Shown here one piece after another: positions 1-64,000 of a stretch of DNA of 64,000 nucleotides; the first letter of the stretch is position 1, and every line of letters begins with the position of its first letter. Below the pieces are notes generated by a model. The model saw only the letters and a list, made by a program, of their open reading frames with translations, searched no databases and was not told where the DNA came from. The translations under genes and the position numbers were made by a program. Source of the stretch: a virus; IMG/VR virus record IMGVR_UViG_3300032242_001694. One strand, given 5' to 3'.

Positions 1-22
1 ATAATTCGGTGATAAGCTTCAT
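1..22 (-). CDS. gp21: Prohead protease gp21, 5' end only (runs off window)
   Basis: AGGA RBS then ATG at 22 reading MKLITEL, the typical T4-like gp21 N-terminus; expected position after portal/prohead core genes. Confidence 0.7.
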
Positions 23-31
23 CTTAGTTCC

Positions 32-310
32 TTAGTTTTTATATGCAACTGGAGTAGCAACCAGTGTACTGGCTGTATTATTTGAAGTTAGAATATCAGT
101 TGCACTTTTTTCTACAATCAAACTTTCTCCACCTATAATAGACATAGTCCACTTGGTTGTTGTGTTTGTTGAGTCTTTACACGTAATCAATGCAAGGGTA
201 GTTACTGCAGAAGCATGAGAAATCTTTACTAAAGCACTATTACCATAAGAGCTAAATGTGGTTGTATTACAAACTGATTCAGTGCCAATTGGTTTAATTA
301 TAGTAGCCAT
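32..310 (-). CDS. Hypothetical 92-aa protein in head module
   Basis: ORF; ATG overlaps upstream TGA (TGATG); lies between prohead core genes and gp21. Confidence 0.7.
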   Translation of the reverse strand: MATIIKPIGTESVCNTTTFSSYGNSALVKISHASAVTTLALITCKDSTNTTTKWTMSIIGGESLIVEKSATDILTSNNTASTLVATPVAYKN

Positions 311-468
311 CAGATTCTTCCTTGATCTACATTCATACCCGGAAATGTTATTGGGGTATCCATCTGTTCTAACTCTTCTTTTTTCTTGCCGCGTCTTTTC
401 TTTCTAGACAGGTACTCTCCCTCTTCGTCTCCGCCAAGTAGAGGAACTGCTAGGTCTTCTTTATTTAG
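310..468 (-). CDS. Start-less 52-codon frame, probable -1 frameshift/slippage extension of the 465..1238 protein
   Basis: Open frame LNKEDLAVPLLGG...DQGRI* whose TGA overlaps the next ATG; closed upstream by TGA at 480-478; reached through an A10 run at 469-478. Confidence 0.6.
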   Translation of the reverse strand, partial: LNKEDLAVPLLGGDEEGEYLSRKKRRGKKKEELEQMDTPITFPGMNVDQGRI

Positions 469-1238
469 TTTTTTTTTTCACGCTGTTTTGAGTAGTAAGC
501 TGCAAGCGCCATCTGCATGCGCTTCTTCTTTGACTTACCCTCAAACTGTGGATTATCAGAGTCTACAAAGTCCTTGATCCACTCGGCTGCTGGAGTCTTC
601 TTTGTGAGGACTTCGTCGAGTTCAACTTCTTCTGGTATTCTGTTGAAAGTTGAAGCTAGCTTCTCATGTCTCTGCTTTAACTTTTCTTTTTTATCCGGAT
701 CATTCTCAGTGTTAATAGCTTGACGACTTTTCTTCATCATTTCCATATCATCATCGTCGCCTTCAGCTTCAGCCATCTGTTTCATAGCTTTGCGCGCGGC
801 ATTCTTAGCAACGTTCTTATCTTTTGCTTTCTGGTCTTCTTTTTTATCATAAGGACCTTCAAACGGCGGCTTATCTTCATCTTTTTCTGTAAGAGGCTTG
901 GCTTTCTTACAGTCAGCCATGCCGTGCACTTCACACATGGTACCTTTGGCAGACTCATTGCACTTTGTATTTTCTTTCTCAACAGCTTCATAGACTTTTT
1001 CGTCTTCGCCTCTCTTACGACCGTGACGCTTCTCATCTTTGAAGTTCAAGTCATAGTGAACGTTGCCGGCATCAAACACGCCACTGTCGTTGCCGTTCGC
1101 GTCGCCGTGCTTCTGGATAAGATGCTTTGAAGCGAACTTCTTCTCATCGCCAGGCTTAAGCATATCGCTTACTCTGTTTGGCACGAGCTTTGAGTCGTTC
1201 TTTGCTTTCTTTAGAATGTCTTTAAGCTGTTTAGCCAT
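465..1238 (-). CDS. Lys/Glu-rich prohead core/internal head protein (257 aa, or 309 aa with the extension)
   Basis: Highly charged; L-x-E motifs (LTE, LDE) resembling gp21 cleavage sites; lies between gp67 and gp21. Confidence 0.6.
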   Translation of the reverse strand: MAKQLKDILKKAKNDSKLVPNRVSDMLKPGDEKKFASKHLIQKHGDANGNDSGVFDAGNVHYDLNFKDEKRHGRKRGEDEKVYEAVEKENTKCNESAKGTMCEVHGMADCKKAKPLTEKDEDKPPFEGPYDKKEDQKAKDKNVAKNAARKAMKQMAEAEGDDDDMEMMKKSRQAINTENDPDKKEKLKQRHEKLASTFNRIPEEVELDEVLTKKTPAAEWIKDFVDSDNPQFEGKSKKKRMQMALAAYYSKQREKKN

Positions 1239-1423
1239 TATTGATTGTCCTCTTCGTAATCTGGCTCGCTACTTGGAAAGATAGACTGAGCAACTTCAAT
1301 CTTCTTCATATCAACAGCAGCTGTAAGCTTATCGGCAATAAGAGCGCTGAAGGCGTCTTCGAACTCTACTGGCTTCTGTGTTAAGGCAAAGTCAACTAAA
1401 TCTGATGCTGCATAGTTTTCCAT
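1238..1423 (-). CDS. gp67: Prohead core protein, gp67-like
   Basis: Small acidic ORF directly after portal; start moved to ATG 1423 behind GGAG. Confidence 0.6.
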   Translation of the reverse strand: MENYAASDLVDFALTQKPVEFEDAFSALIADKLTAAVDMKKIEVAQSIFPSSEPDYEEDNQ

Positions 1424-1435
1424 AATTTTCTCCAA

Positions 1436-3205
1436 TTATTTATTCTTAGCTACAATTTGAGTAGCTGATTTGTATCTAGCTTCGTCCTGCATCGAGCGAT
1501 TCTTCATCTTTTGGAAGTGCTGGACGTCTGCGAGGGCTTGGAACAGTCTGCTGGCTTTGTCGTCTGTAGCCGGAGTCTGGTCAGTATCTTGGTCATTGGC
1601 CAGAGGTTGAATCTGAGAGCCAGCCTGTGGCGGTGGAGCGGCTTCAGGCGCTGGTGGAGGTGCCGCAGCGGCAGCCGCCTGCTGCTGTTGTAAAGCTGCT
1701 TTCTGATCAGGGGTCATGTACTGCTCAATGCCCTGCTCGGCTTGGATCTCCATATCCAGCTCTTCCATCTCAGCGTCGCTTTGCTGGAGAACATTCTTTC
1801 TAACCCAAGCGTTCGAGTAGTAGCGGCCAACCTGATCCTGCATGAGGTTTCTAGCAAGGTTGACCCTGTTCTGCATAACTTCAGCGTCTTTAAGCTCGGT
1901 GAAGTAATTGTCTTTAGCGAAGTCAAACTTGATGTCTTGCTGGATATTATCCCAGTCTTCAATAGACATGATCTGCTTAAGGACCAGCTGCTTCTCCAGC
2001 ATTCTAGTGAATAGGATAGCAAACTTGTTGCGAAGCCTGATAACAAAGCGAGCAAACTTAAGCTCGTCTCTAGTTACTTCGGTTGCACGACCAAGCGAAA
2101 ACAGTGCATCTGAGTTAAGGCGATTGATAGGAACGTTAAGAGTTCCATAAAGCTTCTTCTGGAAATAGAGGACGTCGTCCATCTGACCAAGTGTCTGACC
2201 ACCGGGAAGCGTGGTAACTTCTGTACCGCGACCACCTTCACGACGAGGCAGCCAGTAGTCTTCAAGCATGGTTAAGAACTTGCGATCGTCGCGTACTTCA
2301 CCAGTCGAGCCGTCATAGATCAGGCGATTCTTATGCTTGACCATGATGTCGCGGAGGTACTGCTCAGCCTTCATCTTAGGAAGGTTGCCAACGTCGATAT
2401 ACCATACGCGGCGTTCTGGGGCACGAGCTAAGCGATAGATAACCAGAGCGTCTTCAAGGGTTCTCAGCTGGTTCAAAGCCTTGATAGCCTTGTGCATGTA
2501 GCCGAGAACCATGGTTCCCTGGGTGTCTGTTAAGCCTGATGTGACGTGGATGATTGAGTCGAGAGCAATCTTAAGACCAGAAGTCGCAGGACCGACGGTC
2601 TTGTTGCCGTAGTTGAATCCCTTGTCGTTAAAGACATAGTACTCGTTCTGAACTTTTTGAATTGAGACGTCGTGCAAGTCGTTTCCGGATCTTGCTTTTC
2701 TCTTGGTGATCTCGCGGATCTTTCTGATCTTACGCGGATCGATATACCTGATCTCTTTAATACCGGCTCTAGGATTGTTCTTATCAATCATAATATGGTA
2801 GTACAGGCGGCCATCGACGTACCAGCGGCGATAGATCTCATATGCATGTTTCTGGAAGTCTAAGATGTTAAGGCAGTTGGCAAACTCTTCGCGAATCATC
2901 TTCTTCAGATCTTCGCTGATCTTAACATTTTCTAAGTTGATGGAGACAATTGTCTTCTCATCAATAGAAAGAGTCTCATTAACAATTTCGTCAATAGCAG
3001 CGTCACACTCTGGCTGCAGTGACATCTCGCGATATTTAGTAACAAGCTCAGCTTCAGTTCTTACAGTCCCGTCAAGATCAACATAGGTACCAAACGAAGC
3101 ACCCGCTGCAACTACAACAGCCCCGTCTTCCTGCTCTTTAGGAGTGAATGACGGGATCTGATCTTGCTCTACTTTTCTTTCAAACTTGAAACCAAATAAT
3201 TCCAT
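1436..3205 (-). CDS. gp20: Portal vertex protein
   Basis: Motifs IRYIDPRKIRKIRE, LEDALVIYRLARAPERR, EDYWLPRREGGRGTEVTTLPGG. Confidence 0.97.
   Translation of the reverse strand: MELFGFKFERKVEQDQIPSFTPKEQEDGAVVVAAGASFGTYVDLDGTVRTEAELVTKYREMSLQPECDAAIDEIVNETLSIDEKTIVSINLENVKISEDLKKMIREEFANCLNILDFQKHAYEIYRRWYVDGRLYYHIMIDKNNPRAGIKEIRYIDPRKIRKIREITKRKARSGNDLHDVSIQKVQNEYYVFNDKGFNYGNKTVGPATSGLKIALDSIIHVTSGLTDTQGTMVLGYMHKAIKALNQLRTLEDALVIYRLARAPERRVWYIDVGNLPKMKAEQYLRDIMVKHKNRLIYDGSTGEVRDDRKFLTMLEDYWLPRREGGRGTEVTTLPGGQTLGQMDDVLYFQKKLYGTLNVPINRLNSDALFSLGRATEVTRDELKFARFVIRLRNKFAILFTRMLEKQLVLKQIMSIEDWDNIQQDIKFDFAKDNYFTELKDAEVMQNRVNLARNLMQDQVGRYYSNAWVRKNVLQQSDAEMEELDMEIQAEQGIEQYMTPDQKAALQQQQAAAAAAPPPAPEAAPPPQAGSQIQPLANDQDTDQTPATDDKASRLFQALADVQHFQKMKNRSMQDEARYKSATQIVAKNK
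1437..1444 (-). promoter_or_regulatory. T4-type late promoter variant (AATAAATA)
   Basis: ATAAATA core just upstream of the gp67 RBS. Confidence 0.5.
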
Positions 3206-3216
3206 TTAAGTACTCC

Positions 3217-3254
3217 AAAATGAGACGGGGCCTGTATTAAGAGAGCCCCTTCTC
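3217..3254 (-). terminator. Possible weak intrinsic terminator between gp19 and gp20
   Basis: GAGAAGGGGC...GCCCCGTCTC stem followed by ATTTT. Confidence 0.4.
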
Positions 3255-3289
3255 GAAATAATATATCAAGAGGCTACTGTATCTACTTA

Positions 3290-3886
3290 TTATGTAGATA
3301 CTGGTGTAGTAGCTTGTCCTGCGTAAGCGTTAATAGACTCGTTGGCTGGTAGCCAGTAATCGTAAGAGAACGTTACACCAAATGTTTCGATTTGGCTTGC
3401 TGAGTCCCAGTTTAGCGAGATTGCGTCAACTGATGTTGGGAAAGCTCCGATGATGTGATACTCGCGAATAGCGGTTCCATCTTTGCCGTACTGGATAACA
3501 CTTAGGTCAGTCTTGTATGAGTTCTCGTTGCCCGAGTAAGCCGCGTCGCGAATATTAGACTCTAAGCGATTAAGTGAGTTAGACCACTTCTCAAACATTG
3601 AGCGAACGAGAAAGTCTTCGTCGTTCATGATTGTTACTGACCAGTCTTGGAATGTTCTATCTCCAGCAACATTGATCTTACGACCAAAGTAACCAACTGG
3701 GATTGAAGCTATAGATGCTGCCGGCAGCTGAGCCGCCGAGCAGGTGAATCTGAACTTGTCAGCAGACGATTGGTCTGCACCGACGCCGTCAGGCACTCTG
3801 AGGAAAACCTCAAAGAGTGCTGGACGGGCGCCGCCTAATGTCAGACCTCTTGATTTGAAGGTGCTGATATTGAATCCTGAAGCCAT
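3290..3886 (-). CDS. gp19: Tail tube protein
   Basis: GGARPALF, GRKINVAGDRTFQDWSVTIMNDEDF, IETFGVTFSYDYW. Confidence 0.96.
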   Translation of the reverse strand: MASGFNISTFKSRGLTLGGARPALFEVFLRVPDGVGADQSSADKFRFTCSAAQLPAASIASIPVGYFGRKINVAGDRTFQDWSVTIMNDEDFLVRSMFEKWSNSLNRLESNIRDAAYSGNENSYKTDLSVIQYGKDGTAIREYHIIGAFPTSVDAISLNWDSASQIETFGVTFSYDYWLPANESINAYAGQATTPVST

Positions 3887-3911
3887 TATTATTACTCCTT
3901 GCTGCTCTTCT

Positions 3912-3919
3912 TATTTATT
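3912..3919 (-). promoter_or_regulatory. T4-type late promoter variant (AATAAATA) for gp19
   Basis: ATAAATA core between gp18 stop and gp19 RBS. Confidence 0.55.
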
Positions 3920-6038
3920 AGAATTTACCAACGACTTCAGAGAACTGAACGCCGGTTCTAACAGCTACGAAGTTTAGCTGAATATAGTTGATCGAGCGAG
4001 CAGGTTTGATGTAGATGTCTCCAACAAATCTGTTTCCGTCGATAACTTCGGCCGTGTTGTTAGTTCCGTCGCAGACAACTAGGAAGTCTGTGATACCACG
4101 GCGACCCTGAATGTCTCTTAGGTATGGATTAACAAGTGCCTTGAACTGCGCTCTTGTGAAGTCATCGTTGAACTCGAAGAGGAAGAACTTAGCAGCAGTT
4201 GCAATTGCTTTCTCTAGGACGATGAATAGACGACGAACGTTGATATGGTCGAATGCTGATGGCTTGGTCTGACATGTCTTGTCGCCGAATAGTACAGTTC
4301 CCTGTCCTGGGAATGTAACTACTGGGTTTACTCCGTTGGAGTACATCAGGTCGCGATCAGCTTTAGCTGGGTTGAAGCGAACTTTAACTAGGTTCTTAAT
4401 CTGACCACGGTTGAAGCCTGCTGGTGACCACCATGGATCACGTGTGTTGTCGGTTCTTACACAGAGACCAGCAACGTCGCCGTTCATTGGGATCCAGCGA
4501 TAGACGTCGTTGTAGCGATCGTACTGGTACTTATAGCCAGAATCCAACACGGCATATGAGCTGTCGTGGATTGCGCCGCGCCAGTTAACAATAGCAGTTG
4601 ACTCAGTACCCATGTTTGCTTTAACGAGCGTATCTGGTGGAGAGATAAGAGCGATACAGTCTTTTCTTGTCTCACAGATATTGTCGATAATGTAGTTGGC
4701 TAGGTTAAAGTCTTCAACAGTCGTACCATTTACAGCAGTGGTACCTTGACCACCAGGCTTGCCCTGCATCACGAGTGATACGTCTACATTTTCTGCCGAG
4801 GCAAACATGTCGTAGCCGCTTGCAAGAATATTCAATGGAGCATTTGCTTCGCTGTAACCGTCAGTTCCGTATGCAAAGTTTGCAGAGTATGGAACGCTGT
4901 TTGAAGAGTCTGTCAAGCTAGCAGCGATGTTTGAAAGTGCAGACGAGCGATCATGCGCCCACCAAACATACTTAGATGACTCGTTAATCACGCGAGCATA
5001 GTAGTTTGAAGCTCCACCAGTGGTTGCTGCATCAGTTGCTCTTGATAGACCTTGGAAAGTCTCAAGTACTGTGCCTGGAGTGCCGGTGAAGACACCGCCG
5101 TTGTCGATAACAACTACGTGGATTTGGTCAACTACGTCGGTGCCGTAAGCTGTCTGGTAGTCTGACTTTACAGGTGCCTGACCAACAACGGTTGAGTACT
5201 GCCATCTGCGAATTAAGTTAGTGTTAACTGTACTGTTAGCGGTGAATGTCGATGAGAGCTTGTAGTTGCCGGTGAAGTTGATAACAACGTTAGCAACAGT
5301 TGAGTTACTGAAGTTCTGAACGTTAGCGATCTGCATAAGCTGCTGGCCAATGGCGGTGTTACCCATAAGAATAAGGTCGCCGGTTGTGAAGCTTGAAGCG
5401 ATTGTAGTAGCCAGAGTATTAGCCTGCTGAGCGGTACCGCCAACAAACGCGATGTTAGCCTGTGCTTGCCCGAAATCAATCGTTAGCTGAGCGTTAGCAG
5501 TCGCGCTTGTCATAAGCACTGTTGAGATGTATGCGTTTGGAGTATCGCAAACAGAGATTCTGAGTGAGTTACCATAAGCTCCAGCATACTTAGCTACCCA
5601 GCTAACGTTAGCGTCGATAGAACTTGTTAAGCCGCCAGTTGACGTATTGGTAACAACTGTGTTGTTGTATGTAATGTGGTTCTTGATTGCAATGTAGTTG
5701 TTTGCAGGTCCACCACTACGGGCACCGTCGTTGTTAACCCAAGAGTTATGAGCAGACTGTAGATTATTCGATGACGTGGTATTCGCAGCGCGAACGACGT
5801 AAAGGCTATTTCCATAGCTTAAGAAGTTAGCAGCGGTGAAGAACGTTTCTGCGTTGTTTGATGTTGGCGTTCCAAACTGTGCGACAAGTTTGTTCTCTGT
5901 GTCTACCAGAATACGCTCGCCGATCGGACCCCAAGGAAAGATACCCGCGATAGCACCGGTTGATGTTGCTACTGCCGGAACAATTCCTGTTAGATCGATC
6001 TCGGTAACGTTTACGCCTGGACTAAGCTGAAAAGGCAT
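3918..6038 (-). CDS. gp18: Tail sheath protein
   Basis: LSPGVNVTEIDLT, PWWSPAGFNRG, SAFDHINVRRLF, IYIKPARSINYIQLNFVA. Confidence 0.97.
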   Translation of the reverse strand: MPFQLSPGVNVTEIDLTGIVPAVATSTGAIAGIFPWGPIGERILVDTENKLVAQFGTPTSNNAETFFTAANFLSYGNSLYVVRAANTTSSNNLQSAHNSWVNNDGARSGGPANNYIAIKNHITYNNTVVTNTSTGGLTSSIDANVSWVAKYAGAYGNSLRISVCDTPNAYISTVLMTSATANAQLTIDFGQAQANIAFVGGTAQQANTLATTIASSFTTGDLILMGNTAIGQQLMQIANVQNFSNSTVANVVINFTGNYKLSSTFTANSTVNTNLIRRWQYSTVVGQAPVKSDYQTAYGTDVVDQIHVVVIDNGGVFTGTPGTVLETFQGLSRATDAATTGGASNYYARVINESSKYVWWAHDRSSALSNIAASLTDSSNSVPYSANFAYGTDGYSEANAPLNILASGYDMFASAENVDVSLVMQGKPGGQGTTAVNGTTVEDFNLANYIIDNICETRKDCIALISPPDTLVKANMGTESTAIVNWRGAIHDSSYAVLDSGYKYQYDRYNDVYRWIPMNGDVAGLCVRTDNTRDPWWSPAGFNRGQIKNLVKVRFNPAKADRDLMYSNGVNPVVTFPGQGTVLFGDKTCQTKPSAFDHINVRRLFIVLEKAIATAAKFFLFEFNDDFTRAQFKALVNPYLRDIQGRRGITDFLVVCDGTNNTAEVIDGNRFVGDIYIKPARSINYIQLNFVAVRTGVQFSEVVGKF

Positions 6039-6082
6039 TTTTGATCTCCTCCCAATGGAAATAGGCTAATATTTATTTGTTA

Positions 6083-6090
6083 TATTTATA
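6083..6090 (-). promoter_or_regulatory. T4 late promoter TATAAATA (gp18)
   Basis: Exact gp55 consensus about 45 nt upstream of gp18. Confidence 0.75.
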
Positions 6091-7729
6091 AGAATCGGTT
6101 TTCGTCGCTCTCTTCTCTCATTAGCCAATTAGTCCCAGTGAGTTCAAGTTCTTCCGCTAGGTCGTCACTTCCATCAAAAATAAATCCAAATGGGCTAAGA
6201 TCGTTCATGACATCGTCATCGGTCTTTTCCCTGAGCTTCATAAGGGTATTTATGTCGGTAATTTCTTTGAAGTATTGCTGATCGGTTAGCCAGCCAAATA
6301 GAACCAGACCCATCACCATATCGTCGTGATTGCCCGGCTCTGCTTCGTAGCTATTAGCTTTCTTAGAGAAAGTACCAAGTTCTGTAATAGTATTCATGTC
6401 ATTGATGATTAGCTGGTTCTGCTCTACTAAGAGTTTAAGAATAGAGCATCCAACAGACTTAACGGTCTTGGTGGTCCTAACACCTATGTCAACGCCTTTG
6501 CTGAATCCTGTAGTGATTCTCTTACCACCTCGACCAGCATGCTCGGTAAACAATACGTTGTCGTACTCATAGTCATTGTGCAGTCCATAGCTGACTTGCT
6601 CGCCAAGGTCATTGATTTCAACTAGAGCTGCTGCTTTATTATAGCTTCTAAAGACTCTATTGACTATCTCGGCAAAGTCCATAGGAGTGATAAAGTTGTT
6701 TCTATAAGTGCACACCTGCTTATAAGGCATCTGAGATACGTCTACTATGCTGAAAGCTGAGTAGTCAAGACCTTTACCTCTGGATACGTCAACCATTCCA
6801 ACATAGACATGATCTTTTTCTGGAGCAACATACATAAACAGACCATCTTTCTCAAAGACAGGTGTCTGATGTACCAGTTCTTTAAGCTTCCAGCCAGCAA
6901 TAAGAGTGCCGGACGAACCCATGAACTCAACGCAGTACTCTTGCTCGAACTTCTCAACGTCAAAGTTCATTGCTTGCAGAGTGTCAAGTCTCCACTTCTC
7001 GTCTCGGCCTGGAACTTGGTTCCACATGACTTTAAGCGCGTTGTACCCGTTCCTATCTTCATTGGCATTCTGCCATATCTTATAGAAGTGGTTGAGACCG
7101 TTTGGAGTAGAGACTAAGATGATCTTAGAATCTTTACCAGAAGAGATGGTAGGATAAACCGCGGTGAAGAACTCATCCCAGTTATCAATGAAGGCCGCTT
7201 CGTCGATGAAGACTAAGTTGATAGAGTAACCGCGGATGGCGTCAGATGAAGTTGCAGAAGCTAAAACTCTTGAGTCGTTCTCAAGAACGAACGAGCCCTT
7301 GTTCCATTCCTTGACGCCCTGTTGGAGCCACTTGGGTAGGTGCTGGTAAGCGAGCTGGATACGACCAAGAATTTCTCGAGCAGTATCGCCTTTGTTGGCA
7401 AGCAGCGCAACTGTCTTCTCGGCATGAAAGATGATGTACCACAGAATGAACGCGCAGGTTGTAGTTGACTTACCTGCCTGACGGGCCGTGGCGATAACCG
7501 TGTTGCGGTTATCCTGCATCGACTTAAGCATCTCTTTCTGATAGTCGTAGAGCTTAAAGTTGATTAGACCTTCATCGATGCTGATGATCTTCATGTATGT
7601 CTCAGTGAAGTAGACTGGATCCGCAGCACACTTTAAGTACTCAGATATCTGCTCTTCACTAAAGCCAATGTTTTGGTTAGCCCTCTTGATGAGGGCATTA
7701 CCCTTATACCCTTGGATCAGGTCTTCCAT
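6086..7729 (-). CDS. gp17: Terminase large subunit
   Basis: Walker A ARQAGKST, Walker B VFIDEAAF, STPNGLNHFY, nuclease motifs DVSRGKGLDYS and HDDMVM. Confidence 0.97.
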   Translation of the reverse strand: MEDLIQGYKGNALIKRANQNIGFSEEQISEYLKCAADPVYFTETYMKIISIDEGLINFKLYDYQKEMLKSMQDNRNTVIATARQAGKSTTTCAFILWYIIFHAEKTVALLANKGDTAREILGRIQLAYQHLPKWLQQGVKEWNKGSFVLENDSRVLASATSSDAIRGYSINLVFIDEAAFIDNWDEFFTAVYPTISSGKDSKIILVSTPNGLNHFYKIWQNANEDRNGYNALKVMWNQVPGRDEKWRLDTLQAMNFDVEKFEQEYCVEFMGSSGTLIAGWKLKELVHQTPVFEKDGLFMYVAPEKDHVYVGMVDVSRGKGLDYSAFSIVDVSQMPYKQVCTYRNNFITPMDFAEIVNRVFRSYNKAAALVEINDLGEQVSYGLHNDYEYDNVLFTEHAGRGGKRITTGFSKGVDIGVRTTKTVKSVGCSILKLLVEQNQLIINDMNTITELGTFSKKANSYEAEPGNHDDMVMGLVLFGWLTDQQYFKEITDINTLMKLREKTDDDVMNDLSPFGFIFDGSDDLAEELELTGTNWLMREESDENRFL

Positions 7730-8138
7730 TTTTCATATTCTCTATCATTTTCTGCAACTCTGCAGTAGTTCCCACAAACAAGTTATTAGTAACCTGCTTT
7801 GCATTCTCGTTATGAGGCTCGTCCGCAACTTGAATCTCACGAATCTTCTTCTGCAGCTCAAGCAGGTCTTTGTTTGCGTCTAACTGCACCTTCATCAAAG
7901 TAGCTAGAACTTCAAAAGCTCTGGGGTGCTGGCTCTGGTCAGCGATCTCTGATAGTCTTCCGATGGCGTGAGAGCCATTCTGGATTACTTCATGGATGTT
8001 AGACCTAGCCATGTTAAAGTCAGTCATCGCGCTGTCGTCGTGCGCCGTGGCTACTATAGCCTTAACCGCATCGCTCGTTTCTATCGGTGCTAGATTAAGT
8101 GCACTGGCCAGATGATCATTATTAGAAGACTGTGTCAT
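7704..8138 (-). CDS. gp16: Terminase small subunit
   Basis: HPRAFEVLATLMK, NNLFVGTTAELQKMI; adjacent to gp17. Confidence 0.92.
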   Translation of the reverse strand: MTQSSNNDHLASALNLAPIETSDAVKAIVATAHDDSAMTDFNMARSNIHEVIQNGSHAIGRLSEIADQSQHPRAFEVLATLMKVQLDANKDLLELQKKIREIQVADEPHNENAKQVTNNLFVGTTAELQKMIENMKNGRPDPRV

Positions 8139-8962
8139 GTTGTAAGAACCACTGTATTTTCTACATATCCAAAGTCGCTTGTCGCCGTGATCAAGTTTGG
8201 ATCGATAGACTGTGAACCATTTGCGGTTGGTAGACCGTTGGCTGTAAGACCTGGTCTTACTGCGTAGTACATCGTTGGATCTGTATTTCCCACGCCAGAA
8301 ATAAGACTGCCCGATGGGGTGTAGTAGACTGTATTTGCGAACTTGATAATTGCGCCTCTCTTGATTGGTCCATACAGATAACCTTTGAGCGTGAAGTCAA
8401 GTGTCCAAGTAAGAGATCTTCTCTCTTTGAAAGAGCCATCATAGGTATCTTCTTGTGAGATCCTGTCAAGTATAACTGGAATCTCAAGAGTGATGTCCAT
8501 CTCAGGGATGATCTGAACAGTGGTGGTCCAGTCAGGAGTAAAGTACGGTAGGATCTGCTCGATGATCTTCGTGCCGTCTTCAGAGTTTTTAACCATAACG
8601 TGAAGCCTGAAGCCTAAGTTATATGCTACAGGAGCATACTGATACTTCATCTTGTTTGCATCAGTATCTGACACCACATTTCTTCTAATAGTATTTAGCT
8701 TACGATTAGCGTCATACGAGATGTTGGTCATCTCAAAAGACATAACCGGCAGAGTCGGTGTCGCTGTTTGGCGGTCAATGTTTGGATCTGCCAAGACTCT
8801 CGCAAGCATCTTTTCTTTTGGACCATAGGAGATTGGAACTTTGATAAGCGAGGTAACGTCGCCGGCTGAGTCAGTTCTCTCAATTAGAATATCATCAAAG
8901 AGAGTTCCAAAAAGAGTAACGTACTTTCTTATAGTACCAAAGTAGAATGTTTGGCGAAACAT
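8135..8962 (-). CDS. gp15: Tail sheath stabilizer/terminator
   Basis: FGTLFDDI, VPISYGPKEK, IIEQILPYFTP, LDFTLKGYLYGP. Confidence 0.93.
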   Translation of the reverse strand: MFRQTFYFGTIRKYVTLFGTLFDDILIERTDSAGDVTSLIKVPISYGPKEKMLARVLADPNIDRQTATPTLPVMSFEMTNISYDANRKLNTIRRNVVSDTDANKMKYQYAPVAYNLGFRLHVMVKNSEDGTKIIEQILPYFTPDWTTTVQIIPEMDITLEIPVILDRISQEDTYDGSFKERRSLTWTLDFTLKGYLYGPIKRGAIIKFANTVYYTPSGSLISGVGNTDPTMYYAVRPGLTANGLPTANGSQSIDPNLITATSDFGYVENTVVLTT

Positions 8963-9708
8963 TAGACAACTCCCTCACTGAATGGATCTCTAGCAGAGAA
9001 GTCGATGAAGCTGTCTGAACCGGACGGGAAGTTCTCATTCCCTTCTTTAAGAGTCTCGTTCTGAGCACCGGCAACGATTTCTTCTAAGTCGTAGCCTTCC
9101 ATAACGATATAGTTATCGTCTTCATCTACGAGATAGTTACCCTGCTCGTCTCTAATTGACCAGTCAAGAATGTTAGACGAGTACTTAACCTGAATAGCGT
9201 CGATTTCTGGTATGCCAGTATTGAATACCTCGTTTGAGTACTCAAACAGCTCACAGGTCATCTCCCAAGTCTGGAGAGCTCCGAGCTGATAGAACATCTC
9301 GAACTTATTAACGTACTTGATCTGGAAGCACTTGTTATTGAGAGGGAAGAAGATTAAGTCTCCTTCCCTTGGTCTTGTTAGCGCTGTGTATGCGCCGATC
9401 TCTTGGTTAAAGACTTTCTGTGCTATTGAGAACACAACTTGGTCCCTGATCTCAAGACCAAACTTGGACATGAAGTTACCGTCGCCGCTGAATCCATCGA
9501 CAGACTTGATATAGATCTCTACCATGTAGGGATTGGTGTACGACGACTGGTCGTCTGCAGTAAGTAGGTGGTCGAAGTTATTAAGATTTCTCGGAACATA
9601 GAACATGTTCTCGCCATAGATCCTAATCGACTCAACGATTAAGTTCTCAAGAAGCTGCTGCTCTTGACTGGATCTAAAGTTATTGAAGAAGAAATTAGTT
9701 GCCATCAA
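8962..9708 (-). CDS. gp14: Neck protein
   Basis: MSKFGLEIRD, RPREGDLIFFP, FYQLG, CELFEYSNE. Confidence 0.93.
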   Translation of the reverse strand: MMATNFFFNNFRSSQEQQLLENLIVESIRIYGENMFYVPRNLNNFDHLLTADDQSSYTNPYMVEIYIKSVDGFSGDGNFMSKFGLEIRDQVVFSIAQKVFNQEIGAYTALTRPREGDLIFFPLNNKCFQIKYVNKFEMFYQLGALQTWEMTCELFEYSNEVFNTGIPEIDAIQVKYSSNILDWSIRDEQGNYLVDEDDNYIVMEGYDLEEIVAGAQNETLKEGNENFPSGSDSFIDFSARDPFSEGVV

Positions 9709-10692
9709 TTATCCAATCATGTCGGCAGCTGGTAGCGAGTAACTAAAGATCATTTCTTTCTCAAGCTCTCTCTTTTCTTGCACAGCCTCGTCATAGATTC
9801 TTTGACCGTTAAATGTCAAGCCTCCAGGCATCTTCATCCCGTCAAACTTCTTGAGGTTCTGACCCCACTGCTCTTTGATCAAGCACTCTGCGTATCTTGC
9901 AAGCCAGCGATCTGCCCAAGCTCTGGTAAACGTATCTGGGTCGATGACCGAGTAAGCCTCAAGAACGATGTAGTCTCCTGGATTAAGGATGTTCCAGTTC
10001 GTGTCGATATAAGCTCTATTCATGTGTCGGTTGTAGCGGATCGGCTGCTGACCAACCAGCATCTGCTCCAAGAACTGTACGTGGTTAAGTGCCATGTAGT
10101 ATGGAACCATCGAGACAGAAGTAAGAGTGTATAAGTCGTTTAAGGCGATCTGGTATCTAATATTGAACAGGTTGTTGGTGTTAAGAGACTGTCCAATAGG
10201 GAACATGTTCACCACGCCAATGATGTTATCAGGCAGCGGGATGTAACCGCCCTTATAGGCTATAAGCTTGGCTCCTGAGCCGGTACTGGTGGTGATAGTC
10301 ACGGTTGGGTCTAGTCTATAGTACTGTCCATTGTTCGTGATATTGATACTGGTGATAGTGCCGTTAGTGTCAGTAGTTAGTGTAGCAGTAGCGCCTGTTC
10401 CCTGTGCATCACCGGTGGCTCTAGTAATGGTTACGCTATCGCTGTTTGAGTAGCCAACCCCGCCGCTTACTACTTTTATCTCTGAGACCCTGTCTGGAAA
10501 GTTTGCAGCTGACACTGTATAGCGATAGTACTGCTTGTCCGAGCCGTCGAAGTGGTAGTCCCAGTAGTAACGCAGGGCTTCATCTACGCGATCGTCTACC
10601 TGATCGTCGTCTACGTTGATCTCAATAACCGGCTTACCCAGCTTGCGCAGGCAGTATTCCTTGAACTCTGTTCTTGTTGCTGGTAATGCCAT
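9709..10692 (-). CDS. gp13: Neck protein with internal beta-rich insertion
   Basis: EYCLRKLGKPVIEINVDDDQ, IKEQWGQNLKKF, PGGLTFNG. Confidence 0.93.
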   Translation of the reverse strand: MALPATRTEFKEYCLRKLGKPVIEINVDDDQVDDRVDEALRYYWDYHFDGSDKQYYRYTVSAANFPDRVSEIKVVSGGVGYSNSDSVTITRATGDAQGTGATATLTTDTNGTITSINITNNGQYYRLDPTVTITTSTGSGAKLIAYKGGYIPLPDNIIGVVNMFPIGQSLNTNNLFNIRYQIALNDLYTLTSVSMVPYYMALNHVQFLEQMLVGQQPIRYNRHMNRAYIDTNWNILNPGDYIVLEAYSVIDPDTFTRAWADRWLARYAECLIKEQWGQNLKKFDGMKMPGGLTFNGQRIYDEAVQEKRELEKEMIFSYSLPAADMIG

Positions 10693-10717
10693 CTAACTAG
10701 TAACCTCTTTTTTATAT

Positions 10718-11170
10718 TTACATCTTTACTAGACTAGTAATTCCAACTGTTTTTTCTTCAAAGCAATCGCATCCCGGACACATGATCTTAGTCGTATCTA
10801 CAAGTCTCTCGTATTGTTTTCTATTCTCTTCGGTCCACTCAAAAGCTCCATAAGGACTATTGTCACCCGTATAGACATCGGTGACGTTGCCGTCTAGATC
10901 TCTTAAAGCAAAGATACAATAGTAGAAAGTATCGTCTTCAAGAGCGGTGAACTTATGGTACAACTCTTTCTTGATGGTCAAGAAAGTTGGAGCAGTGAAT
11001 ACTTTTGGCTCGTATCCCTCAACTTCACACTTAACAGATCCCTTAGCAAGCATAGTTATATGGTCAAAGTTATGCCTGTGACCGTCGTGGTGGTCGCCAG
11101 CTTTTTCATAGTAGTGTTGGCGGATCCAGATATTTCCAAAGTAACCTAGCTCTGTGGGTTTAGACTTCAT
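10718..11170 (-). CDS. Cupin-fold protein
   Basis: GHRHNFDH...LAKGSV...HKFTALED cupin metal motif; start at ATG 11170 behind AGGAG. Confidence 0.7.
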   Translation of the reverse strand: MKSKPTELGYFGNIWIRQHYYEKAGDHHDGHRHNFDHITMLAKGSVKCEVEGYEPKVFTAPTFLTIKKELYHKFTALEDDTFYYCIFALRDLDGNVTDVYTGDNSPYGAFEWTEENRKQYERLVDTTKIMCPGCDCFEEKTVGITSLVKM

Positions 11171-11178
11171 AGTAACTC

Positions 11179-12153
11179 CTAAGACCAACTAATGTAGACG
11201 CGGCCGGCTGCTCCAGCACCTCCGTCATAATAAAGATAACTACCTATTGCTCCGCCAACTCCAGCGACAACAGTATACCCAGTGCCGGCTGTAAGGCCAC
11301 CGGGACCATAAGTTCTTGCGGAATAACCGCCACCGCCACCGCCACCTGGCATAGCAGGAAATTTGCCACCAGTATAAACATAACCAGAAGAGCCACCGCC
11401 GCCCATGTAATTACCAGCAAGACCTGCTGGATTAGGATTTGCGGTATTGCCACCACCTGCATAAGCCCCGCCACCAAAACCGCCGTTGTATGAAGCAGTG
11501 TAACCATACTCTGGATTATAGCTACCAGCTCCAGCTCCAACATAACCATAGTAAGACCCGCTGTAGTCACTATAAAGTTCATATGAACCGTTTGGATAGC
11601 CTACATAAGTATAGTTTCCGGTAGCTGCATAGACTCTGTTACCGCCGTCTGTTCCAGAAACGTTAGTTGACCCGCCGGATGCCGTACCACCGGCTCCACC
11701 AATACCGGTCCGCAGACCACCGTATCGGTTAGTACCTGCTGACTGTCCACCTCCGCCGCCATAACCAATTTGCGTGTACGGTCCATAGAATACTGAAGCG
11801 CCTCCAGTTCCAGCATACGAACCGGTACCTGTGCTGCCACCCGTGTCATTACCACCAGCTCCACCAGCTCCCCACACCTGTACCGTAAGTGCGTTTCTAT
11901 ACAAAGGAGCTGTGAATGTAAAAGTTCCGGTAACTCCGTAATTATAAGTGTCCCAAGTGCCAGTAGATGCCGGATCATATCCCTGCTTACCATAGAAAGC
12001 ATCCATAGAAAGAGCGCCAGAACTAAAAGTTCCAGTAGTTATCCCGCCTGTTGCATACCACGTTGTACCTCTGTACGCGTTTAAGTTATTGCCGCGGCCA
12101 AACACGGCATTTATATCGTACATAGTTATCGTGCCGCTAGCAGGTGTACCCAT
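11179..12153 (-). CDS. Glycine/tyrosine-rich fibre tip adhesin (gp38-like organisation)
   Basis: PASGTITMYDI N-terminal attachment motif, VWGAGGAGG, polyglycine runs; follows the fibre and chaperone genes. Confidence 0.6.
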   Translation of the reverse strand: MGTPASGTITMYDINAVFGRGNNLNAYRGTTWYATGGITTGTFSSGALSMDAFYGKQGYDPASTGTWDTYNYGVTGTFTFTAPLYRNALTVQVWGAGGAGGNDTGGSTGTGSYAGTGGASVFYGPYTQIGYGGGGGQSAGTNRYGGLRTGIGGAGGTASGGSTNVSGTDGGNRVYAATGNYTYVGYPNGSYELYSDYSGSYYGYVGAGAGSYNPEYGYTASYNGGFGGGAYAGGGNTANPNPAGLAGNYMGGGGSSGYVYTGGKFPAMPGGGGGGGYSARTYGPGGLTAGTGYTVVAGVGGAIGSYLYYDGGAGAAGRVYISWS

Positions 12154-12617
12154 CAGTCAGGCGCCTTTGGTAGTTTCGCTCCAATTGGATTAGAAATAGT
12201 GCTAGGGAAGTCCCTAAGTCTTTTTCTATAACCTCTCCACTCAATTCTCTTTTCTTCTGAGATCGGGTAGTCGGGCAGCTGGGTGCAGTCGCTCTGCTCA
12301 AGCAGCATGTTTCTCTGCGATCTCAGTTCATACCAGTATCGAGCATGCGACATATCGTCAGGCGGCACATAGATTAGCTCTGTGATTTGCTGAGCATTCT
12401 CTACCACAACTGGCACAGCAAGAGCTTCTGCTCTCTCATAGTACTCAGTGATGAAAGTATTAAGAGCTTCACCAGTTGGATAGAGACCATCTACAACTGG
12501 AAGAGTGATACTAATACTTTGATCAAAATAAGTACCGCGCTGCTTTACATTTTCAAATTGAACGCCTGTGATACCAGTGTTGGCATCAAAGCTGACTATC
12601 TTATAATTAATCATCAC
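12153..12617 (-). CDS. Tail fibre assembly chaperone
   Basis: C-terminal LRSQRNMLLEQSDCTQLPD...WRGYRKRLRDFP motif. Confidence 0.75.
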   Translation of the reverse strand: MMINYKIVSFDANTGITGVQFENVKQRGTYFDQSISITLPVVDGLYPTGEALNTFITEYYERAEALAVPVVVENAQQITELIYVPPDDMSHARYWYELRSQRNMLLEQSDCTQLPDYPISEEKRIEWRGYRKRLRDFPSTISNPIGAKLPKAPD

Positions 12618-14221
12618 GCCTTTCCTTCTAGTTCTTGTACTCTTGCTTTTAGTTCTTTAATTGCTTCAATAAGAACTGGTACTAATTTCTCATAAGAAAC
12701 GGTTTTGTATGTGTCGCCGTCGATCTCGATAGAGTCAGTTACGATCTCAGGCATAACCACTTCAACCTGATCTGCCAAGATACCGTAGTCTCTTTTGCCA
12801 GCCTTACACTCGGTGTGCGTTATACCAGACTTCCAGTTAAACGTTCCGCCGTCAAGCTTGTCTAGTATATCTAGAGGATTCTTGACGCGCTCAAAGTTCT
12901 CTTTAAGCTTTGGATCCGAGTAAGCTGTAACGTTGCCTGCCGCGACCATGTTACCACTTGCATCCGAGTACCAAGAGTGAGCTGCACGACTCCAACCACC
13001 CAGTGAGAATACCCCATCATTACGGACACCTAGCTTAATAGCATATGAATCGTGCCAGAAAGTTAGACCTGCAAGATTAGTGTCCCCAGCTGTAGTATTT
13101 GCTCTGCAGGTAAAACTGCCTTGAGTTGTATCACTTAAAGCCATAGTAAACCCAGAAGTCCTACCCAAAATTAAATTGACCTGCGCAGTTGCTGATAAGT
13201 AAGTTGCTGTGTTTGCAGTAACGGCAGAGCTGACTGATTTACTAGCGTCTGCAGTGTTATCAACGTTGCCAAGTCCAACTTTAGACTTAGAGATAGTTAG
13301 CCATGTTGGATCTGAGTACGAACCTGAGGTATAGACACCGTTGGTAACTGTTCCAGCATTGCCATTAATCGCTGCGCTGTTCGTGGAATTAGCAAAAGAA
13401 GATGGATTGGTATTGTTATACGGTGTATAGCCAAGCGCGGTGATGATGCTCGAACTGGTGATGGTATAAGCAGACCCGTTGACAAAGAGTCCGGCTGATG
13501 TTATGTAAGCGTTTGCAGTAGAATTTCCAACAAAGAACGCAGTAGTGTTTGCGATAACTGCAGTTCCAACGGTGATTGGACTAGAGAATGTTGCGTTGCC
13601 AGTTACCGAGATTGTGTTGGAGAAAGTTGCGCCGCCGGTATGAGTGGTATTCCCATAGAACGTACCCGTGTTCGCGAACAGGTTCCACTGTTGAGTAGCT
13701 GACCCTAGAGTCAAGTTGTTAACAGCTGGGGTAAATCCCACGTTAGCCTGCCAAGACGGCACCGTGCTGTTGTATAATAGGCTTGCTGAAGTTCCAACTT
13801 TAAGACCTGCTGTATTGGCAAGTGCATTGGTCGATGTGCTGTTGGCAAGAACTAAGTTCAGGTCATTCGTGGTGATGACAGTTGAGTTGACGAAAGTCGT
13901 TGTGCCGGCAAGCGTTAAATTACCGGTAACCGTCAAGCTTCCGCTAACTGTGGCATCCCCTGCAACTGAGATCGTGTTACTGAAAGTAGCGTTGCCAGTT
14001 ACGGTGATCGTATTGGAGAACGTAGCAGCGCCTGTAATACCTGCAGTTCCAGTTACAGCAATCGAGTTACTGAAAGTAGCGTTGCCGGTTACAGCGATCG
14101 CGTTACTAAAAGTAGCGTTGCCGGTTACTGAGATTGTGTTTGATAGAGCCGCAGCCCCGGTTATGTTGGCGGTTGTAGATACTACAAGGCCTGCTCTTAC
14201 TAAGAAGTCTTTACTAGCCAT
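12614..14221 (-). CDS. Tail fibre with C-terminal intramolecular chaperone (peptidase S74)
   Basis: YSDPKLKEN autocleavage motif, GILADQVEVVMPEIV, terminal coiled coil; 12-aa repeats at N-terminus. Confidence 0.85.
   Translation of the reverse strand: MASKDFLVRAGLVVSTTANITGAAALSNTISVTGNATFSNAIAVTGNATFSNSIAVTGTAGITGAATFSNTITVTGNATFSNTISVAGDATVSGSLTVTGNLTLAGTTTFVNSTVITTNDLNLVLANSTSTNALANTAGLKVGTSASLLYNSTVPSWQANVGFTPAVNNLTLGSATQQWNLFANTGTFYGNTTHTGGATFSNTISVTGNATFSSPITVGTAVIANTTAFFVGNSTANAYITSAGLFVNGSAYTITSSSIITALGYTPYNNTNPSSFANSTNSAAINGNAGTVTNGVYTSGSYSDPTWLTISKSKVGLGNVDNTADASKSVSSAVTANTATYLSATAQVNLILGRTSGFTMALSDTTQGSFTCRANTTAGDTNLAGLTFWHDSYAIKLGVRNDGVFSLGGWSRAAHSWYSDASGNMVAAGNVTAYSDPKLKENFERVKNPLDILDKLDGGTFNWKSGITHTECKAGKRDYGILADQVEVVMPEIVTDSIEIDGDTYKTVSYEKLVPVLIEAIKELKARVQELEGKA
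13950..14160 (-). repeat. 36-bp/12-aa tandem repeat (TIxVTGNATFSN)
   Basis: About 5 degenerate copies; boundaries approximate. Confidence 0.8.
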
Positions 14222-14252
14222 GAGTTCCCTTCCCTCCGTCTGGCGTTTTTAT

Positions 14253-14260
14253 TATTTATA
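14253..14260 (-). promoter_or_regulatory. T4 late promoter TATAAATA
   Basis: Exact consensus upstream of the fibre gene starting at 14221. Confidence 0.75.
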
Positions 14261-14269
14261 AAACTTCTA

Positions 14270-15076
14270 TTATGCGAAGTTACCGATGTTGGTATTCGCG
14301 GCACCAGCAGCTGCGCCAACACCAAATGGCGTAATCGTAATGTAAGATCCAGGCAATACGGTAAGAGCTGTAGCACCAGTCTGAGTATAGTTGTGAGAAA
14401 CGGTTCCAGCGACGGTAACGTCGAACGTTCCTTCAATCACGAGATCGACGTATGAGACAGCTGCAGTGGTCGCAGCTGTAACACCAGCGGTAGTAGTAGA
14501 AGGAGTTGTCGTTGATGCTGAAAGGATGTTGGTGGTACCAGTAGTAAGAGAACTGGTGATAGAAATCTTAGACATTACTTGGAACGAGTGGAAACCAACC
14601 GTGGCAGTACCAGACAAGACATAGCCGTAAGTCGTGGCGGTGGCCGTTGTGGTTCCCCTGACTCTCAGAGAGTAGATGTAGCGGCCAACGCCAAGGGTAG
14701 GACCAAAGTTAGTCGCAACGCCTGATGTACCAAAGAAGCTCTGTGTGGTAAGAGCGGTCGTGCCAGCTTTAGACACGCCGTTAACGTATACATATGGGGT
14801 GGCAATTGCAGCACGGTTGTTATTGGTTGGTGTGGCATAGAAAGTCGGATCGGTATATTCAATCGCGCCATTGGCTGGAGCAGTTAAGAGAGTAGCCTGT
14901 GACGTAAATTTAATAGGAACATACGTAGCGTTGCCGGTCGCAAACTGCAGAGAAGCGTTTGATGGCGTAACACCAAACCCCATAGTATTTCCCGGCAATA
15001 TGTTACCGCCGGTATCGATCGTAAGCGATGCACCACCTGCAATATTCTGGATAGCATTTACTCTTAGCGTACTCAT
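14270..15076 (-). CDS. Hypothetical Thr-rich virion/fibre-associated protein
   Basis: ORF in fibre cluster; MSTLRVNAIQ start. Confidence 0.6.
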   Translation of the reverse strand: MSTLRVNAIQNIAGGASLTIDTGGNILPGNTMGFGVTPSNASLQFATGNATYVPIKFTSQATLLTAPANGAIEYTDPTFYATPTNNNRAAIATPYVYVNGVSKAGTTALTTQSFFGTSGVATNFGPTLGVGRYIYSLRVRGTTTATATTYGYVLSGTATVGFHSFQVMSKISITSSLTTGTTNILSASTTTPSTTTAGVTAATTAAVSYVDLVIEGTFDVTVAGTVSHNYTQTGATALTVLPGSYITITPFGVGAAAGAANTNIGNFA

Positions 15077-15092
15077 TTATTGTATCTCCATA

Positions 15093-15527
15093 TTAACGGA
15101 TAGCCCAAGCTGAACCTGATGACACTGTTACTGTAATACCACTATTTATAGTGATAGGTCCGGTTGAGCTTGAGTTGTAACTTGTTGGGACTGTGTAGTT
15201 TGCCGTGATCTGATTATAGTTCTCATGAAATAAGCTGCTAACTGTTGTTGAATTCATGTAAGAATTAACAGTCGCATTTCCTGAGTTATGCGTGGTTGCA
15301 TTAACCGTTGCAGCGTTGACCGTAGTTGCTAGTAAGTTGGCTGAGAAAGTAATTACGTTTGAGAACGTCTGGGTATTAGTCCATGCATACTGGCGATCAG
15401 CAGCAGGAAGCGATAACCCAGAGCTCTTCCACGCACCTGGAGTAGTGTAGTATGTGAACGAGTAGCCAGATGCAGAATCGGTATATATCTGGCCATTTGC
15501 TGGTGATGATGGAAAGTCTATTGCCAT
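15093..15527 (-). CDS. Small fibre-associated protein
   Basis: MAIDFPSSPANGQ start; GPITINSGITVTVSSGSAW end; module shared with other fibres. Confidence 0.6.
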   Translation of the reverse strand: MAIDFPSSPANGQIYTDSASGYSFTYYTTPGAWKSSGLSLPAADRQYAWTNTQTFSNVITFSANLLATTVNAATVNATTHNSGNATVNSYMNSTTVSSLFHENYNQITANYTVPTSYNSSSTGPITINSGITVTVSSGSAWAIR

Positions 15528-15536
15528 GATGATACC

Positions 15537-17657
15537 TTATTGATTTGCCCAAGCAGAAGTTTGAAGGCTGCCGCTGAAGTTACTTGTATAGCGAGCAACA
15601 CCAACTGTAATTCGAAGATCATCTATATATCCAGCAAATGACTGTGAAGATGTGGCTGGATCCATTCCAATATGTATGGTAGTTGTAGCATTATAATCAT
15701 AGTTTGATCCAGGAGTATATGGTGTTCCTGTCGATGTTCCATTTACATAAGCAGTAGTTGTTAGTCCAGATCTAACAATTGCTATATGATACCAAGCAGC
15801 TGAAGTTACTGCGCCAGCGGCGCTATGAATACGGCTCGTTGCTGCTTCACACCAATCAAAACTTCCGTCGCCGTTAAAGATCAATAGAAATTCACCTACA
15901 CCAGATGTGCCTTGTGATAATGGTCTTTGACTTCCCATACCGTCAAACCATATCCACATTTCAATAGTATAATCGCCACTACCTAAAGAATTTTGTGGTC
16001 CTATACTAGTATTAATATCAACACCTCCTGGAAAGCGAATACTGCTACCGCCAAATTTAGATTGTGTAGTGCTTAAACCACCACCTAGATAAGTATTAAA
16101 TACATTTCTCGTCGTGCTGTCATATATAGCACCATTTGTTCCATTTAATAATAATATAGTATTTCCTGTGTATGATACTGGTGCCGTTGGCGGAGTAAAT
16201 GCTGCTGTATAAGCGCTGGTTCCAGATTGAACTCTCATTCCAGCAGTATATCCAAGATGTGTAGTTAAACTTCCTGCATTAGTCGAGAAAGCAGTTGCTG
16301 TGACGGTAGGAGTTCCAGAAATTGCTGGGGCTGTATTAGCGATTAACACACCATTAACATATACAGACGTTACACCGCCAGATCTACAGAAAACATAGTG
16401 AGTCCATGAATTGAGCGCTGGAACTGAACCTATCGTATAGTCATTTCCAGATCCACCTATACCATATCTGAAAGTCATAGCTGGAGTAAGACTGCTGTAA
16501 AATATAACTAGCGATCCGGCAGCATTTACGTTTCCCATGCCAAACACTCCTACGTTTGTCGTAGCAGCATATGATGTTGGGTATAACCAGAATTCTATTG
16601 AAAAATCTGAAGTTGCTGGGGCGTTAGGAAGTGTTGCTGAAAGAATGTTAATACCATCATTAAAAATACTTCCACCCACAGAAGAAACTCCATATGCAGC
16701 AGCTGGTGTAAATGGAGACGTAGGCTGAACAGCAAGACCAGTAGAAGAACCACTAGTTGTTATAGCTCCGTTATTTACGCTTTCTCTAAATCTATTTGAT
16801 TGACAAGTAAGAATAATTGTATTGGTTATAGCAGTTAATGGTACAGTAGATGGAGTAAAACTTGTAAGGTATAAAGCAGTCCCAATAACTACTCTCACAT
16901 TAGAAATGTATGCACCAAGAAAAGATGCACTGACGCCAGATTGACCTCCAATATAAAAGTTTCTGCTTGATGAAACAGGAGCAACTGTCTGGGCAGTCCC
17001 TCCTGAATTTACAAGAGTCCCATTAAGAAAAATATACCAAGTTGTTCCTGTTCTACAAGCAGCAATATGATACCACTGATGCACTGCTAATGTTCCTACA
17101 ACGTGCTGTTGCTGTGATCCAGTACCACCCGAGTTACCTGTAGTAAATACTACAGCACCGGAAGCGTTTGTGGTTTGGAACGAATATTCACTAACGTTAG
17201 TACCAGATACGCCATCTTTTGAAAGGATAAGAGCGCCCGAGCTGGGTAGTCGAGTAAACTTTACCCAACATTCGATAGTGCAATCACCGCTCGAACCCAG
17301 CGCCATACCAGCAGTTGATGGAAAGCTAAAGTAATTAGAAGCACCATAGTGATATGTACTCCATCCTGTTTGGCTATACGGACTAAACGTACCTTGAGTT
17401 ACGGATGCACCGCGAGTTATGGTAGTTCCTGGATACGTATCGATAACTGTATTATTGTTAGCGTTCATGCTACCGTCAGCATGAACCAGCATAGTAGTCT
17501 TATTAAAATATGGATCTGTAACAAATTGAGAATAAGATGGAAATGCATTATTTTGCTTATCTAGTTGTGCTTCTACAACACTGTAGACTCCTGAAGCTGC
17601 GCTTACAGTTGTTGGATTAGTAGGACCAATAACCCCGCCATTCATTCTTACACGCAT
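15537..17657 (-). CDS. Concanavalin A-like/LamG multi-domain virion protein
   Basis: Three repeats of TIExW...WxHxAxxRxG...FxNG...RV; start set at the TAATG overlap at 17657. Confidence 0.8.
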   Translation of the reverse strand: MRVRMNGGVIGPTNPTTVSAASGVYSVVEAQLDKQNNAFPSYSQFVTDPYFNKTTMLVHADGSMNANNNTVIDTYPGTTITRGASVTQGTFSPYSQTGWSTYHYGASNYFSFPSTAGMALGSSGDCTIECWVKFTRLPSSGALILSKDGVSGTNVSEYSFQTTNASGAVVFTTGNSGGTGSQQQHVVGTLAVHQWYHIAACRTGTTWYIFLNGTLVNSGGTAQTVAPVSSSRNFYIGGQSGVSASFLGAYISNVRVVIGTALYLTSFTPSTVPLTAITNTIILTCQSNRFRESVNNGAITTSGSSTGLAVQPTSPFTPAAAYGVSSVGGSIFNDGINILSATLPNAPATSDFSIEFWLYPTSYAATTNVGVFGMGNVNAAGSLVIFYSSLTPAMTFRYGIGGSGNDYTIGSVPALNSWTHYVFCRSGGVTSVYVNGVLIANTAPAISGTPTVTATAFSTNAGSLTTHLGYTAGMRVQSGTSAYTAAFTPPTAPVSYTGNTILLLNGTNGAIYDSTTRNVFNTYLGGGLSTTQSKFGGSSIRFPGGVDINTSIGPQNSLGSGDYTIEMWIWFDGMGSQRPLSQGTSGVGEFLLIFNGDGSFDWCEAATSRIHSAAGAVTSAAWYHIAIVRSGLTTTAYVNGTSTGTPYTPGSNYDYNATTTIHIGMDPATSSQSFAGYIDDLRITVGVARYTSNFSGSLQTSAWANQ

Positions 17658-18013
17658 TAGCTTATCTGCTCCCAACTTGAAACAGCTGTGATATAACTAT
17701 TAGATGTTGAATTAATCTGTAATGAATTATTTTCTAACAAATACAATCCACTATCTTTTGCTAATAAGACAATAACTGCAGATGCAGGAATTGATACGTT
17801 GGCTGCCACATAGTTATTTGTACCCGCTTGGTTTAGCTGTAGATTTACAGCAATTGCTGCCGTGCATGCGTTAGTCACTATTAGATTATTTATTTTATAG
17901 ATTGAGCCAGACGATGCTGGATTCTGAACAACGTTTGCCATCACGGTACCCGCGACTAAGACGCCAGTATTCCCATAAATTGTTGTCACGTTCACTATAT
18001 TTGGATTGGCCAT
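17657..18013 (-). CDS. Small virion structural protein
   Basis: MANPNIVNVTTIYG...YLLENNSL...SWEQIS; follows a fibre ending in AIAMAIVFGG. Confidence 0.6.
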   Translation of the reverse strand: MANPNIVNVTTIYGNTGVLVAGTVMANVVQNPASSGSIYKINNLIVTNACTAAIAVNLQLNQAGTNNYVAANVSIPASAVIVLLAKDSGLYLLENNSLQINSTSNSYITAVSSWEQIS

Positions 18014-18014
18014 C

Positions 18015-19331
18015 TTATCCTCCGAATACTATTGCCATTGCTATGGCTTTGCCTGTTGTCACGCCGCTCGAAGGTGTTGACCAATAAACATTGGCTCCAG
18101 CGCCTGATGATGTTAGTACTTGTCCTGCAGTCCCAGTCGAAGCATTTGCCGTTACTGTATTACTTATAGTAACGTTGCCAGAAAGTGTCGTAGGACCTGT
18201 TACCGATAATGTAGAAAATGTTGTGGGAACATATGTAGCTGAAGCAGTTACCCACTGTGAAGACGTCCCGTCGTTATAGTAGACCAACAACTCGCCAGTA
18301 CCTGTATAGTACCACAGGTTACCAGATGATGGTGAAGATGGAGCAGTGTCAGATACTGTAACAGAAGAGCCGCCGCTGCTGGTAACTGTTGACCAGTATA
18401 CGTTACCACCAGCAGAAGATGTAAGGACTTGACCAGTAGTGCCAACACTACCATTAGCAATTATTGCAGCGTTGACCGAGACATTAGCGGTATGTGTATG
18501 AACACCAGTAAAAGTATACGCACCAGATGTATTTACGTAGTTTGCAAGATTAGCTGAGAGCTGAGCGTTTGATACAATATTTGCCGCTGAGACACTTCCA
18601 ACAAAAGAAGTATTATTAGATGTTAAAGTAGCTACATTAGAAGATAACCCAGCAGTAGTCTGATACGAAGACATGCCGGCTGTTGTTTGATAGCTACTTA
18701 AGTTGCCAGATAGCTGTGCGTTAGTAACTACGTTTGCGCTTAAGTCGATTGTTAAAGTTTTTGGTGCTGAGTTGCTGGTGGCAAGAGTTACTAGAGATCC
18801 ATTGGCAATAGCCAAGGTGTCTTCACCTACTGCGGTGATTGTGGTCTGACCAGCCACTGTAATGTATTTAAAGCCTGATCCAAGACTGACAAACACGTTG
18901 CCCGATCCTTGGTCAGTGACGTATAGTCCTGTAGACTCGTCGAAGTTGATAGCGGTGACACTGCCGACTGTTACGTTTACAGTGCCACCATTACCATATG
19001 TACTTCTAACTGTTAAGCTACTGCTTCCACTAGTTACAGTTGACCAATAGGTTCCGGTACCATTCGTAGTCAATACTTGACCCGAGGTACCGTTTGAACC
19101 ATTGGCTGATATATTTTTTACTGTGAGGGTATTTGATACGTTGTGATTGGTTGTATTGGAGCCAATTTCAAAATATGCAACGCCGTTAGATGAGAATAAC
19201 TTGTTATCTGTTAGATTAAGAGCTAGCTCGCCCGTTGAGATGTACTGTGAGTTGGTAGCATACGAGCCGGTAGTATTCGGCGTACGCCCAGACACAGTTG
19301 TGCGCTTCACATATATTAAATTGTTTGCCAA
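18015..19331 (-). CDS. Tail fibre-like protein
   Basis: IYVKR...GELALNLTDNKLF N-terminal domain; three GTxGQVLT...YW modules; TTG start behind GGAG. Confidence 0.7.
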   Translation of the reverse strand: MANNLIYVKRTTVSGRTPNTTGSYATNSQYISTGELALNLTDNKLFSSNGVAYFEIGSNTTNHNVSNTLTVKNISANGSNGTSGQVLTTNGTGTYWSTVTSGSSSLTVRSTYGNGGTVNVTVGSVTAINFDESTGLYVTDQGSGNVFVSLGSGFKYITVAGQTTITAVGEDTLAIANGSLVTLATSNSAPKTLTIDLSANVVTNAQLSGNLSSYQTTAGMSSYQTTAGLSSNVATLTSNNTSFVGSVSAANIVSNAQLSANLANYVNTSGAYTFTGVHTHTANVSVNAAIIANGSVGTTGQVLTSSAGGNVYWSTVTSSGGSSVTVSDTAPSSPSSGNLWYYTGTGELLVYYNDGTSSQWVTASATYVPTTFSTLSVTGPTTLSGNVTISNTVTANASTGTAGQVLTSSGAGANVYWSTPSSGVTTGKAIAMAIVFGG

Positions 19332-19372
19332 TATTGGCTCCTATCAATCAACCTCAGTATATACCAAGGATA

Positions 19373-19603
19373 TTAGAAGTTATCTTCTTTAGATTCTTCT
19401 TTAGTAGCATTCTTATCTTGCTTAGAGCTTTTCTTGCTAAGACTGCTTATAGTAGCTTCTAGTTTACTCTTCTCTTCGAAAAGATTGGCGATGATCTTTT
19501 CAGAGATCGCCAATCTTGTCTGTAGCATAATTTCCGATTTGCATAACTCGCTAATCTTGTCACTCATCTTTTCAACGTACATATTAATAAACTCTTCATT
19601 CAT
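19373..19603 (-). CDS. Small coiled-coil protein
   Basis: Heptad-rich 76-aa ORF between fibre genes. Confidence 0.65.
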   Translation of the reverse strand: MNEEFINMYVEKMSDKISELCKSEIMLQTRLAISEKIIANLFEEKSKLEATISSLSKKSSKQDKNATKEESKEDNF

Positions 19604-19627
19604 AACAAAACTCCATTTTATATTAGA

Positions 19628-21793
19628 TTAGAAGGTACCGCCATCGAGTGTTCCGTAAGCTGGTAAGTTATTTACGATCTGGAGAACCTGACCGTTTGCT
19701 CCAGCACTCAACTTACTTAGGGCTGACGGATTAACCGATCCAGCATATACCAAGTCGCCCGCTGCGTAGGTTGATAGTCCAGTACCACCGTAGGTAGCGG
19801 CCAGAGCAGTCGTTAGACTGATGCTGTTGGCTACGATTGCAGAAGATACCGTGCTGTTCGCGGTGATGTTAACTGCTGTAGAGTTGGCAACGAATGCACC
19901 AGAGTTTAGGTAAGCATTAAGCGTACCAACTTGGTAGCTGGCATGACCGGTATCTACAATATTACCAGGTTCAGACTTAGTCGCAAACAGCTTGAATACT
20001 GGGCTTGTGGTAGTACTTGCGCTGTGGTCGCGATAGAAACCTGAGTACCAAGTATTGGCAGTATTACCATAAGTGCCATAGATCGAGAAGTCTAGAGTAT
20101 CTGTAAAGGTAGCCGAGTTTGCCTGACCATCTGCTAGCTGGATACTGTTGTCTTTAACCTGAAGGTTAGTAGTATCAATCGAAGTAATAGTACCAGATAC
20201 CGTTAGGTTACCAGTAGCAACGATGTCTCTAACATTCAATACCGAAGAAGTAGCAGAGATATTTGCGCCAGTGATAACAACGTTGCCACCGAGAGTAGTA
20301 GTGCCGTTAACCGATAGCTTATCAGCTGGGGCAGAGTTACCAATACCAAAGTTACCATTCGCTACGAAGTAAGCAGCGGTACCAACCGTGATTACGTTAG
20401 AAGTAGCGGTAAGGTTAGCAACTGATAGACCGGAAGGTGCGCCGCCTGAGATCGCATTGATGTTAAGAGTTCCGGCATTATCTTTAACGGATAGAGATCC
20501 GAGATAGATAGTTGATCCAGCAAGATAGAGCGAGCCGAATCGCTTGTCAGAAGTACCAAGGTCTTGGGAGCCGTTTGCACCTGGAATAATAGTACCGGTA
20601 GCACCATCAAATTTCCATGAGTACGCATCGCCAGCAGTACCGGAATTCAAGTAAATTCCATTGCTTCCACCGTGTAGACCTAGCTGACTGCTATCGCTAA
20701 AATTAATGTAGTTGAGATCAGAAGGGCCACCCGAAAGAGTAGAAGTGCGAAGCTTCAAGCTAGCAAGGTTAGCGTTGGCAGTTGTTAAGCCACCTGAGAA
20801 TACAACGTTAGCGCCTGAGAACTCGTTGTTGCCGGTGTATGTAGCATTGCGAGTTAAGGTGTCTGCCATCGCATTAGCGTAGGCATTAGCAGCTTTGTTG
20901 TTTGTGTAAGTTACGCCATTCGAGTAAGCATTACCAGCTTTTACGTCTGCATATGAGACAGCGTTGGAATAAGCCTGACCAGCTTTTGAGGTAGCATCAG
21001 CCGATGCAGTTGATACAGCGTTGGTGTAGGCATATCCAGCTACCGTGTCTGCATAAGAAGTAGCGTTAGAGTACGCAGTAGCGGCTTTTGTATCAGCATA
21101 CGAAGTAGCGTTTGAGTAAGCTGTACCAGCAGCAGTGTCAGCGTATGTCTTAGTAGCGTAGCTAGAAGCAGCAACACCACCGAGATTGGTAGCATTATTA
21201 GCAGTATAAGCTGTACCGGTAAAGTAGGCAGTGGTGGAATTAGCAGAAATAGCGCCATTGATGCTTGAGTTGCCAACTGCGATAGTGGTAGAGTTAGCTA
21301 CTAAACCGCCTGTAACGCTTCCATACACGCCAGCAGTGTAAGAAGTTGCATTAACTGTATTGGCAAGAATAGGACCATTGAAAGTGATGGTGTTAGAGAA
21401 CGACTGAGTATTGGTCCAGGCATACTGGGCATCGGTGTTAGTACCAACCGCGCCGCCATCGAGCCAGTAGAGACCACCGGTCGAGTTAGAAGCAAGAATC
21501 TGGCCAGTAGTTCCCTGTGCACCGTTTGCAGTAACTCTAGTGATTACCGCATTGGCAACGATAACTTTATCGATACCACTGGTGCTGTTAGCAACGAGTA
21601 CCGAATTGGCAGTTAGTACGCCATAGTTGAGTTTGGTACCAATCGGAATATTGCCAGATGTACCATCTGGTGCACCGATAAAGAATGTATTCGAAGCTTG
21701 GGTAAAGGCTAATTCACCATTCGCTAGCGTAGGGACGCTAGCGTTACTAACCGAACGCTTAATTTGGATTAGATTGTTTGCACCAGATGCCAT
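19628..21793 (-). CDS. Tail fibre-like protein
   Basis: IQIKRS...LANGELAF N-terminus; AYSNATSYAD coiled-coil repeats; LDGGTF end. Confidence 0.75.
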   Translation of the reverse strand: MASGANNLIQIKRSVSNASVPTLANGELAFTQASNTFFIGAPDGTSGNIPIGTKLNYGVLTANSVLVANSTSGIDKVIVANAVITRVTANGAQGTTGQILASNSTGGLYWLDGGAVGTNTDAQYAWTNTQSFSNTITFNGPILANTVNATSYTAGVYGSVTGGLVANSTTIAVGNSSINGAISANSTTAYFTGTAYTANNATNLGGVAASSYATKTYADTAAGTAYSNATSYADTKAATAYSNATSYADTVAGYAYTNAVSTASADATSKAGQAYSNAVSYADVKAGNAYSNGVTYTNNKAANAYANAMADTLTRNATYTGNNEFSGANVVFSGGLTTANANLASLKLRTSTLSGGPSDLNYINFSDSSQLGLHGGSNGIYLNSGTAGDAYSWKFDGATGTIIPGANGSQDLGTSDKRFGSLYLAGSTIYLGSLSVKDNAGTLNINAISGGAPSGLSVANLTATSNVITVGTAAYFVANGNFGIGNSAPADKLSVNGTTTLGGNVVITGANISATSSVLNVRDIVATGNLTVSGTITSIDTTNLQVKDNSIQLADGQANSATFTDTLDFSIYGTYGNTANTWYSGFYRDHSASTTTSPVFKLFATKSEPGNIVDTGHASYQVGTLNAYLNSGAFVANSTAVNITANSTVSSAIVANSISLTTALAATYGGTGLSTYAAGDLVYAGSVNPSALSKLSAGANGQVLQIVNNLPAYGTLDGGTF

Positions 21794-21841
21794 TTAATGT
21801 CTCCTTGACTTTTCATTTCCCATGTAGGGGAGCTTTTGGTT

Positions 21842-21849
21842 TATTTATA
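21842..21849 (-). promoter_or_regulatory. T4 late promoter TATAAATA
   Basis: Exact consensus in intergenic gap. Confidence 0.75.
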
Positions 21850-21852
21850 TAT

Positions 21853-22173
21853 TTAGAATGTTCCCCCATCTAGGGAATTTACTGAGATCGTTAGTGGTTC
21901 CACTACGTATTTTCCAGTGTCGGCATGATATACTAGAGTCGATCCGTCTTGAGGATAGTCATCCACCACGTCAAGTAAGTTCTTGAGATAGCCTTGATTT
22001 AGCGAGCCGGCATTATTCTTAATACTTATAGGAGCGTTTGACTGAGTAGTAGTTAGCGCTACCGTGTTAGAAGAGATTCCCCTAGGACTTTGGATCGTGG
22101 CCTGTAATGCAGTCGCCGATGGTATACTAGCAACTACATTATTGTACTTTTTAAGATTAGCATTGATGGTCAT
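21853..22173 (-). CDS. Small structural protein (LDGGTF C-terminus)
   Basis: LLDVV...DGSTLVY...LDGGTF. Confidence 0.6.
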   Translation of the reverse strand: MTINANLKKYNNVVASIPSATALQATIQSPRGISSNTVALTTTQSNAPISIKNNAGSLNQGYLKNLLDVVDDYPQDGSTLVYHADTGKYVVEPLTISVNSLDGGTF

Positions 22174-22493
22174 CTCGATACTCTTGGATTAACCGTTACT
22201 ATTCCTTCTACCACTCTAGTGATTGTGTTGGCTGTATCTTTAAGAAGAACGTCGTAGACGTACCTATCGTAGGTCAAGTTAGCCGTTTGGTTAGAGCTCA
22301 GAGCTAGAGCGATTGAGCCATTCGAGACCGTTACCGTGAAGTCTGTGGCAGTGTTCGAGGTGTACCACCTGCGAATCTGTGAGTTGGCCGTGTAGCCGGT
22401 AAGGTCCAGCGCATTCCCGGCATCATCAGTTAGAGCCACAGATGTATGAAATGTGGTTCCCTGATCGATCGTTATGTTTGCTTTGGTTGCCAT
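22170..22493 (-). CDS. Small virion structural protein
   Basis: ANITIDQGTTF...RYVYDV...RVVEGIVTVNP, recurrent in T4-like baseplate/fibre regions. Confidence 0.65.
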   Translation of the reverse strand: MATKANITIDQGTTFHTSVALTDDAGNALDLTGYTANSQIRRWYTSNTATDFTVTVSNGSIALALSSNQTANLTYDRYVYDVLLKDTANTITRVVEGIVTVNPRVSR

Positions 22494-22515
22494 GCCGAGC
22501 TCCTAGTATTTCTCA

Positions 22516-22523
22516 TATTTATA
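22516..22523 (-). promoter_or_regulatory. T4 late promoter TATAAATA
   Basis: Exact consensus overlapping the stop of the upstream gene. Confidence 0.7.
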
Positions 22524-25032
22524 CAGATACGGCTGTTCTAACAAAGTTAACAATAACGGATGCATCGGCCGGAGTAGCGTATAGCTGAATATTGGTCGTA
22601 GCTTTTGTTACACTTAAGCTAATAATTGGCGTAGCAGACGTGTTGATAACTGCATACTCGGTCGCAAAAGCTGTGGTTCCGTCGTGCATTACAAGCACTT
22701 TAGAAGACTGCCAAGACGTTGAGTTGGAAGCTTGGATAATGTACTCAGCAGTTCTATAAGAACCGGCTGGGAAAGTATCAATCATCGAGTTTGAAGTACT
22801 TGAGAATCCGTATGAGTTGGAGAATACGTAAGCTAAGTTATTAAGATTGATGTTATTCGCTGCTATGTTACCAGCAGAAGTCGTGCCGGTAATTGTAACA
22901 GTATTAGAGAAAGTAGCTGCGCCAGTCACCGCGATGGTATTAGACAGAGTGGCCGAGCCAGTTACTGCAATTGTATTCGAAAGAGTCGCGGCTCCGGTAA
23001 CGCCAAGAGTAGTTCCGACATTGGCAGATGACTGGAGATTTGCAGAACCAACCACATTTAATGTATTCGAAAGAGTCGCGGCTCCGGTAACTGCAATGGT
23101 GTTTGACAAGGTAGCGGCTCTAGTCACCGCGACTGTGTTAGAGAAAGTAGCTGCTCCGGTTACCGAGATCGTATTTGAAAGGGTAGCAGCTCCAGTTACC
23201 GCAATTGTATTAGAGAAAGTAGCGGCACCAGCGTGACTTGAAGTATTGCTTAGAGTAGCTGTGCCTGTTACTGTTAAGTTTGATGACAGAGAAGCTACGC
23301 CAGTTACTGTTAAGTTTGACGATAGAGTAGTATCACCTGTAACTGCTAAAGTGTTGCCTAGAGTAGCTGCCCCTGTAACATTGATAGTGCTGTTTGAGTC
23401 TATGGATGTGGCAAATAGACCCCATCTCTTATAAACACCAGCTGAAGTTCCAAGATAGTACGAGCTATCAACCGGTACTATGTTACCTGTACTCGTTCCA
23501 GTATAGTTAACGTTTCCTGATACATAAAATTCGCCGTTAACGATTAGATTATTAGCTACGGTAAGGTAGCCGTTAACGCTCAAGTTTGAACTTACAGAAG
23601 CAGAGCCGATGCTCACGCTTCCCAACAGTGAGCTGTTGCCTGTAACATTCAGTGTATTGCTTAGAGTAGCTGAGCCGGTAACAGCGATTGTGTTGCTTAG
23701 AGTTGCAGCTCCAGTTACCGAGATGGTATTCGACATCGTGACACCGCCGGTAATGGCAGCGTTACCCAAGATATTAGCCGTGCCTGTAACTGCCAAATTG
23801 TTGCCTAGAGTCACAGCTCCAGTTACAGAGATAGTATTTGAGAACGTACCATTCCCAGTAACGATTAAATTTGCCGACAGCGTAGTTAATCCGGTAACCG
23901 TTAGCACGCTACTCTGAGTGTTTCCCAGAGTCGATAGACCGGTAACATTGAGGGTATTGCTTAGTGTAGTTGCACCGACTACTCCTAGAGTATTGGCAAC
24001 GTTGGCAGTAAACTGAAGATTTGCTGCTCCAACCAAGTTCAAGGTATTAGATAGAGTAGCGGATCCAGTGACCGCGATTGTGTTGCTTAGCGTGGCAGCT
24101 CCAACAACTCCGAGTGTAGACCCAACGTTAGCAGATGACTGGAGATTTGCCGCTCCAACTAAGTTCAGGGTATTTGACAAAGTAGCCGCGCCAGTCACGG
24201 AGATCGTATTGCTTAGAGTGGTGTTGCCAGTCACTGCAATGGTATTAGATAAGACTAAGTTGCCGGTAATGATGGCTGAGTTATTAAGAGTAGCGTTGCC
24301 GACTTGAATAAGTGTACCGCCGTGAAAGACGTTTCCAGAGATATTAGCAGTGCCGGTTACCTGCAGCTTAGCATTTGGATTGGTGTTCCCGATACCTACG
24401 TTGGCACCAGAAGTAATACGCATCACTTCGTTAGTAGATAGGGTACCATTTGCGAAGAAGTTAATGTACTTCTGACCGGCAGTACCGATAGCTAGGTTGG
24501 TGTTACCAGTGTATAGATAACCGTCAGATCCGCCGCCAATTGTCCAGTTAGAGTTTGAATAGTTAGAGCCTGAAATACCAAGGTCGATAAAGTTACCAGA
24601 GACTATGCCACCATTGTCGTATAAAGCGATGTCTACAGATGTGTTTGTGCCGTTATTAGCATTGGTAAGAACCAACTCAACGTAGTTATTCTGGTTACCA
24701 TAGCCTTCAAACAGAGATGAGTTTGTAGTTAGGTATCCCATGATAACGTTCATGGAAGTGTTGCCAACGCTTAAGAGCGCATTTACTTGAGTATTGGTAG
24801 TGATGGTAAGAAGAGCGTTAGAAGTTAAGTTACCGCCTGAGATGGTAGTAGCAAACAGAGAGTTTGTGCCAAACATGCCGTTGACGAACCCATTGCCGGT
24901 ACTTACAGAACCTCCAAGAGTGCTGTCTACCGTGACGATATTTGAAGATAAAGCCGTAACTAGGTCATTGGTTCTGGAAAGCCAAGTACCAAAAGTCTGA
25001 GTATTCGTTACGGAAGTTAAATTAATCGTCAT
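22519..25032 (-). CDS. Repeat-rich fibre protein
   Basis: TFGTWLSRTN N-terminus; many 12-aa TIAVTGAATLSN repeats; YRTAEYIIQ...HDGT...EYA C-terminal domain. Confidence 0.75.
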   Translation of the reverse strand: MTINLTSVTNTQTFGTWLSRTNDLVTALSSNIVTVDSTLGGSVSTGNGFVNGMFGTNSLFATTISGGNLTSNALLTITTNTQVNALLSVGNTSMNVIMGYLTTNSSLFEGYGNQNNYVELVLTNANNGTNTSVDIALYDNGGIVSGNFIDLGISGSNYSNSNWTIGGGSDGYLYTGNTNLAIGTAGQKYINFFANGTLSTNEVMRITSGANVGIGNTNPNAKLQVTGTANISGNVFHGGTLIQVGNATLNNSAIITGNLVLSNTIAVTGNTTLSNTISVTGAATLSNTLNLVGAANLQSSANVGSTLGVVGAATLSNTIAVTGSATLSNTLNLVGAANLQFTANVANTLGVVGATTLSNTLNVTGLSTLGNTQSSVLTVTGLTTLSANLIVTGNGTFSNTISVTGAVTLGNNLAVTGTANILGNAAITGGVTMSNTISVTGAATLSNTIAVTGSATLSNTLNVTGNSSLLGSVSIGSASVSSNLSVNGYLTVANNLIVNGEFYVSGNVNYTGTSTGNIVPVDSSYYLGTSAGVYKRWGLFATSIDSNSTINVTGAATLGNTLAVTGDTTLSSNLTVTGVASLSSNLTVTGTATLSNTSSHAGAATFSNTIAVTGAATLSNTISVTGAATFSNTVAVTRAATLSNTIAVTGAATLSNTLNVVGSANLQSSANVGTTLGVTGAATLSNTIAVTGSATLSNTIAVTGAATFSNTVTITGTTSAGNIAANNINLNNLAYVFSNSYGFSSTSNSMIDTFPAGSYRTAEYIIQASNSTSWQSSKVLVMHDGTTAFATEYAVINTSATPIISLSVTKATTNIQLYATPADASVIVNFVRTAVSV
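22880..24260 (-). repeat. 36-bp/12-aa tandem repeats (TIAVTGAATLSN) in two blocks
   Basis: Dozens of degenerate copies visible in protein and DNA; boundaries approximate. Confidence 0.85.
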
Positions 25033-25247
25033 TTAATGGTTCTTTCTAAAAGTATCTTTAGCATGTCTTTAACTTCACTTACTTCAGATTTTAGATCGTC
25101 ATAGTCATTCGCTATGCTGGCAAGTTTAAGTCTGAGAGCTCTTTCTTCTTTATATTTATTCAAGCCTTCTAGATCTCTACTTACGATTGCCTTACTATTA
25201 GCGTCTCTGAGTAGATCTTTATGATCATAAACACCTTGATACTTCAT
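25029..25247 (-). CDS. Small coiled-coil protein
   Basis: LLRDANSKAIV...LKSEVSEVKDMLKILL, the usual neighbour of DUF4815-type genes. Confidence 0.7.
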   Translation of the reverse strand: MKYQGVYDHKDLLRDANSKAIVSRDLEGLNKYKEERALRLKLASIANDYDDLKSEVSEVKDMLKILLERTIK

Positions 25248-25248
25248 G

Positions 25249-27768
25249 TTATACCTGCAGAGCTAGAGCTCTCATATCTTCTGCTCTAGGAATAAGGGCA
25301 GGAGAGTCAGCTGTTGGAACAATCTTAATAGCAAAGTTCTTAAATGAATCATACACTACGTCGCCGGAAGAGACGTATCTTGCAATTCCATAGTTGTTTG
25401 AGAACTTAAACGCAGCGTCGGCATGCTCGAGACCTGGAATGATTCCTAGATCTGCGTTTGTAGAAGTAAATGACGGCGCAGATGTGAGAACGATATTGGT
25501 GATATTGCTGGTTGAAGTTAAGTTTCCAGTATAGCTAACTTGGCGAACGATGAATGTATTTGAAGAAGTATCGTAGAGATACACAAAGTCGTTGTTAGAA
25601 ATCCCTGCTGTAGAGCTGACTGTCACGTTTGGAGAAGTAGTGTTGCATGATAGCCCGCTTGCAAGCAGAAGGTTACTTGCTGGTAAGTCATAGACTAGCT
25701 CAACGAAGTCATTCTTATTGACTCCACTTGATAAGAGTGCTGCAGGTGAAGTCTCTTGCAAGCGGCTCCAAATCTTAGCAGTTGGAAGTTCTGGATCATA
25801 GATGTTGATAACTTTACCATAGACTTCAAAGTTTGTCTTGGCTGGTCTATAAGCTGTGAGATAAACTTTAAGATCTTCGGCGTCTTGGCCATCGGCTAGA
25901 ACTGCGTTCTTTGAGATGTATCTAGAAGACATCGGGAAGACGTTGGTGTTATATCTCTCGCCCACCTCAACAGTAGAAGATACGTATGCGTTGATGCTGG
26001 TATTGTCGGTTGCAACAATATTATAACCAGAAACAAATGTTCCGGTTGTATTTGTTACATACATTGATCCTTCTTGCGAATAGAGCAAAACACCGGTAGC
26101 AATATTTGCAGAGCCATTTGATTGATAAAGAGTGTTAACTGTTCTCCATGCGCCTTGGCTATTAGAAGTATAGATCTTAAAACCAGAAGTATTAGAAACA
26201 GTCTGGTTTTTAGTCATAGTAGCATAGTTCATAATTGGATCAATATATGGAGAGATCTTTGAATTGTTTGTATTAAAAGTAGCTTTAATTCTAAATGAGT
26301 TATTACTAGAATCCATGAACTTTTCACTGCTTCTTGATTTTAGCATATAAGTTGCATCGGTAAGCTCAGTGTCTTTATTATTATAGACTTTAATATAATC
26401 GCTATATGCATTATTAGCATAGTACTTGCCTTGAAACTCATAACTTATATTTGTACTTTTTGTAGAAGAGTCTGAGAAATTTGGAATAACTGCATTATAA
26501 GGTCTATTAGACGTACCTTTACTTACAGCAGAAGACTTAGTAAATAGACCAATGAAGTATTGATCATAAGAGTGCAAGAAATTAGAAGTAATATTGGTAT
26601 TTGGTTTAAGTAAGAAAGCAGTAGTTGTAGTAAAATCTTGGCGAGGTCCCGGATCGCTTGACTGCGGGCCGCTATACAAGCCATACATGTTATACTTGTC
26701 TCCTCTTACTTGACCAAAGAGACATGAGGTATCGCTAAATGAGTTATTGGTATTTAAAGCAAGTGCAGTTGAGTTAACAACAGAAGTCACATACACAACA
26801 TCCATAGCCGATCTGTTGCTTGTTCCAACATACAAAGCCATATTAGCATAATAGATATTAGCCGTACTGTTTCCAGTAAATGGAACTCTTATAATTGAGT
26901 TAGAGTAAGAGACCACAGAATTATTCACTGCTGAGATGTTAGCAGATGCGCTAGATGTAACACCAATTACTCGATAACCACTATCTGAAGTAGTAAAAGA
27001 ACCTGTGGTATTCTGAATGTACATAGTGCTTGTGTTAGCAACATAGACTACACCGGTTGCAACGTTGGCAGTACCATTAGATTGATATACGGACTCTCCT
27101 GCGGTAAAAGTACCCGTATTAGCGTTTACGGTCATTGCCGTATGTTTGAACGCTGCGTTTGACAAGAAGATAGGTTCGTTAGGCTGGAAAGATCCTGCTA
27201 GAGAAGAAAAGATGATGTTCTCTTCTTCGGTCATTACGTATGTAGCGATTCCAGGAGAAGTGCTAAATTCAGCTCTGTAGATAGTGAACTTAATATCTTC
27301 AGTTTGAATAGAAGTAAACTGAACATCATTGGATGACAGGAATAAAGTACCGGTGTCATTATTCTTATCGATTGGAGTTTTATTTGTAACGTCTGTCCCG
27401 TTGATCTCAGCTGTCCAAACTGTGTATTCTGGATTACCTCCAAGCGGAGTAAGAACAAATGCGTATGGAGTCATAGACTGTACGACTACTGGTTGTTCGA
27501 GCTCGAACGTAACCGGGATTGTGGCATCTGCAGATGCTCTAATGATTGGGGTGCCGTTAGCATATGTGTCAACTACGTGAAGAGTAGATGTTCCACCGGG
27601 AAGAGTATATGGTGTTGGATTACCATTATCGGTGGTTCTAATCTGGAGAGTAATACCTGCAGTGGCGCTTACCGACTGGAAATACACGTCAATTTTAGTA
27701 ATGACTACTCCTTCAACGCCACCTTGAGCTTCGTTGATGTAGAATGTCTGTGCAATAGGTTTACTCAT
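25249..27768 (-). CDS. DUF4815/VrlC-like virion protein, C-terminal part
   Basis: Starts PIAQTF; GVVITKIDVYF, EDIKFTIYRAEF, RYISK, FAIKIV, DMRALAL. Confidence 0.75.
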   Translation of the reverse strand: MSKPIAQTFYINEAQGGVEGVVITKIDVYFQSVSATAGITLQIRTTDNGNPTPYTLPGGTSTLHVVDTYANGTPIIRASADATIPVTFELEQPVVVQSMTPYAFVLTPLGGNPEYTVWTAEINGTDVTNKTPIDKNNDTGTLFLSSNDVQFTSIQTEDIKFTIYRAEFSTSPGIATYVMTEEENIIFSSLAGSFQPNEPIFLSNAAFKHTAMTVNANTGTFTAGESVYQSNGTANVATGVVYVANTSTMYIQNTTGSFTTSDSGYRVIGVTSSASANISAVNNSVVSYSNSIIRVPFTGNSTANIYYANMALYVGTSNRSAMDVVYVTSVVNSTALALNTNNSFSDTSCLFGQVRGDKYNMYGLYSGPQSSDPGPRQDFTTTTAFLLKPNTNITSNFLHSYDQYFIGLFTKSSAVSKGTSNRPYNAVIPNFSDSSTKSTNISYEFQGKYYANNAYSDYIKVYNNKDTELTDATYMLKSRSSEKFMDSSNNSFRIKATFNTNNSKISPYIDPIMNYATMTKNQTVSNTSGFKIYTSNSQGAWRTVNTLYQSNGSANIATGVLLYSQEGSMYVTNTTGTFVSGYNIVATDNTSINAYVSSTVEVGERYNTNVFPMSSRYISKNAVLADGQDAEDLKVYLTAYRPAKTNFEVYGKVINIYDPELPTAKIWSRLQETSPAALLSSGVNKNDFVELVYDLPASNLLLASGLSCNTTSPNVTVSSTAGISNNDFVYLYDTSSNTFIVRQVSYTGNLTSTSNITNIVLTSAPSFTSTNADLGIIPGLEHADAAFKFSNNYGIARYVSSGDVVYDSFKNFAIKIVPTADSPALIPRAEDMRALALQV

Positions 27769-27804
27769 TTGTTCCTCGTGTCTTTATTTCACTGTTCATA
27801 ATAA

Positions 27805-30800
27805 TTAGTCGCCACCACCACCGCCGCCGCCATCACCGCCACCGCCGCCATCACCGCCGCCGCCACTACCGCTGCCGCCTCCGTCTCCACAGCCGCCGCC
27901 GCCGCAGTTATGAACAACAAATCCATCTACTATGTATGTAGAATCTCCGTCAAGATGTAGATCATAGACTTCAAATTCTGGATCAAAGTCATGCTCTTCA
28001 ATCTCAAGATCTGCATAGACAATTTCACAGCCTTTAACCGTGTAGTTGATTAAGATGTCATCTTTATCAAGAGGGTGGTGTCTATTCTCACCCTCTAAGA
28101 ATACAGCGTTTTCTCTATTGTTATCAATGAGGCGATCTGGTCTCCAAGTCTTCCAGCCATTGTTGGTCAAGAACAAGTGATCGTCCGTTGCAAAGAAATC
28201 ATATCCTTTGATCTTGATCATCTTTCTATCTTGAACTGTAGTCTTCTTAGTTCCAACTACAGTATTTGGACCTTCTTTACCATGAACTTTATCGCCAATA
28301 ATAATGTCAGCGATTCTTTTGTAAGCGCCATCAGCCATAAGAACTTTAGCGTTTGGATCAAAGCAGCAACCGGTGCCGCCATCCCAACCACCGCCAGGAC
28401 CTGGTTCAGGAGCTGGTGCAGGAATATATTCTATTGAAGTAGATACAGTGTTACTTACTGTAATCGTGTTAGCATACTGAGTTACTTCTTTAACTGAGAG
28501 AGTAGCTTCTCTAGCTGCAAGAATAGTCTGTCCTTTGAATACTGAAAGATTAGTCGCATAGAACGTTCCCTTAGCTTGAGTGGTAATTGCATCTTTACCG
28601 GTTACCATGTTAGGAACATCAACAATCGTCATCTCAAGAGTGGTAGCTTTGAACTTGTTAGGTGGAATCTGGAACACGCCATACACAGATCCGAATCTAT
28701 TTGTATAGATAGGATCGGCAAAATTACCAATCTTAGTATAACCAGCTGCAATCTTAGCAGTTGTTGGGACACCGCAACCTGAGCCAATTGGCTTGCCATC
28801 TGTGTCGAGAGCAGATTGAGACGCGGTAGGAGTGTACCAAGGCTTACACCAGTCGGTCACGTGCACGTCGTTCATGAACATATAGACGCGAGTGAATGGC
28901 TTAAGACCATGAGCAGTTATATTAACGGCCTGTGACTTAACATAAGGAAGGATCTGAACATCTGTTACGTTTTCGCCTAAGTTATAGTTTTTAGTGCTTG
29001 TGGTAACGTCCATCTGCATGCCAGATCGAGTAGAAGTTGTACTTGTAGTTGTAGTAGTCTTCTGCTGGTATGTCTTACTTTGATTGCCGTACTTATCAGT
29101 CACGTCAGCTTTAAGTTCTTTCGGCCCTGGCTGGTTTACCGTCTTGCTCGTTGTATTCCAAGCACCCCACTGTGAACCAAACGCAGAAGCACCTAATGCA
29201 ACCCAGTTAGCAGCTAGATCAATAGCTACTGTTACGTCTGGAGACTTCTGCATGTCTGGCATAGTTGCGCCAGGCGGATCAAAAGTTACTTCGCCTCTGT
29301 ATGTGTAGATATTACCTTCGATACAATTTCTATACTTGCTAGCATATGATTGTGTAATGTAAGGAACATCTGTATGGGCTAGCCAAACTGACTTATTTTT
29401 CTTCTGAACAACGTTAGAGCTCTGGTTGATGTCTAGATCTAAAGGTCTCTGGAACCTTAAGAAGTATGGTCTAAGCTCAGTTTTATCTGCATCGATAGAT
29501 GAATTGATATTTGGATCATTCTGGTCTGAGATCATATGATCTGCAAATGAGTCAACCATGATACCATTCTGGAATCTATTCTGACCGGTAGTGCCTGAGC
29601 GAACTAGAGTATCTTTAGTAGCTTTTTCAAGCAGAGACAGAGACGTGTAGTACTCAAGATTATCAATCTTGTTTGATAGGACGTTGATGTCCTTCATGGT
29701 ATAGCGCTTATTCTGAGTAATAGTGGTAGTAACTTGGTAGTCGTACCTGTTGTATGTCTTAGCTTCTGGACTTGAGAGAGTAGGATACGGAGGCACGTCG
29801 ACTACGCCGAGTGTCATAGATCCAGCTTCTTCTGGAGGAAGCGTTGGAGTGAAAGATGGCTCTCCTTCTAGAATAGCAAAAGAACCGTCTATTCTAATGA
29901 TCGCGCGATCTTTTCTACCTTTATATACGGCGAGAGTTGTCTCAAAGTTTTCATCCGGTGTTGGGACGTATGCCGACAGGCCGGTGATCTTAAGATTCAA
30001 CGCGTTGGAAGGATTGGTTGTCGAGCTTCCAAGAGTAGTGGTAACTACCGCAGTATTTGTAGCGAATGGTCTAAAGTCAATACTGTCTCTTAGATCAAAG
30101 ATAGATCCATCTTGCGCAGTGAACTGTGGGATTTCTTGAATTGTAATCGTAGTGCTGTTTGCAGAAGATGCCAGAGGATATGAGTTAGCTGTGAAGTAAC
30201 CTTTACCTGAAGTGTATGTGTAAGAGAAGACATCAAAATCAACAACAATTCTAGAGTCGGTTGTTAAGATATTTCCCTTTGGTGTAATAGAAGCTAAATC
30301 ATAGTGGCTGTCTCTTTGGCCATTATCAAAAAAGAACGACGACTTATAGTCAGTGCCTGAGTTAGCCGGTGTCGCAGAGTTGATATAGATCGCATTAATC
30401 TTGGCGACGTCTGGAAGACCAAGTGAGTATGGACCAACCGTATTAGCTGAATGACTTGCGCAGTTGATAGTTACCATAGCATGCTTGGTGATCTGCTTAG
30501 AGATTGGAACAGTTCCAGATCTCAAGATGTCGTAGTAAGCTACTGCGTTAAATGCCGAGTCTACTAACTCACCAAGACTAAAAGTTAGAGAAGTTGAGCC
30601 TGCGTTAACAAAACGATTGATGCTGCCAGAGTTCTTGCTAAAGTCGATTGGAACACCAGCTGGGAAAGCTTTCTTAGCGGTATTAGCTCCGGTAGCGCTA
30701 AATGTATTAGCATAAGGAGTAGTAACCGTCAACAGAGTATTGCTTGAGATCACATTAATGCATCTTGTCACGGAGTTAATAGTGATATAGTCTCCAGGCA

Positions 30801-32649
30801 GATAGTCCGTTATGAAAGAAGTACCGGTACCTATGACATTAGATGAACCAGTATTAACACTTGTAGTAGAAACGGCAACGTTACCAGCTTTTGAAGAGTA
30901 TCCAGTCTGAGTTGGAACTAGCAAGAAGCTTGAAGTAGAAACGCCAGTGATTCTACTTCCCTGCTTGTTGATAACTTGAGAGCCAACACCTTCCATAGCT
31001 GGAGTGTTTGCTGTCCAGACACCAGTACCGCCGGTGTTGCTGAATGTGCCAGAGTTTGCAACAGTTCTATATACGTACTGCGATGTTGCGAATCCATTAG
31101 CTACTAAAGCTTTCTTACCAACCGGGAAGATCATGTTGCTGTAGATAGGTTGCTCAAGAATAGTAGACAAAACACCGGAAGAGTTGTATGACTGCACAGT
31201 GTCAGCAACGCCAACTGGAGTTGCTGTTCCATTGGAAGCAATAATGCTTCTAACAGCGCTGAAGTTCTTACCCGGATACACAGAGATATTAAACAGATAC
31301 ATTCTATAAACAGCGCTTGCAGTGCCTGGAGCTCCGGAGTCGTATGAGAATCCGCGAATATATGCAGTACCGATTTTAGTAGAGTTTGAGAACGATGTAC
31401 TTAAGAAGTTTGAAGTAGTTAAAGCTGCTTTAGGAGCGCTGTGCAGCTCAACTCGTGTAATAGCGTTGCCGATATTAAACTGGCCGCAGTACTCATTAAC
31501 TCTTACATAGTTGCCATAGTTAGTGCTGACAACTTGGCCGGTGTATGTCTCGGTGTCTAGACCTTTTCTAAGATCTACTTTATTGTTATTAACGAACTCA
31601 ACTCTGTAACCTTCAACGTAGCCAATACCTCTTGACGAAGACAAGTTGATGTTATTAGCAGCTTTGGCATCGTCAGAAGCTTTTGGCTCTGTAGTTAGAA
31701 CGAAAGGATAGACGATATAGTTACCATTTGTCTCATAAGATCTTCTTGCAAGATCTCTACCAAGAGTAGCCAGCTGAGGGTCATTCTTAATAGAGACCGG
31801 CTTTCCACCTTTGAAGTCACAGAGTGAGAAGAAAGCTGTAGTGTTTGAGATATCAGAAGATGTTCTAACTTGTAAAGTAGGAGTCAGCTGGAGGCGGTGC
31901 GCGCCTGGAGCGCTGTAGTTTGGTGAGCCAGCAGCGTTGTCATAGAGTGAGCTGTCTGCTTCTGGAGTAACAATAGACTCAACTGCTTCAAAGCCAACAG
32001 AGAGATTGTCAGGCTGGTTTGTGTACTTAGAAACAATAATGGTCTGAGGTTCTACTCTGATGAAGTAGCCCTTCTTAAAGATAACACCAGTAGTGGTGGT
32101 GAAAGCATAACCGGTACCAGTAGAGTTTGCTACGGTAGCAACAGTTACGTTTCCAACCAGCACTCCGCCTGAAGTCTTAATTTGTAGATTTTCATTATTA
32201 GCAAAAGCAGTTTGAGGGTCACCGTTTGCGAATCTTGCAACGTCACTCTCACCGCCTAGATACTTGATATAGAGAGTGTTGAGATCCGGATCTTGAGACT
32301 GGTAACCAAACTCAGTATTTACAATTAGAGCTCTAAGACCGTTGTCGTTAGTAATATATCTACCGGCAAAGTCTGAGATAGTAAAAGCAGAGCCGTTTGC
32401 AAAGTTATCATTGATCTTTACAAAGCGATAGTCATTATCAAAAGTGAAAGAGCAGCCCTCAACAACAGAACCTTCTTTGAATACAAATCTACCAAACTTG
32501 TTAATCTGGTCTTGCATAATTGTCTGCATCTGGTTAAGCTCTCTAGTCTGAAGAGCTACGCCTGGGCGATACAAGACTTTATAGAAGTTCTTATTTACGT
32601 CATAGTCGTCATAGTACGGACTGCGTGATAGATCTGTTTGAAGAGCCAT
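27805..32649 (-). CDS. DUF4815/VrlC-like virion protein, N-terminal part, with mini-intein and poly-Gly tail
   Basis: PYYDDY...LQTRELNQMQ, APGAHRL, DNGQRDSHYD, YTMKDI...LEYYTSLSLLE. Confidence 0.8.
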   Translation of the reverse strand: MALQTDLSRSPYYDDYDVNKNFYKVLYRPGVALQTRELNQMQTIMQDQINKFGRFVFKEGSVVEGCSFTFDNDYRFVKINDNFANGSAFTISDFAGRYITNDNGLRALIVNTEFGYQSQDPDLNTLYIKYLGGESDVARFANGDPQTAFANNENLQIKTSGGVLVGNVTVATVANSTGTGYAFTTTTGVIFKKGYFIRVEPQTIIVSKYTNQPDNLSVGFEAVESIVTPEADSSLYDNAAGSPNYSAPGAHRLQLTPTLQVRTSSDISNTTAFFSLCDFKGGKPVSIKNDPQLATLGRDLARRSYETNGNYIVYPFVLTTEPKASDDAKAANNINLSSSRGIGYVEGYRVEFVNNNKVDLRKGLDTETYTGQVVSTNYGNYVRVNEYCGQFNIGNAITRVELHSAPKAALTTSNFLSTSFSNSTKIGTAYIRGFSYDSGAPGTASAVYRMYLFNISVYPGKNFSAVRSIIASNGTATPVGVADTVQSYNSSGVLSTILEQPIYSNMIFPVGKKALVANGFATSQYVYRTVANSGTFSNTGGTGVWTANTPAMEGVGSQVINKQGSRITGVSTSSFLLVPTQTGYSSKAGNVAVSTTSVNTGSSNVIGTGTSFITDYLPGDYITINSVTRCINVISSNTLLTVTTPYANTFSATGANTAKKAFPAGVPIDFSKNSGSINRFVNAGSTSLTFSLGELVDSAFNAVAYYDILRSGTVPISKQITKHAMVTINCASHSANTVGPYSLGLPDVAKINAIYINSATPANSGTDYKSSFFFDNGQRDSHYDLASITPKGNILTTDSRIVVDFDVFSYTYTSGKGYFTANSYPLASSANSTTITIQEIPQFTAQDGSIFDLRDSIDFRPFATNTAVVTTTLGSSTTNPSNALNLKITGLSAYVPTPDENFETTLAVYKGRKDRAIIRIDGSFAILEGEPSFTPTLPPEEAGSMTLGVVDVPPYPTLSSPEAKTYNRYDYQVTTTITQNKRYTMKDINVLSNKIDNLEYYTSLSLLEKATKDTLVRSGTTGQNRFQNGIMVDSFADHMISDQNDPNINSSIDADKTELRPYFLRFQRPLDLDINQSSNVVQKKNKSVWLAHTDVPYITQSYASKYRNCIEGNIYTYRGEVTFDPPGATMPDMQKSPDVTVAIDLAANWVALGASAFGSQWGAWNTTSKTVNQPGPKELKADVTDKYGNQSKTYQQKTTTTTSTTSTRSGMQMDVTTSTKNYNLGENVTDVQILPYVKSQAVNITAHGLKPFTRVYMFMNDVHVTDWCKPWYTPTASQSALDTDGKPIGSGCGVPTTAKIAAGYTKIGNFADPIYTNRFGSVYGVFQIPPNKFKATTLEMTIVDVPNMVTGKDAITTQAKGTFYATNLSVFKGQTILAAREATLSVKEVTQYANTITVSNTVSTSIEYIPAPAPEPGPGGGWDGGTGCCFDPNAKVLMADGAYKRIADIIIGDKVHGKEGPNTVVGTKKTTVQDRKMIKIKGYDFFATDDHLFLTNNGWKTWRPDRLIDNNRENAVFLEGENRHHPLDKDDILINYTVKGCEIVYADLEIEEHDFDPEFEVYDLHLDGDSTYIVDGFVVHNCGGGGCGDGGGSGSGGGGDGGGGGDGGGGGGGD
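27907..28365 (-). mobile_element. Mini-intein / Hint domain (153 aa, no endonuclease)
   Basis: CFDPNAKVLMADG (block A), ATDDH (block B TxxH), VYDLHLDGDSTYIVDGFVVHN followed by Cys+1. Confidence 0.85.
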
Positions 32650-32657
32650 ATTTTCCT

Positions 32658-35600
32658 CTAAAACTTAATAACGATTTGAACTGTCTCTTTCGAGGTGTTC
32701 GATAATTGGAACGGAGAAGTGATATTCTCAAGATAAGTAACTTCTCCAGTATTTATTACTAGATCTGGATGTAAGATAACGCTATCTGTAATCAAGCACT
32801 TGCCGGTCGATCCAGAAATACTTCCAGTAACATTTCCGCTTAGAGTTCCGGAGCTAAATAGCCCGCTTCCTCCGATGTTACTTAATACAAGAACATTATA
32901 AGCGTTTGAGATAGATGCGCTTACATTTAAGTTATTTATAATAGTTTCCCCAGTTCTAAACAGTCCATTGACTGATGTTATTCTGAGATACGTGTTGTTA
33001 GCATACGTTAAGATACCAGTCGCAGTAAGACCTGAGTCATGAACAACGTCACCCGCTGAAAAACCAGGAGTACTTGAGATAGCTACGTCTTGCTCGTTAT
33101 TATTACTGATAATCATTCCGCTAGCGTTTGAGTACTCTTGAGTTACTCTCTCAAACTGTTGGAACGGAGCTGAGTTACCAGTTAGAGGGAATCTAACAGT
33201 CTGGTTAAACTTCTTAGCAAAGACGCTGCTGACGTCGATCTTACCATTGGCAACATAGATAGAAGCCACGTTTGCATAAGCATTCGTAACTGGATCATAC
33301 ATGGTATCGCCGACTGTAAACTTACCATAGACATCTGTAAGAAGAACTTGCGTGTTAGTCGGGGTAGATAAGATAAGAGCATTGGCACCCGAGCTAATTT
33401 CGCTAACAGTCTCAACGCCCGTACCAGTAGTGAAGTATATTACATTAGAGATCGCCACATTAGCTTTGGTGTTAGAAGTCAATCCGATAACGTTATCATT
33501 GGCAGCAGACCCATTCGCAAACTTTAGATTTGCAGAGAAAGTACCTTTAATAGCTTTTAGCTCAATGTGTGAGCTGTTAGCATAGACAACTTTACCAACA
33601 GCGCCAGAGTTTGACTGTAAGACATACTCATTGGTGCTAAATCCATCTCCAACTGCAGTGTTTACAGTAAGTCTAACACGGTCAAACGTGTTTAAGTTTA
33701 CAGTAACGTTATTGAAGAGTGGGTTCTTAATAAGACCAATTCTGCGATAAGTTCCATAGACTGGATAGTGATAGCTTTCTGAAACACCGTTTGCAAAAGT
33801 TGTAGTGATACCTGCGTATCTTGCACCAAGCTCTGCATAAGCGTCATAGCCGTGACCTGCAACTGGAGCAACTACTCCATAAGCTTTTGCGCTAGACCCT
33901 GAGTTTGACACGATAGTAACATTTGCGTATGTATAGTTTAGACCGGTATTTAGAACAATAATTTTTGATACAGGCCCACGCGATGCTAGAGAATTATCAA
34001 CTATCGAGTAAGCCAATGCATTAGATCCATCGCCAACGATATTAACAGTTGGTGATATAACATACTCGGTCAGTTGGTTTGGAATAATATAGTACGATAA
34101 GACATTCGCAGAGCCCAAGATATTCTTGTCGGTATCGCGTGTATTAACTGGAATGCCAGGAATATAAGTGCCAAGAGGATCTTTAATCGTGATATTTGGA
34201 TAGCTATCGATGACGTTGATCTTACCTCTTTGGAGACTTGACTCGCCTCTTAAGTAAGAGTTTGCACCACCGGTAAGAGTAGTGCTGAAAGATCCACCAG
34301 TAACACCGGTAAGAACAACCGTTGTGGTGTTTGCATAAGACACGATACCATAAACGCTTTGCGTGGTGTTACTGACATCAACCATGTCAACTTTTTCACC
34401 AACTGTAAAGTTAATAGCGAGATTGGTCTTTTCTGTATAGCCAATCTTAATGCCATAGATATTTGTGTTTGATATAACTCCAGTAGCAGATGTAAGAGTT
34501 ATCGAAGAAGGCTCAAAGGCATAAGGCATGTCATAGATAGTGTTTGCGATAACCCCAGCGCTTAGAGGAGTATCAACTATAACCACAGTGCTGTTAACTG
34601 AGGTAACTCTGCGAATGTTGTTGTTAGAGTTTTCACCTATGCGAATATATGAGTTATTTGCAAAGTCAGTTGTAAAAGACGTCTGAGCCGTGTTAGTTGA
34701 GTAGATGTAGGTGTTGCCGGTATTATTAGAACTAACTATAGTAACTGTTGCGTTTGAAGAAGAAGTGTTGCCCTTAACGGAGTTGGCAGTAGAATTAGTC
34801 ACGAAAGATCCAGTAACTCTACCAACCGTGATCTTAGAACTATTTGCAGCGACAACGATACCATTTGCGGTATTGGCAGAGCCAACTTTCTGGTAGATCC
34901 ACTCACCAATGGTAAATGCACCGGTATTAGAAGAGATTGACAATTCTGTAAACGGAGTTACCGTAGCTTTTCCACCTTTAAGAGTTCCACCTTGGGAAGT
35001 GTTATAGACTGGAAGACTTAACGAAAACGCATTAGATCCAGGTGATCTTGTAACTTTAAAGACAGTGCTGTTAGCGATAAGAATAGTTGCAACGGCTCCA
35101 GTATCAGACTGCACAACGCTGTCATTGATCTGAAAGATGCCTTTAGAGTACAGTGTTGCAAGACTGTCAACATTCTGTGTAAGAATATTTCCAGCTACAA
35201 AGCTGTCTGGAGCTGTAATGTTCGTAATGTTGAAAGTTATAAAGTTATCAAACGCGCGATCAACAGTTAAAATTTTGTTAAGACCATCATACTTAACAAT
35301 CTTTCTTATCTGGCCAGAACCATAACCAGCTTGAAGATAGATCGAGCTGTCTGTATAGTAGTCATTGCTATAACTTGCGCTTTGATCAAGTACTAGAGAC
35401 TTGTTGTTTGCACTTGCAACTAGATAGCCGGTATAGTAAGGGTAGTTATTTCCGCCATTTGTAATTCTAATAGCGTCAATAGTTCCAGACACAGCATTTG
35501 CAATTACCGAGTTGTTTGCTTTTACCGGTATAAAGTTTGCGGTAGTAAAGAGTGCGTTGGCATTTGTGTCTACTTTATACATGTACTTCCAGATGTAGCC

Positions 35601-36053
35601 ATCTGAAGTCATAAAAGTCCCACTCTGAGTTGTAAGAGTTGGCTTGATCGTACAAGCGCTTCCATTATTATTATCAATAACTTTGTACACTTCCATGTTG
35701 TCAGTAACTACATAGAATTGCTTAGAGAGAAGGTCTGGATCAAACTGGTCATACTGGTCATAGTATGTGTTGCTTGTCCAGTTAATTCTTGGGATCAAGT
35801 ACTCGATCATCTCTGGTGTTATGATCTTACCAAAGATAGCGTCGTGATAGATGCTCGACTCGTGCTGATAAACAGAAGAGTTTGCTGACTGGTAAGTGGT
35901 GATATTATTAGAGCTGTCGTCGTTTTGACCAGCAGGATTTAGCCATGGATCCGGCTTTCCAGCAAATAGATAGTAAGAATTCTTAGACGTCTCAACATCA
36001 TTGATGAACGATTTAATAATGTCTAAGTAATGATGAATTGTTAAAACGGCCAT
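32658..36053 (-). CDS. gp8: Baseplate wedge protein, enlarged
   Basis: YLFAGKPDPW, IPRINWTSNTYY, VYKVIDNN, SDGYIWKYMY, GHGYDAYAELGA. Confidence 0.85.
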   Translation of the reverse strand: MAVLTIHHYLDIIKSFINDVETSKNSYYLFAGKPDPWLNPAGQNDDSSNNITTYQSANSSVYQHESSIYHDAIFGKIITPEMIEYLIPRINWTSNTYYDQYDQFDPDLLSKQFYVVTDNMEVYKVIDNNNGSACTIKPTLTTQSGTFMTSDGYIWKYMYKVDTNANALFTTANFIPVKANNSVIANAVSGTIDAIRITNGGNNYPYYTGYLVASANNKSLVLDQSASYSNDYYTDSSIYLQAGYGSGQIRKIVKYDGLNKILTVDRAFDNFITFNITNITAPDSFVAGNILTQNVDSLATLYSKGIFQINDSVVQSDTGAVATILIANSTVFKVTRSPGSNAFSLSLPVYNTSQGGTLKGGKATVTPFTELSISSNTGAFTIGEWIYQKVGSANTANGIVVAANSSKITVGRVTGSFVTNSTANSVKGNTSSSNATVTIVSSNNTGNTYIYSTNTAQTSFTTDFANNSYIRIGENSNNNIRRVTSVNSTVVIVDTPLSAGVIANTIYDMPYAFEPSSITLTSATGVISNTNIYGIKIGYTEKTNLAINFTVGEKVDMVDVSNTTQSVYGIVSYANTTTVVLTGVTGGSFSTTLTGGANSYLRGESSLQRGKINVIDSYPNITIKDPLGTYIPGIPVNTRDTDKNILGSANVLSYYIIPNQLTEYVISPTVNIVGDGSNALAYSIVDNSLASRGPVSKIIVLNTGLNYTYANVTIVSNSGSSAKAYGVVAPVAGHGYDAYAELGARYAGITTTFANGVSESYHYPVYGTYRRIGLIKNPLFNNVTVNLNTFDRVRLTVNTAVGDGFSTNEYVLQSNSGAVGKVVYANSSHIELKAIKGTFSANLKFANGSAANDNVIGLTSNTKANVAISNVIYFTTGTGVETVSEISSGANALILSTPTNTQVLLTDVYGKFTVGDTMYDPVTNAYANVASIYVANGKIDVSSVFAKKFNQTVRFPLTGNSAPFQQFERVTQEYSNASGMIISNNNEQDVAISSTPGFSAGDVVHDSGLTATGILTYANNTYLRITSVNGLFRTGETIINNLNVSASISNAYNVLVLSNIGGSGLFSSGTLSGNVTGSISGSTGKCLITDSVILHPDLVINTGEVTYLENITSPFQLSNTSKETVQIVIKF

Positions 36054-36077
36054 TATACTATCCGAAGTTGTTTCTTT

Positions 36078-36085
36078 TATTTATT
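36078..36085 (-). promoter_or_regulatory. T4-type late promoter variant (AATAAATA)
   Basis: ATAAATA core upstream of gp8. Confidence 0.5.
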
Positions 36086-38120
36086 AGTTCTGTGTAGCGC
36101 TTATATACACCGGCTGTGAGTCTTGGTTAGTTAATTCACTCTTAAATGAATATCTACCGTATAAAGCAATACCAGTTGGATGAATTAGATCTTCAACGAG
36201 TTTTCTATAAGTATCTATCATTCTAGAAGCTACAATCTCGTACGAGAACATCTGGTAGAAAGAGCTGTCTTGCAAGAACTCAGTGTCACTTAAGAATCCG
36301 CTGTTGTTCAAGAATGATCCCTGTCCTACGCCGTGAGTTTCTACAATTGAAATACCATAAACGCTTGTAGGATTATCTCTTCCACTCAAGATGTTTGTCT
36401 CGTTTTGGCCGTATCCGTAACCTGAGTCTACGATCTTGACTGCTGTAACGATGCCGCTAGCAGTACCCGCAGTCGCGACAACTTCTGCGTCATGTCCCCA
36501 GTATCCACCTCTATCGTCTAAGATACCAAGAGCATAGATATCCGGCTCAGTGATAGTGACTGTTGGATTTTGAGAATAACGCGTACCCGGATTAATATTT
36601 TTCAAGTAAGTTATGGTACCAATTTCTAGAACTTTAATATTTAGTGCCACGTTCAACTGAGTGTCTAAGTTAGTTATGGTACCAGCCGCTGGGAATCCAC
36701 CCCAGTCGGTAGTTCTAGTAACTGAAGTTACAGTAGCAGTTGCACCTGTATTAGCATTTGTTATAATACTTCCTGGAATAAAGTATCCGATATTTGAAGT
36801 TGGATTATACACAACTTTCACTGTAGTATTAGATGCGTCAGCATTAATCATGCCATTAGAAGTCACTGTAATTTTTGGCCAAGTTGAGTTAACTTTAACA
36901 ATAGAATTTGTAACATTACTGATTAATGTAACGCCGGGAACCAAGTTAGCATTTGTTATGTCAGCGTCCGCGCCCGTAATGTAGAGAACCGCGTGATCTG
37001 AGTTATAAACAGTAATGCCCGTGATGCCAAGAGAAGTATTTGATATAGACTCACCGGAAGCAATATAACCACTTAGGTACTTCACGTCTAGGTGTCTAGC
37101 ATTAGCTGAAGAAGTTACAATATTGTTTGCGTTAAAAGAGCCTGATACTGAGTTCACCCCAAGCTGCATCGTCTGTGTTGAGTACTCAAGAACAGTATCT
37201 TTCAACCCATCGATAACGTCAGTGATTAAAGAGAATGTCTGCTTGTTCGTGATGCCGCCGACACTTGCAGAAGCTCCAGATCCATACCCGCCAGTAACTG
37301 AGACAATAGCGTTTACAGTATATCCAGACCCACCATTCTTGAGATAAAAAGAAACTTTACCGTTCTGGTTAGTCGTACTGACAACTTGGGCGATGGCGGC
37401 TTTACCGCTACCCTGAACGTCAAGCAGGTCGCCAACTTTATAGTTTGCTCCACCTGAAGTGACGCTAATCGTTGAGAGAGATCCGATAATTAATGGCGCA
37501 TTATCTTCTGTAATTGATGGAACGTCAAGACATAGAACTTTCTGTCCACTCTTAAACTCACCATCAATACTCGAGATATAGATGATGTTGACAGTCTTGC
37601 CTTGAATAACTTTCTTAAAAGTAGATTCAACGACTGCGGTTCCACCGTTATTGGTATAGATCTTCTTTCCAATTAACAAAGGAATGTTTGTGTTTTCAGT
37701 CACTTCAATGTATGTTGGAACATACCAGGTTGAGTCTGAAGACTTTATAAGGTGCTGACCCGGAATATAGATGTCAATATCTTCATTAAACAATAGTCTA
37801 AACAGAAGCTTGTATCCGCGATCGGTGCCTTTAGCATTGTATAGATCTGTGATATGCTTAAGCAGGAGTCTCTTGTTGGCTACGATATTCTCGGGAAGAG
37901 AGTTAATATACTTATTCTTAAAGTACTTTACAAAGCCGTCTAGAGTTGTGTCAATGTCTTTGTAATCGAGCATCTCGCGCGAGACTTTTATAACCTGACC
38001 GCTCTGCTCCATCCACTCATAGTATGACGTAACAAACGCAATAAAGTCCGGACCCTCGTCTCTATAAAACTGAGGGAACTGATAAGCAATAAGCGGAGAT
38101 ACTAACTTCTCAATCTGCAT
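36084..38120 (-). CDS. gp7: Baseplate wedge subunit, gp7-like
   Basis: QFPQFYR...FVTSYYEWME, YNAKGT...LFRLLF, LQDSSFYQMFSYEI, LIHPTG; between gp6 and gp8. Confidence 0.7.
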   Translation of the reverse strand: MQIEKLVSPLIAYQFPQFYRDEGPDFIAFVTSYYEWMEQSGQVIKVSREMLDYKDIDTTLDGFVKYFKNKYINSLPENIVANKRLLLKHITDLYNAKGTDRGYKLLFRLLFNEDIDIYIPGQHLIKSSDSTWYVPTYIEVTENTNIPLLIGKKIYTNNGGTAVVESTFKKVIQGKTVNIIYISSIDGEFKSGQKVLCLDVPSITEDNAPLIIGSLSTISVTSGGANYKVGDLLDVQGSGKAAIAQVVSTTNQNGKVSFYLKNGGSGYTVNAIVSVTGGYGSGASASVGGITNKQTFSLITDVIDGLKDTVLEYSTQTMQLGVNSVSGSFNANNIVTSSANARHLDVKYLSGYIASGESISNTSLGITGITVYNSDHAVLYITGADADITNANLVPGVTLISNVTNSIVKVNSTWPKITVTSNGMINADASNTTVKVVYNPTSNIGYFIPGSIITNANTGATATVTSVTRTTDWGGFPAAGTITNLDTQLNVALNIKVLEIGTITYLKNINPGTRYSQNPTVTITEPDIYALGILDDRGGYWGHDAEVVATAGTASGIVTAVKIVDSGYGYGQNETNILSGRDNPTSVYGISIVETHGVGQGSFLNNSGFLSDTEFLQDSSFYQMFSYEIVASRMIDTYRKLVEDLIHPTGIALYGRYSFKSELTNQDSQPVYISATQN

Positions 38121-39949
38121 CAGTTGACTGCCATAACATTAACAACCATGCTTCCAATGTCAAGCTCAATTACGTTGTTGTAGTAAGCAGTAATGTCATC
38201 TGAGTATGTAATTGCAAAGAACTGTATGCCGATATTACCTAAGAAATCTACAACATAGATATTACCAACTGAGATCTTACCTGTCATGTAGTCTACACTG
38301 CCGATGACCGTGTAGTACTCGGTGTTATTGCTTGAGATATACTTTAAGTAGAGAACCGGATTGGTGTTTTGTACATCAAACACATTTCCCGTTCCACCTC
38401 TTACGAATGAGTTAACATTAGGGTTATAGTCAGTGATCTGGTAAGTGTTGCCATCTGACAGCAAGAAATTAGAGCTGTAGACAGTTCCCGGAATCAAGCG
38501 ATTATTAAAGATCGTTGAGATAGAGCTTGACAATCCAAGTGGTGGCTGGACAACTTTATACGCTTGAGTGGTAATCTGGTTGCCAACGATACTCGAATCA
38601 GTCGAGTCAATTGTCTCGGTAAACTTTGAAAATCTAAAAGTAGTATTGAACATCTCTAGATAATCATTGTTAAACTTAGTTGCAGATGCCACTACTTTTG
38701 TTGAGATCTGAGCAGGTGAGAGAGTTGTATTATTAAAGTTGACATTAACATTAATTGTTGGTATAATGTAGATATATTCCGGATCAATAACAATATTTTG
38801 AATATTCAAGATCTTCTTATTATCGAGGAAGTAAACGAGATCTGTTTTTCTCTGGTTGGTTAAAGGCGCGCCTGAGTACGTACTCGGTGAGATAAACACC
38901 TTACCATACTGTACACTATCAGCTATTGTCTCACCGCCATAGACATGTACGTCTTTAACTTCATTAAAATTATCAATGATCAAGTTGCGATAGTCACTAG
39001 CTGTGACAGCTCGTCCTAGAGTCTGAAAAGCTCTTGGAGCTCTGAATCTAATAGACTCGATACTTTCTCTCTCAGCACCATTAGAAGATTTAGAAACTGT
39101 GGTTATCGTAGTTCCAGTTACTGCTCCACCATTTACAGGTCCTAGATCTTTATCAATAAAGAAAGTATCAATGCCGCTGCCACCAGATCCCGCACTAACG
39201 CGATATGATATGACTACTGTAGATGCATTTTGCGGAATACGGCCAAATACTCCATCTCCAAACATAATCTCATATGTTCCTCTAGATGCAGCTTGTAAGA
39301 AGTAAATATTTGAAGTAGGTTTTAAGTCATACAAGAAACTTTCTTGAGTGAAACTTGTAACATCCATTCCGTTGTTTTCATAGACATCAACTGTCATACT
39401 GTCTGTGTCTACTAAATAATTAGTTACTAAAAACTTTTGATTTGGATTAGTGTAATCTACAATGTAGACTTCGCTTATGTAAGTTCCTTCATAAATTGGA
39501 AGGTTAGAAAATGTAAAATTACCAGAAGTAGAGAGCGCTGTATGATTACGGTCTGTGGTAAAGACAAATGCACCATTAGCGTTGGTGCCGGAGAACTGAG
39601 TACCTTTTGGAATTAGAAAAGTTGTACCGATACCATTGGTCTTAAAAGTAACGTCAATCAGAGCTTCTGGCGACTTTCTAGAAGCTGGCAAATAATTGAT
39701 TTGCTTTGCATGAGACACAACTGAGTCTCTAACTTGAGCGCTATCGAGAAACATCTCAGAGATAGCCATGTTAGTGTAGAAAGAGTTGATATATGTGTTA
39801 TAGGCCATCACGTCAAGCAGCACATTAATGTTTGATCCCTCAAAGTCATAGTCTTTGAAGGTGGACTGCGACTTCATAAAAGTCCTTAAGTTAGACTTAA
39901 GGGTATCAAAGTCCAGTGAAGTTATATTAAGTGCACTATTAGCTGCCAT
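38120..39949 (-). CDS. gp6: Baseplate wedge subunit
   Basis: LDFDTLKSNL, DYDFEGS, FLDSAQVRDSVVSHAK, FGDGVFG, RAVTASDY. Confidence 0.93.
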   Translation of the reverse strand: MAANSALNITSLDFDTLKSNLRTFMKSQSTFKDYDFEGSNINVLLDVMAYNTYINSFYTNMAISEMFLDSAQVRDSVVSHAKQINYLPASRKSPEALIDVTFKTNGIGTTFLIPKGTQFSGTNANGAFVFTTDRNHTALSTSGNFTFSNLPIYEGTYISEVYIVDYTNPNQKFLVTNYLVDTDSMTVDVYENNGMDVTSFTQESFLYDLKPTSNIYFLQAASRGTYEIMFGDGVFGRIPQNASTVVISYRVSAGSGGSGIDTFFIDKDLGPVNGGAVTGTTITTVSKSSNGAERESIESIRFRAPRAFQTLGRAVTASDYRNLIIDNFNEVKDVHVYGGETIADSVQYGKVFISPSTYSGAPLTNQRKTDLVYFLDNKKILNIQNIVIDPEYIYIIPTINVNVNFNNTTLSPAQISTKVVASATKFNNDYLEMFNTTFRFSKFTETIDSTDSSIVGNQITTQAYKVVQPPLGLSSSISTIFNNRLIPGTVYSSNFLLSDGNTYQITDYNPNVNSFVRGGTGNVFDVQNTNPVLYLKYISSNNTEYYTVIGSVDYMTGKISVGNIYVVDFLGNIGIQFFAITYSDDITAYYNNVIELDIGSMVVNVMAVN

Positions 39950-40372
39950 TTATCTTACTCTCTTGAGCGTAACATCCATTGATACTGGAGTATTATTATT
40001 TATTAAAGAAAAAACAATGTTCACAACAACGGTGTTATAGTCAGAAGACTCGCGAACATCTACTCCTAGAAGCTTTGCTCTTGGCTCGTTGTGGTTTATA
40101 GTAAGGGCTATAGAGTCTGATATATCTTTAGCTGTTAGAGTATTCATCGGTTCGAATAAATGTCTAAGAATATCAGAGCCAACTTGAGGCTGGAACATTC
40201 TCTCTCCGTAATTGGTAAGAACTAGATTTTTAATAGACTGTCTTACCGCATTAACGTTAGTGGTCTTCGCGAGAGTTCCAGTTATCGGATGTACAGAGAA
40301 GCTATTTAGAAAGTCGCTAAAGACTTCCGACTGTCCAGCTAGCTGGGTAAATTTATCTGCTCTCGTTGACAT
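39950..40372 (-). CDS. gp25: Baseplate wedge subunit/sheath initiator
   Basis: AVRQSIKNLVLTNYGERMFQP, EPRAKL. Confidence 0.92.
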   Translation of the reverse strand: MSTRADKFTQLAGQSEVFSDFLNSFSVHPITGTLAKTTNVNAVRQSIKNLVLTNYGERMFQPQVGSDILRHLFEPMNTLTAKDISDSIALTINHNEPRAKLLGVDVRESSDYNTVVVNIVFSLINNNTPVSMDVTLKRVR

Positions 40373-40382
40373 AGACTCTGCC

Positions 40383-41240
40383 TTACCTTGTTGGTATTAC
40401 TTGCCCGCCTGGAGGTACCGTGCTTGTCTCAAGCAGTGTTCCCTTAGCCGACTTGATCTTATTGCTCTTGCCCGAGACAATAACTTCATTGTTGATAGAC
40501 AAGATGCCTGATTTACCAGAACCATAGTTAACAATCGCGATATTTTCACTTCCGGTTGCGTAGATATTAATAAATCCTTTGTGCTGGATACCAATACCAT
40601 TCTTGTTGATATTGATATAGTTGTCTCCAACTCTCAGCTCAATCTCATCACTAGCTTCAATCTTGATCTTACCTTTATCAAGTGTTAAGTCAAAGTTGCC
40701 TTTTTGGACATGAATCCCATATTCACCAGATACCATCTCAATCTTGTTACCAGTGATCTGAGATATATCATTACCCATGATATTATGATGGACATCACCA
40801 GTATGGTCAGTAACGATGTTCCCCTCAGTAGTATGAAATCCATCTCCACCCGCAGAAGTATTTATCTGAGAATCATTTGTTCCAGATATGCTGGCACCGC
40901 CACCTGCAGAAGATTGATTCCCACCGGTCTCAGAGTGGCTTCCGCCTTCTGTGGTAGATCTACTCGTCCCACTAACTTTTGAGTCTGAGTGGCCATCTGC
41001 TGTGGAAGAAACACCATCTGCATTATAGCTGTGGCTCTTGCCAGTCTGGACACTTACGTGCTGACCATCAGGCCCAACACCGCTATAGCTTCCATCTGGG
41101 TGAATAATGAATGAAGCTTCATTCCCAGGTTCAATGCTTCTAATCTCTTGACTTCCATCTGGACGCGTAGTTACCAGAAGATTAGGATAAGTTCCCTTGT
41201 ATGGAATCTTTGGATGAGCTTGATTTGGATCGTATGCCAT
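40383..41240 (-). CDS. Baseplate spike, gp5 C-terminal (beta-helix) part
   Basis: YPNLLV...EPGNE...HPDGSY segment resembling the gp5 YPxN...PGxE...H motif; following 8-residue periodicity. Confidence 0.6.
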   Translation of the reverse strand: MAYDPNQAHPKIPYKGTYPNLLVTTRPDGSQEIRSIEPGNEASFIIHPDGSYSGVGPDGQHVSVQTGKSHSYNADGVSSTADGHSDSKVSGTSRSTTEGGSHSETGGNQSSAGGGASISGTNDSQINTSAGGDGFHTTEGNIVTDHTGDVHHNIMGNDISQITGNKIEMVSGEYGIHVQKGNFDLTLDKGKIKIEASDEIELRVGDNYININKNGIGIQHKGFINIYATGSENIAIVNYGSGKSGILSINNEVIVSGKSNKIKSAKGTLLETSTVPPGGQVIPTR

Positions 41241-41241
41241 A

Positions 41242-42876
41242 TTATACCTTACTTACAGTTGCACCGGTGGCGGTGTAAGTTACTTTTTGACCATTAATAA
41301 TCTCAGAAGTACCAGTAATGTTCTTAGCATTCTCAGATGCAGCCAGCTTCTTCTGTGCCGCTGCTAACTGGGAATCGATGTCGGGCTTTAAAGCTGTGTT
41401 CATTCCAGCTTTTTTCTGAGCTAGAAGAGCTTGATTCTTAGTAAAGTCACTCATTGCAGGACCAACTTTACCAACATTCAATGCTGACTTTGGCAAGTTT
41501 CCACTTACCATACTCTGGATATTTCCAGAAATATTTGGAATAAGCTTGCCTGCCATCGATACCATATTTAATGGATTCATACCATGCCCTAAAATTGATG
41601 CAATTCCCATAGTTGTCACGTTGCCTAAACCGCCGGTAATAGCTTTACTAATATCGCTAATAGCATTTCCCTTGCCAAGTAATACGTCAGCAGCTTTTCC
41701 AACAACCGCCGCGCCGATTGCTACTTCTAGAATAGTAGCAGTGTTGTGCTGAATATGGTCTTGCGCATTTGAGAAGTGGTACTCATTGTTATTTCTTCTT
41801 CTATAAAGTATAGCTCCAGTCTGCACGTCTTTGTACTGAATATATCCTGGATATGGTTCTTGATCTAACTCGTAGTACTGCTGCACATGTGTTGGTGGAA
41901 TAACAGTAGCTATGAGGGCAAGAGCTGGAATACCAATAAGTGGATTTACTTTTGGAACTACTAAAGGAGTTCTCTGTTGTGGTACTTTACCTTGATTAGA
42001 AGCAGCGCTTAAAGCTACTCCTACCATCGCTAACTTAAGGGCATCTTTGGCAATACCATCCAGTGTTCCAGACTCTAGTACTTTACCCATAATACCAATT
42101 GCAGCGCCTGCGCCAATCAAGCCAGCGATGTTGCCTAAGCTTTTTCCTAAGCTACCTGCTAGCATCTTCGTTAAGCCAACTGGGCTTGTAAGATTAATGA
42201 TATTCCTAACACTGTTAAATCCATCAACTGCGTTAGGTAGAGCTCTACTTTTCTTTTCGGGATCTACTTGCTTGACTAGATCAAGAACATCAGTCTTTGA
42301 AGTCTTATCAGCAGACGCGGTTGTTGGCTTTTCTGGCTCTTTAAGCTTTTTATCAACTTCTTTCTTATTAACAATACCGGTACTGATAGTGAACTTACCA
42401 ATGGTAGGATCAGCACCTTGATTATTGATCTTATTGATGTCAATGCGGTCTGGATAAAGCTTGCTAAATGCGTTGTATTCTACAGGATCACTTTGGTTAA
42501 CCGAAGCCGAAGGAATAGATCCAGTCTTAATGTCGATTGATTCAGCTCCATCCGTAGAAGATCCAGGCTTAGGATCTCCTGCTTTACCAAAGCTTCCCAT
42601 GATGATTGGATACTGCTGGTCAGAGTCTGCCCAGAAGCCTACAACTTTTGAGTCTTTAACTAACCCAAGTGGTGCTGTTCCAATCTTACCAATCGCAGCT
42701 GAAGTAACCGGTTGCAGCGGCATCGCCCAAGGAAGATCGTTGTCTGGAATATTCTTGGTATCATCATGTTTACCAAAGATGCGAACTTGTACGCGACCAG
42801 ATTGGTCTGGATCTTTAACATTTACTACTTTGGCTATCCACCAAGAGAATGATGAACCTAAACTTGCCTCAGTCAT
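41242..42876 (-). CDS. gp5: Baseplate hub gp5, N-terminal OB-fold part
   Basis: WWIAKVVNVKDP..GRVQVRIFGKH..LPWAMPLQP..VVGFWAD..PIIMGS. Confidence 0.8.
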   Translation of the reverse strand: MTEASLGSSFSWWIAKVVNVKDPDQSGRVQVRIFGKHDDTKNIPDNDLPWAMPLQPVTSAAIGKIGTAPLGLVKDSKVVGFWADSDQQYPIIMGSFGKAGDPKPGSSTDGAESIDIKTGSIPSASVNQSDPVEYNAFSKLYPDRIDINKINNQGADPTIGKFTISTGIVNKKEVDKKLKEPEKPTTASADKTSKTDVLDLVKQVDPEKKSRALPNAVDGFNSVRNIINLTSPVGLTKMLAGSLGKSLGNIAGLIGAGAAIGIMGKVLESGTLDGIAKDALKLAMVGVALSAASNQGKVPQQRTPLVVPKVNPLIGIPALALIATVIPPTHVQQYYELDQEPYPGYIQYKDVQTGAILYRRRNNNEYHFSNAQDHIQHNTATILEVAIGAAVVGKAADVLLGKGNAISDISKAITGGLGNVTTMGIASILGHGMNPLNMVSMAGKLIPNISGNIQSMVSGNLPKSALNVGKVGPAMSDFTKNQALLAQKKAGMNTALKPDIDSQLAAAQKKLAASENAKNITGTSEIINGQKVTYTATGATVSKV

Positions 42877-44114
42877 TTAGCAGACTCCGGATTACCTTTT
42901 AACAACTCAATCACGCAAGTATATCTAGGCTTCTCTTCAGGCTTACCAATGTCGTGGTGGATGCGAGAGATCAAGAACTTACCTGACAAAGAGGGATCAT
43001 TCTGTGTATTATCAGTTGTACCTTTTCTAGTAGGTAGATTAGCTGTAATAACATCTCCAGCTTTCAGCTTAAGATCTCCAGGAACTCTTAACTTGACAGT
43101 TCCCTGCATAAGAGTAGAAGCAAAGTTTTGTTTATCAGCAATATAAGTTGGAATGCTGGTCTTTGCTCTTTGAGATGTATCAACTGGTACTAATAGAAGT
43201 CTAGGTTTAGCTTGACCTTGTGATTCTCTATATTCTTGTGTAAATTTATTGGTATTGAGATCTCCACCACCGCCCGTTTTATAATCTTTACTATTTTTGG
43301 TAATAGTATTTGTAGTATACTCCCATGTTCTAAAATTGAAAGTAGCCACTTTAACTTGACCGCCGACAGCGATTCTATCTACCGCATTAAATTGATTAGG
43401 AGTTTCAACACCAAAGATCTGGTCATCAGTCTTATTGTTTATACTTGAGTTAATCGAGTCTGACTGCTTAAAAGTTTTAACTGAGCTTCCCTTAAACAAC
43501 TTCTCAATTGTCGTGAATTTAAAGATCTGCTCAGACCCAGATCTGGTTTCAAAGAAAACAAATAGAGATGACTTGTTCTCATTAGAAACAGCTCTCTTCA
43601 TTGCAATCTCAATTGCTTCATAAGGATTCTTATGAGAGATCTTTATGTCTTGTTTACCTTTGGTTTCTTCAACCTCAATCTTCTTTTTGCTTTGAAGATA
43701 GTCTTTATGAATAGTCTTAATGATGTCTGAGATCTGTGCGCTAAAAGTTTTCTCAACATAGTTATTCTTAGCTTTGAGTGCTTCAATCGAGACTGTGCTA
43801 ATCTTATAAGTCTTATGCTTGAGAGACGAAGTCGTACCTTTAACTTCACCTAAGTTGCTTATGCCTAGCTTATATGTTGCAGTAGATCCACCTGGAACCG
43901 AGAAAGTAATATCAACTTTTTCGTCGCCGCTGATTTTAAGTTGACCGATCTGATCGTCTGTGTCTAGAACCTCGATGTCAATGATAATTCCCGGTGTGAA
44001 GATACTTTCATAGATAGAAGCCGATACAAACGACTTAGCCAGATCAAGAGAACCTCGATCCGAAGAAATCGTAAATTTCTTTACGTTAATATCGCCGGGT
44101 GAAAAACCTGTCAT
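42873..44114 (-). CDS. Baseplate hub protein (gp27-like position)
   Basis: IYESIF, FVFFET, VPGDLKLKAG, SGKFLISRIHH; between gp53 and gp5. Confidence 0.6.
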   Translation of the reverse strand: MTGFSPGDINVKKFTISSDRGSLDLAKSFVSASIYESIFTPGIIIDIEVLDTDDQIGQLKISGDEKVDITFSVPGGSTATYKLGISNLGEVKGTTSSLKHKTYKISTVSIEALKAKNNYVEKTFSAQISDIIKTIHKDYLQSKKKIEVEETKGKQDIKISHKNPYEAIEIAMKRAVSNENKSSLFVFFETRSGSEQIFKFTTIEKLFKGSSVKTFKQSDSINSSINNKTDDQIFGVETPNQFNAVDRIAVGGQVKVATFNFRTWEYTTNTITKNSKDYKTGGGGDLNTNKFTQEYRESQGQAKPRLLLVPVDTSQRAKTSIPTYIADKQNFASTLMQGTVKLRVPGDLKLKAGDVITANLPTRKGTTDNTQNDPSLSGKFLISRIHHDIGKPEEKPRYTCVIELLKGNPESAK

Positions 44115-44115
44115 A

Positions 44116-44997
44116 TTACTGTGCCATTATCTCCGTTAAGCGGCTAGATAATCCACCGCTTACACCATTATCTAAAACTCTAATAGATTTTCTACTTTCA
44201 TTTTTTTCATTCTCAAGATCATATATCGTTACTGGCTCCCAGTAAATCTCTTCACCAACTACTATATTATTTGCAATAGACTTCGTTGCTGTAAATGCAA
44301 CGTTTGATCCGCTCTCCGTTCCAAACACATAGCTATTTCCAGTAATTGATACAGATCCATTTGTATATAGCGTTCCAGAAATATGCTGGAGAATTAAAGT
44401 GCTATTGTTGGAATAAGACACTTGTCCTCTTCCAATGTGAGAGTTATCAAAGTGAACATAAACTACTTCATTGTTGGTAAATGAGTTAGCAGAACATGTT
44501 ACACTAGTTAATCCATTAGTATTAATAGTCCAATCAGCCGGTGTTCTAACGTAACTCAATAGCTCACCTGTATCATTATTAATAAATGGTTGATAGTATC
44601 TGTGATGATTTGAAGGCAAAGCGTTATAATCAGATACGCTTATACGACCGCCATTATACCAGTTATTTCTATATAAACTTATCTTATTCTGTAAGTTTGA
44701 GATCTGGTTACCATACTTAGATGTTAAGTATGAATTAAACTTATCGCTCGGGAGATACCATTGATAGTATGGATCGATGATTCCATTAGAAAGATAAAGA
44801 ATCCAGTCCATGTACTGATCATTGTAGTAGTCATCGGCTATCTCGTCAGCTCTCTGGCCGCTTGATATATCATACGAGTAATATATAAATGGATTTGTTG
44901 GGACAGACGAAGTTATCGCTGCTCTCACGGTTAGGTCTACGGCGAATGTATTCGCGTAAGCTACTCCCGGAAATTTTCTAAAATAATTCTCGGCCAT
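44116..44997 (-). CDS. gp53: Baseplate wedge protein
   Basis: YFRKFP, RADEIADDYY, WILYLSNGIIDPYYQW, ENEKNESRKSI. Confidence 0.85.
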   Translation of the reverse strand: MAENYFRKFPGVAYANTFAVDLTVRAAITSSVPTNPFIYYSYDISSGQRADEIADDYYNDQYMDWILYLSNGIIDPYYQWYLPSDKFNSYLTSKYGNQISNLQNKISLYRNNWYNGGRISVSDYNALPSNHHRYYQPFINNDTGELLSYVRTPADWTINTNGLTSVTCSANSFTNNEVVYVHFDNSHIGRGQVSYSNNSTLILQHISGTLYTNGSVSITGNSYVFGTESGSNVAFTATKSIANNIVVGEEIYWEPVTIYDLENEKNESRKSIRVLDNGVSGGLSSRLTEIMAQ

Positions 44998-45006
44998 TTA
45001 CTTCTC

Positions 45007-46116
45007 TTACTGTGGGTTACTGCCTGGATCAGCATAAACGTTAGGATAATTTTGATTATCTTGTTTAATTGTATTATTAGTGTCTTTTATAGAATCAAAA
45101 GCTTTTCCAGCTAATCCAGCCGCTGCATCGAATAATGCAGACTTATAATTTCCAGCGCCACCGCCATCAGTCATAGATTCTTTAGTCCACATCTCAATTT
45201 CTTGAAACTCAACGCCTAAGCTGATATGCGTTGGAGCAAATGTATCTTTAAAGAATGATGGGCCATTCGGAGCGTAGTCAGCAGTAACTGACTTTACAGC
45301 GCAGGGCTTGAACTTATACAAGTAAGCGTTTGTTGGATATAGTTGAATGTCAGCTATATTTGGATAGCTAAAGAACGTTCCTGCAGAGCCGCCGCCTGAG
45401 AGTCCAGGAAGCATGTTAAACTTAAATGACTGGATAATTGCAGCGATCATTGCAGACTCTTGCGGATTTCTAGGAGCAAAGACCCAGCTGAATGAATGTG
45501 ACTTAAAGTTTGGGCTTTGGAACAACATAGTCATAAATGGATTTGCGGCGAGACCTGCTAGTTGAAGCGCTTGAGCACCAGCTCCACCTAAAGCGCCAGA
45601 AATAGTGGCAGCACCATAAGCACCGGCCCCGGCTGCTAAAGCTCCAGTTAGTGAACCATCAGCTCCTGAATTTTTAAGAGAATTCAAAGCGCTTTCAGCA
45701 AAATTTCGTGATGCCGCGCCGCTGCCTCCAAACTCATTAGTTTTACTTGGTGCTATTAGTTGTTCAATACCGGCTCCAACCGCTGCGCTTTTTGCATCAG
45801 CTTGTGATGCATTCCAATTTACAGATGTCGCGTCGTTGAGACTTCCAGGAAGTGGGAGTGTAATCCCACCGCGAGCTCTTAAGAAAGGAGCAGCAAAAAT
45901 CGATCGTCTTTCATAAGACTTAAACTTGATACTAATATAGGCATTTCTACCGATGTCGGCATTAACTAGATCGCTTGGATAAACAAAGTTACCCATGAAG
46001 TATTTTGCGCCAGCTGAATTGTTAGGATCATTGCCGCTTTGATTATACGCAGTTAATCCGGCTTCAGCTACGGCTCCCCACTTAAAAGTTTGGCCAATGA
46101 AGTTAGTAAGGTCCAT
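45007..46116 (-). CDS. gp48: Baseplate tail-tube cap
   Basis: ITLPLP, NPFMTMLFQSPNFKSHSFSWVFAPRN, YAPNG, FQEIE. Confidence 0.8.
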   Translation of the reverse strand: MDLTNFIGQTFKWGAVAEAGLTAYNQSGNDPNNSAGAKYFMGNFVYPSDLVNADIGRNAYISIKFKSYERRSIFAAPFLRARGGITLPLPGSLNDATSVNWNASQADAKSAAVGAGIEQLIAPSKTNEFGGSGAASRNFAESALNSLKNSGADGSLTGALAAGAGAYGAATISGALGGAGAQALQLAGLAANPFMTMLFQSPNFKSHSFSWVFAPRNPQESAMIAAIIQSFKFNMLPGLSGGGSAGTFFSYPNIADIQLYPTNAYLYKFKPCAVKSVTADYAPNGPSFFKDTFAPTHISLGVEFQEIEMWTKESMTDGGGAGNYKSALFDAAAGLAGKAFDSIKDTNNTIKQDNQNYPNVYADPGSNPQ

Positions 46117-46125
46117 GAAAGTTCC

Positions 46126-46152
46126 TATAAATATATTTACTTCTTATTTATT
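46126..46152. promoter_or_regulatory. Divergent late promoter pair
   Basis: TATAAATA on + (46126-46133) and AATAAATA on - (46145-46152) in the gp48/gp4 gap. Confidence 0.7.
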
Positions 46153-46164
46153 ATAGAGACACAT

Positions 46165-46605
46165 ATGTCCTACAAAGGTTACTTCAAACCAAAAAATCCT
46201 GGCAAATACAAAGGTAATCCAACTAACATTATTTATAGGTCTAGTTGGGAACTTAAGCTGATGTCTTACTTAGACACTCACCAAGACGTGATTCAATGGA
46301 GCTCTGAAGAGTTCTGTATCCCATATCGCTCACCAGTTGACAATAGAATTCACAGATACTTTCCAGACTTCTATGTTAAGAAGAAGAACAAAGATGGAAC
46401 TATCGAGGTAGTAGTTATCGAGGTTAAGCCTTTGGCACAGACACAAGAGCCAAAGAAGCCGTCTAAAGTAACCAAGCGCTACATCAACGAGGTTTACACT
46501 TGGGGTATAAATAGTGCTAAGTGGAAGGCTGCTAAAGAGTTTTGCGAAGATCGCAAGTGGTCATTCCAGATATTCACCGAAAAAGAACTGCAGATCAAAT
46601 TTTAA
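46165..46605 (+). CDS. gp4: Head completion nuclease
   Basis: YKGNPTNIIYRSSWE, WSSEE, HRYFPDF, IEVKP, NSAKWKAA; true start MSYKG at 46165. Confidence 0.92.
   Translation: MSYKGYFKPKNPGKYKGNPTNIIYRSSWELKLMSYLDTHQDVIQWSSEEFCIPYRSPVDNRIHRYFPDFYVKKKNKDGTIEVVVIEVKPLAQTQEPKKPSKVTKRYINEVYTWGINSAKWKAAKEFCEDRKWSFQIFTEKELQIKF
46506..46513 (+). promoter_or_regulatory. T4 late promoter TATAAATA inside gp4
   Basis: Exact consensus about 90 nt upstream of gp2. Confidence 0.55.
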
Positions 46606-47135
46606 TGGCAAACGAACCGACCACAAAAGAGTCAGTTAACTGGTTTCGCGAGACAGCTCAAGGCTTGTCTGGAAACTATAACAAGCTGATGAATGATCCA
46701 AAAAACGTTGCCGGAGGCTTAACCATAGACTCTATTGGCAGAATGTACATGTTCTTCTACGATCCCAAGCATGGCGAGACTCTTGTAAAATACGATACGT
46801 TTCCTCTTGTGTTTCCAATTAACTTCTACAGCGATGGATTCTTAGGACTTAACCTGCACTATCTTCCTCCAGGTGCTCGCGTCGGTCTTCTAAATGCCAT
46901 GAAAGATACTATAACTAATGATAAATATGATGATAGTACTAAGTTAAATATATCTTATAGAATATTGAATAATATTGCGTCCCGCACGGGATTCAAAGAT
47001 TGCGTTAAGAGATACTTGTATGGATTTGTGCAAAGTAGATACTTATACATAGAGCCTAAAAATTGGGAATTTGCTCTTAATCTACCCACTGAAAGCTTTG
47101 TTACTAAATCACAGAACATACGCGCCGGGAGATAA
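46605..47135 (+). CDS. gp2: DNA end protector
   Basis: GRMYMFFYDPKH, YDTFPLVFP, GLNLHYLPP, VKRYL; start at TAATG overlap. Confidence 0.9.
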   Translation: MANEPTTKESVNWFRETAQGLSGNYNKLMNDPKNVAGGLTIDSIGRMYMFFYDPKHGETLVKYDTFPLVFPINFYSDGFLGLNLHYLPPGARVGLLNAMKDTITNDKYDDSTKLNISYRILNNIASRTGFKDCVKRYLYGFVQSRYLYIEPKNWEFALNLPTESFVTKSQNIRAGR

Positions 47136-47137
47136 TA

Positions 47138-47947
47138 GTGGCATATAACATATCAGAATTTAAGTCAAACATTGGTAGGTACGGTATCCAGCCGACCAAC
47201 AAGTTCATGACTATTATGACAGCCCCGCTTTCAATTAACTTAAGCAGCTTCACTGTTATCGCTGATACTTTCAACACTTTAAGCGCTGAGAGAATGATCT
47301 ATCTAAGATCTGAACAAGTCAAGATTCCAGGCGTCACTATTGCAGGAAGTGACAACAAAAGATATGGCGTTGGGGTAGCTCAGAAGATGCCTCACAACGT
47401 CCAGTTTAGTGACATCTCGATGACTTTTGTAGCAGACCAAGAAGGTATTATCTATAGATACTTCTATTCTTGGATTAATCAGATCGTTGACTTTAATGGA
47501 TCTGTCAACTACGCGGGTAGATCTTCATACATGGTTGGATATAAAGATAACTATGTAACTGACATATACATCTTTGTATATGATAACTATGGAAATATAT
47601 CTAAGACGATTACTCTGTACGACGCGTTCCCAATCAGCATGAATGAGATCAGCTTAGATTGGAACCAGACAAACACAGTCATGAAGATCAACGTTAACTT
47701 TTCATATAAAGAATGGTCAATCGATAACGTTAGCACTGCTTTTGGAAGTACACTTGATCTTATACTTGGAGCGTTTGGTGGAAACTTGGGCGACTTTACA
47801 AATGGAATTAGTTTCAATAGCTTTAACACTGGTCCATCTCTCTTTAGTTCATCTTTTGGATCAGGCAGTCCACAGACTAGCACCGAAAACCCTACTGCAA
47901 CCGCTGACACTACAACTGGATCGCCGTCTAATCTAGGTGGCATTTAA
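47138..47947 (+). CDS. gp54: Baseplate tail-tube initiator
   Basis: gp19-like fold motifs (IPGVTI, YFYSWIN, LYDAFPI, FSYKEW); synteny. Confidence 0.75.
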   Translation: MAYNISEFKSNIGRYGIQPTNKFMTIMTAPLSINLSSFTVIADTFNTLSAERMIYLRSEQVKIPGVTIAGSDNKRYGVGVAQKMPHNVQFSDISMTFVADQEGIIYRYFYSWINQIVDFNGSVNYAGRSSYMVGYKDNYVTDIYIFVYDNYGNISKTITLYDAFPISMNEISLDWNQTNTVMKINVNFSYKEWSIDNVSTAFGSTLDLILGAFGGNLGDFTNGISFNSFNTGPSLFSSSFGSGSPQTSTENPTATADTTTGSPSNLGGI

Positions 47948-47967
47948 TTAAATAATTGGAGTTTATT

Positions 47968-48675
47968 ATGTCTCTACCAAAGATAACTTATCCGCAAATT
48001 ATACTTACAATTCCATCTTCTAAGAAGAAAGTTACTTTTCGTCCTTTCTTAGTAAAAGAAGAAAAGATTCTCTTGATGGCCAAGCTAAGTGATGAAGAGA
48101 GTGACATCTTGATTGCAATTAAGCAGGTAGTCAATAACTGCGCGATTGATGAGTTCGACGTAAATGCTATCTCACTCTTTGATCTTGAGTATATCTTCAT
48201 TCAGCTCAGAGCAGCTTCAGTCAATGATACCGTTGAAGTGTCTTATAAAGACAACGAAGACGAAAAGATCTATGATTTTGAAGTAAAGCTAAAAGATATT
48301 AAAGTTAACTTTCCAGAAAAAATTGACAATAAGATCCGGATCACTGACACAACTGGTATTGTTATGAAGTATCCTAACTCTTCACTTTATGAAGACAAAG
48401 AGTTTCTTGAATCGGGTGACGACTCTTTCTTTCAACTTATCCTTAGATGCGTTGATAAAGTATATGATGAGAATGAAGTGTATGAGACATCTGCTTACTC
48501 TAAAAAAGAACTTGAAGAGTATGTTGAGAATCTAGACATCAAAACTTTTGAGAAAATCCAAGATTTCATGATCAACCAGCCTAAGCTCTCATACGTGATC
48601 AAGTACAAGAACTCGCTTGGCAACGACAGAGAGATTGAGCTGACGACTCTATCTGATTTTTTTACCTTACGCTGA
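47968..48675 (+). CDS. gp26: Baseplate hub assembly protein
   Basis: FRPFLVKEEKILLMA, FDLEYIFIQLRA, MKYP, terminal LSDFF; start MSLPK at 47968. Confidence 0.9.
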   Translation: MSLPKITYPQIILTIPSSKKKVTFRPFLVKEEKILLMAKLSDEESDILIAIKQVVNNCAIDEFDVNAISLFDLEYIFIQLRAASVNDTVEVSYKDNEDEKIYDFEVKLKDIKVNFPEKIDNKIRITDTTGIVMKYPNSSLYEDKEFLESGDDSFFQLILRCVDKVYDENEVYETSAYSKKELEEYVENLDIKTFEKIQDFMINQPKLSYVIKYKNSLGNDREIELTTLSDFFTLR

Positions 48676-48848
48676 ACCATAACAACCTTGAGAACTATTA
48701 CATAACAATATTCTCACTGGTTCAGCATCATAAATACTCTATTAGTGAAGTTGAGAACCTTATACCATTTGAGCGTGATCTCTATGTTGAGATGTTAATG
48801 AACTATCTCAGAGAATTAGAAGAACAGAGAAAGCAAAATAATGGCTAA
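48657..48848 (+). CDS. gp51: gp51-like baseplate hub assembly frame with no start codon, -1 relative to gp26
   Basis: Manual translation YLTLNHNNLENYYITIFSLVQHHKYSISEVENLIPFERDLYVEMLMNYLRELEEQRKQNNG*; QHHKYS/E.LIPFERDLY is the T4-like gp51 signature. Confidence 0.8.
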   Translation, partial: FFYLTLNHNNLENYYITIFSLVQHHKYSISEVENLIPFERDLYVEMLMNYLRELEEQRKQNNG

Positions 48849-49266
48849 GTTTGCGAAACCGACCGATGATGACGCACCGCTTCCTGTACCACCGGTCGCT
48901 GTAGAAACTGTTGTTCCTCCTCCAAGATCACAGTCAAGTGAGTCGGTTAACTTTACGCAGAATTCAATCGACTCATCGATCTATAATCACCAACTTGACA
49001 AAGAAGACGAGCACTGGGTAAAAGCTTACTGGCGTCCCGTGATGGGTTGGCTATACATGTTGATCTGCTTTATGGACTTTATAGGGTTTCCAATCTTTGC
49101 AATGTTTTTACCAGTGATTTATAAGAGCGATGGGATGTCGGTTGCTTACATAGCGTGGCAGCCGATCACGCTTGCAAACGGCGGTCTAATTCATCTGGCA
49201 TTTGGTGCCATTCTAGGCGTAGCAGCTTATAGCCGCGGTCAAGAAAAGTTAGCAAAGATTAACTAA
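48841..49266 (+). CDS. Holin-like membrane protein (GTA 3TM holin type)
   Basis: WRPVMGWLYMLICFMDF, HLAFGAILGVAAYSRGQEK; hydrophobic segments. Confidence 0.6.
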   Translation: MAKFAKPTDDDAPLPVPPVAVETVVPPPRSQSSESVNFTQNSIDSSIYNHQLDKEDEHWVKAYWRPVMGWLYMLICFMDFIGFPIFAMFLPVIYKSDGMSVAYIAWQPITLANGGLIHLAFGAILGVAAYSRGQEKLAKIN

Positions 49267-51044
49267 TGGCCGACAACGATAAGCTTGATATTAACTTTAA
49301 AGACTTAGCTAGAAGTGCATCTCAGTATGTCTTCAGTTCTACTTTTCCGTCTCTGGAAAGAATGCTTAAGACTGTTCAAACAACTGGCGAAGAGAATAAG
49401 CAAGAAGTTGAAGACTTAAGCTCTACGATTAGTTCAGTTAATATACGGCTAAATGATATTAACGTTGGTCTTAGAAAACTAAATGATGCGATGTCAAAGT
49501 CGCTGGGTATTCTTGGAAAGATACTTAAGGCCCAAGATAGCTCTAGTGGAGCAGATAGCAATAATACACTTCCAGGAGGCGGTCTTAATAATATAAGCAA
49601 AGCGGCTGGTGCCACACTAGGCGCTGGCGCGATGATGTCTGTTATTGAGAATCAGCACAGCGCTCCAGGACCAGAAACTTCAGCGCAAGGCGGCGATCAA
49701 GGAGCCAAGCCATCTACACCAATCGCTGGCGGTTCTACTTCAAGTCTTAATACTCCAAATGCTACAAAAGCAGCGTCACCAACTGGATCAGCTCCATCTA
49801 CTCCAGCTCCTCAACCTGAGAAAAAAGATGCATCAGCTGCAGGAGGCGGTAAAACACTTCTGATAAAAGCTTCAACTATTATATTTGAAGCTGGTCAAAT
49901 TATGTTTACCAGTGGAAGCATTGCTGGAAGTAGCAGTGGTGGTACTGTACCAACTTCAGTATCTTCTAGTGGTGGAAGTAACAGTGGTGGAACAGGACCA
50001 ACTTCAGTATCTTCTAGTGGCGGAAGTAGAAGCAGTGGACCGTCTGCTTCATTGGGTGCTTCACCTGCAAATGCACCAATGAATATGCCAGCTGAAGAAA
50101 ACCAACAGCAACCACAGGGCGGTGCCAGTGGAGCTCCTGGAAGCTTTGAAAGCGCAGTAGCAGGTCAATCTGGAGGAATGACTACTCTTAAGACTAAAAG
50201 AGGAAAATCTTATCAAGTAGCATCTCAAGACGCTAAGAAGTTTCATGGCTTTGTCGATGAGCTAGAAAGATCTGGCTATCAGATTAATCAGATTGGTGGT
50301 TATCGCCAAAGCGCTATGTGGCATGGAAAGGGTATGGCAATCGACATCAACCCTGACCAGAACCCAATGCTTGAGAATAAAAATGGAAGAATCATCAATC
50401 GAATAACAGGCCAAGAAGCTAGCGAATTAAAAAATCCTAGATATCCATTTGGTTATGGAAAAGATAACTTTGGTTCTATCGATGTAAGTAATATGGCAAA
50501 GAAGCATGGTCTCGGATGGGGTGGCAACTGGAAGTCATCAACAGACACCATGCATTTCTCCTCTGGTCCTAACGAGATGACTGAACCAACGCCTCAAGCA
50601 ATTGCAGCTAGAGGTGGAGGTGGTGGCGAGCAACAACAGACCGCTGCGGCTTCTCCGGCCCCTGCAGCGACTCCGGTGTCAAAGCCCGAGGTTGCTTCGG
50701 CTAGTTCTTCAGGCGGTCCATCTGCTCCATTAGGAGCTTCGCCGGCAGATAAGAAACCACCGGCTGCTTCGATGCAAGTAGCAAGTATTCCTACTAAAGG
50801 TGCAGAGCTTAATAGCGAATCAACTTCAAGTGAAGTTGGAAGTATTACTCCACCTGCAAGAGCATCTATGAATAGTATTGGCGCAGGTGGCGGTCAGCAA
50901 AAAGAATCGGATGTTCCTCCAAATCCAAAAATAACAAATGCAAATAAAGCTGGTAATGTTGAACCAGATGATGCAGCTCAAAGATATGAATCGCTATTTG
51001 GAATGAAGCCCAAAGTACCAACAGGTTCAGGGGCTAGAGTGTAA
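49266..51044 (+). CDS. Tail-associated protein with M15-family Zn peptidase domain
   Basis: GGYR, HGKGMAIDINP, WGGNW..DTMHF; coiled-coil N-terminus; low-complexity linkers. Confidence 0.7.
   Translation: MADNDKLDINFKDLARSASQYVFSSTFPSLERMLKTVQTTGEENKQEVEDLSSTISSVNIRLNDINVGLRKLNDAMSKSLGILGKILKAQDSSSGADSNNTLPGGGLNNISKAAGATLGAGAMMSVIENQHSAPGPETSAQGGDQGAKPSTPIAGGSTSSLNTPNATKAASPTGSAPSTPAPQPEKKDASAAGGGKTLLIKASTIIFEAGQIMFTSGSIAGSSSGGTVPTSVSSSGGSNSGGTGPTSVSSSGGSRSSGPSASLGASPANAPMNMPAEENQQQPQGGASGAPGSFESAVAGQSGGMTTLKTKRGKSYQVASQDAKKFHGFVDELERSGYQINQIGGYRQSAMWHGKGMAIDINPDQNPMLENKNGRIINRITGQEASELKNPRYPFGYGKDNFGSIDVSNMAKKHGLGWGGNWKSSTDTMHFSSGPNEMTEPTPQAIAARGGGGGEQQQTAAASPAPAATPVSKPEVASASSSGGPSAPLGASPADKKPPAASMQVASIPTKGAELNSESTSSEVGSITPPARASMNSIGAGGGQQKESDVPPNPKITNANKAGNVEPDDAAQRYESLFGMKPKVPTGSGARV
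49925..50028 (+). repeat. 48-bp tandem duplication (SGGTxPTSVSSSGGS)
   Basis: Two near-identical copies of ccaacttcagtatcttctagtgg, 48 nt apart. Confidence 0.8.
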
Positions 51045-51046
51045 CA

Positions 51047-52837
51047 ATGGCTGAACCCAACTTAAGAGCACTAGCAAAGCAGAGCTGGGACGCAATATTC
51101 GCCCAAGCTTATCCAAAGCTAGGCGCAATGATTCGCTCCATCAATGAAGAGATGGAAAGAACTCTCGAAGACTCAAGGAGAGAGATTAAAAGTACAACTC
51201 TAGCACTTGAAGATATTGATCAGAAGCTAGTAAGTACAAAAAGTAATATCAGTAATTTAGTTGATTCACAAGATAAGATAAATTCATATCTTTCTAGAAT
51301 CGAGTGGAATCCTTCGACAACAAAAAGCGGAGGTGGTTTTGATCTTACTATGCCAGATCTTAGTAAGCTAAAAGATAAGAAGAATACTAAAGCTGAAGAG
51401 AAGAATAAAGGTAAAGGTCAAGAAGAAGTCAAAAAGAGTACAGCAGATAAGCTTAAGACTGGTACTTGGTCATTTGCAGGCAAGTTAGTCAATATAGCTT
51501 TTCTAGGCAGTTTGGCTTATGAAACATACATGTACATCTATAATCTAGACCCAAGAGATCCGGATTATGCTGAAAAAGCATCAGTTAAAATTTCACAGGC
51601 AGTTGCTCTAGTTGGATTCATTGAGTTTGCTGCTGCTATATCAGCTTGTATTGGTTCTGCGATCGCTCCAGGAGTTGGTACAATCATCGGAGCGCTCGGC
51701 GGTTTAGCTGCTGGATGGTTTTTTAAAGATGAAGTAGATGAGTTAACCGAGTACGTAGTCAAGAAGATATTCGAGTACAAGAAAAAGTTAGCAGGTGAAA
51801 GTTCAAGCGCTTCAGCAGTCGGTCCTTCCGGAGATATTTCTGGAGGAGCGCTCTCATCTATGTCTTCTACTGATAGTATCAGGTTTGTTGCAGATAAAAT
51901 CATCTTTAAGTCAAGTCAAAGAAGCCAACAATCCCAAAGTTCATCTACTAGTAGTTCTGGTGGAAGTGGAGAGATGACAGCGTCTAGGCAGCCTAGCATT
52001 GATACAACACCACCGGCCGGGTCTGGGTTTGGACAAAGCAGCGGGCAGGCTAGTAAGTCAAGTAGATCTTTGAGTGGTATGTCTTCAATGGGAAGTTCAT
52101 CAGGACCAACAAGTTCAGATCAAAGTGAAAACACGCCACAAGATGAATCTCAAGACGCAACAACAGCCCCTGCTACAGAGACAAAAGAAAAGCCAAAAAA
52201 TGTAGCTACTCAAGGAGCAGACGCTTCTAAAGTAGATCCAAATCTTTTATCTTCTTTCTATAAAGCTGCAGAAGAATTTGGACAACCGGTTACCATAACT
52301 TCTGGTTTTAGAAGTGACGAGAAGCAAGCTGAACTTTATGCTAGATGGATGGCCGGTGAACCTAACATATATATGCCCTCTAAGCCAGTTAAAGCTGCAA
52401 CTGTAACTATTAGAGGAAAAGCTTATAACGTTCCAGGCGGTGGTTCTGGAAGTAACCATTCTAAAGGTACGGCTATTGACTCTCCACAAGCAGAAGCGAT
52501 GGATAGAGCTGGCTTATTGAAGAAATATGGTTTAGTAAGACCGAACGCTGGAGATCCAGTGCATATTCAGCTTGCTAATGGTGGAGAAGCTACGGAAGAG
52601 ACGCAGCAGGCTGGTTCTCAAGTTTCTTCAAAACCAACTACTGGAGCAGCAGTCAATAAAGCATCAGTAGATAAAAAAGTTGAAACTGAAAAGCAGCAAC
52701 AGGCTGCTTCGCTTGAAGTTAATAACTTGGTGTCACAGAGTCCATCTTCTCAGACCCCAGACCAGCCACAAGAAACTTCTAGAAACAGTGAAGTTGGAGT
52801 CAATAATAGACTCGGCCGCCTGATAGCACAAGCATAA
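51047..52837 (+). CDS. Tape-measure-position protein with transmembrane segments and M15-family peptidase domain
   Basis: ITSGFRS..Q, SNHSKGTAID, DPVHIQ; hydrophobic glycine zipper PGVGTIIGALGGLAAGW. Confidence 0.7.
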   Translation: MAEPNLRALAKQSWDAIFAQAYPKLGAMIRSINEEMERTLEDSRREIKSTTLALEDIDQKLVSTKSNISNLVDSQDKINSYLSRIEWNPSTTKSGGGFDLTMPDLSKLKDKKNTKAEEKNKGKGQEEVKKSTADKLKTGTWSFAGKLVNIAFLGSLAYETYMYIYNLDPRDPDYAEKASVKISQAVALVGFIEFAAAISACIGSAIAPGVGTIIGALGGLAAGWFFKDEVDELTEYVVKKIFEYKKKLAGESSSASAVGPSGDISGGALSSMSSTDSIRFVADKIIFKSSQRSQQSQSSSTSSSGGSGEMTASRQPSIDTTPPAGSGFGQSSGQASKSSRSLSGMSSMGSSSGPTSSDQSENTPQDESQDATTAPATETKEKPKNVATQGADASKVDPNLLSSFYKAAEEFGQPVTITSGFRSDEKQAELYARWMAGEPNIYMPSKPVKAATVTIRGKAYNVPGGGSGSNHSKGTAIDSPQAEAMDRAGLLKKYGLVRPNAGDPVHIQLANGGEATEETQQAGSQVSSKPTTGAAVNKASVDKKVETEKQQQAASLEVNNLVSQSPSSQTPDQPQETSRNSEVGVNNRLGRLIAQA

Positions 52838-52860
52838 AAAAAGAGGGCCGAAGCCCTCTT
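52836..52860 (-). terminator. Intrinsic terminator with C(UUCG)G tetraloop after gp32
   Basis: AAGAGGGC-TTCG-GCCCTCTT followed by a T run on the minus strand, between convergent genes. Confidence 0.9.
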
Positions 52861-52863
52861 AAA

Positions 52864-53790
52864 TTACTTTGCTAATTTCTTGAAGAACTCAAGACCGTCG
52901 TCATCGTCATCCATAGGGATTGCCGACTTAGTCTTGAAAGACGGAGCCGGAGCTTCTTCAGCCCACGGAGCGGCATCCTCGGTAGCCTTAGCGACAACCG
53001 CATGAGCGTCGTTACGCATGGTCTGTGCGAGACCAGCCTTGTCCAAGCCGAGTACCTTATTCAGCTTAGCCTTAAGCTCGTCGTATGACTTGAACTTGCC
53101 CGGAGCAATAAACTCCTGCAGCGAGTGCTGCTTCTTCCATACAGCTTCCATCTCGTCATCGTCGTTAAAGAGTGCGCCTGCCTTGGCAAACTCAGACTTG
53201 TCGTAGTTGCGATAGCCTTCGACGTTGCGAATCTTAAGCTTGAAGTTAGCACCTTCCCAGAAGTCGAATGGGTTCAGAGCGTCTTCGTCGGCAAACTCAG
53301 GATTCATAGCCTCGTTGAGCTTGTCGAAGATCTTCTTGCCGTACTTGAATAAGAATACCTTACCCTCATTCTCGGGATTCTGTTGGTCGGTAATGACGTA
53401 GACGTTGCTGATGAAGTGAAGCTTGCGCTTCTGCTTGCGAGCAATTTCTTTGTCTGAGTCAAGACCGGTATTCCACAGAGTTGAGTTGAGCTCAGAAACC
53501 GGATCCTGCTTACCAATAGTGGTCAGCGAGTTCTCGATGTACCAAGAACCGGTCGGACCTTGGAAGCCATGCTCAAAGATACGAACGAAAGGAGTATCTT
53601 CATTTGGAGGAGGTGGAAGGAAGCGGATAACCGCGTAGCCGTTGCCAGCCTTGTCTACGTTGGGATACCAGAACCGATCGTCCTTCTTGTTATCGGTCTG
53701 TCCGCCACCCACGAGCTTGTTGAGCTCTGAGGTGAGTTTGTCCAGCGATGATTTGCCAGAGTTCTTCTTAAGTTGTGAAAAGTCAACCAT
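52864..53790 (-). CDS. gp32: Single-stranded DNA-binding protein
   Basis: DKAGNGYAVIRFLP, WYIENSLTT, YGKKIFDK, NYDKSEF, acidic tail. Confidence 0.96.
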   Translation of the reverse strand: MVDFSQLKKNSGKSSLDKLTSELNKLVGGGQTDNKKDDRFWYPNVDKAGNGYAVIRFLPPPPNEDTPFVRIFEHGFQGPTGSWYIENSLTTIGKQDPVSELNSTLWNTGLDSDKEIARKQKRKLHFISNVYVITDQQNPENEGKVFLFKYGKKIFDKLNEAMNPEFADEDALNPFDFWEGANFKLKIRNVEGYRNYDKSEFAKAGALFNDDDEMEAVWKKQHSLQEFIAPGKFKSYDELKAKLNKVLGLDKAGLAQTMRNDAHAVVAKATEDAAPWAEEAPAPSFKTKSAIPMDDDDDGLEFFKKLAK

Positions 53791-53860
53791 TGTATTCTCC
53801 GTATTGTTGTATTGATCGTATTGTTGTATAGAGCAGTATGGCGCTCTATTATTATTTATA
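53791..53860 (-). promoter_or_regulatory. gp32 late promoter plus putative translational operator
   Basis: TATAAATA at 53853-53860; hairpin ATAGAGC/GCTCTAT; two ATACAACAATACG repeats; GGAG. Confidence 0.65.
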
Positions 53861-53883
53861 TCACACTAGATGATATAAGTAAA

Positions 53884-54108
53884 CTAAAAAGGTAGCTTGG
53901 CAGTCTTCTTGACGATGTTCATGTCCTCAGCCTCGATCTGAAGCTTTGACTTGAGAACTGGATCTTTCTTGATAATAGAGGCCGCGTACTCTACTTCGAC
54001 GCCATTCTTCTCACACCAAGACACGATAGCGTCTACGTACTCAAGGTGTCCGTGGCGTCTCATGGACTCGATGTCTGTTGCGAACTGGTTTGCACTGATA
54101 AGTTTCAT
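53884..54108 (-). CDS. gp33: Late transcription coactivator
   Basis: YVDAIVSWCEKNGVEVE..LKSKLQIEAEDMN..AKLPF. Confidence 0.85.
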   Translation of the reverse strand: MKLISANQFATDIESMRRHGHLEYVDAIVSWCEKNGVEVEYAASIIKKDPVLKSKLQIEAEDMNIVKKTAKLPF

Positions 54109-54290
54109 GTGTATCTCAAGACCTCTTTATCTTTCTTTAAAGTTATAGCGGCGTGTTGCCACTTGAGTTTCTCGTAGTAGTGAAACTCTAAAAAGTTAAA
54201 GAACTTCTCAGCTGAGGGCTGGTCATCAAAAAACTTGCGTTCAAAGAGCTTGCGGCTCTTCCCACGAACTTCAACTTTATAGGGTTTCAT
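54105..54290 (-). CDS. Hypothetical 61-aa protein
   Basis: ATG at 54290; the longer ORF-track call overlaps tRNA sequence. Confidence 0.55.
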   Translation of the reverse strand: MKPYKVEVRGKSRKLFERKFFDDQPSAEKFFNFLEFHYYEKLKWQHAAITLKKDKEVLRYT

Positions 54291-54320
54291 GTTATACTCA
54301 ATTTCCTGTTTTGGGTATAA

Positions 54321-54358
54321 TGGTGGGAGCGGTGTGACTCGAACACACACTAAGACCC
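54321..54358 (-). pseudogene. 3' half of an interrupted tRNA
   Basis: GGGTC TTAGT GTGTG-TTCGAGT-CACAC CGCTCCC A CCA. Confidence 0.8.
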
Positions 54359-54367
54359 ATTGTTTAG

Positions 54368-54444
54368 TGGTGCCCCCACCAGGACTCGAACCTGGAACAA
54401 ATCCGTTATGAGCGAATGGCACTAACCAATTGTGCTATAGGGGC
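54368..54444 (-). tRNA. tRNA with CAT anticodon (Ile2/lysidine type or elongator Met)
   Basis: Full cloverleaf: GCCCCTA/TGGGGGC, GCAC/GTGC, ATTCG-CTCATAA-CGGAT, CCAGG-TTCGAGT-CCTGG, ACCA; lacks initiator features. Confidence 0.92.
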
Positions 54445-54489
54445 TTATTCTTTTTTCTAAGCCAAGCTTCTTTAACTGCTTTCCTCCAA

Positions 54490-54513
54490 GCTTCACCTTT
54501 AAGCTACGCTCCC
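54490..54513 (-). pseudogene. 5' half of an interrupted tRNA
   Basis: GGGAGCG TA GCTT-AAAGGTG-AAGC; acceptor strand is perfectly complementary to CGCTCCC at 54331-54325. Confidence 0.8.
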
Positions 54514-54532
54514 AATACTTGATTATATAGTT

Positions 54533-54561
54533 ATTATATATTATTTTTCTGGAAATGTCAA
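54533..54561 (-). promoter_or_regulatory. Perfect sigma70 consensus promoter
   Basis: TTGACA (54561-54556), 17-nt spacer, TATAAT (54538-54533), 20 nt before the tRNA 5' half. Confidence 0.9.
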
Positions 54562-54568
54562 CTAAAAA

Positions 54569-55561
54569 TTAGAAGCAGGTGATGATTACTAAGCCGGGAC
54601 CACCGTTTCCGCCACTGCCAGCTACTGATCCTGAACTATTAAAACAACCACCGCCGCCGCCGCCACCGCCGCCATAACCACCAGTACCACCTGCTCCACC
54701 TGTAGAACCAGCTGCTGCAGCGCCACCGCTTGAACCACCACCCGCTCCGCCGTAGTAATAATTTAGATTTGGAATAGCTTTATAACCACTGGGCCCTGGA
54801 AATCCAGAACCACCAGTTGAACCAGCTAATGGCCCACCGACATGGGCAGGAAATACTCCACCTGCCGGCACAATTAAACCACCCCCTGTAAATCCGGTGC
54901 TTCCAGACGTGCCAACTCCAGCACCGCCGCCGCCACCTGTAACAACTAACCCAGTTACAGGTAAATTTAATGAGAGGCCAGGACCACCAACTCCTGAACC
55001 GCCATTATTACCACCTTGACCAGCTAAAGTTATATTACCAACAGCAACAGCGGTCAAACTCATTCCTAATCCAGCTAATGGTGCGGCTGCTAAAGTATTT
55101 ACTGCAGCAGTTAGTCCACCAGTACCAGCAGTCCCGGCCAATCCACCCGTGCCACCTTGGGTAACTCCGCCGCCAGAAGCAATACCTAAAAGATGATTTA
55201 CAGTAATATCTGGATAGATTGAAGCATAAGTTGCTATACCTACAGCGCCTGCTGTGCTAGGAGCTCCGCCCGTTCCGCCAATACCAACAGAAAAATAGAG
55301 AACATCTGGCAATAGAGCTGCTGGAAATAGAAAGTTATACTGGTTGCCAGAAGCACCACCGCCTCCACCCGCATTGATACTAGCAGCTCCAGTTACTCCG
55401 CCACCACCGCCACTACCACCACCAAGCATAAAGATATTGATCATATTCGTGCCAGTTGGCTTTTGCCATTCATACCAACTAGCACCAGCAGTAGTAGAGT
55501 TGCCAACAAATATCTGCTGATCTAATCTTCTATTAGGCTGTGATATATGAGAAAAATCCAT
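54569..55561 (-). CDS. Glycine-rich protein, paralog 1
   Basis: WYEWQKPTG..MINIFMLGGGSGGG, polyglycine runs, GPGLVIITCF. Confidence 0.8.
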   Translation of the reverse strand: MDFSHISQPNRRLDQQIFVGNSTTAGASWYEWQKPTGTNMINIFMLGGGSGGGGGVTGAASINAGGGGGASGNQYNFLFPAALLPDVLYFSVGIGGTGGAPSTAGAVGIATYASIYPDITVNHLLGIASGGGVTQGGTGGLAGTAGTGGLTAAVNTLAAAPLAGLGMSLTAVAVGNITLAGQGGNNGGSGVGGPGLSLNLPVTGLVVTGGGGGAGVGTSGSTGFTGGGLIVPAGGVFPAHVGGPLAGSTGGSGFPGPSGYKAIPNLNYYYGGAGGGSSGGAAAAGSTGGAGGTGGYGGGGGGGGGCFNSSGSVAGSGGNGGPGLVIITCF

Positions 55562-55570
55562 TTTACTTCC

Positions 55571-56527
55571 TCAAAAACAAGTTACTATAACTAGACCTGG
55601 ACCACCGGAGCCGCCCAGCCCGCCGGCTCCACTAGTACCTGCACCTGCACCACCACCGCCGCCCCCACAACCATAATAACCATCACCACCTCTACCGCCT
55701 ACTCCGAACGGAAGCGCGCCAGAACTACCGCCACCACCGCCACCCGTGCCTCCATAAAAATAATTTAGACCTGGTAATTTTATTCCATTACTACCGCTAC
55801 TAGCGTTAACGCTTCCCGCTGAGTTTATACCACCGACACCACCGACTAATGTTGGAAAAGTACCAGTAACCGTTGACGGTATTGATGCTGAGTTTGCACC
55901 ACTGGCAGCAGCGGTAGCAGCGCTGTTGCCCCCGCCACTTCCGCCGGTAACGATCAAGCCAGTTACTGGTAAAGCAAAAGTAGTAGCACCACCAGCAGTT
56001 CCAGCTTGACCAGTTAAAGATATATTACCAACTGCTGCAGCGCATAAATTCATGCCTAAACCAGCTAATGGAGCTGCTGTTATGTTATCAGCAGCAGTAG
56101 CTGTACCACCAGTATAAGTTGAGAATCCAGAGCCGCCACCCCCGCCTGAAGCAATTCCTAGAAGATGACTTGCAGTAGTGGTAGGATAAATTGAGGCATA
56201 AGATGCTACTCCAGACGAGGCAGCGCCAGCAGATGCAGGAGGAGATCCGCCAATTCCAACAGAAAAATATAGAACATCTGGTATAGAAGAAGCTAAAAAT
56301 AGAAAGTTATACTGGTTACCAGAAGCTCCACCGCCTCCAGCGCCAGGCTGAGTGCCATTTGGACCATTACCTGCACCTCCACCGCCACCAAGCATAAAGA
56401 TATTGATCATGTTTATACCGCGTGGCTTTATCCACTCGTACCACCTGCTGCCGGCAGAATCAGAATTGCCATAAAATATCTGCTGATCTGATCTAACATT
56501 GTTTGGTAAGTTAAAAAAATCTAACAT
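55571..56527 (-). CDS. Glycine-rich protein, paralog 2
   Basis: Same scaffold; ends GPGLVIVTCF. Confidence 0.8.
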   Translation of the reverse strand: MLDFFNLPNNVRSDQQIFYGNSDSAGSRWYEWIKPRGINMINIFMLGGGGGAGNGPNGTQPGAGGGGASGNQYNFLFLASSIPDVLYFSVGIGGSPPASAGAASSGVASYASIYPTTTASHLLGIASGGGGGSGFSTYTGGTATAADNITAAPLAGLGMNLCAAAVGNISLTGQAGTAGGATTFALPVTGLIVTGGSGGGNSAATAAASGANSASIPSTVTGTFPTLVGGVGGINSAGSVNASSGSNGIKLPGLNYFYGGTGGGGGGSSGALPFGVGGRGGDGYYGCGGGGGGAGAGTSGAGGLGGSGGPGLVIVTCF

Positions 56528-56536
56528 TCAATTTCC

Positions 56537-57472
56537 TTAAAAACAAGTTACTATGACTAGACCTGAACCACCCGCTCCACCCAAACCAGCAGCACCGTTA
56601 GGTTGAGCAGACGATCCGCCTCCTCCTCCACCACCGCAACCATAAGAACCATCGCCGCCATTACCCGCGCGTGCACCATTGCCACCTGCAGACGCGATGC
56701 CACTTCCACCAGCACCAGCTCCACCAAGAAAAAAACGTAATCTAGGAAGTAAAGATATTCCATTAGATCCATTATCAGAAGGACCGCTAACAGTGCCAGC
56801 ACTTCCAGAAATTGCAGGAAAAAATGGAGCAGATGCAGTTCGGCTAGACCCAGAGCCCCCGCCACTTGGCCCTGTTCCACCACCGCCAGCTCCGCCACTC
56901 ATGCCACCTGTCACTACTAGCCCTGTCGTTGGTAGTAAATTCACTTGACCGGCTTGTCCTGTTAGAGATATATTACCAGCAGCTGCAGTGCACAAACTTA
57001 TACCTAAAGAAGCTAATGGAGCTGCTGCTATAAGATCTGCAGCAGCAACAGTACCAGCAGTTCCTACAGTTTGAGAAGAAGAACCACCACCTCCTGCGTT
57101 GCCACCAGAAGCAATACCAAGAAGATAATTTGCAGTAGTGGCTGGATAAATTGAAGCATATGTTGCTATGCCAGCTAAAACAGTCCTTCCTACACCAACA
57201 GAAAAATAGAGAACATCTGGCAATAGAGCTGCTGGAAATAGAAAGTTATACTGGTTGCCAGAAGCGCCACCACCGCCGCCACCACCGCCGCCAGAAATTG
57301 CTAGACCATTACCGCCACCGCCACCGCCACCAAGCATGAATATGTTGATCATGTTTATACCGCGTGGCTTTATCCACTCGTACCAGCTGCTTCCAGCACT
57401 AGTAGAGTTACCAACAAATATCTGCTGATCGAAACCTTTTCGGTTAGTTGGCAGATTAAAGAAGTCAAGCAT
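56537..57472 (-). CDS. Glycine-rich protein, paralog 3
   Basis: Same scaffold; ends GSGLVIVTCF. Confidence 0.8.
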   Translation of the reverse strand: MLDFFNLPTNRKGFDQQIFVGNSTSAGSSWYEWIKPRGINMINIFMLGGGGGGGNGLAISGGGGGGGGGASGNQYNFLFPAALLPDVLYFSVGVGRTVLAGIATYASIYPATTANYLLGIASGGNAGGGGSSSQTVGTAGTVAAADLIAAAPLASLGISLCTAAAGNISLTGQAGQVNLLPTTGLVVTGGMSGGAGGGGTGPSGGGSGSSRTASAPFFPAISGSAGTVSGPSDNGSNGISLLPRLRFFLGGAGAGGSGIASAGGNGARAGNGGDGSYGCGGGGGGGSSAQPNGAAGLGGAGGSGLVIVTCF

Positions 57473-58302
57473 TAGTATTTACCAGCTACAGCCGTCACTA
57501 TGTATCCGTTGGCAGTCGTAGTGCCGATACCGGCAACCAGTTTAGCTCCAGGAGGAAATGCAATATTAAGAGGATAATCAATATCTACGACTGCAGCTGT
57601 AGCGATACCACTTACCGCAGGCAGTGAGATTTCTCCGATAAGCGTAGTATTCAATGTTAGTGAAGTATTCGCGATAGTCGCGCCACTAGAGTACGGGCCA
57701 AGAAAACCACCGATAATACTAGCGTTTGCAGAACTTGGTCCATTGAAGTATGAGTTGGTCTGAGTGTATGAAGTACCAGAAACGTTGGCGATATAGAATT
57801 GTTGAGAGTTAGTAGAGCCAACCCCAATAATCAATCGATATGAAGATATGCCAGAAGTTGTTGTAGCTGGAGCAGACCAACCCCAAGTTATGTTATTTCC
57901 AGTTGCAGGAACTGTATTTGAGATTTCTGTTGAGAATGCTCCAGGCTGACCAAAAGCATCAATCGCTTGAACTTTGGCATAATATACCCCAGGAAACATC
58001 GTTCCTGCAGTAGCAGAAACCACTCCGGTTAGAGTTTGTGGAGCCGTGGTATTAGCAGTCAAATGACCCACGCCACCCTGCGTCATCCAGAGTCTTAATA
58101 CGTTTGCTGGATTAGTGCTGTTAAATTTTACACGCACGCGCTGGACAAACCCGCCGTTTGTTGCGTCTGCCTGATAGATGGTGTATGTATTTGCGTCTGC
58201 TCCCGTGTAACCTGTAGTTGTAGTGGCTACTGGGCTAATCATTAACACAGAACCCTGTACATCACCTACACGTGAAAAGATTGGCGATTGATTACCTGCC
58301 AT
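57472..58302 (-). CDS. Virion adaptor-like protein with FN3-like insert
   Basis: MAGNQSPIF..GGFVQRVRVK..VLRLW..AVAGKY; YYAKVQAID...WSAP...YRL insert. Confidence 0.55.
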   Translation of the reverse strand: MAGNQSPIFSRVGDVQGSVLMISPVATTTTGYTGADANTYTIYQADATNGGFVQRVRVKFNSTNPANVLRLWMTQGGVGHLTANTTAPQTLTGVVSATAGTMFPGVYYAKVQAIDAFGQPGAFSTEISNTVPATGNNITWGWSAPATTTSGISSYRLIIGVGSTNSQQFYIANVSGTSYTQTNSYFNGPSSANASIIGGFLGPYSSGATIANTSLTLNTTLIGEISLPAVSGIATAAVVDIDYPLNIAFPPGAKLVAGIGTTTANGYIVTAVAGKY

Positions 58303-58312
58303 TATTAAACTC

Positions 58313-61300
58313 CTATATTAAATTGAATCCTGCTGCTGTAGCATAAACTTGTCCTGCTGTTATAGTAGTTCCCCAGTAAGTATTGGCAGCGGTACCCGAT
58401 GTGAATAATATCTGACCAGCTGAACCTGCGCTTCCATTTGCGATGATAACTCCATTAACTGCAAGATTCGCGGTAACTGTCAACTGCGAAGAATTAGCAA
58501 TGATGTTAGTTCCAACGTTTGCCGACGTAGTAACGTATAATGTAGCAGTATTAGTTTGATTAACGATATTTATAGCAATCGCATTAACTAAACTAGAATT
58601 TGCAGTAAAAGCAGTCCCAACGTTTGCCGACGTAGTAACGTATAGAGTTGTTGTATTAGTCTGACCTGTTATATTTATGGCCGCAGTATTAACTAGCGTT
58701 GCGTTAGCCGTAAACGTAGTGCCGACTGTGTGAGATGCTGCGTTGACTATACCTGTGTAAACTCCAGTTGTATTTGCAATCGTAACAGCATTAACATTTA
58801 GACCAATAGTATTTAAGTACGCATTAACTGTGTTGTTACCAACAAACAGAGTGGTAACGTTTGCGATAAGTCCTCCGGTTCCAGTACCTGTAGTTCCAGT
58901 GGTGTAAGAAACTGCATTTATCGAACCGCTGAATAGAGCGCCAGTAAGTAGTGCATAGTTGGCAAGATTTGTTGAGAGCTGGTTAGTGTTTACATATGAC
59001 TTACCATCAACATACGACGTAGCATTGCTGTAAGCGGTGGCTGCATTACTCGTTATCGCAGTGTTGACTGTACCAATTCTAGTGTCGGTGTATGTTGTAG
59101 CATTACTGTAAGCAGTAGCAGCATTGCTGGTTATTGCCGTGTTGACTGTACCAATTCTGGTGTCTGTATAAGTTGTAGCATTGCTATAAGCTGTTGCAGC
59201 ATTACTCGTTATCGCAGTGTTGACTGTACCAATTCTAGTGTCGGTGTATGTTGTAGCATTACTGTAAGCAGTTGCAGCATTGCTCGTGATAGCAGTATTA
59301 ACGGTGATGATTCTAGTGTCAACGTATGTCGTGGCATTACTGTAAGCTGTAGCAGCGTTACTCGTGATAGCGCTGTTAACTGTAGCAATTCTGGTATCAA
59401 CATAGGTAACAGCATTAGAATAAGCTGTCGCTGCATTGCTCGTGATAGCAGTATTAACTGTAGCGATCTTTGTATCAACGTATGAAGTAGCGTTACTGTA
59501 CGCAGTAGCCACATTTGCAGTCATTAGAGCAGTGTTGCTGTATAGAGAGAGGTTGCTTGATAGCTGGGCGTTTGAGACAACGTTTGCAGCTGAGACGCTT
59601 CCAACAAAGCTTGTATTGTTAGACGTTGCGTTGAAAAACGTAGAGTTTATAGTTGAGTATACAGTAGTGTTGCCAACATAGATTGTGTTTGCTTGGAAAT
59701 TAGCAATATGAAATGTTGTGTTTGTCTTGTCAATGTAAGGAGATGCATCCGGCTCTGGAAGATAGTTGTCAAAGACTTTAAAAGTACCATCGCTTGCATC
59801 TCTAAAGAAACCGGCGTGGTGGTAAGTACCGTCGTTATAGTTACCTGCAAAACCAAGATCTGGATTTGCCACGTCACTGTTGCTGTTAAGATAGATCATG
59901 TTATCTTTAACAGACAAGCTTTGAACGTTAAGAGTAACAAGGTTACCGCTAACTGTTAAGTTTCCTTGAATCGTTACATTACCGCTTACTGTTAAGTTAC
60001 GGCCGACTAACAAATCATTTATAGTATTTGCATTATTTGCTGAAACATTGCCGGTGAAAGAATTAATTCCGTTTGAAAGCAAAGCATAATTGGCAAGATT
60101 AGACGATAGCTGACTCGTATTAACAAATGATCTGCCATCAACGTATGAAGTTGCGTTAGAATAAGCAGTTGCTGCATTTCCCGTGATAGCCGTATTTACA
60201 GTGCTAATGCGCGTGTCGGTGTAACTAGCAGCGTTAGAATAAGCAGTTGCGGCGTTGCTCGTGATAGCGCTGTTAGCTGTAGCAATTCTAGTATCTGTGT
60301 ATGAAGTGGCATTGCTATAAGCAGTGGCTGCATTACTTGTTATAGCCGTGTTAACGGTGATGATTCTAGTATCAACGTATGTTGTAGCATTGCTATAAGC
60401 AGTAGCAGCATTAGAAGTTATAGCTGTATTAACAGTACCAATCTTTGTATCAGTGTAAGTTACAGAGTTACTGTATGCGGTAGCTGCATTAGAAGTTATA
60501 GCGGTATTAACGGTAATAATTCTAGTATCAACGTATGTTGTGGCATTACTGTATGCGGTAGCAGCGTTAGAAGTTATAGCCGTGTTAACAGTACCAATTC
60601 TAGTGTCAGTATATGTTGTAGCATTACTGTATGAAGTTGCAGCTTTGGTATCTGCGTATGAAGTAGCGTTGGAATAAGCAGTCGCCGCATTACTTGTTAT
60701 TGCGGTGTTAACTGTACCAATTTTTGTATCAACGTATGAAGTTGCATTACTATATGCCGTAGCAGCGTTGCTTGTTATAGCTGTATTGACCGTACCAATC
60801 TTAGTGTCTGTGTAAGAAGTAGCGTTGCTGTAAGCAGTAGCTGCAGCAGTATTTGCAAATAATGTAGCATTAGAATATGCATTGGCTGCTTTTATATCAG
60901 CGTAAGAAGTAGCGTTACTATATGCCGTAGCAGCATTACTTGTTATAGCAGTGTTAACAGTTCCGATCTTTGTGTCAACATATGAAACTGCGTTGCTGTA
61001 AGCAGTCGCTGCATTAGATGTTATAGCAGTGTTGACTGTACCAATCTTGGTATCAACATATGAAACTGCGTTGCTGTAAGCAGTCGCTGCATTAGATGTT
61101 ATAGCAGTGTTAACAGTTCCGATCTTTGTATCAGTGTAAGAAGTAGCATTTGAATATGCGGTAGCGGCATTAGATGTTATAGCAGTGTTGACTGTACCAA
61201 TCTTGGTATCAACATAAGAAGTAGCATTTGAGTAAGCATTAGAAGCTTTATCGTCAGCATATGTTTTTAAAGCATAGCTAGAAGCAGCAGTTCCTCCTAG

Positions 61301-63328
61301 ATTTGTAGAATCATTAGCAGTGAGCGTTGCAACATTAGATGACAAGCCAGCTGTAGTCTGGTAATTAGACAAGTTACCAGACAACTGGGCATTAGAGACT
61401 ACATTAGCAGCGGAAACACTTCCAACGAAAGAAGTGTTATTAGCAGTCAGTGTAGCTACATTGCTAGACAGTCCGGCTGTAGTTTGGTAGCTTGACAAGT
61501 TACCTGTTAGCTGAGCATTAGAAACAACATTAGTAGCTGAAACACTTCCAACAAAAGAAGTGTTGTTAGCAGTGAGCGTTGCAACATTGCTTGATAGTCC
61601 AGCCGTGGTTTGGTAGTTACTAAGGTTACCAGATAACTGGGCATTAGATACTACATTAGCAGCGGACACCGATCCAACAAAGCTTGTATTATTGGAAGTT
61701 AAAGTAGCTACATTAGAAGATAATCCAGCAGTAGTCTGGTAGTTACTAAGGTTGCTAGACAGCTGAGCATTTGACACAACATTAGCTGCAGAAACTGAAC
61801 CAACAAAAGAAGTGTTGTTAGCAGTGAGCGTTGCAACATTAGATAACAAGCCAGCTGTAGTCTGGTAATTAGACAAGTTACCAGACAGCTGTGCATTAGA
61901 CACAACGTTAGACGCATCAATCGATCCAACAAATGAAGTATTGTTGGATGTTGCATTGAAAAAAGTGGTGTTTATAGTCGAGTAAACTGTAGTATTGCCA
62001 ATATAGATCGTGTTGGCTTGGAAATTAGCGATATGGAATGTAGTGTTTGTCTGATCAATATACTGAGACGCATCAGGCTCTGGCAGATAGTTGTCGAAAA
62101 CTTTCCAAGTTCCAGAAGCGTGATCTCTAAAGAACCCAGCATGGTGGTAAGTGCCATCATTATAGTTAGCTGCAAAACCAAGATCGGGATTTGAAAATGT
62201 AGAATTAGAATTCAGATAAATCATGTTATCTGAGATTGATAGATTATTTGCCCCAATAACTTCTACGTTGCCGGTGATAATAAGGCTCTTCACTGAAACG
62301 TTGCCGGTGAACGTGGCAGTTGTTGCTGTTACAGACGTTGCATTTACTGTTCCGCTGTAGTTTGGAAGATAAGATGCGATGTTTGCATTTAATCCAGCAG
62401 TAGTCTGGTAATTAGATAAGTTAGAAGAAAGCTGACTTGTGTTTACGTATGACTTGCCATCGACGTATGAAGTTGCATTGCTGTAGGCCGTGGCGGCATT
62501 TGAAGTTATAGCGGTGTTAACGGTAACTATTCTACCGTCGGTGTAGGCAGCTGCATTGCTATAAGCGGTAGCAGCGTTAGAAGTTATAGCCGTGTTGACT
62601 GTACCAATTCTAGTATCGGTGTATGCAGTAGCGTTGCTGTAAGCAGTAGCTGCATTAGATGTTATAGCGCCATTGACTGTGCTGATCTTAATATCAACGT
62701 ATGAAGTTGCATTGCTATACGCGGTTGCAGCATTACTGGTTATAGCAGTGTTGACTGTACCAATTCTAGTATCTGTATAAGCAGTAGCGTTGGAATATGC
62801 CGTAGCAACATTTCCAGTCATCAATGTCGTATTGCTGTACAGAGAAAGATTACTAGAGAGCTGAGCATTAGAAACGACATTAGCAGCCGAAACGCTCCCG
62901 ACAAACAGGGCGTTATTGGCTCTTCCGGTGTATGCCGTTGAGTTGATTGTAGCGTTGACGGTGCTATTGCCGTATGTTACCGTGTTGGTAAACGTATGGG
63001 TATTTGTCCAAGTGTATCTCGCAGCCGAGTTAACGCTGCCGCCACCGCCGCCACTTACCGCAAGCCAAGAACCATTTGCGTTTAAGAAATAACTGTCAGC
63101 TGCCTGTTGGTCTGCGGTTGGAGCTGCAAATGAATATGTTACCGTAGAATTTGCAAGAGACAGTGAAGTTGAATTAATCGTCGCATTGACGGTTGAGTTG
63201 CCAGTAAATATCGTATTGCTTAAGCCAATCGTAGGAGTATTAGATGTGGTTACAGTTTCTCCGGCATCAGTGTTTCCACTTGCCTGCAAAACCATATTAT
63301 TGTCGTCTAAGAAAAGAATACCCTGCAT
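58313..63328 (-). CDS. Giant repetitive fibre protein (1671 aa)
   Basis: 26-aa and 42-aa tandem repeats, duplicated globular domain, fibre modules shared with the 18-22 kb genes. Confidence 0.8.
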   Translation of the reverse strand: MQGILFLDDNNMVLQASGNTDAGETVTTSNTPTIGLSNTIFTGNSTVNATINSTSLSLANSTVTYSFAAPTADQQAADSYFLNANGSWLAVSGGGGGSVNSAARYTWTNTHTFTNTVTYGNSTVNATINSTAYTGRANNALFVGSVSAANVVSNAQLSSNLSLYSNTTLMTGNVATAYSNATAYTDTRIGTVNTAITSNAATAYSNATSYVDIKISTVNGAITSNAATAYSNATAYTDTRIGTVNTAITSNAATAYSNAAAYTDGRIVTVNTAITSNAATAYSNATSYVDGKSYVNTSQLSSNLSNYQTTAGLNANIASYLPNYSGTVNATSVTATTATFTGNVSVKSLIITGNVEVIGANNLSISDNMIYLNSNSTFSNPDLGFAANYNDGTYHHAGFFRDHASGTWKVFDNYLPEPDASQYIDQTNTTFHIANFQANTIYIGNTTVYSTINTTFFNATSNNTSFVGSIDASNVVSNAQLSGNLSNYQTTAGLLSNVATLTANNTSFVGSVSAANVVSNAQLSSNLSNYQTTAGLSSNVATLTSNNTSFVGSVSAANVVSNAQLSGNLSNYQTTAGLSSNVATLTANNTSFVGSVSATNVVSNAQLTGNLSSYQTTAGLSSNVATLTANNTSFVGSVSAANVVSNAQLSGNLSNYQTTAGLSSNVATLTANDSTNLGGTAASSYALKTYADDKASNAYSNATSYVDTKIGTVNTAITSNAATAYSNATSYTDTKIGTVNTAITSNAATAYSNAVSYVDTKIGTVNTAITSNAATAYSNAVSYVDTKIGTVNTAITSNAATAYSNATSYADIKAANAYSNATLFANTAAATAYSNATSYTDTKIGTVNTAITSNAATAYSNATSYVDTKIGTVNTAITSNAATAYSNATSYADTKAATSYSNATTYTDTRIGTVNTAITSNAATAYSNATTYVDTRIITVNTAITSNAATAYSNSVTYTDTKIGTVNTAITSNAATAYSNATTYVDTRIITVNTAITSNAATAYSNATSYTDTRIATANSAITSNAATAYSNAASYTDTRISTVNTAITGNAATAYSNATSYVDGRSFVNTSQLSSNLANYALLSNGINSFTGNVSANNANTINDLLVGRNLTVSGNVTIQGNLTVSGNLVTLNVQSLSVKDNMIYLNSNSDVANPDLGFAGNYNDGTYHHAGFFRDASDGTFKVFDNYLPEPDASPYIDKTNTTFHIANFQANTIYVGNTTVYSTINSTFFNATSNNTSFVGSVSAANVVSNAQLSSNLSLYSNTALMTANVATAYSNATSYVDTKIATVNTAITSNAATAYSNAVTYVDTRIATVNSAITSNAATAYSNATTYVDTRIITVNTAITSNAATAYSNATTYTDTRIGTVNTAITSNAATAYSNATTYTDTRIGTVNTAITSNAATAYSNATTYTDTRIGTVNTAITSNAATAYSNATSYVDGKSYVNTNQLSTNLANYALLTGALFSGSINAVSYTTGTTGTGTGGLIANVTTLFVGNNTVNAYLNTIGLNVNAVTIANTTGVYTGIVNAASHTVGTTFTANATLVNTAAINITGQTNTTTLYVTTSANVGTAFTANSSLVNAIAINIVNQTNTATLYVTTSANVGTNIIANSSQLTVTANLAVNGVIIANGSAGSAGQILFTSGTAANTYWGTTITAGQVYATAAGFNLI
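59010..62810 (-). repeat. Three arrays of 78-bp/26-aa repeats, one array of 126-bp/42-aa repeats, and a duplicated domain of roughly 110 aa
   Basis: TAYSNATxYxDTxIxTVNTAITSNAA; NLSNYQTTAGLSSNVATLTANNTSFVGSVSAANVVSNAQLSG; two copies of DNMIYLNSNS..YHHAGFFRD..FDNYLPEPDAS; boundaries approximate. Confidence 0.9.
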
Positions 63329-63346
63329 CTAAAATCCTAAAAAAAT

Positions 63347-63423
63347 TGGCGACCCCTGCACGACTCGAACGTGCGGCCTACAGATTAGAAGTCTGTTGCT
63401 CTATCCAGCTGAGCTAAGGGGCC
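63347..63423 (-). tRNA. tRNA-Arg(TCT)
   Basis: GGCCCCT/AGGGGTC, GCTC/GAGC, ACAGA-CTTCTAA-TCTGT, GCACG-TTCGAGT-CGTGC, GCCA. Confidence 0.95.
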
Positions 63424-63483
63424 TATTCTTTGGATCAATCCGTAATATATATCAGCTTCAAAATGTCATATTAAAAAGAACTT

Positions 63484-63521
63484 GTGGGGAGATTCTGTTT
63501 CTAAGCTCTCCCCGAGCTCAT
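63484..63521 (-). repeat. 38-bp direct repeat, copy downstream of the small ORF
   Basis: 37/38 identical to 63762-63799. Confidence 0.95.
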
Positions 63522-63526
63522 ATTAC

Positions 63527-63727
63527 TTATTTCTTTTCGGCAAATGCCTTGATGGCTTCAGCCAAAGCAAAGATCTCTTCTTCATCTGGATATGCGGGAT
63601 ACACTCCAGCGAACCCATCTTCTTTTCTAATTACTGCTTCATTGAATTTAGCGTGGTAGCCATTCTGCAGTTGCTCGCGCGCAGCCATGTAATATTGAAA
63701 GCGCATTTCGTAAGGTGTAGCTGTCAT
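63527..63727 (-). CDS. Hypothetical 66-aa protein
   Basis: AAAGGA RBS after a CA-rich leader; MTATPYEMRF...YPDEEEIFALAEAIKAFAEKK. Confidence 0.75.
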   Translation of the reverse strand: MTATPYEMRFQYYMAAREQLQNGYHAKFNEAVIRKEDGFAGVYPAYPDEEEIFALAEAIKAFAEKK

Positions 63728-63761
63728 AGTTAGTTCCTTTCTGTGTGTGTTGTGTGTAGTA

Positions 63762-63799
63762 GTGGGGAGATTCTGTTTCCAAGCTCTCCCCGAGCTCAT
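63762..63799 (-). repeat. 38-bp direct repeat, copy at the tmRNA coding-piece 3' end
   Basis: ATGAGCTCGGGGAGAGCTTGGAAACAGAATCTCCCCAC. Confidence 0.95.
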
Positions 63800-64000
63800 T
63801 CTTAGGCAGCTAGTGCATAAGAGATAGGTGCATTATCGTTTGCATCTGTAACGTTTGCCATGATCTCAGTAGTACCTTTATCACACCTGTCGATCCTATT
63901 TCGCCCCCATCAAAGATACACGCGTTTGGATTCGAACCATGTTCTAGTCTTCTCGATCTGCGCTTCCCACAGTGCTGACCCGTGTATCCGTGGTGGAGGC
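63762..64000 (-). ncRNA. ssrA: Circularly permuted (two-piece) tmRNA; acceptor piece truncated by the window edge
   Basis: GCCTCCACCA (64000-63991), then an 82-nt intervening segment, then GGGGGCGAAATAGGATCGAC (from 63908); G3.U70 and A73 alanine identity; tag frame 63843-63802 ANDNAPISYALAA*. Confidence 0.92.

Follow-up and report, generated by a model that had tools for sequence, protein, structure and literature searches.

The nested tRNA genes that lie upstream of gp33 and gp32 in an uncultured T4-like phage are best explained as a fresh recombination scar, a reading to which we give a probability of roughly 85%. A resident tRNA(CAU) gene, here called X, has been broken by a small patch carrying a replacement tRNA(CAU), and the arrangement does not look like a designed precursor. 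Because both outer remnants match an uninterrupted gene of sibling phages, the outer element is a tRNA(CAU) gene that was overwritten by a different tRNA(CAU). The site belongs to a 64,000-nt stretch of IMG/VR record IMGVR_UViG_3300032242_001694, the whole of which is referred to below as the window. A preliminary description of the site had offered two interpretations, namely that an inserted tRNA had recently taken the place of another tRNA, or that the site is a functional precursor giving rise to a two-piece tRNA mimic. The comparisons presented here bear out the first and lend no support to the second, the outer halves being conserved only as parts of an intact tRNA.

Layout of the Nested Site

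The site is located on the minus strand of a contig that can be assigned to a T4-like phage because of its gp32 gene. Genes for tail-tube, sheath-stabilizer, baseplate, head-closure, and small-terminase proteins are also encoded in the window, and the closest isolates by DNA are Synechococcus myophages, with 74–79% identity over parts of gp32 only. On the minus strand, the elements follow one another 5' to 3' in the order previously described, as promoter, outer 5' part, spacer, inner tRNA(CAT), filler, and outer 3' part. The promoter is of the sigma-70 type, TTGACA-17-TATAAT (54533..54561, minus strand; TTGACA at 54561–54556 and TATAAT at 54538–54533), with 12/12 consensus positions. Perfect promoter sites of this kind occur twice in the 64-kb window, compared with 0.03 expected by chance. 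A leader of ~13 nt separates the promoter from G1 of the outer tRNA.

The 5' remnant of X comprises 24 nt (54490..54513, minus strand). It reads GGGAGCG-TA-GCTT-AAAGGTG-AAGC (54513–54490) and holds the acceptor strand GGGAGCG, U8, A9, the D stem GCTT/AAGC, and a D loop with GG. Following it on the same strand are a 45-nt spacer of non-tRNA sequence (54445..54489), an intact tRNA(CAT) of 77 nt with an encoded CCA (54368..54444), the 10-nt filler CTAAACAATG (54358..54367), and the 37-nt 3' remnant of X (54321..54357). The last of these, GGTC-TTAGT-GTGTG-TTCGAGT-CACAC-CGCTCCC-A-CCA (54357–54321), retains four of the five nucleotides of the anticodon-stem 3' strand, the variable loop TTAGT, and an intact T arm (GTGTG-TTCGAGT-CACAC), and ends with CGCTCCC, A73, and CCA. 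The spacer length agrees with that given in the preliminary description; the filler had been given as 9 nt and measures 10 nt (54367–54358) by comparison with the intact allele described below.

The inner element is recognized as a tRNA both by Rfam (RF00005, 60.6 bits against a threshold of 29, model positions 1–71) and by ARAGORN, which calls it tRNA-Met(cat), in agreement with its earlier description as intact. The outer element as present in the window is called by neither program. Its two pieces together nonetheless keep a 7/7 acceptor stem, whole D and T arms, and the nucleotides U8, A14, G18 G19, T54 T55 C56, and A58; the pairing and the intactness of both arms had been pointed out before. 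A strict scan, in which a perfect 5-bp T stem, a T-loop consensus, NCCA, and a perfect 7/7 acceptor partner at most 300 nt away were required, returned this site alone in the window and had no matches in 200 shuffles.

Directly downstream of the outer 3' part is a 61-aa ORF, preceded by a ribosome-binding site (ORF at 54105..54290, minus strand), that matches no family and served as the anchor for finding sibling alleles. It is followed on the same strand by genes for a gp33-like late-transcription coactivator (53884..54108; Pfam PF16805, E 1e-17; phrog_254) and the gp32 single-stranded DNA-binding protein (52864..53790; Pfam PF08804, E 9e-46; phrog_224, E 6e-116). A search for a terminator-like site after the nested tRNA found none.

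The same phage encodes a tRNA-Arg(TCT) (63347..63423, minus strand; ARAGORN and Rfam) and a two-piece tmRNA, each 9 kb from the nested site. Unlike in the window, tRNA-Arg(TCT) adjoins the tRNA(CAT) gene in the relatives L002, L003, L027, L029, and L030. Two further observations concern this region. The motif AAAGAATA precedes both tRNA-Arg(TCT) (63424–63431) and the inner tRNA(CAT) (54445–54452) on the minus strand, either as a shared leader motif or by chance. The hairpin GAGCTCGGGGAGAGCTTgGAAACAGAATCTCCCCAC that follows the tag stop of the tmRNA recurs nearly unchanged behind a 66-aa ORF ~280 nt downstream (63484–63800, minus strand), as would another small insertion that duplicated the 3' end of an RNA gene, in parallel with the tRNA case.

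An Intact Copy of X in Sibling Phages

Sibling contigs were found via homologues of the 61-aa ORF, which fall into two sister clusters with 97% and 93% identity. Three of these contigs (L166, L167, and L168), from three other samples, share the promoter and the downstream 61-aa ORF, gp33, and gp32 with the window. Between the promoter and these genes they hold a normal 75-nt tRNA, GGGAGCGTAGCTTAAAGGTGAAGC-CGACCGCTCATAAC-GGTCTTAGTGTGTGTTCGAGTCACACCGCTCCCACCA, called tRNA-Met(cat) by ARAGORN; this is the uninterrupted outer tRNA for which a search of related genomes had been suggested, and its anticodon is CAT. The outer pieces in the window correspond exactly to positions 1–25 and 40–76 of this tRNA. 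Compared with the intact allele, the window has lost exactly 14 nt (positions 26–39, that is, C26, the 5' strand of the anticodon stem, the loop CTCATAA, and C39) and gained 132 nt, the spacer and filler being missing from the intact allele; the blastn match to L166 stops at 54490 and resumes at 54357. No contiguous cloverleaf with an anticodon arm is left in the outer element of the window, which is a disrupted gene.

The promoter sequence precedes the intact outer tRNA in all three siblings with few or no changed letters. It thus belongs to the outer tRNA itself, and the inner tRNA would now be under its control. The ancestor of the window phage had one tRNA(CAU) gene, X, with its own strong promoter, just upstream of the small ORF, gp33, and gp32. 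As a single intact allele was found, an origin from two tandem copies of X with two deletions was dropped from consideration. The outer remnants show no decay, which fits a recent event; selection on the remnants would fit too.

Neither outer half has an exact match in IMG/VR, and a metagenome scan with a 20-mer from the outer T arm and acceptor stem returned only three chance matches, in GC-rich DNA or an unrelated tRNA. The outer acceptor stem is shared by 59 tRNAs, mostly of Lys or Tyr types, all of them unrelated to X.

The downstream flanks of the window and its siblings are 91–96% identical. Upstream, three Gly-rich paralogues (54569–57472, minus strand) are 82–86% identical to those of L166 and L168, compared with 91–96% on the gp33–gp32 side. 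Divergence is therefore uneven on the two sides, and the tRNA gene marks a border between a fast-changing fiber module and a conserved replication module.

Source and Joints of the Patch

The 132-nt patch, which contains no ORF, consists of a complete tRNA(CAU) distinct from X, preceded by 45 nt of upstream sequence and followed by 10 nt. Its tRNA is an ordinary stand-alone gene in the IMG/VR contig L145, from which it differs by 2 nt, and has no match in bacterial genomes. For the 45-nt spacer only short, suggestive matches were obtained: its start, TTGGAGGAAAG, is the sequence after tRNA-Arg in L038–L042, and its end, CTTGG..AGAAAAAAGAA.TAA, is similar to what precedes tRNA(CAT) in L011 and L012. 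Because of these short matches at the two spacer ends, the donor segment may have been a collapsed inter-tRNA region together with a tRNA(CAT). The spacer itself may be the collapsed remnant of a Shine–Dalgarno site and the 3' end of a small ORF that precede tRNA(CAT) in relatives, both proposals being only suggestive. A donor with the exact flanks of the patch is absent from every collection searched, no source was found for the 10-nt filler, and the similarity of the spacer to the end of a 244-aa ORF in L010 (described below) is not significant.

Microhomology at the joints is minimal, being GAAGC on the left and G or GG on the right, and the left junction contains a 9-nt repeat, GAAGCTTGG, with copies 24 nt apart. 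The two joints lie at most 14 nt apart within a 75-nt gene, and the short insert between them has foreign flanks. This geometry agrees best with a break, or a switch of template, within the anticodon arm. A co-infecting relative was most likely the donor, with its tRNA(CAU) locus as the template, and we infer that copying took place through break repair or template switching in that arm, with joints formed at very short homologies.

Apart from tRNA, no RNA family was detected in the insert by Rfam, and no intron family matched at E values up to 10; a mascRNA match (E 0.055) was dismissed as expected tRNA-like noise. Several other candidates were considered for the site and rejected. A group I intron in the tRNA is incompatible with the deletion of 14 nt including the anticodon, as removal of the insert restores no anticodon arm, and no intron family match was obtained. 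Integrase-mediated insertion does not agree with a 132-nt insert without an ORF, nor with inner and outer 3' parts that differ in sequence. A tmRNA or two-piece tmRNA at the nested site was discarded since the outer acceptor stem has the pair G3–C70, as against G3:U70 in tmRNA, and neither ARAGORN nor Rfam calls one there. A tmRNA-like tag frame after GGAGGA in the spacer likewise fails, its peptide lacking the usual tag ending, with no G3:U70 and no tool calling a tmRNA.

Repeated Allele Exchange at tRNA(CAT) in Relatives

We collected 80 relatives through gp32. Most of those with upstream sequence carry tRNA-Arg(TCT) upstream of gp32, often together with a permuted tmRNA and a tRNA(CAT). Comparable scars are present in several of them. 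In L010, L011, and L012, a full tRNA(CAT) is followed by AATACA and then by CGGTCTGGTT...TGGCCCCACCA, which are positions 39–76 of a tRNA that is intact in L009. The same incoming tRNA and AATACA are joined at the same position in L027 and L029, here onto CGGATTGGTT...TCGGTCCACCA, the 3' part of a tRNA that is intact in L030. In L153, a full tRNA(CAT) and 15 nt precede a remnant that starts from near position 48 (break near 48|49), and in contigs of the L018 type a tRNA(CAT) without U8 precedes the 12-nt remnant CTACCCCTACCA. The 3' remnants of the relatives are thus 12, 29, and 38 nt long, and none has a 5' partner. Two different resident alleles are broken at 38|39 and that of the window at 39|40, the other breakpoints lying near 48 and ~65.

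Allele exchange is also evident without a remnant. In L001, the closest IMG/VR relative (gp32 89% identical), a quite different tRNA(CAT) ends at the last base of X, and homology between L001 and the window begins exactly where L001's tRNA(CAT) and X end. The tRNA(CAT) alleles are moreover mosaic, as in L038 and L042, which have acceptor and T arms in common and different D and anticodon arms. These comparisons of gene sequences show that alleles have repeatedly been replaced at the tRNA(CAU) gene of these phages, with 3' remnants of the displaced gene left in place. The window is the one case that keeps a 5' piece too, because the left joint fell inside the gene.

Some features of the relatives are of separate interest. 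The incoming tRNA(CAT) of L010 was inserted together with a 244-aa ORF (2334–3068; phrog_17480, function not assigned; no Pfam match) that is absent from the sibling L009 and known from this one contig only. L011 and L012 appear to be deletion derivatives in which the preceding 98-aa ORF is fused to a new short end. The U8-less element of L018 (2705–2784; also in L021, L022, and L023) is tRNA(CAT)-like, with AA for U8–A9 and a G7–A66 mismatch, and ARAGORN makes no call there; its 12-nt companion CTACCCCTACCA (2789–2800) is a remnant from the 3' end of another tRNA and is placed after TTTTTTCG. In four unrelated viral contigs (L162–L165), only the 3' part of a tRNA-Met is present, from the anticodon stem onward (...CTCATAACGGTCTGGTT...CCACCA) and with no 5' half, which is the classical attP look of integrating phages.

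Many relatives, and not the window, also encode a tRNA of 92–95 nt with anticodon UAU, a 6-bp anticodon stem, a long variable arm, and A73, which ARAGORN calls tRNA-Ile(tat) (L009:2708–2799, L010:1929–2020, L011:2866–2957, L012:2235–2328, L034:2054–2145, L047:185–278, and L063:413–507). Isoleucine tRNAs normally lack a long variable arm, and the charging identity of this tRNA is therefore in question; Leu-like or Ser-like charging is conceivable.

Expected Expression of the Replaced Locus

Transcription from the X promoter would start ~13 nt before the old G1. As no terminator-like site follows, the transcript probably continues through the inner tRNA into the 61-aa ORF, gp33, and gp32. The 5' piece of X and the spacer would become a 5' leader, to be removed by RNase P at the 5' end of the inner tRNA. 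RNase P may cut at the old G1 too, because a helix of acceptor stem and T arm is predicted still to be able to form. The 3' piece of X would become a 3' trailer or part of the 5' untranslated region of the downstream mRNA.

The inner tRNA is presumably the working gene, and the phage accordingly appears to retain exactly one usable tRNA(CAU), beside tRNA-Arg(UCU). The event would have survived because of this retention; an insertion that killed X without providing a substitute would probably have been lost. In the genes of the window, AGA makes up 59% of Arg codons and ATA 16% of Ile codons, a codon use that fits selection to keep the pair of tRNA-Arg(UCU) and tRNA(CAU). By analogy with T4, the CAU tRNA may be of the lysidine-dependent Ile2 type.

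Alternative Explanations

The preliminary description had named a chimeric assembly of two strain variants as a finding that would overturn it. Variants carrying the outer or the inner tRNA do circulate, X being intact in L166–L168 and the inner tRNA standing alone in L145, and yet we consider a chimera hardly credible. Look-ups of exact proteins with gp33 and the 61-aa ORF led to an ENA scaffold (L159) and a Logan contig (L160, run ERR2848516), independent assemblies in which the 193-nt arrangement is 100% identical to that of the window, and a further contig, seen in two samples and compared by gene calls alone, has matching gene calls. The junctions have at most 9 nt in common, far below the k-mer sizes of assemblers, the 45-nt spacer and the 10-nt filler are found in neither known variant, and comparable scars were assembled independently from several samples. 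A functional composite precursor is improbable on other grounds. Under this proposal, the outer pieces would stay paired after release of the inner tRNA by RNase P and 3' processing, held together by the 7-bp acceptor stem and contacts between D and T loops, and would form a CCA-ended two-piece tRNA mimic without an anticodon. The complete acceptor stem, D arm, T arm, and tertiary-contact nucleotides are what such a mimic would need, the strong promoter 13 nt upstream would express it, and the genome does encode a two-piece tmRNA. The outer acceptor stem is formed in the predicted minimum-energy fold as well, but that fold is no more stable than those of shuffles (z −1.4), and the intactness of the pieces is fully explained by their identity to a working tRNA of the siblings. 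Only a single strain is known to have the nested form; as it has no diverged copies, there is no covariation, nor do we see any sign of selection on the pieces. The partnerless remnants of the relatives look like debris, and G3–C70 excludes alanine charging of the tmRNA type.

A third proposal accepts the scar and differs in its cause. A trans-acting nuclease of the homing type, comparable with SegB of T4, might cut tRNA(CAU) DNA at the 3' edge of the anticodon loop, and repair from a co-infecting phage would then copy that phage's tRNA(CAU) allele, which would amount to a selfish drive for tRNA alleles. We judge this rather unlikely. In its favor is the clustering of breakpoints at 38|39 in two residents and 39|40 in the window. 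In particular, two residents have received the same incoming tRNA and 6-nt filler at the same base (AATACA|CGG), which homologous exchange hardly explains because it would need a crossover inside 3 nt. T4 SegB provides the precedent of an enzyme that recognizes tRNA-gene sequence and drives the inheritance of neighboring tRNAs (PMC2330249), and the incoming tRNA of L010 travels with the 244-aa ORF mentioned above. Against this, the patch, the 244-aa ORF of L010, and the scanned ORFs of the 64-kb window, which represents part of a genome of ~150 kb, gave no match to GIY-YIG, HNH, or any other family of nucleases. The PHROGs scan took in the non-embedded window ORFs of 70–420 aa and two 590-aa peptidase ORFs, and the Pfam scan the nine ORFs around the nested locus. 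Other remnants break elsewhere, near position 48 and ~65, and the incoming tRNAs share the CGCTCATAACGG core of the residents, so that they would be cut as well unless recognition reaches into the stems. Copying of a patch from a co-infecting relative by break repair or template switching is the reading that we prefer.

Comparison with Known Systems

The closest parallel is the homing endonuclease SegB of T4, which drives preferred inheritance of a tRNA gene region (Brok-Volchanskaya et al. 2008, PMC2330249). Both cases involve T4-like phages in which the tRNA genes of one replace those of a co-infecting relative, with joints in or beside tRNA genes and a role for conserved tRNA sequence. Unlike in T4, we found no nuclease gene in or near the patch or among the scanned ORFs of the 64-kb window. 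SegB recognizes the T-loop region, whereas breaks in the window and its relatives cluster at the anticodon arm, and here the displaced gene persists as two flanking pieces. The site represents the replacement of tRNA genes in T4-like phages reduced to a minimum and lacking a nuclease.

Integrating elements leave nonfunctional tRNA fragments at attL and attR, with the usual breaks in the anticodon loop and T loop (van der Gulik et al., bioRxiv 10.1101/2022.07.05.498093), and resemble the present case in that a partial tRNA gene stands beside a complete one. The window differs in lacking both an integrase and an island, and no tRNA part occurs twice as a direct repeat. The insert, just 132 nt long, is a tRNA in its own right, and the gene that came in is another allele than the one it displaced, though with an identical anticodon. 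Split, permuted, and intron-containing tRNAs, such as archaeal split tRNAs and bacterial tRNAs with group I introns, share with the nested site the separation of the halves in the DNA and the interruption at the anticodon arm. The window lacks 14 nt including the anticodon, however, so that no splicing restores a tRNA, and there is neither an intron family match nor a bulge–helix–bulge context in this bacteriophage. A two-piece tmRNA would likewise be a two-piece RNA joined by an acceptor stem and with a CCA end, but the nested gene order is not permuted, the acceptor stem has G3–C70, and the pieces are identical to those of an ordinary tRNA(CAU).

Implications for Phage tRNA Genes

The site reveals no new class of RNA. 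Its value lies in a clean matched pair of an intact and a replaced allele, which shows the turnover of a phage tRNA gene and a mode by which it occurs: a complete tRNA of identical anticodon is inserted into the resident gene, whose halves persist as dead pieces. For annotation it is a warning that perfect stems do not by themselves make an orphan tRNA half functional. There is a slim chance, given that the strong promoter of X and the tertiary-contact nucleotides of the outer pieces are untouched, that infected cells accumulate a CCA-ended two-piece tRNA-like RNA without an anticodon, which could have acquired a role, for instance as a decoy for tRNA-binding host factors. Separate from such an RNA, and more likely, is the idea that the clustered breakpoints may reveal a nuclease that targets the DNA of tRNA(CAU) genes and drives allele replacement among freshwater T4-like phages. 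The comparison singles out the tRNA(CAU) gene of this phage group as a hot spot of recombination whose breakpoints cluster in an odd way, and the clustering could lead to a nuclease specific for tRNA genes.

Follow-up and report, generated by a model that had tools for sequence, protein, structure and literature searches.

A probable phage-encoded two-piece tmRNA gene of alphaproteobacterial type, without a recognizable first pseudoknot, in a T4-like myovirus

Nearly all tmRNAs keep pk1, the first pseudoknot. The two-piece form was reportedly described for Caulobacter-type alphaproteobacteria by Keiler et al. in 2000. To our knowledge, tmRNA borne by phages is mechanistically unexplored, and we know of no demonstration that a lytic phage gains from a rescue RNA of its own working on host SmpB. 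Two-piece ssrA genes of the alphaproteobacterial type (alpha-type) have been published for the OM43 phage Melnitz, whose host is a gammaproteobacterial OM43 strain, and for pelagimyophages, with 53 two-piece calls among 18,146 phage genomes (PMC9004378), and the tmRNA database holds 79 unique sequences from phages (PMC11915505). In E. coli tmRNA, 12 nt separate pk1 from the resume codon, and the frame is set by A86, at position −4 (PMC2481249). Tagging by the wild-type E. coli RNA needs pk1 (Nameki 2000), yet tagging is not abolished when a hairpin takes the place of the pseudoknot, or even when the pseudoknot is deleted (Tanner et al. 2006; Wower et al. 2009); all three studies are given here as cited in PMC3968760.

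We analysed a stretch of viral DNA of 64,000 nucleotides (IMG/VR record IMGVR_UViG_3300032242_001694), referred to throughout as the window. Two-thirds of a circularly permuted alpha-type tmRNA gene, counted from its 3′ end, are present on the minus strand at the end of the window (64000-63761), the remaining part lying beyond it. The Rfam covariance model RF01849 (alpha_tmRNA) scored 61.8 bits (gathering score 50, E 1.5e-14) over model positions 110-355, flagged as 5′-cut at the window edge, and RF04321 (tmRNA_permuted) scored 57.5 bits (gathering score 47); the window copy passes both gathering thresholds despite its off-window 5′ end. ARAGORN made no tmRNA call at 64000-63761 because the gene is cut by the window end, with the T-arm outside; in relatives, it calls permuted tmRNAs with identical or near-identical tags. 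Of two checks proposed by a first-pass annotation of the same DNA, the Rfam model recognized the window copy, and ARAGORN found the complete gene in relatives and was silent on the window copy. That annotation had proposed a phage-encoded permuted alpha-type tmRNA, an identification that holds on the RF01849 score, the T4-type gene context and the complete genes in relatives; the novelty it attached to the find was overstated, as phage two-piece alpha-type tmRNAs were already in print (PMC9004378). Judging from sequence, we put at about 85% the probability that the locus is a working phage-encoded two-piece (circularly permuted) tmRNA gene of alphaproteobacterial type. Relatives supply the predicted T-arm, helix-2 partner strands and promoter of the window copy, since these would be located past base 64000. 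The parts of the gene are as follows.

Past base 64000, minus strand: rest of the acceptor piece (T-arm, helix-2 3′ strands, promoter), outside the window
63991..64000, minus strand: 3′ end of the acceptor piece, with GCCUCC (64000-63995), discriminator A (63994) and CCA (63993-63991), from the sequence and the Rfam alignment
63909..63990, minus strand: intervening segment of 82 nt, removed in the predicted maturation, from its closing stem, fold and covariation in relatives
63988-63981 with 63922-63915, minus strand: closing stem of the intervening segment, GAUACACG with CGUGUAUC, from pairing
63914-63909, minus strand: UUUGAU leader just before G1, from the sequence
63889..63908, minus strand: mature 5′ end of the coding piece, GGGGGCG plus the D-loop analogue AAAUAGGAUCGAC (tRNA-like domain, SmpB-binding region), matching the Rfam consensus base for base
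63856..63888, minus strand: helix-2 5′ strands P2a-P2d, with predicted partners in the off-window acceptor piece, from co-folds and covariation in relatives
63844..63855, minus strand: single-stranded 12-nt linker AACGUUACAGAU from helix 2 to the resume codon, without pk1, from co-folds and a stem scan
63802..63843, minus strand: tag reading frame, with resume codon GCA (63843-63841), peptide ANDNAPISYALAA and stop UAA (63804-63802), from the sequence and from ARAGORN in relatives
63761..63801, minus strand: 3′-terminal H-type pseudoknot of the coding piece, from covariation in 35 distinct copies
63797-63793 with 63785-63781, minus strand: pseudoknot stem S1, GAGC(U) with (A)GCUU, from pairing
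63791-63786 with 63769-63764, minus strand: pseudoknot stem S2, GGGGAG with CUCCCC, from pairing

The order of these parts reveals the permutation directly: as the first-pass annotation had noticed, the CCA end (63993-63991) is encoded before G1 (63908), with the 82-nt segment between them. Six of the seven acceptor-stem pairs and the A-CCA are visible in the window, including the G3.U wobble that it had also singled out (G 63906 with U 63996), while the seventh C is off-window. The acceptor 3′ strand reads CGCCUCCACCA in 18 of 18 relatives, where the 7 bp stem, with its U.G at position 3, is invariant. The tag frame reported downstream of the 5′ end is likewise present, with the peptide encoded at 63843-63805; it has an Ala resume codon exactly 65 nt after G1, an A at −4, a hydrophobic ..LAA end and a stop codon, and ARAGORN called the identical tag in two relatives (L121 and L122). 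The window precursor segment folds with a z of −4.1. Within the intervening segment there is also a T-loop-like GGUUCGAAUCC motif, and the 33 nt of the helix-2 5′ strands are purine-rich.

The relatives used here are viral contigs retrieved from IMG/VR by scans with the conserved 5′ end and tag region. Their complete tmRNA genes, in which the T-arm is whole and helix 2 is paired, score 106-131 bits with RF01849/RF04321 (110-112 bits for L121 and L122). The first-pass annotation would have fallen had a T-arm and a strand pairing with the coding piece been lacking; both are present in these relatives. Across 18 distinct full precursors, 97.8% of the positions in the proposed helices were paired, 14 pairs had compensatory changes and none of 500 shuffles reached the observed values. 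The T-arm was 100% paired with two covarying pairs, the distal helix-2 elements P2c and P2d were 98.6% and 89% paired, respectively, with covariation, and the closing stem of the intervening segment was 97.9% paired, with compensatory changes at seven of its eight pairs. P2a and P2b were judged by per-sequence co-folds and not by column counts, as indels shift the register between subgroups. The tags differ among relatives yet keep the pattern ANDN...(L/V)AA.

Individual relatives resemble the window in different places. The 5′ end with the D-loop analogue (63889..63908) is 100% identical in L202, L208 and L188. In L202, which has a full acceptor piece, the helix-2 5′ strands (63856..63888) are also 100% identical and the linker, tag and tail 85-92% identical, while the intervening segment is only 52% identical; in L208 and L188, the pattern is reversed, with 91% identity in the intervening segment and 52% in the helix-2 strands. 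From these opposite patterns we conclude that the tmRNA gene is a mosaic, in whose aligned copies the intervening segment behaves as a module swapped between invariant tRNA-like ends. A unique 41-nt stretch of this segment had no exact match in IMG/VR or metagenome contigs, and searches of GenBank phage DNA with the window matched the tRNA-Arg alone. For L208 and L188, ARAGORN reports only a tRNA-Arg, though the whole tmRNA gene, with acceptor piece and tag frame, aligns with the window and L202. Some short-form phage tmRNAs (defined below) are missed by this standard detector.

The spacing between G1 and the resume codon is bimodal among the ARAGORN-called permuted tmRNAs of the fetched loci: 58-66 nt in a clade that includes all of the window's nearest relatives (the short form) versus the typical 80-87 nt (the long form). 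In Rfam alignments, a gap of 18-24 nt falls where the consensus and a typical copy, L010, have the pk1 stem, and in the window the resume codon follows helix 2 after only 12 nt (63855-63844), with no pk1 among them. We co-folded the acceptor-piece 5′ arm of 14 short forms, each with its own coding piece. Most showed intermolecular pairing through GAGAYC and a conserved AGCA, with 10-12 unpaired nt before the resume codon, versus 31-60 nt in the long forms for which helix 2 was recovered, most of which (including Melnitz) have a 5-6 bp hairpin that varies in sequence. An exhaustive stem scan and RNAalifold found no conserved stem involving the linker, and a hidden pk1 or other helix at this point was rejected. 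The 65 nt spacing and missing canonical pk1, both listed as oddities on first pass, are thus real and common to the whole viral clade. A(−4) and G(−3) are kept (CAGAU/GCA in the window, UAGAU/GCA in most relatives) and match E. coli A86 and G87. Because pk1 of E. coli tmRNA can be replaced or deleted, it is mechanistically plausible that the end of helix 2 stands in for it, as a structured anchor upstream of the frame-setting A(−4). By the same analogy, pk1 loss could impair function, since the wild-type E. coli RNA needs pk1 for tagging.

Downstream of the tag frame, the RNA forms an H-type pseudoknot and not a simple hairpin, and both stems covary. Among 35 distinct copies, S2 was 94% paired with compensatory changes at all six of its pairs, S1 had three covarying pairs, and the observed score was reached by none of 500 shuffles. 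The loop is a conserved GGAAACAGAAU with an invariant AACAGAA, and the element is common to long-form copies and the Rfam alpha consensus. Three further features follow the gene.

63527..63727, minus strand: 66-aa ORF (ORF66) directly 3′ of the tmRNA, with a CA-rich spacer in between and a ribosome-binding site before it
63484..63521, minus strand: repeat of the 3′ pseudoknot element just past the ORF66 stop codon, 37 of 38 positions identical, then a U-rich run
63347..63423, minus strand: tRNA-Arg(TCT), found by ARAGORN and Rfam

ORF66 is probably co-transcribed with the tmRNA precursor. Homologues of 66-75 aa occupy the same place in seven relatives (L107:390-596, L013:3818-4024, L092:4287-4493, L055:5371-5571, L122:8723-8947, L121:3786-4007 and L108:11614-11835), with shared residues that include R9, A16, Y24 and F62. 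Neither Pfam nor PHROG gave a match for the family, and viral members make up 97-100% of its nearest atlas clusters; we regard it as a conserved family of small phage proteins. A gp33-type late-transcription coactivator was considered for ORF66 and rejected, with no BLASTP match to Melnitz gp33 and an hhalign probability of 0.2%. The two pseudoknot copies form a 38-nt direct repeat (63484-63521 and 63762-63799; 97% identical, 278 nt apart) that brackets the ORF66 cassette. Most of the tmRNA 3′ pseudoknot, as far as S2 and the loop, is contained in the repeat, and a U-rich run comes after the downstream copy but not after the other. The duplication is missing from every relative that has an ORF66 homologue; an apparent second copy in L122 proved to be a chance AACAGAA inside a coding region. 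The tRNA-Arg(TCT) is the usual downstream neighbour of the tmRNA (L104, L025, L040, L055, L202, L208 and L188), and in L104, L025 and L040 it follows directly.

On the other side of the gene, relatives point to a promoter. The box TATAAATA occurs at a fixed distance, about 72-82 nt upstream of the CCA end, in 20 of 21 short-form and 50 of 65 long-form viral copies, and in L202, L064 and Melnitz (L124:1500-1545) it lies 17 nt after TTGAC(A/T). This would be a promoter of sigma-70 type with a −10 box identical to the T4 late consensus, such that early and late transcription are both possible. A T4 promoter used only late was rejected: the box also stands 17 nt after TTGAC(A), and is thus no proof of late expression.

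We investigated how far the short form extends with a single gapped pattern that fits the short form only and demands an exact 5′ motif. It matched at least 120 viral contigs in IMG/VR and, in 185,579 species-representative genomes of bacteria and archaea, just one contig. The latter, NYWG01000240.1 (L125; 6,096 bp), is binned in a Verrucomicrobiales MAG, and its short-form tmRNA adjoins genes for a gp59-type helicase loader, a phage exonuclease and an endolysin; given these phage genes, it is almost certainly phage DNA that was assigned to a bacterial MAG by mis-binning. As far as tested with this one exact pattern, the short form appears to be found almost only in viruses. Our literature search found no paper on pk1 loss in phage alpha-type tmRNAs. 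We lean, by a little over even odds, towards a near-virus-only lineage that naturally does without pk1: an intermolecular extension of helix 2, ending 10-12 nt before the resume codon, would replace pk1 structurally, the RNA would work with host SmpB, and the intervening segment, the small-ORF cassette and the 3′ pseudoknot would be exchangeable phage modules. If true, this would be a natural minimal tmRNA.

The window codes for a T4-type portal, tail tube, sheath, large terminase, connector proteins of the gp15, gp14 and gp13 types, baseplate wedge and hub proteins, and a gp32 single-strand-binding protein (phrog_224, E 6e-116); by this gene content it is a T4-like myovirus. Its portal is less than 60% identical to that of any isolated phage, and its gp32 shares about 56% identity with the gp32 proteins of marine cyanomyophages. 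Where a short-form tmRNA occurs in contigs of 150-167 kb (91-99% complete), their portals are 59-69% identical to that of the window, compared with 51% for Melnitz. Elsewhere in the window, a 1,671-aa protein is encoded at 58313-63328 (minus strand), with a weak match to the Laminin_G_2 domain (E 6.6e-05) and none to PHROG. Next come four ORFs of 276-330 aa, of which three lack a PHROG match and one has a weak minor-tail-protein match; together with the 1,671-aa protein they are probably a tail-fibre or host-recognition module, placed between the tmRNA/tRNA-Arg and a tRNA-Met/gp32 region. Two adjacent proteins of ~590 aa (49266-51044 and 51047-52837, plus strand), each with a weak C-terminal endolysin-like match (phrog_2649), are possibly tandem paralogues.

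SmpB (PF01668) was absent from five related phage records, namely Melnitz and four from IMG/VR, two of them at least 91% complete, in a search that was positive in 10 of 14 control genomes. Because no smpB was found in these records, the RNA is expected to rely on host SmpB; it would have to use host AlaRS and EF-Tu as well, its fit with the host SmpB and AlaRS being assumed here. Which host this might be is a separate matter. The first-pass suggestion that the RNA is matched to an alphaproteobacterial host finds no support as stated: Melnitz joins an alpha-type ssrA to a gammaproteobacterial OM43 host (PMC9004378), and neither the G+C content of the window (43%) nor tRNA similarity is informative on this point. 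We take 'alpha-type' to describe the RNA, not the host.

A working gene would operate as follows. A promoter shortly beyond the window end, of the kind seen in relatives (TTGAC(A)-N17-TATAAATA), would drive the transcription of one precursor, which would fold such that the closing stem of the 82-nt intervening segment extends the acceptor stem. Enzymes of tRNA processing would cut after the CCA and before G1, leaving an acceptor piece and a coding piece joined by the acceptor stem and the long helix 2. Host AlaRS would charge the RNA via G3.U70 and A73, and host SmpB and EF-Tu would bring it to stalled ribosomes, where translation would resume at the GCA at 63843 and add ANDNAPISYALAA, whose YALAA end is predicted to act as a ClpXP/ClpA-type degron. 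The benefit could be that ribosomes are kept free during the destruction of host mRNA and the mass production of phage structural proteins. Processing, charging, tagging, timing and benefit are all read from sequence. An effect on ribosome rescue or ClpXP tagging during infection, as envisaged on first pass, is plausible.

Several other explanations bear on this reading. The RNA might mainly titrate host SmpB or displace host tmRNA, and so damp host trans-translation. There is a precedent in phage DS6A, whose tmRNA is reduced to little beyond the tRNA-like domain, a similar molecule being a strong inhibitor of tmRNA (PMC4131195, PMC11915505), and without an SmpB in the five related records the RNA must compete for the host protein. 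Unlike the DS6A molecule, however, the window copy has a complete and conserved tag frame, the resume-codon context and a canonical degron end, all needless in a pure decoy, and we consider such a role unlikely. We think it a little less likely still that pk1 loss disabled the gene and that it persists only through recent acquisition as a decaying relic. About 20 nt are indeed missing relative to typical alpha-type copies, and the native E. coli RNA needs pk1 for tagging (PMC3968760); but the short form is spread over at least 120 viral contigs, with portals diverged to 59-69% identity, and all helices covary. In addition, G3.U, A(−4), the tRNA-like domain and the LAA/VAA tag end have been retained despite variation at the other tag positions. 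Such a pattern is one of purifying selection and not of decay.

Two further readings have very little to recommend them. Since integration at ssrA is common and fragments of this gene are found in temperate phages (PMC4383910, PMC9004378), the locus might be a bacterial ssrA or attachment-site fragment at a prophage-host junction. Against this, T4-type virion and replication genes adjoin on the one visible side and no integrase was seen in the window; relatives carry the whole gene inside T4-like contigs of 150-167 kb, bacterial genomes essentially lack the short form (by one exact gapped pattern), and both gene ends are represented, not a 3′ fragment alone. It is just as improbable that the locus is an ordinary small protein gene translated from an upstream AUG as MANVTDANDNAPISYALAA. 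The in-frame AUG behind this idea, reported on first pass, does exist (63861-63859, six codons upstream of the resume codon), but as a start codon it fares poorly: no Shine-Dalgarno sequence precedes it, it is AUA in L064 (the closest relative by overall coding-piece similarity) and missing in most others, and it falls within the helix-2 stretch GAUCAU-G-GCA, in surroundings that match a structured RNA family (E 1.5e-14). The AUG is regarded as an accident, and a working two-piece tmRNA gene remains our preferred reading of the locus.

A widespread, almost entirely viral clade without pk1 amounts to a natural experiment on what pk1 is for. It offers compact two-piece RNAs in which the role of pk1 could be tested, given that tagging in E. 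coli needs pk1, yet a hairpin can replace it. Short or end-cut phage tmRNAs are also easily missed, as ARAGORN missed the window copy and those of L208 and L188.

Compared with known systems, the closest is that of Melnitz and the pelagimyophages, which like the window combine an aquatic T4-like myophage with an alpha-type permuted tmRNA and an ANDN...ALAA tag. Melnitz is a lytic myophage that shares the TTGACA-N17-TATAAATA promoter with the window's relatives, has no smpB, like those relatives that were searched, and has a tRNA-Arg(TCT), as the window does, elsewhere or nearby. Unlike the window, with 65 nt from G1 to the resume codon and no pk1, Melnitz keeps pk1, with 82 nt and a UUGAC/GUCAA hairpin, and its intervening segment is 142 nt long versus 82 nt. 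Downstream of its tmRNA come a glutamine riboswitch (RF01739, 52.8 bits) and a gene for a gp33-type coactivator, whereas the window has the unrelated 66-aa ORF and no such riboswitch at the gathering score or at E<=1. Bacterial alpha-type two-piece tmRNAs (RF01849) have the same order of acceptor piece, intervening segment and coding piece, and share with the window's clade the GGGGGCGAAAUAGGAUCGAC 5′ end, a GGCRGUA-type T-loop (seen in relatives), helix 2 between the two pieces and an ANDN-type tag; they also have the 3′ pseudoknot of the window, with its ..GGMAACAGAA loop. The RF01849 consensus retains a pk1 segment between helix 2 and the resume codon, which the virus-encoded window copy lacks. 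In that respect the nearest counterparts are engineered E. coli tmRNAs with pk1 turned into a hairpin or deleted, which, as cited in PMC3968760, likewise place a stable helix ~10-12 nt upstream of the resume codon; those are one-piece laboratory constructs, whereas the window RNA would be natural and two-piece, its helix formed between the 5′ end of the acceptor piece and the coding piece. The core identification thus adds one member to a published class, and it is the natural architecture without pk1, found almost only in viruses, that is of modest interest.
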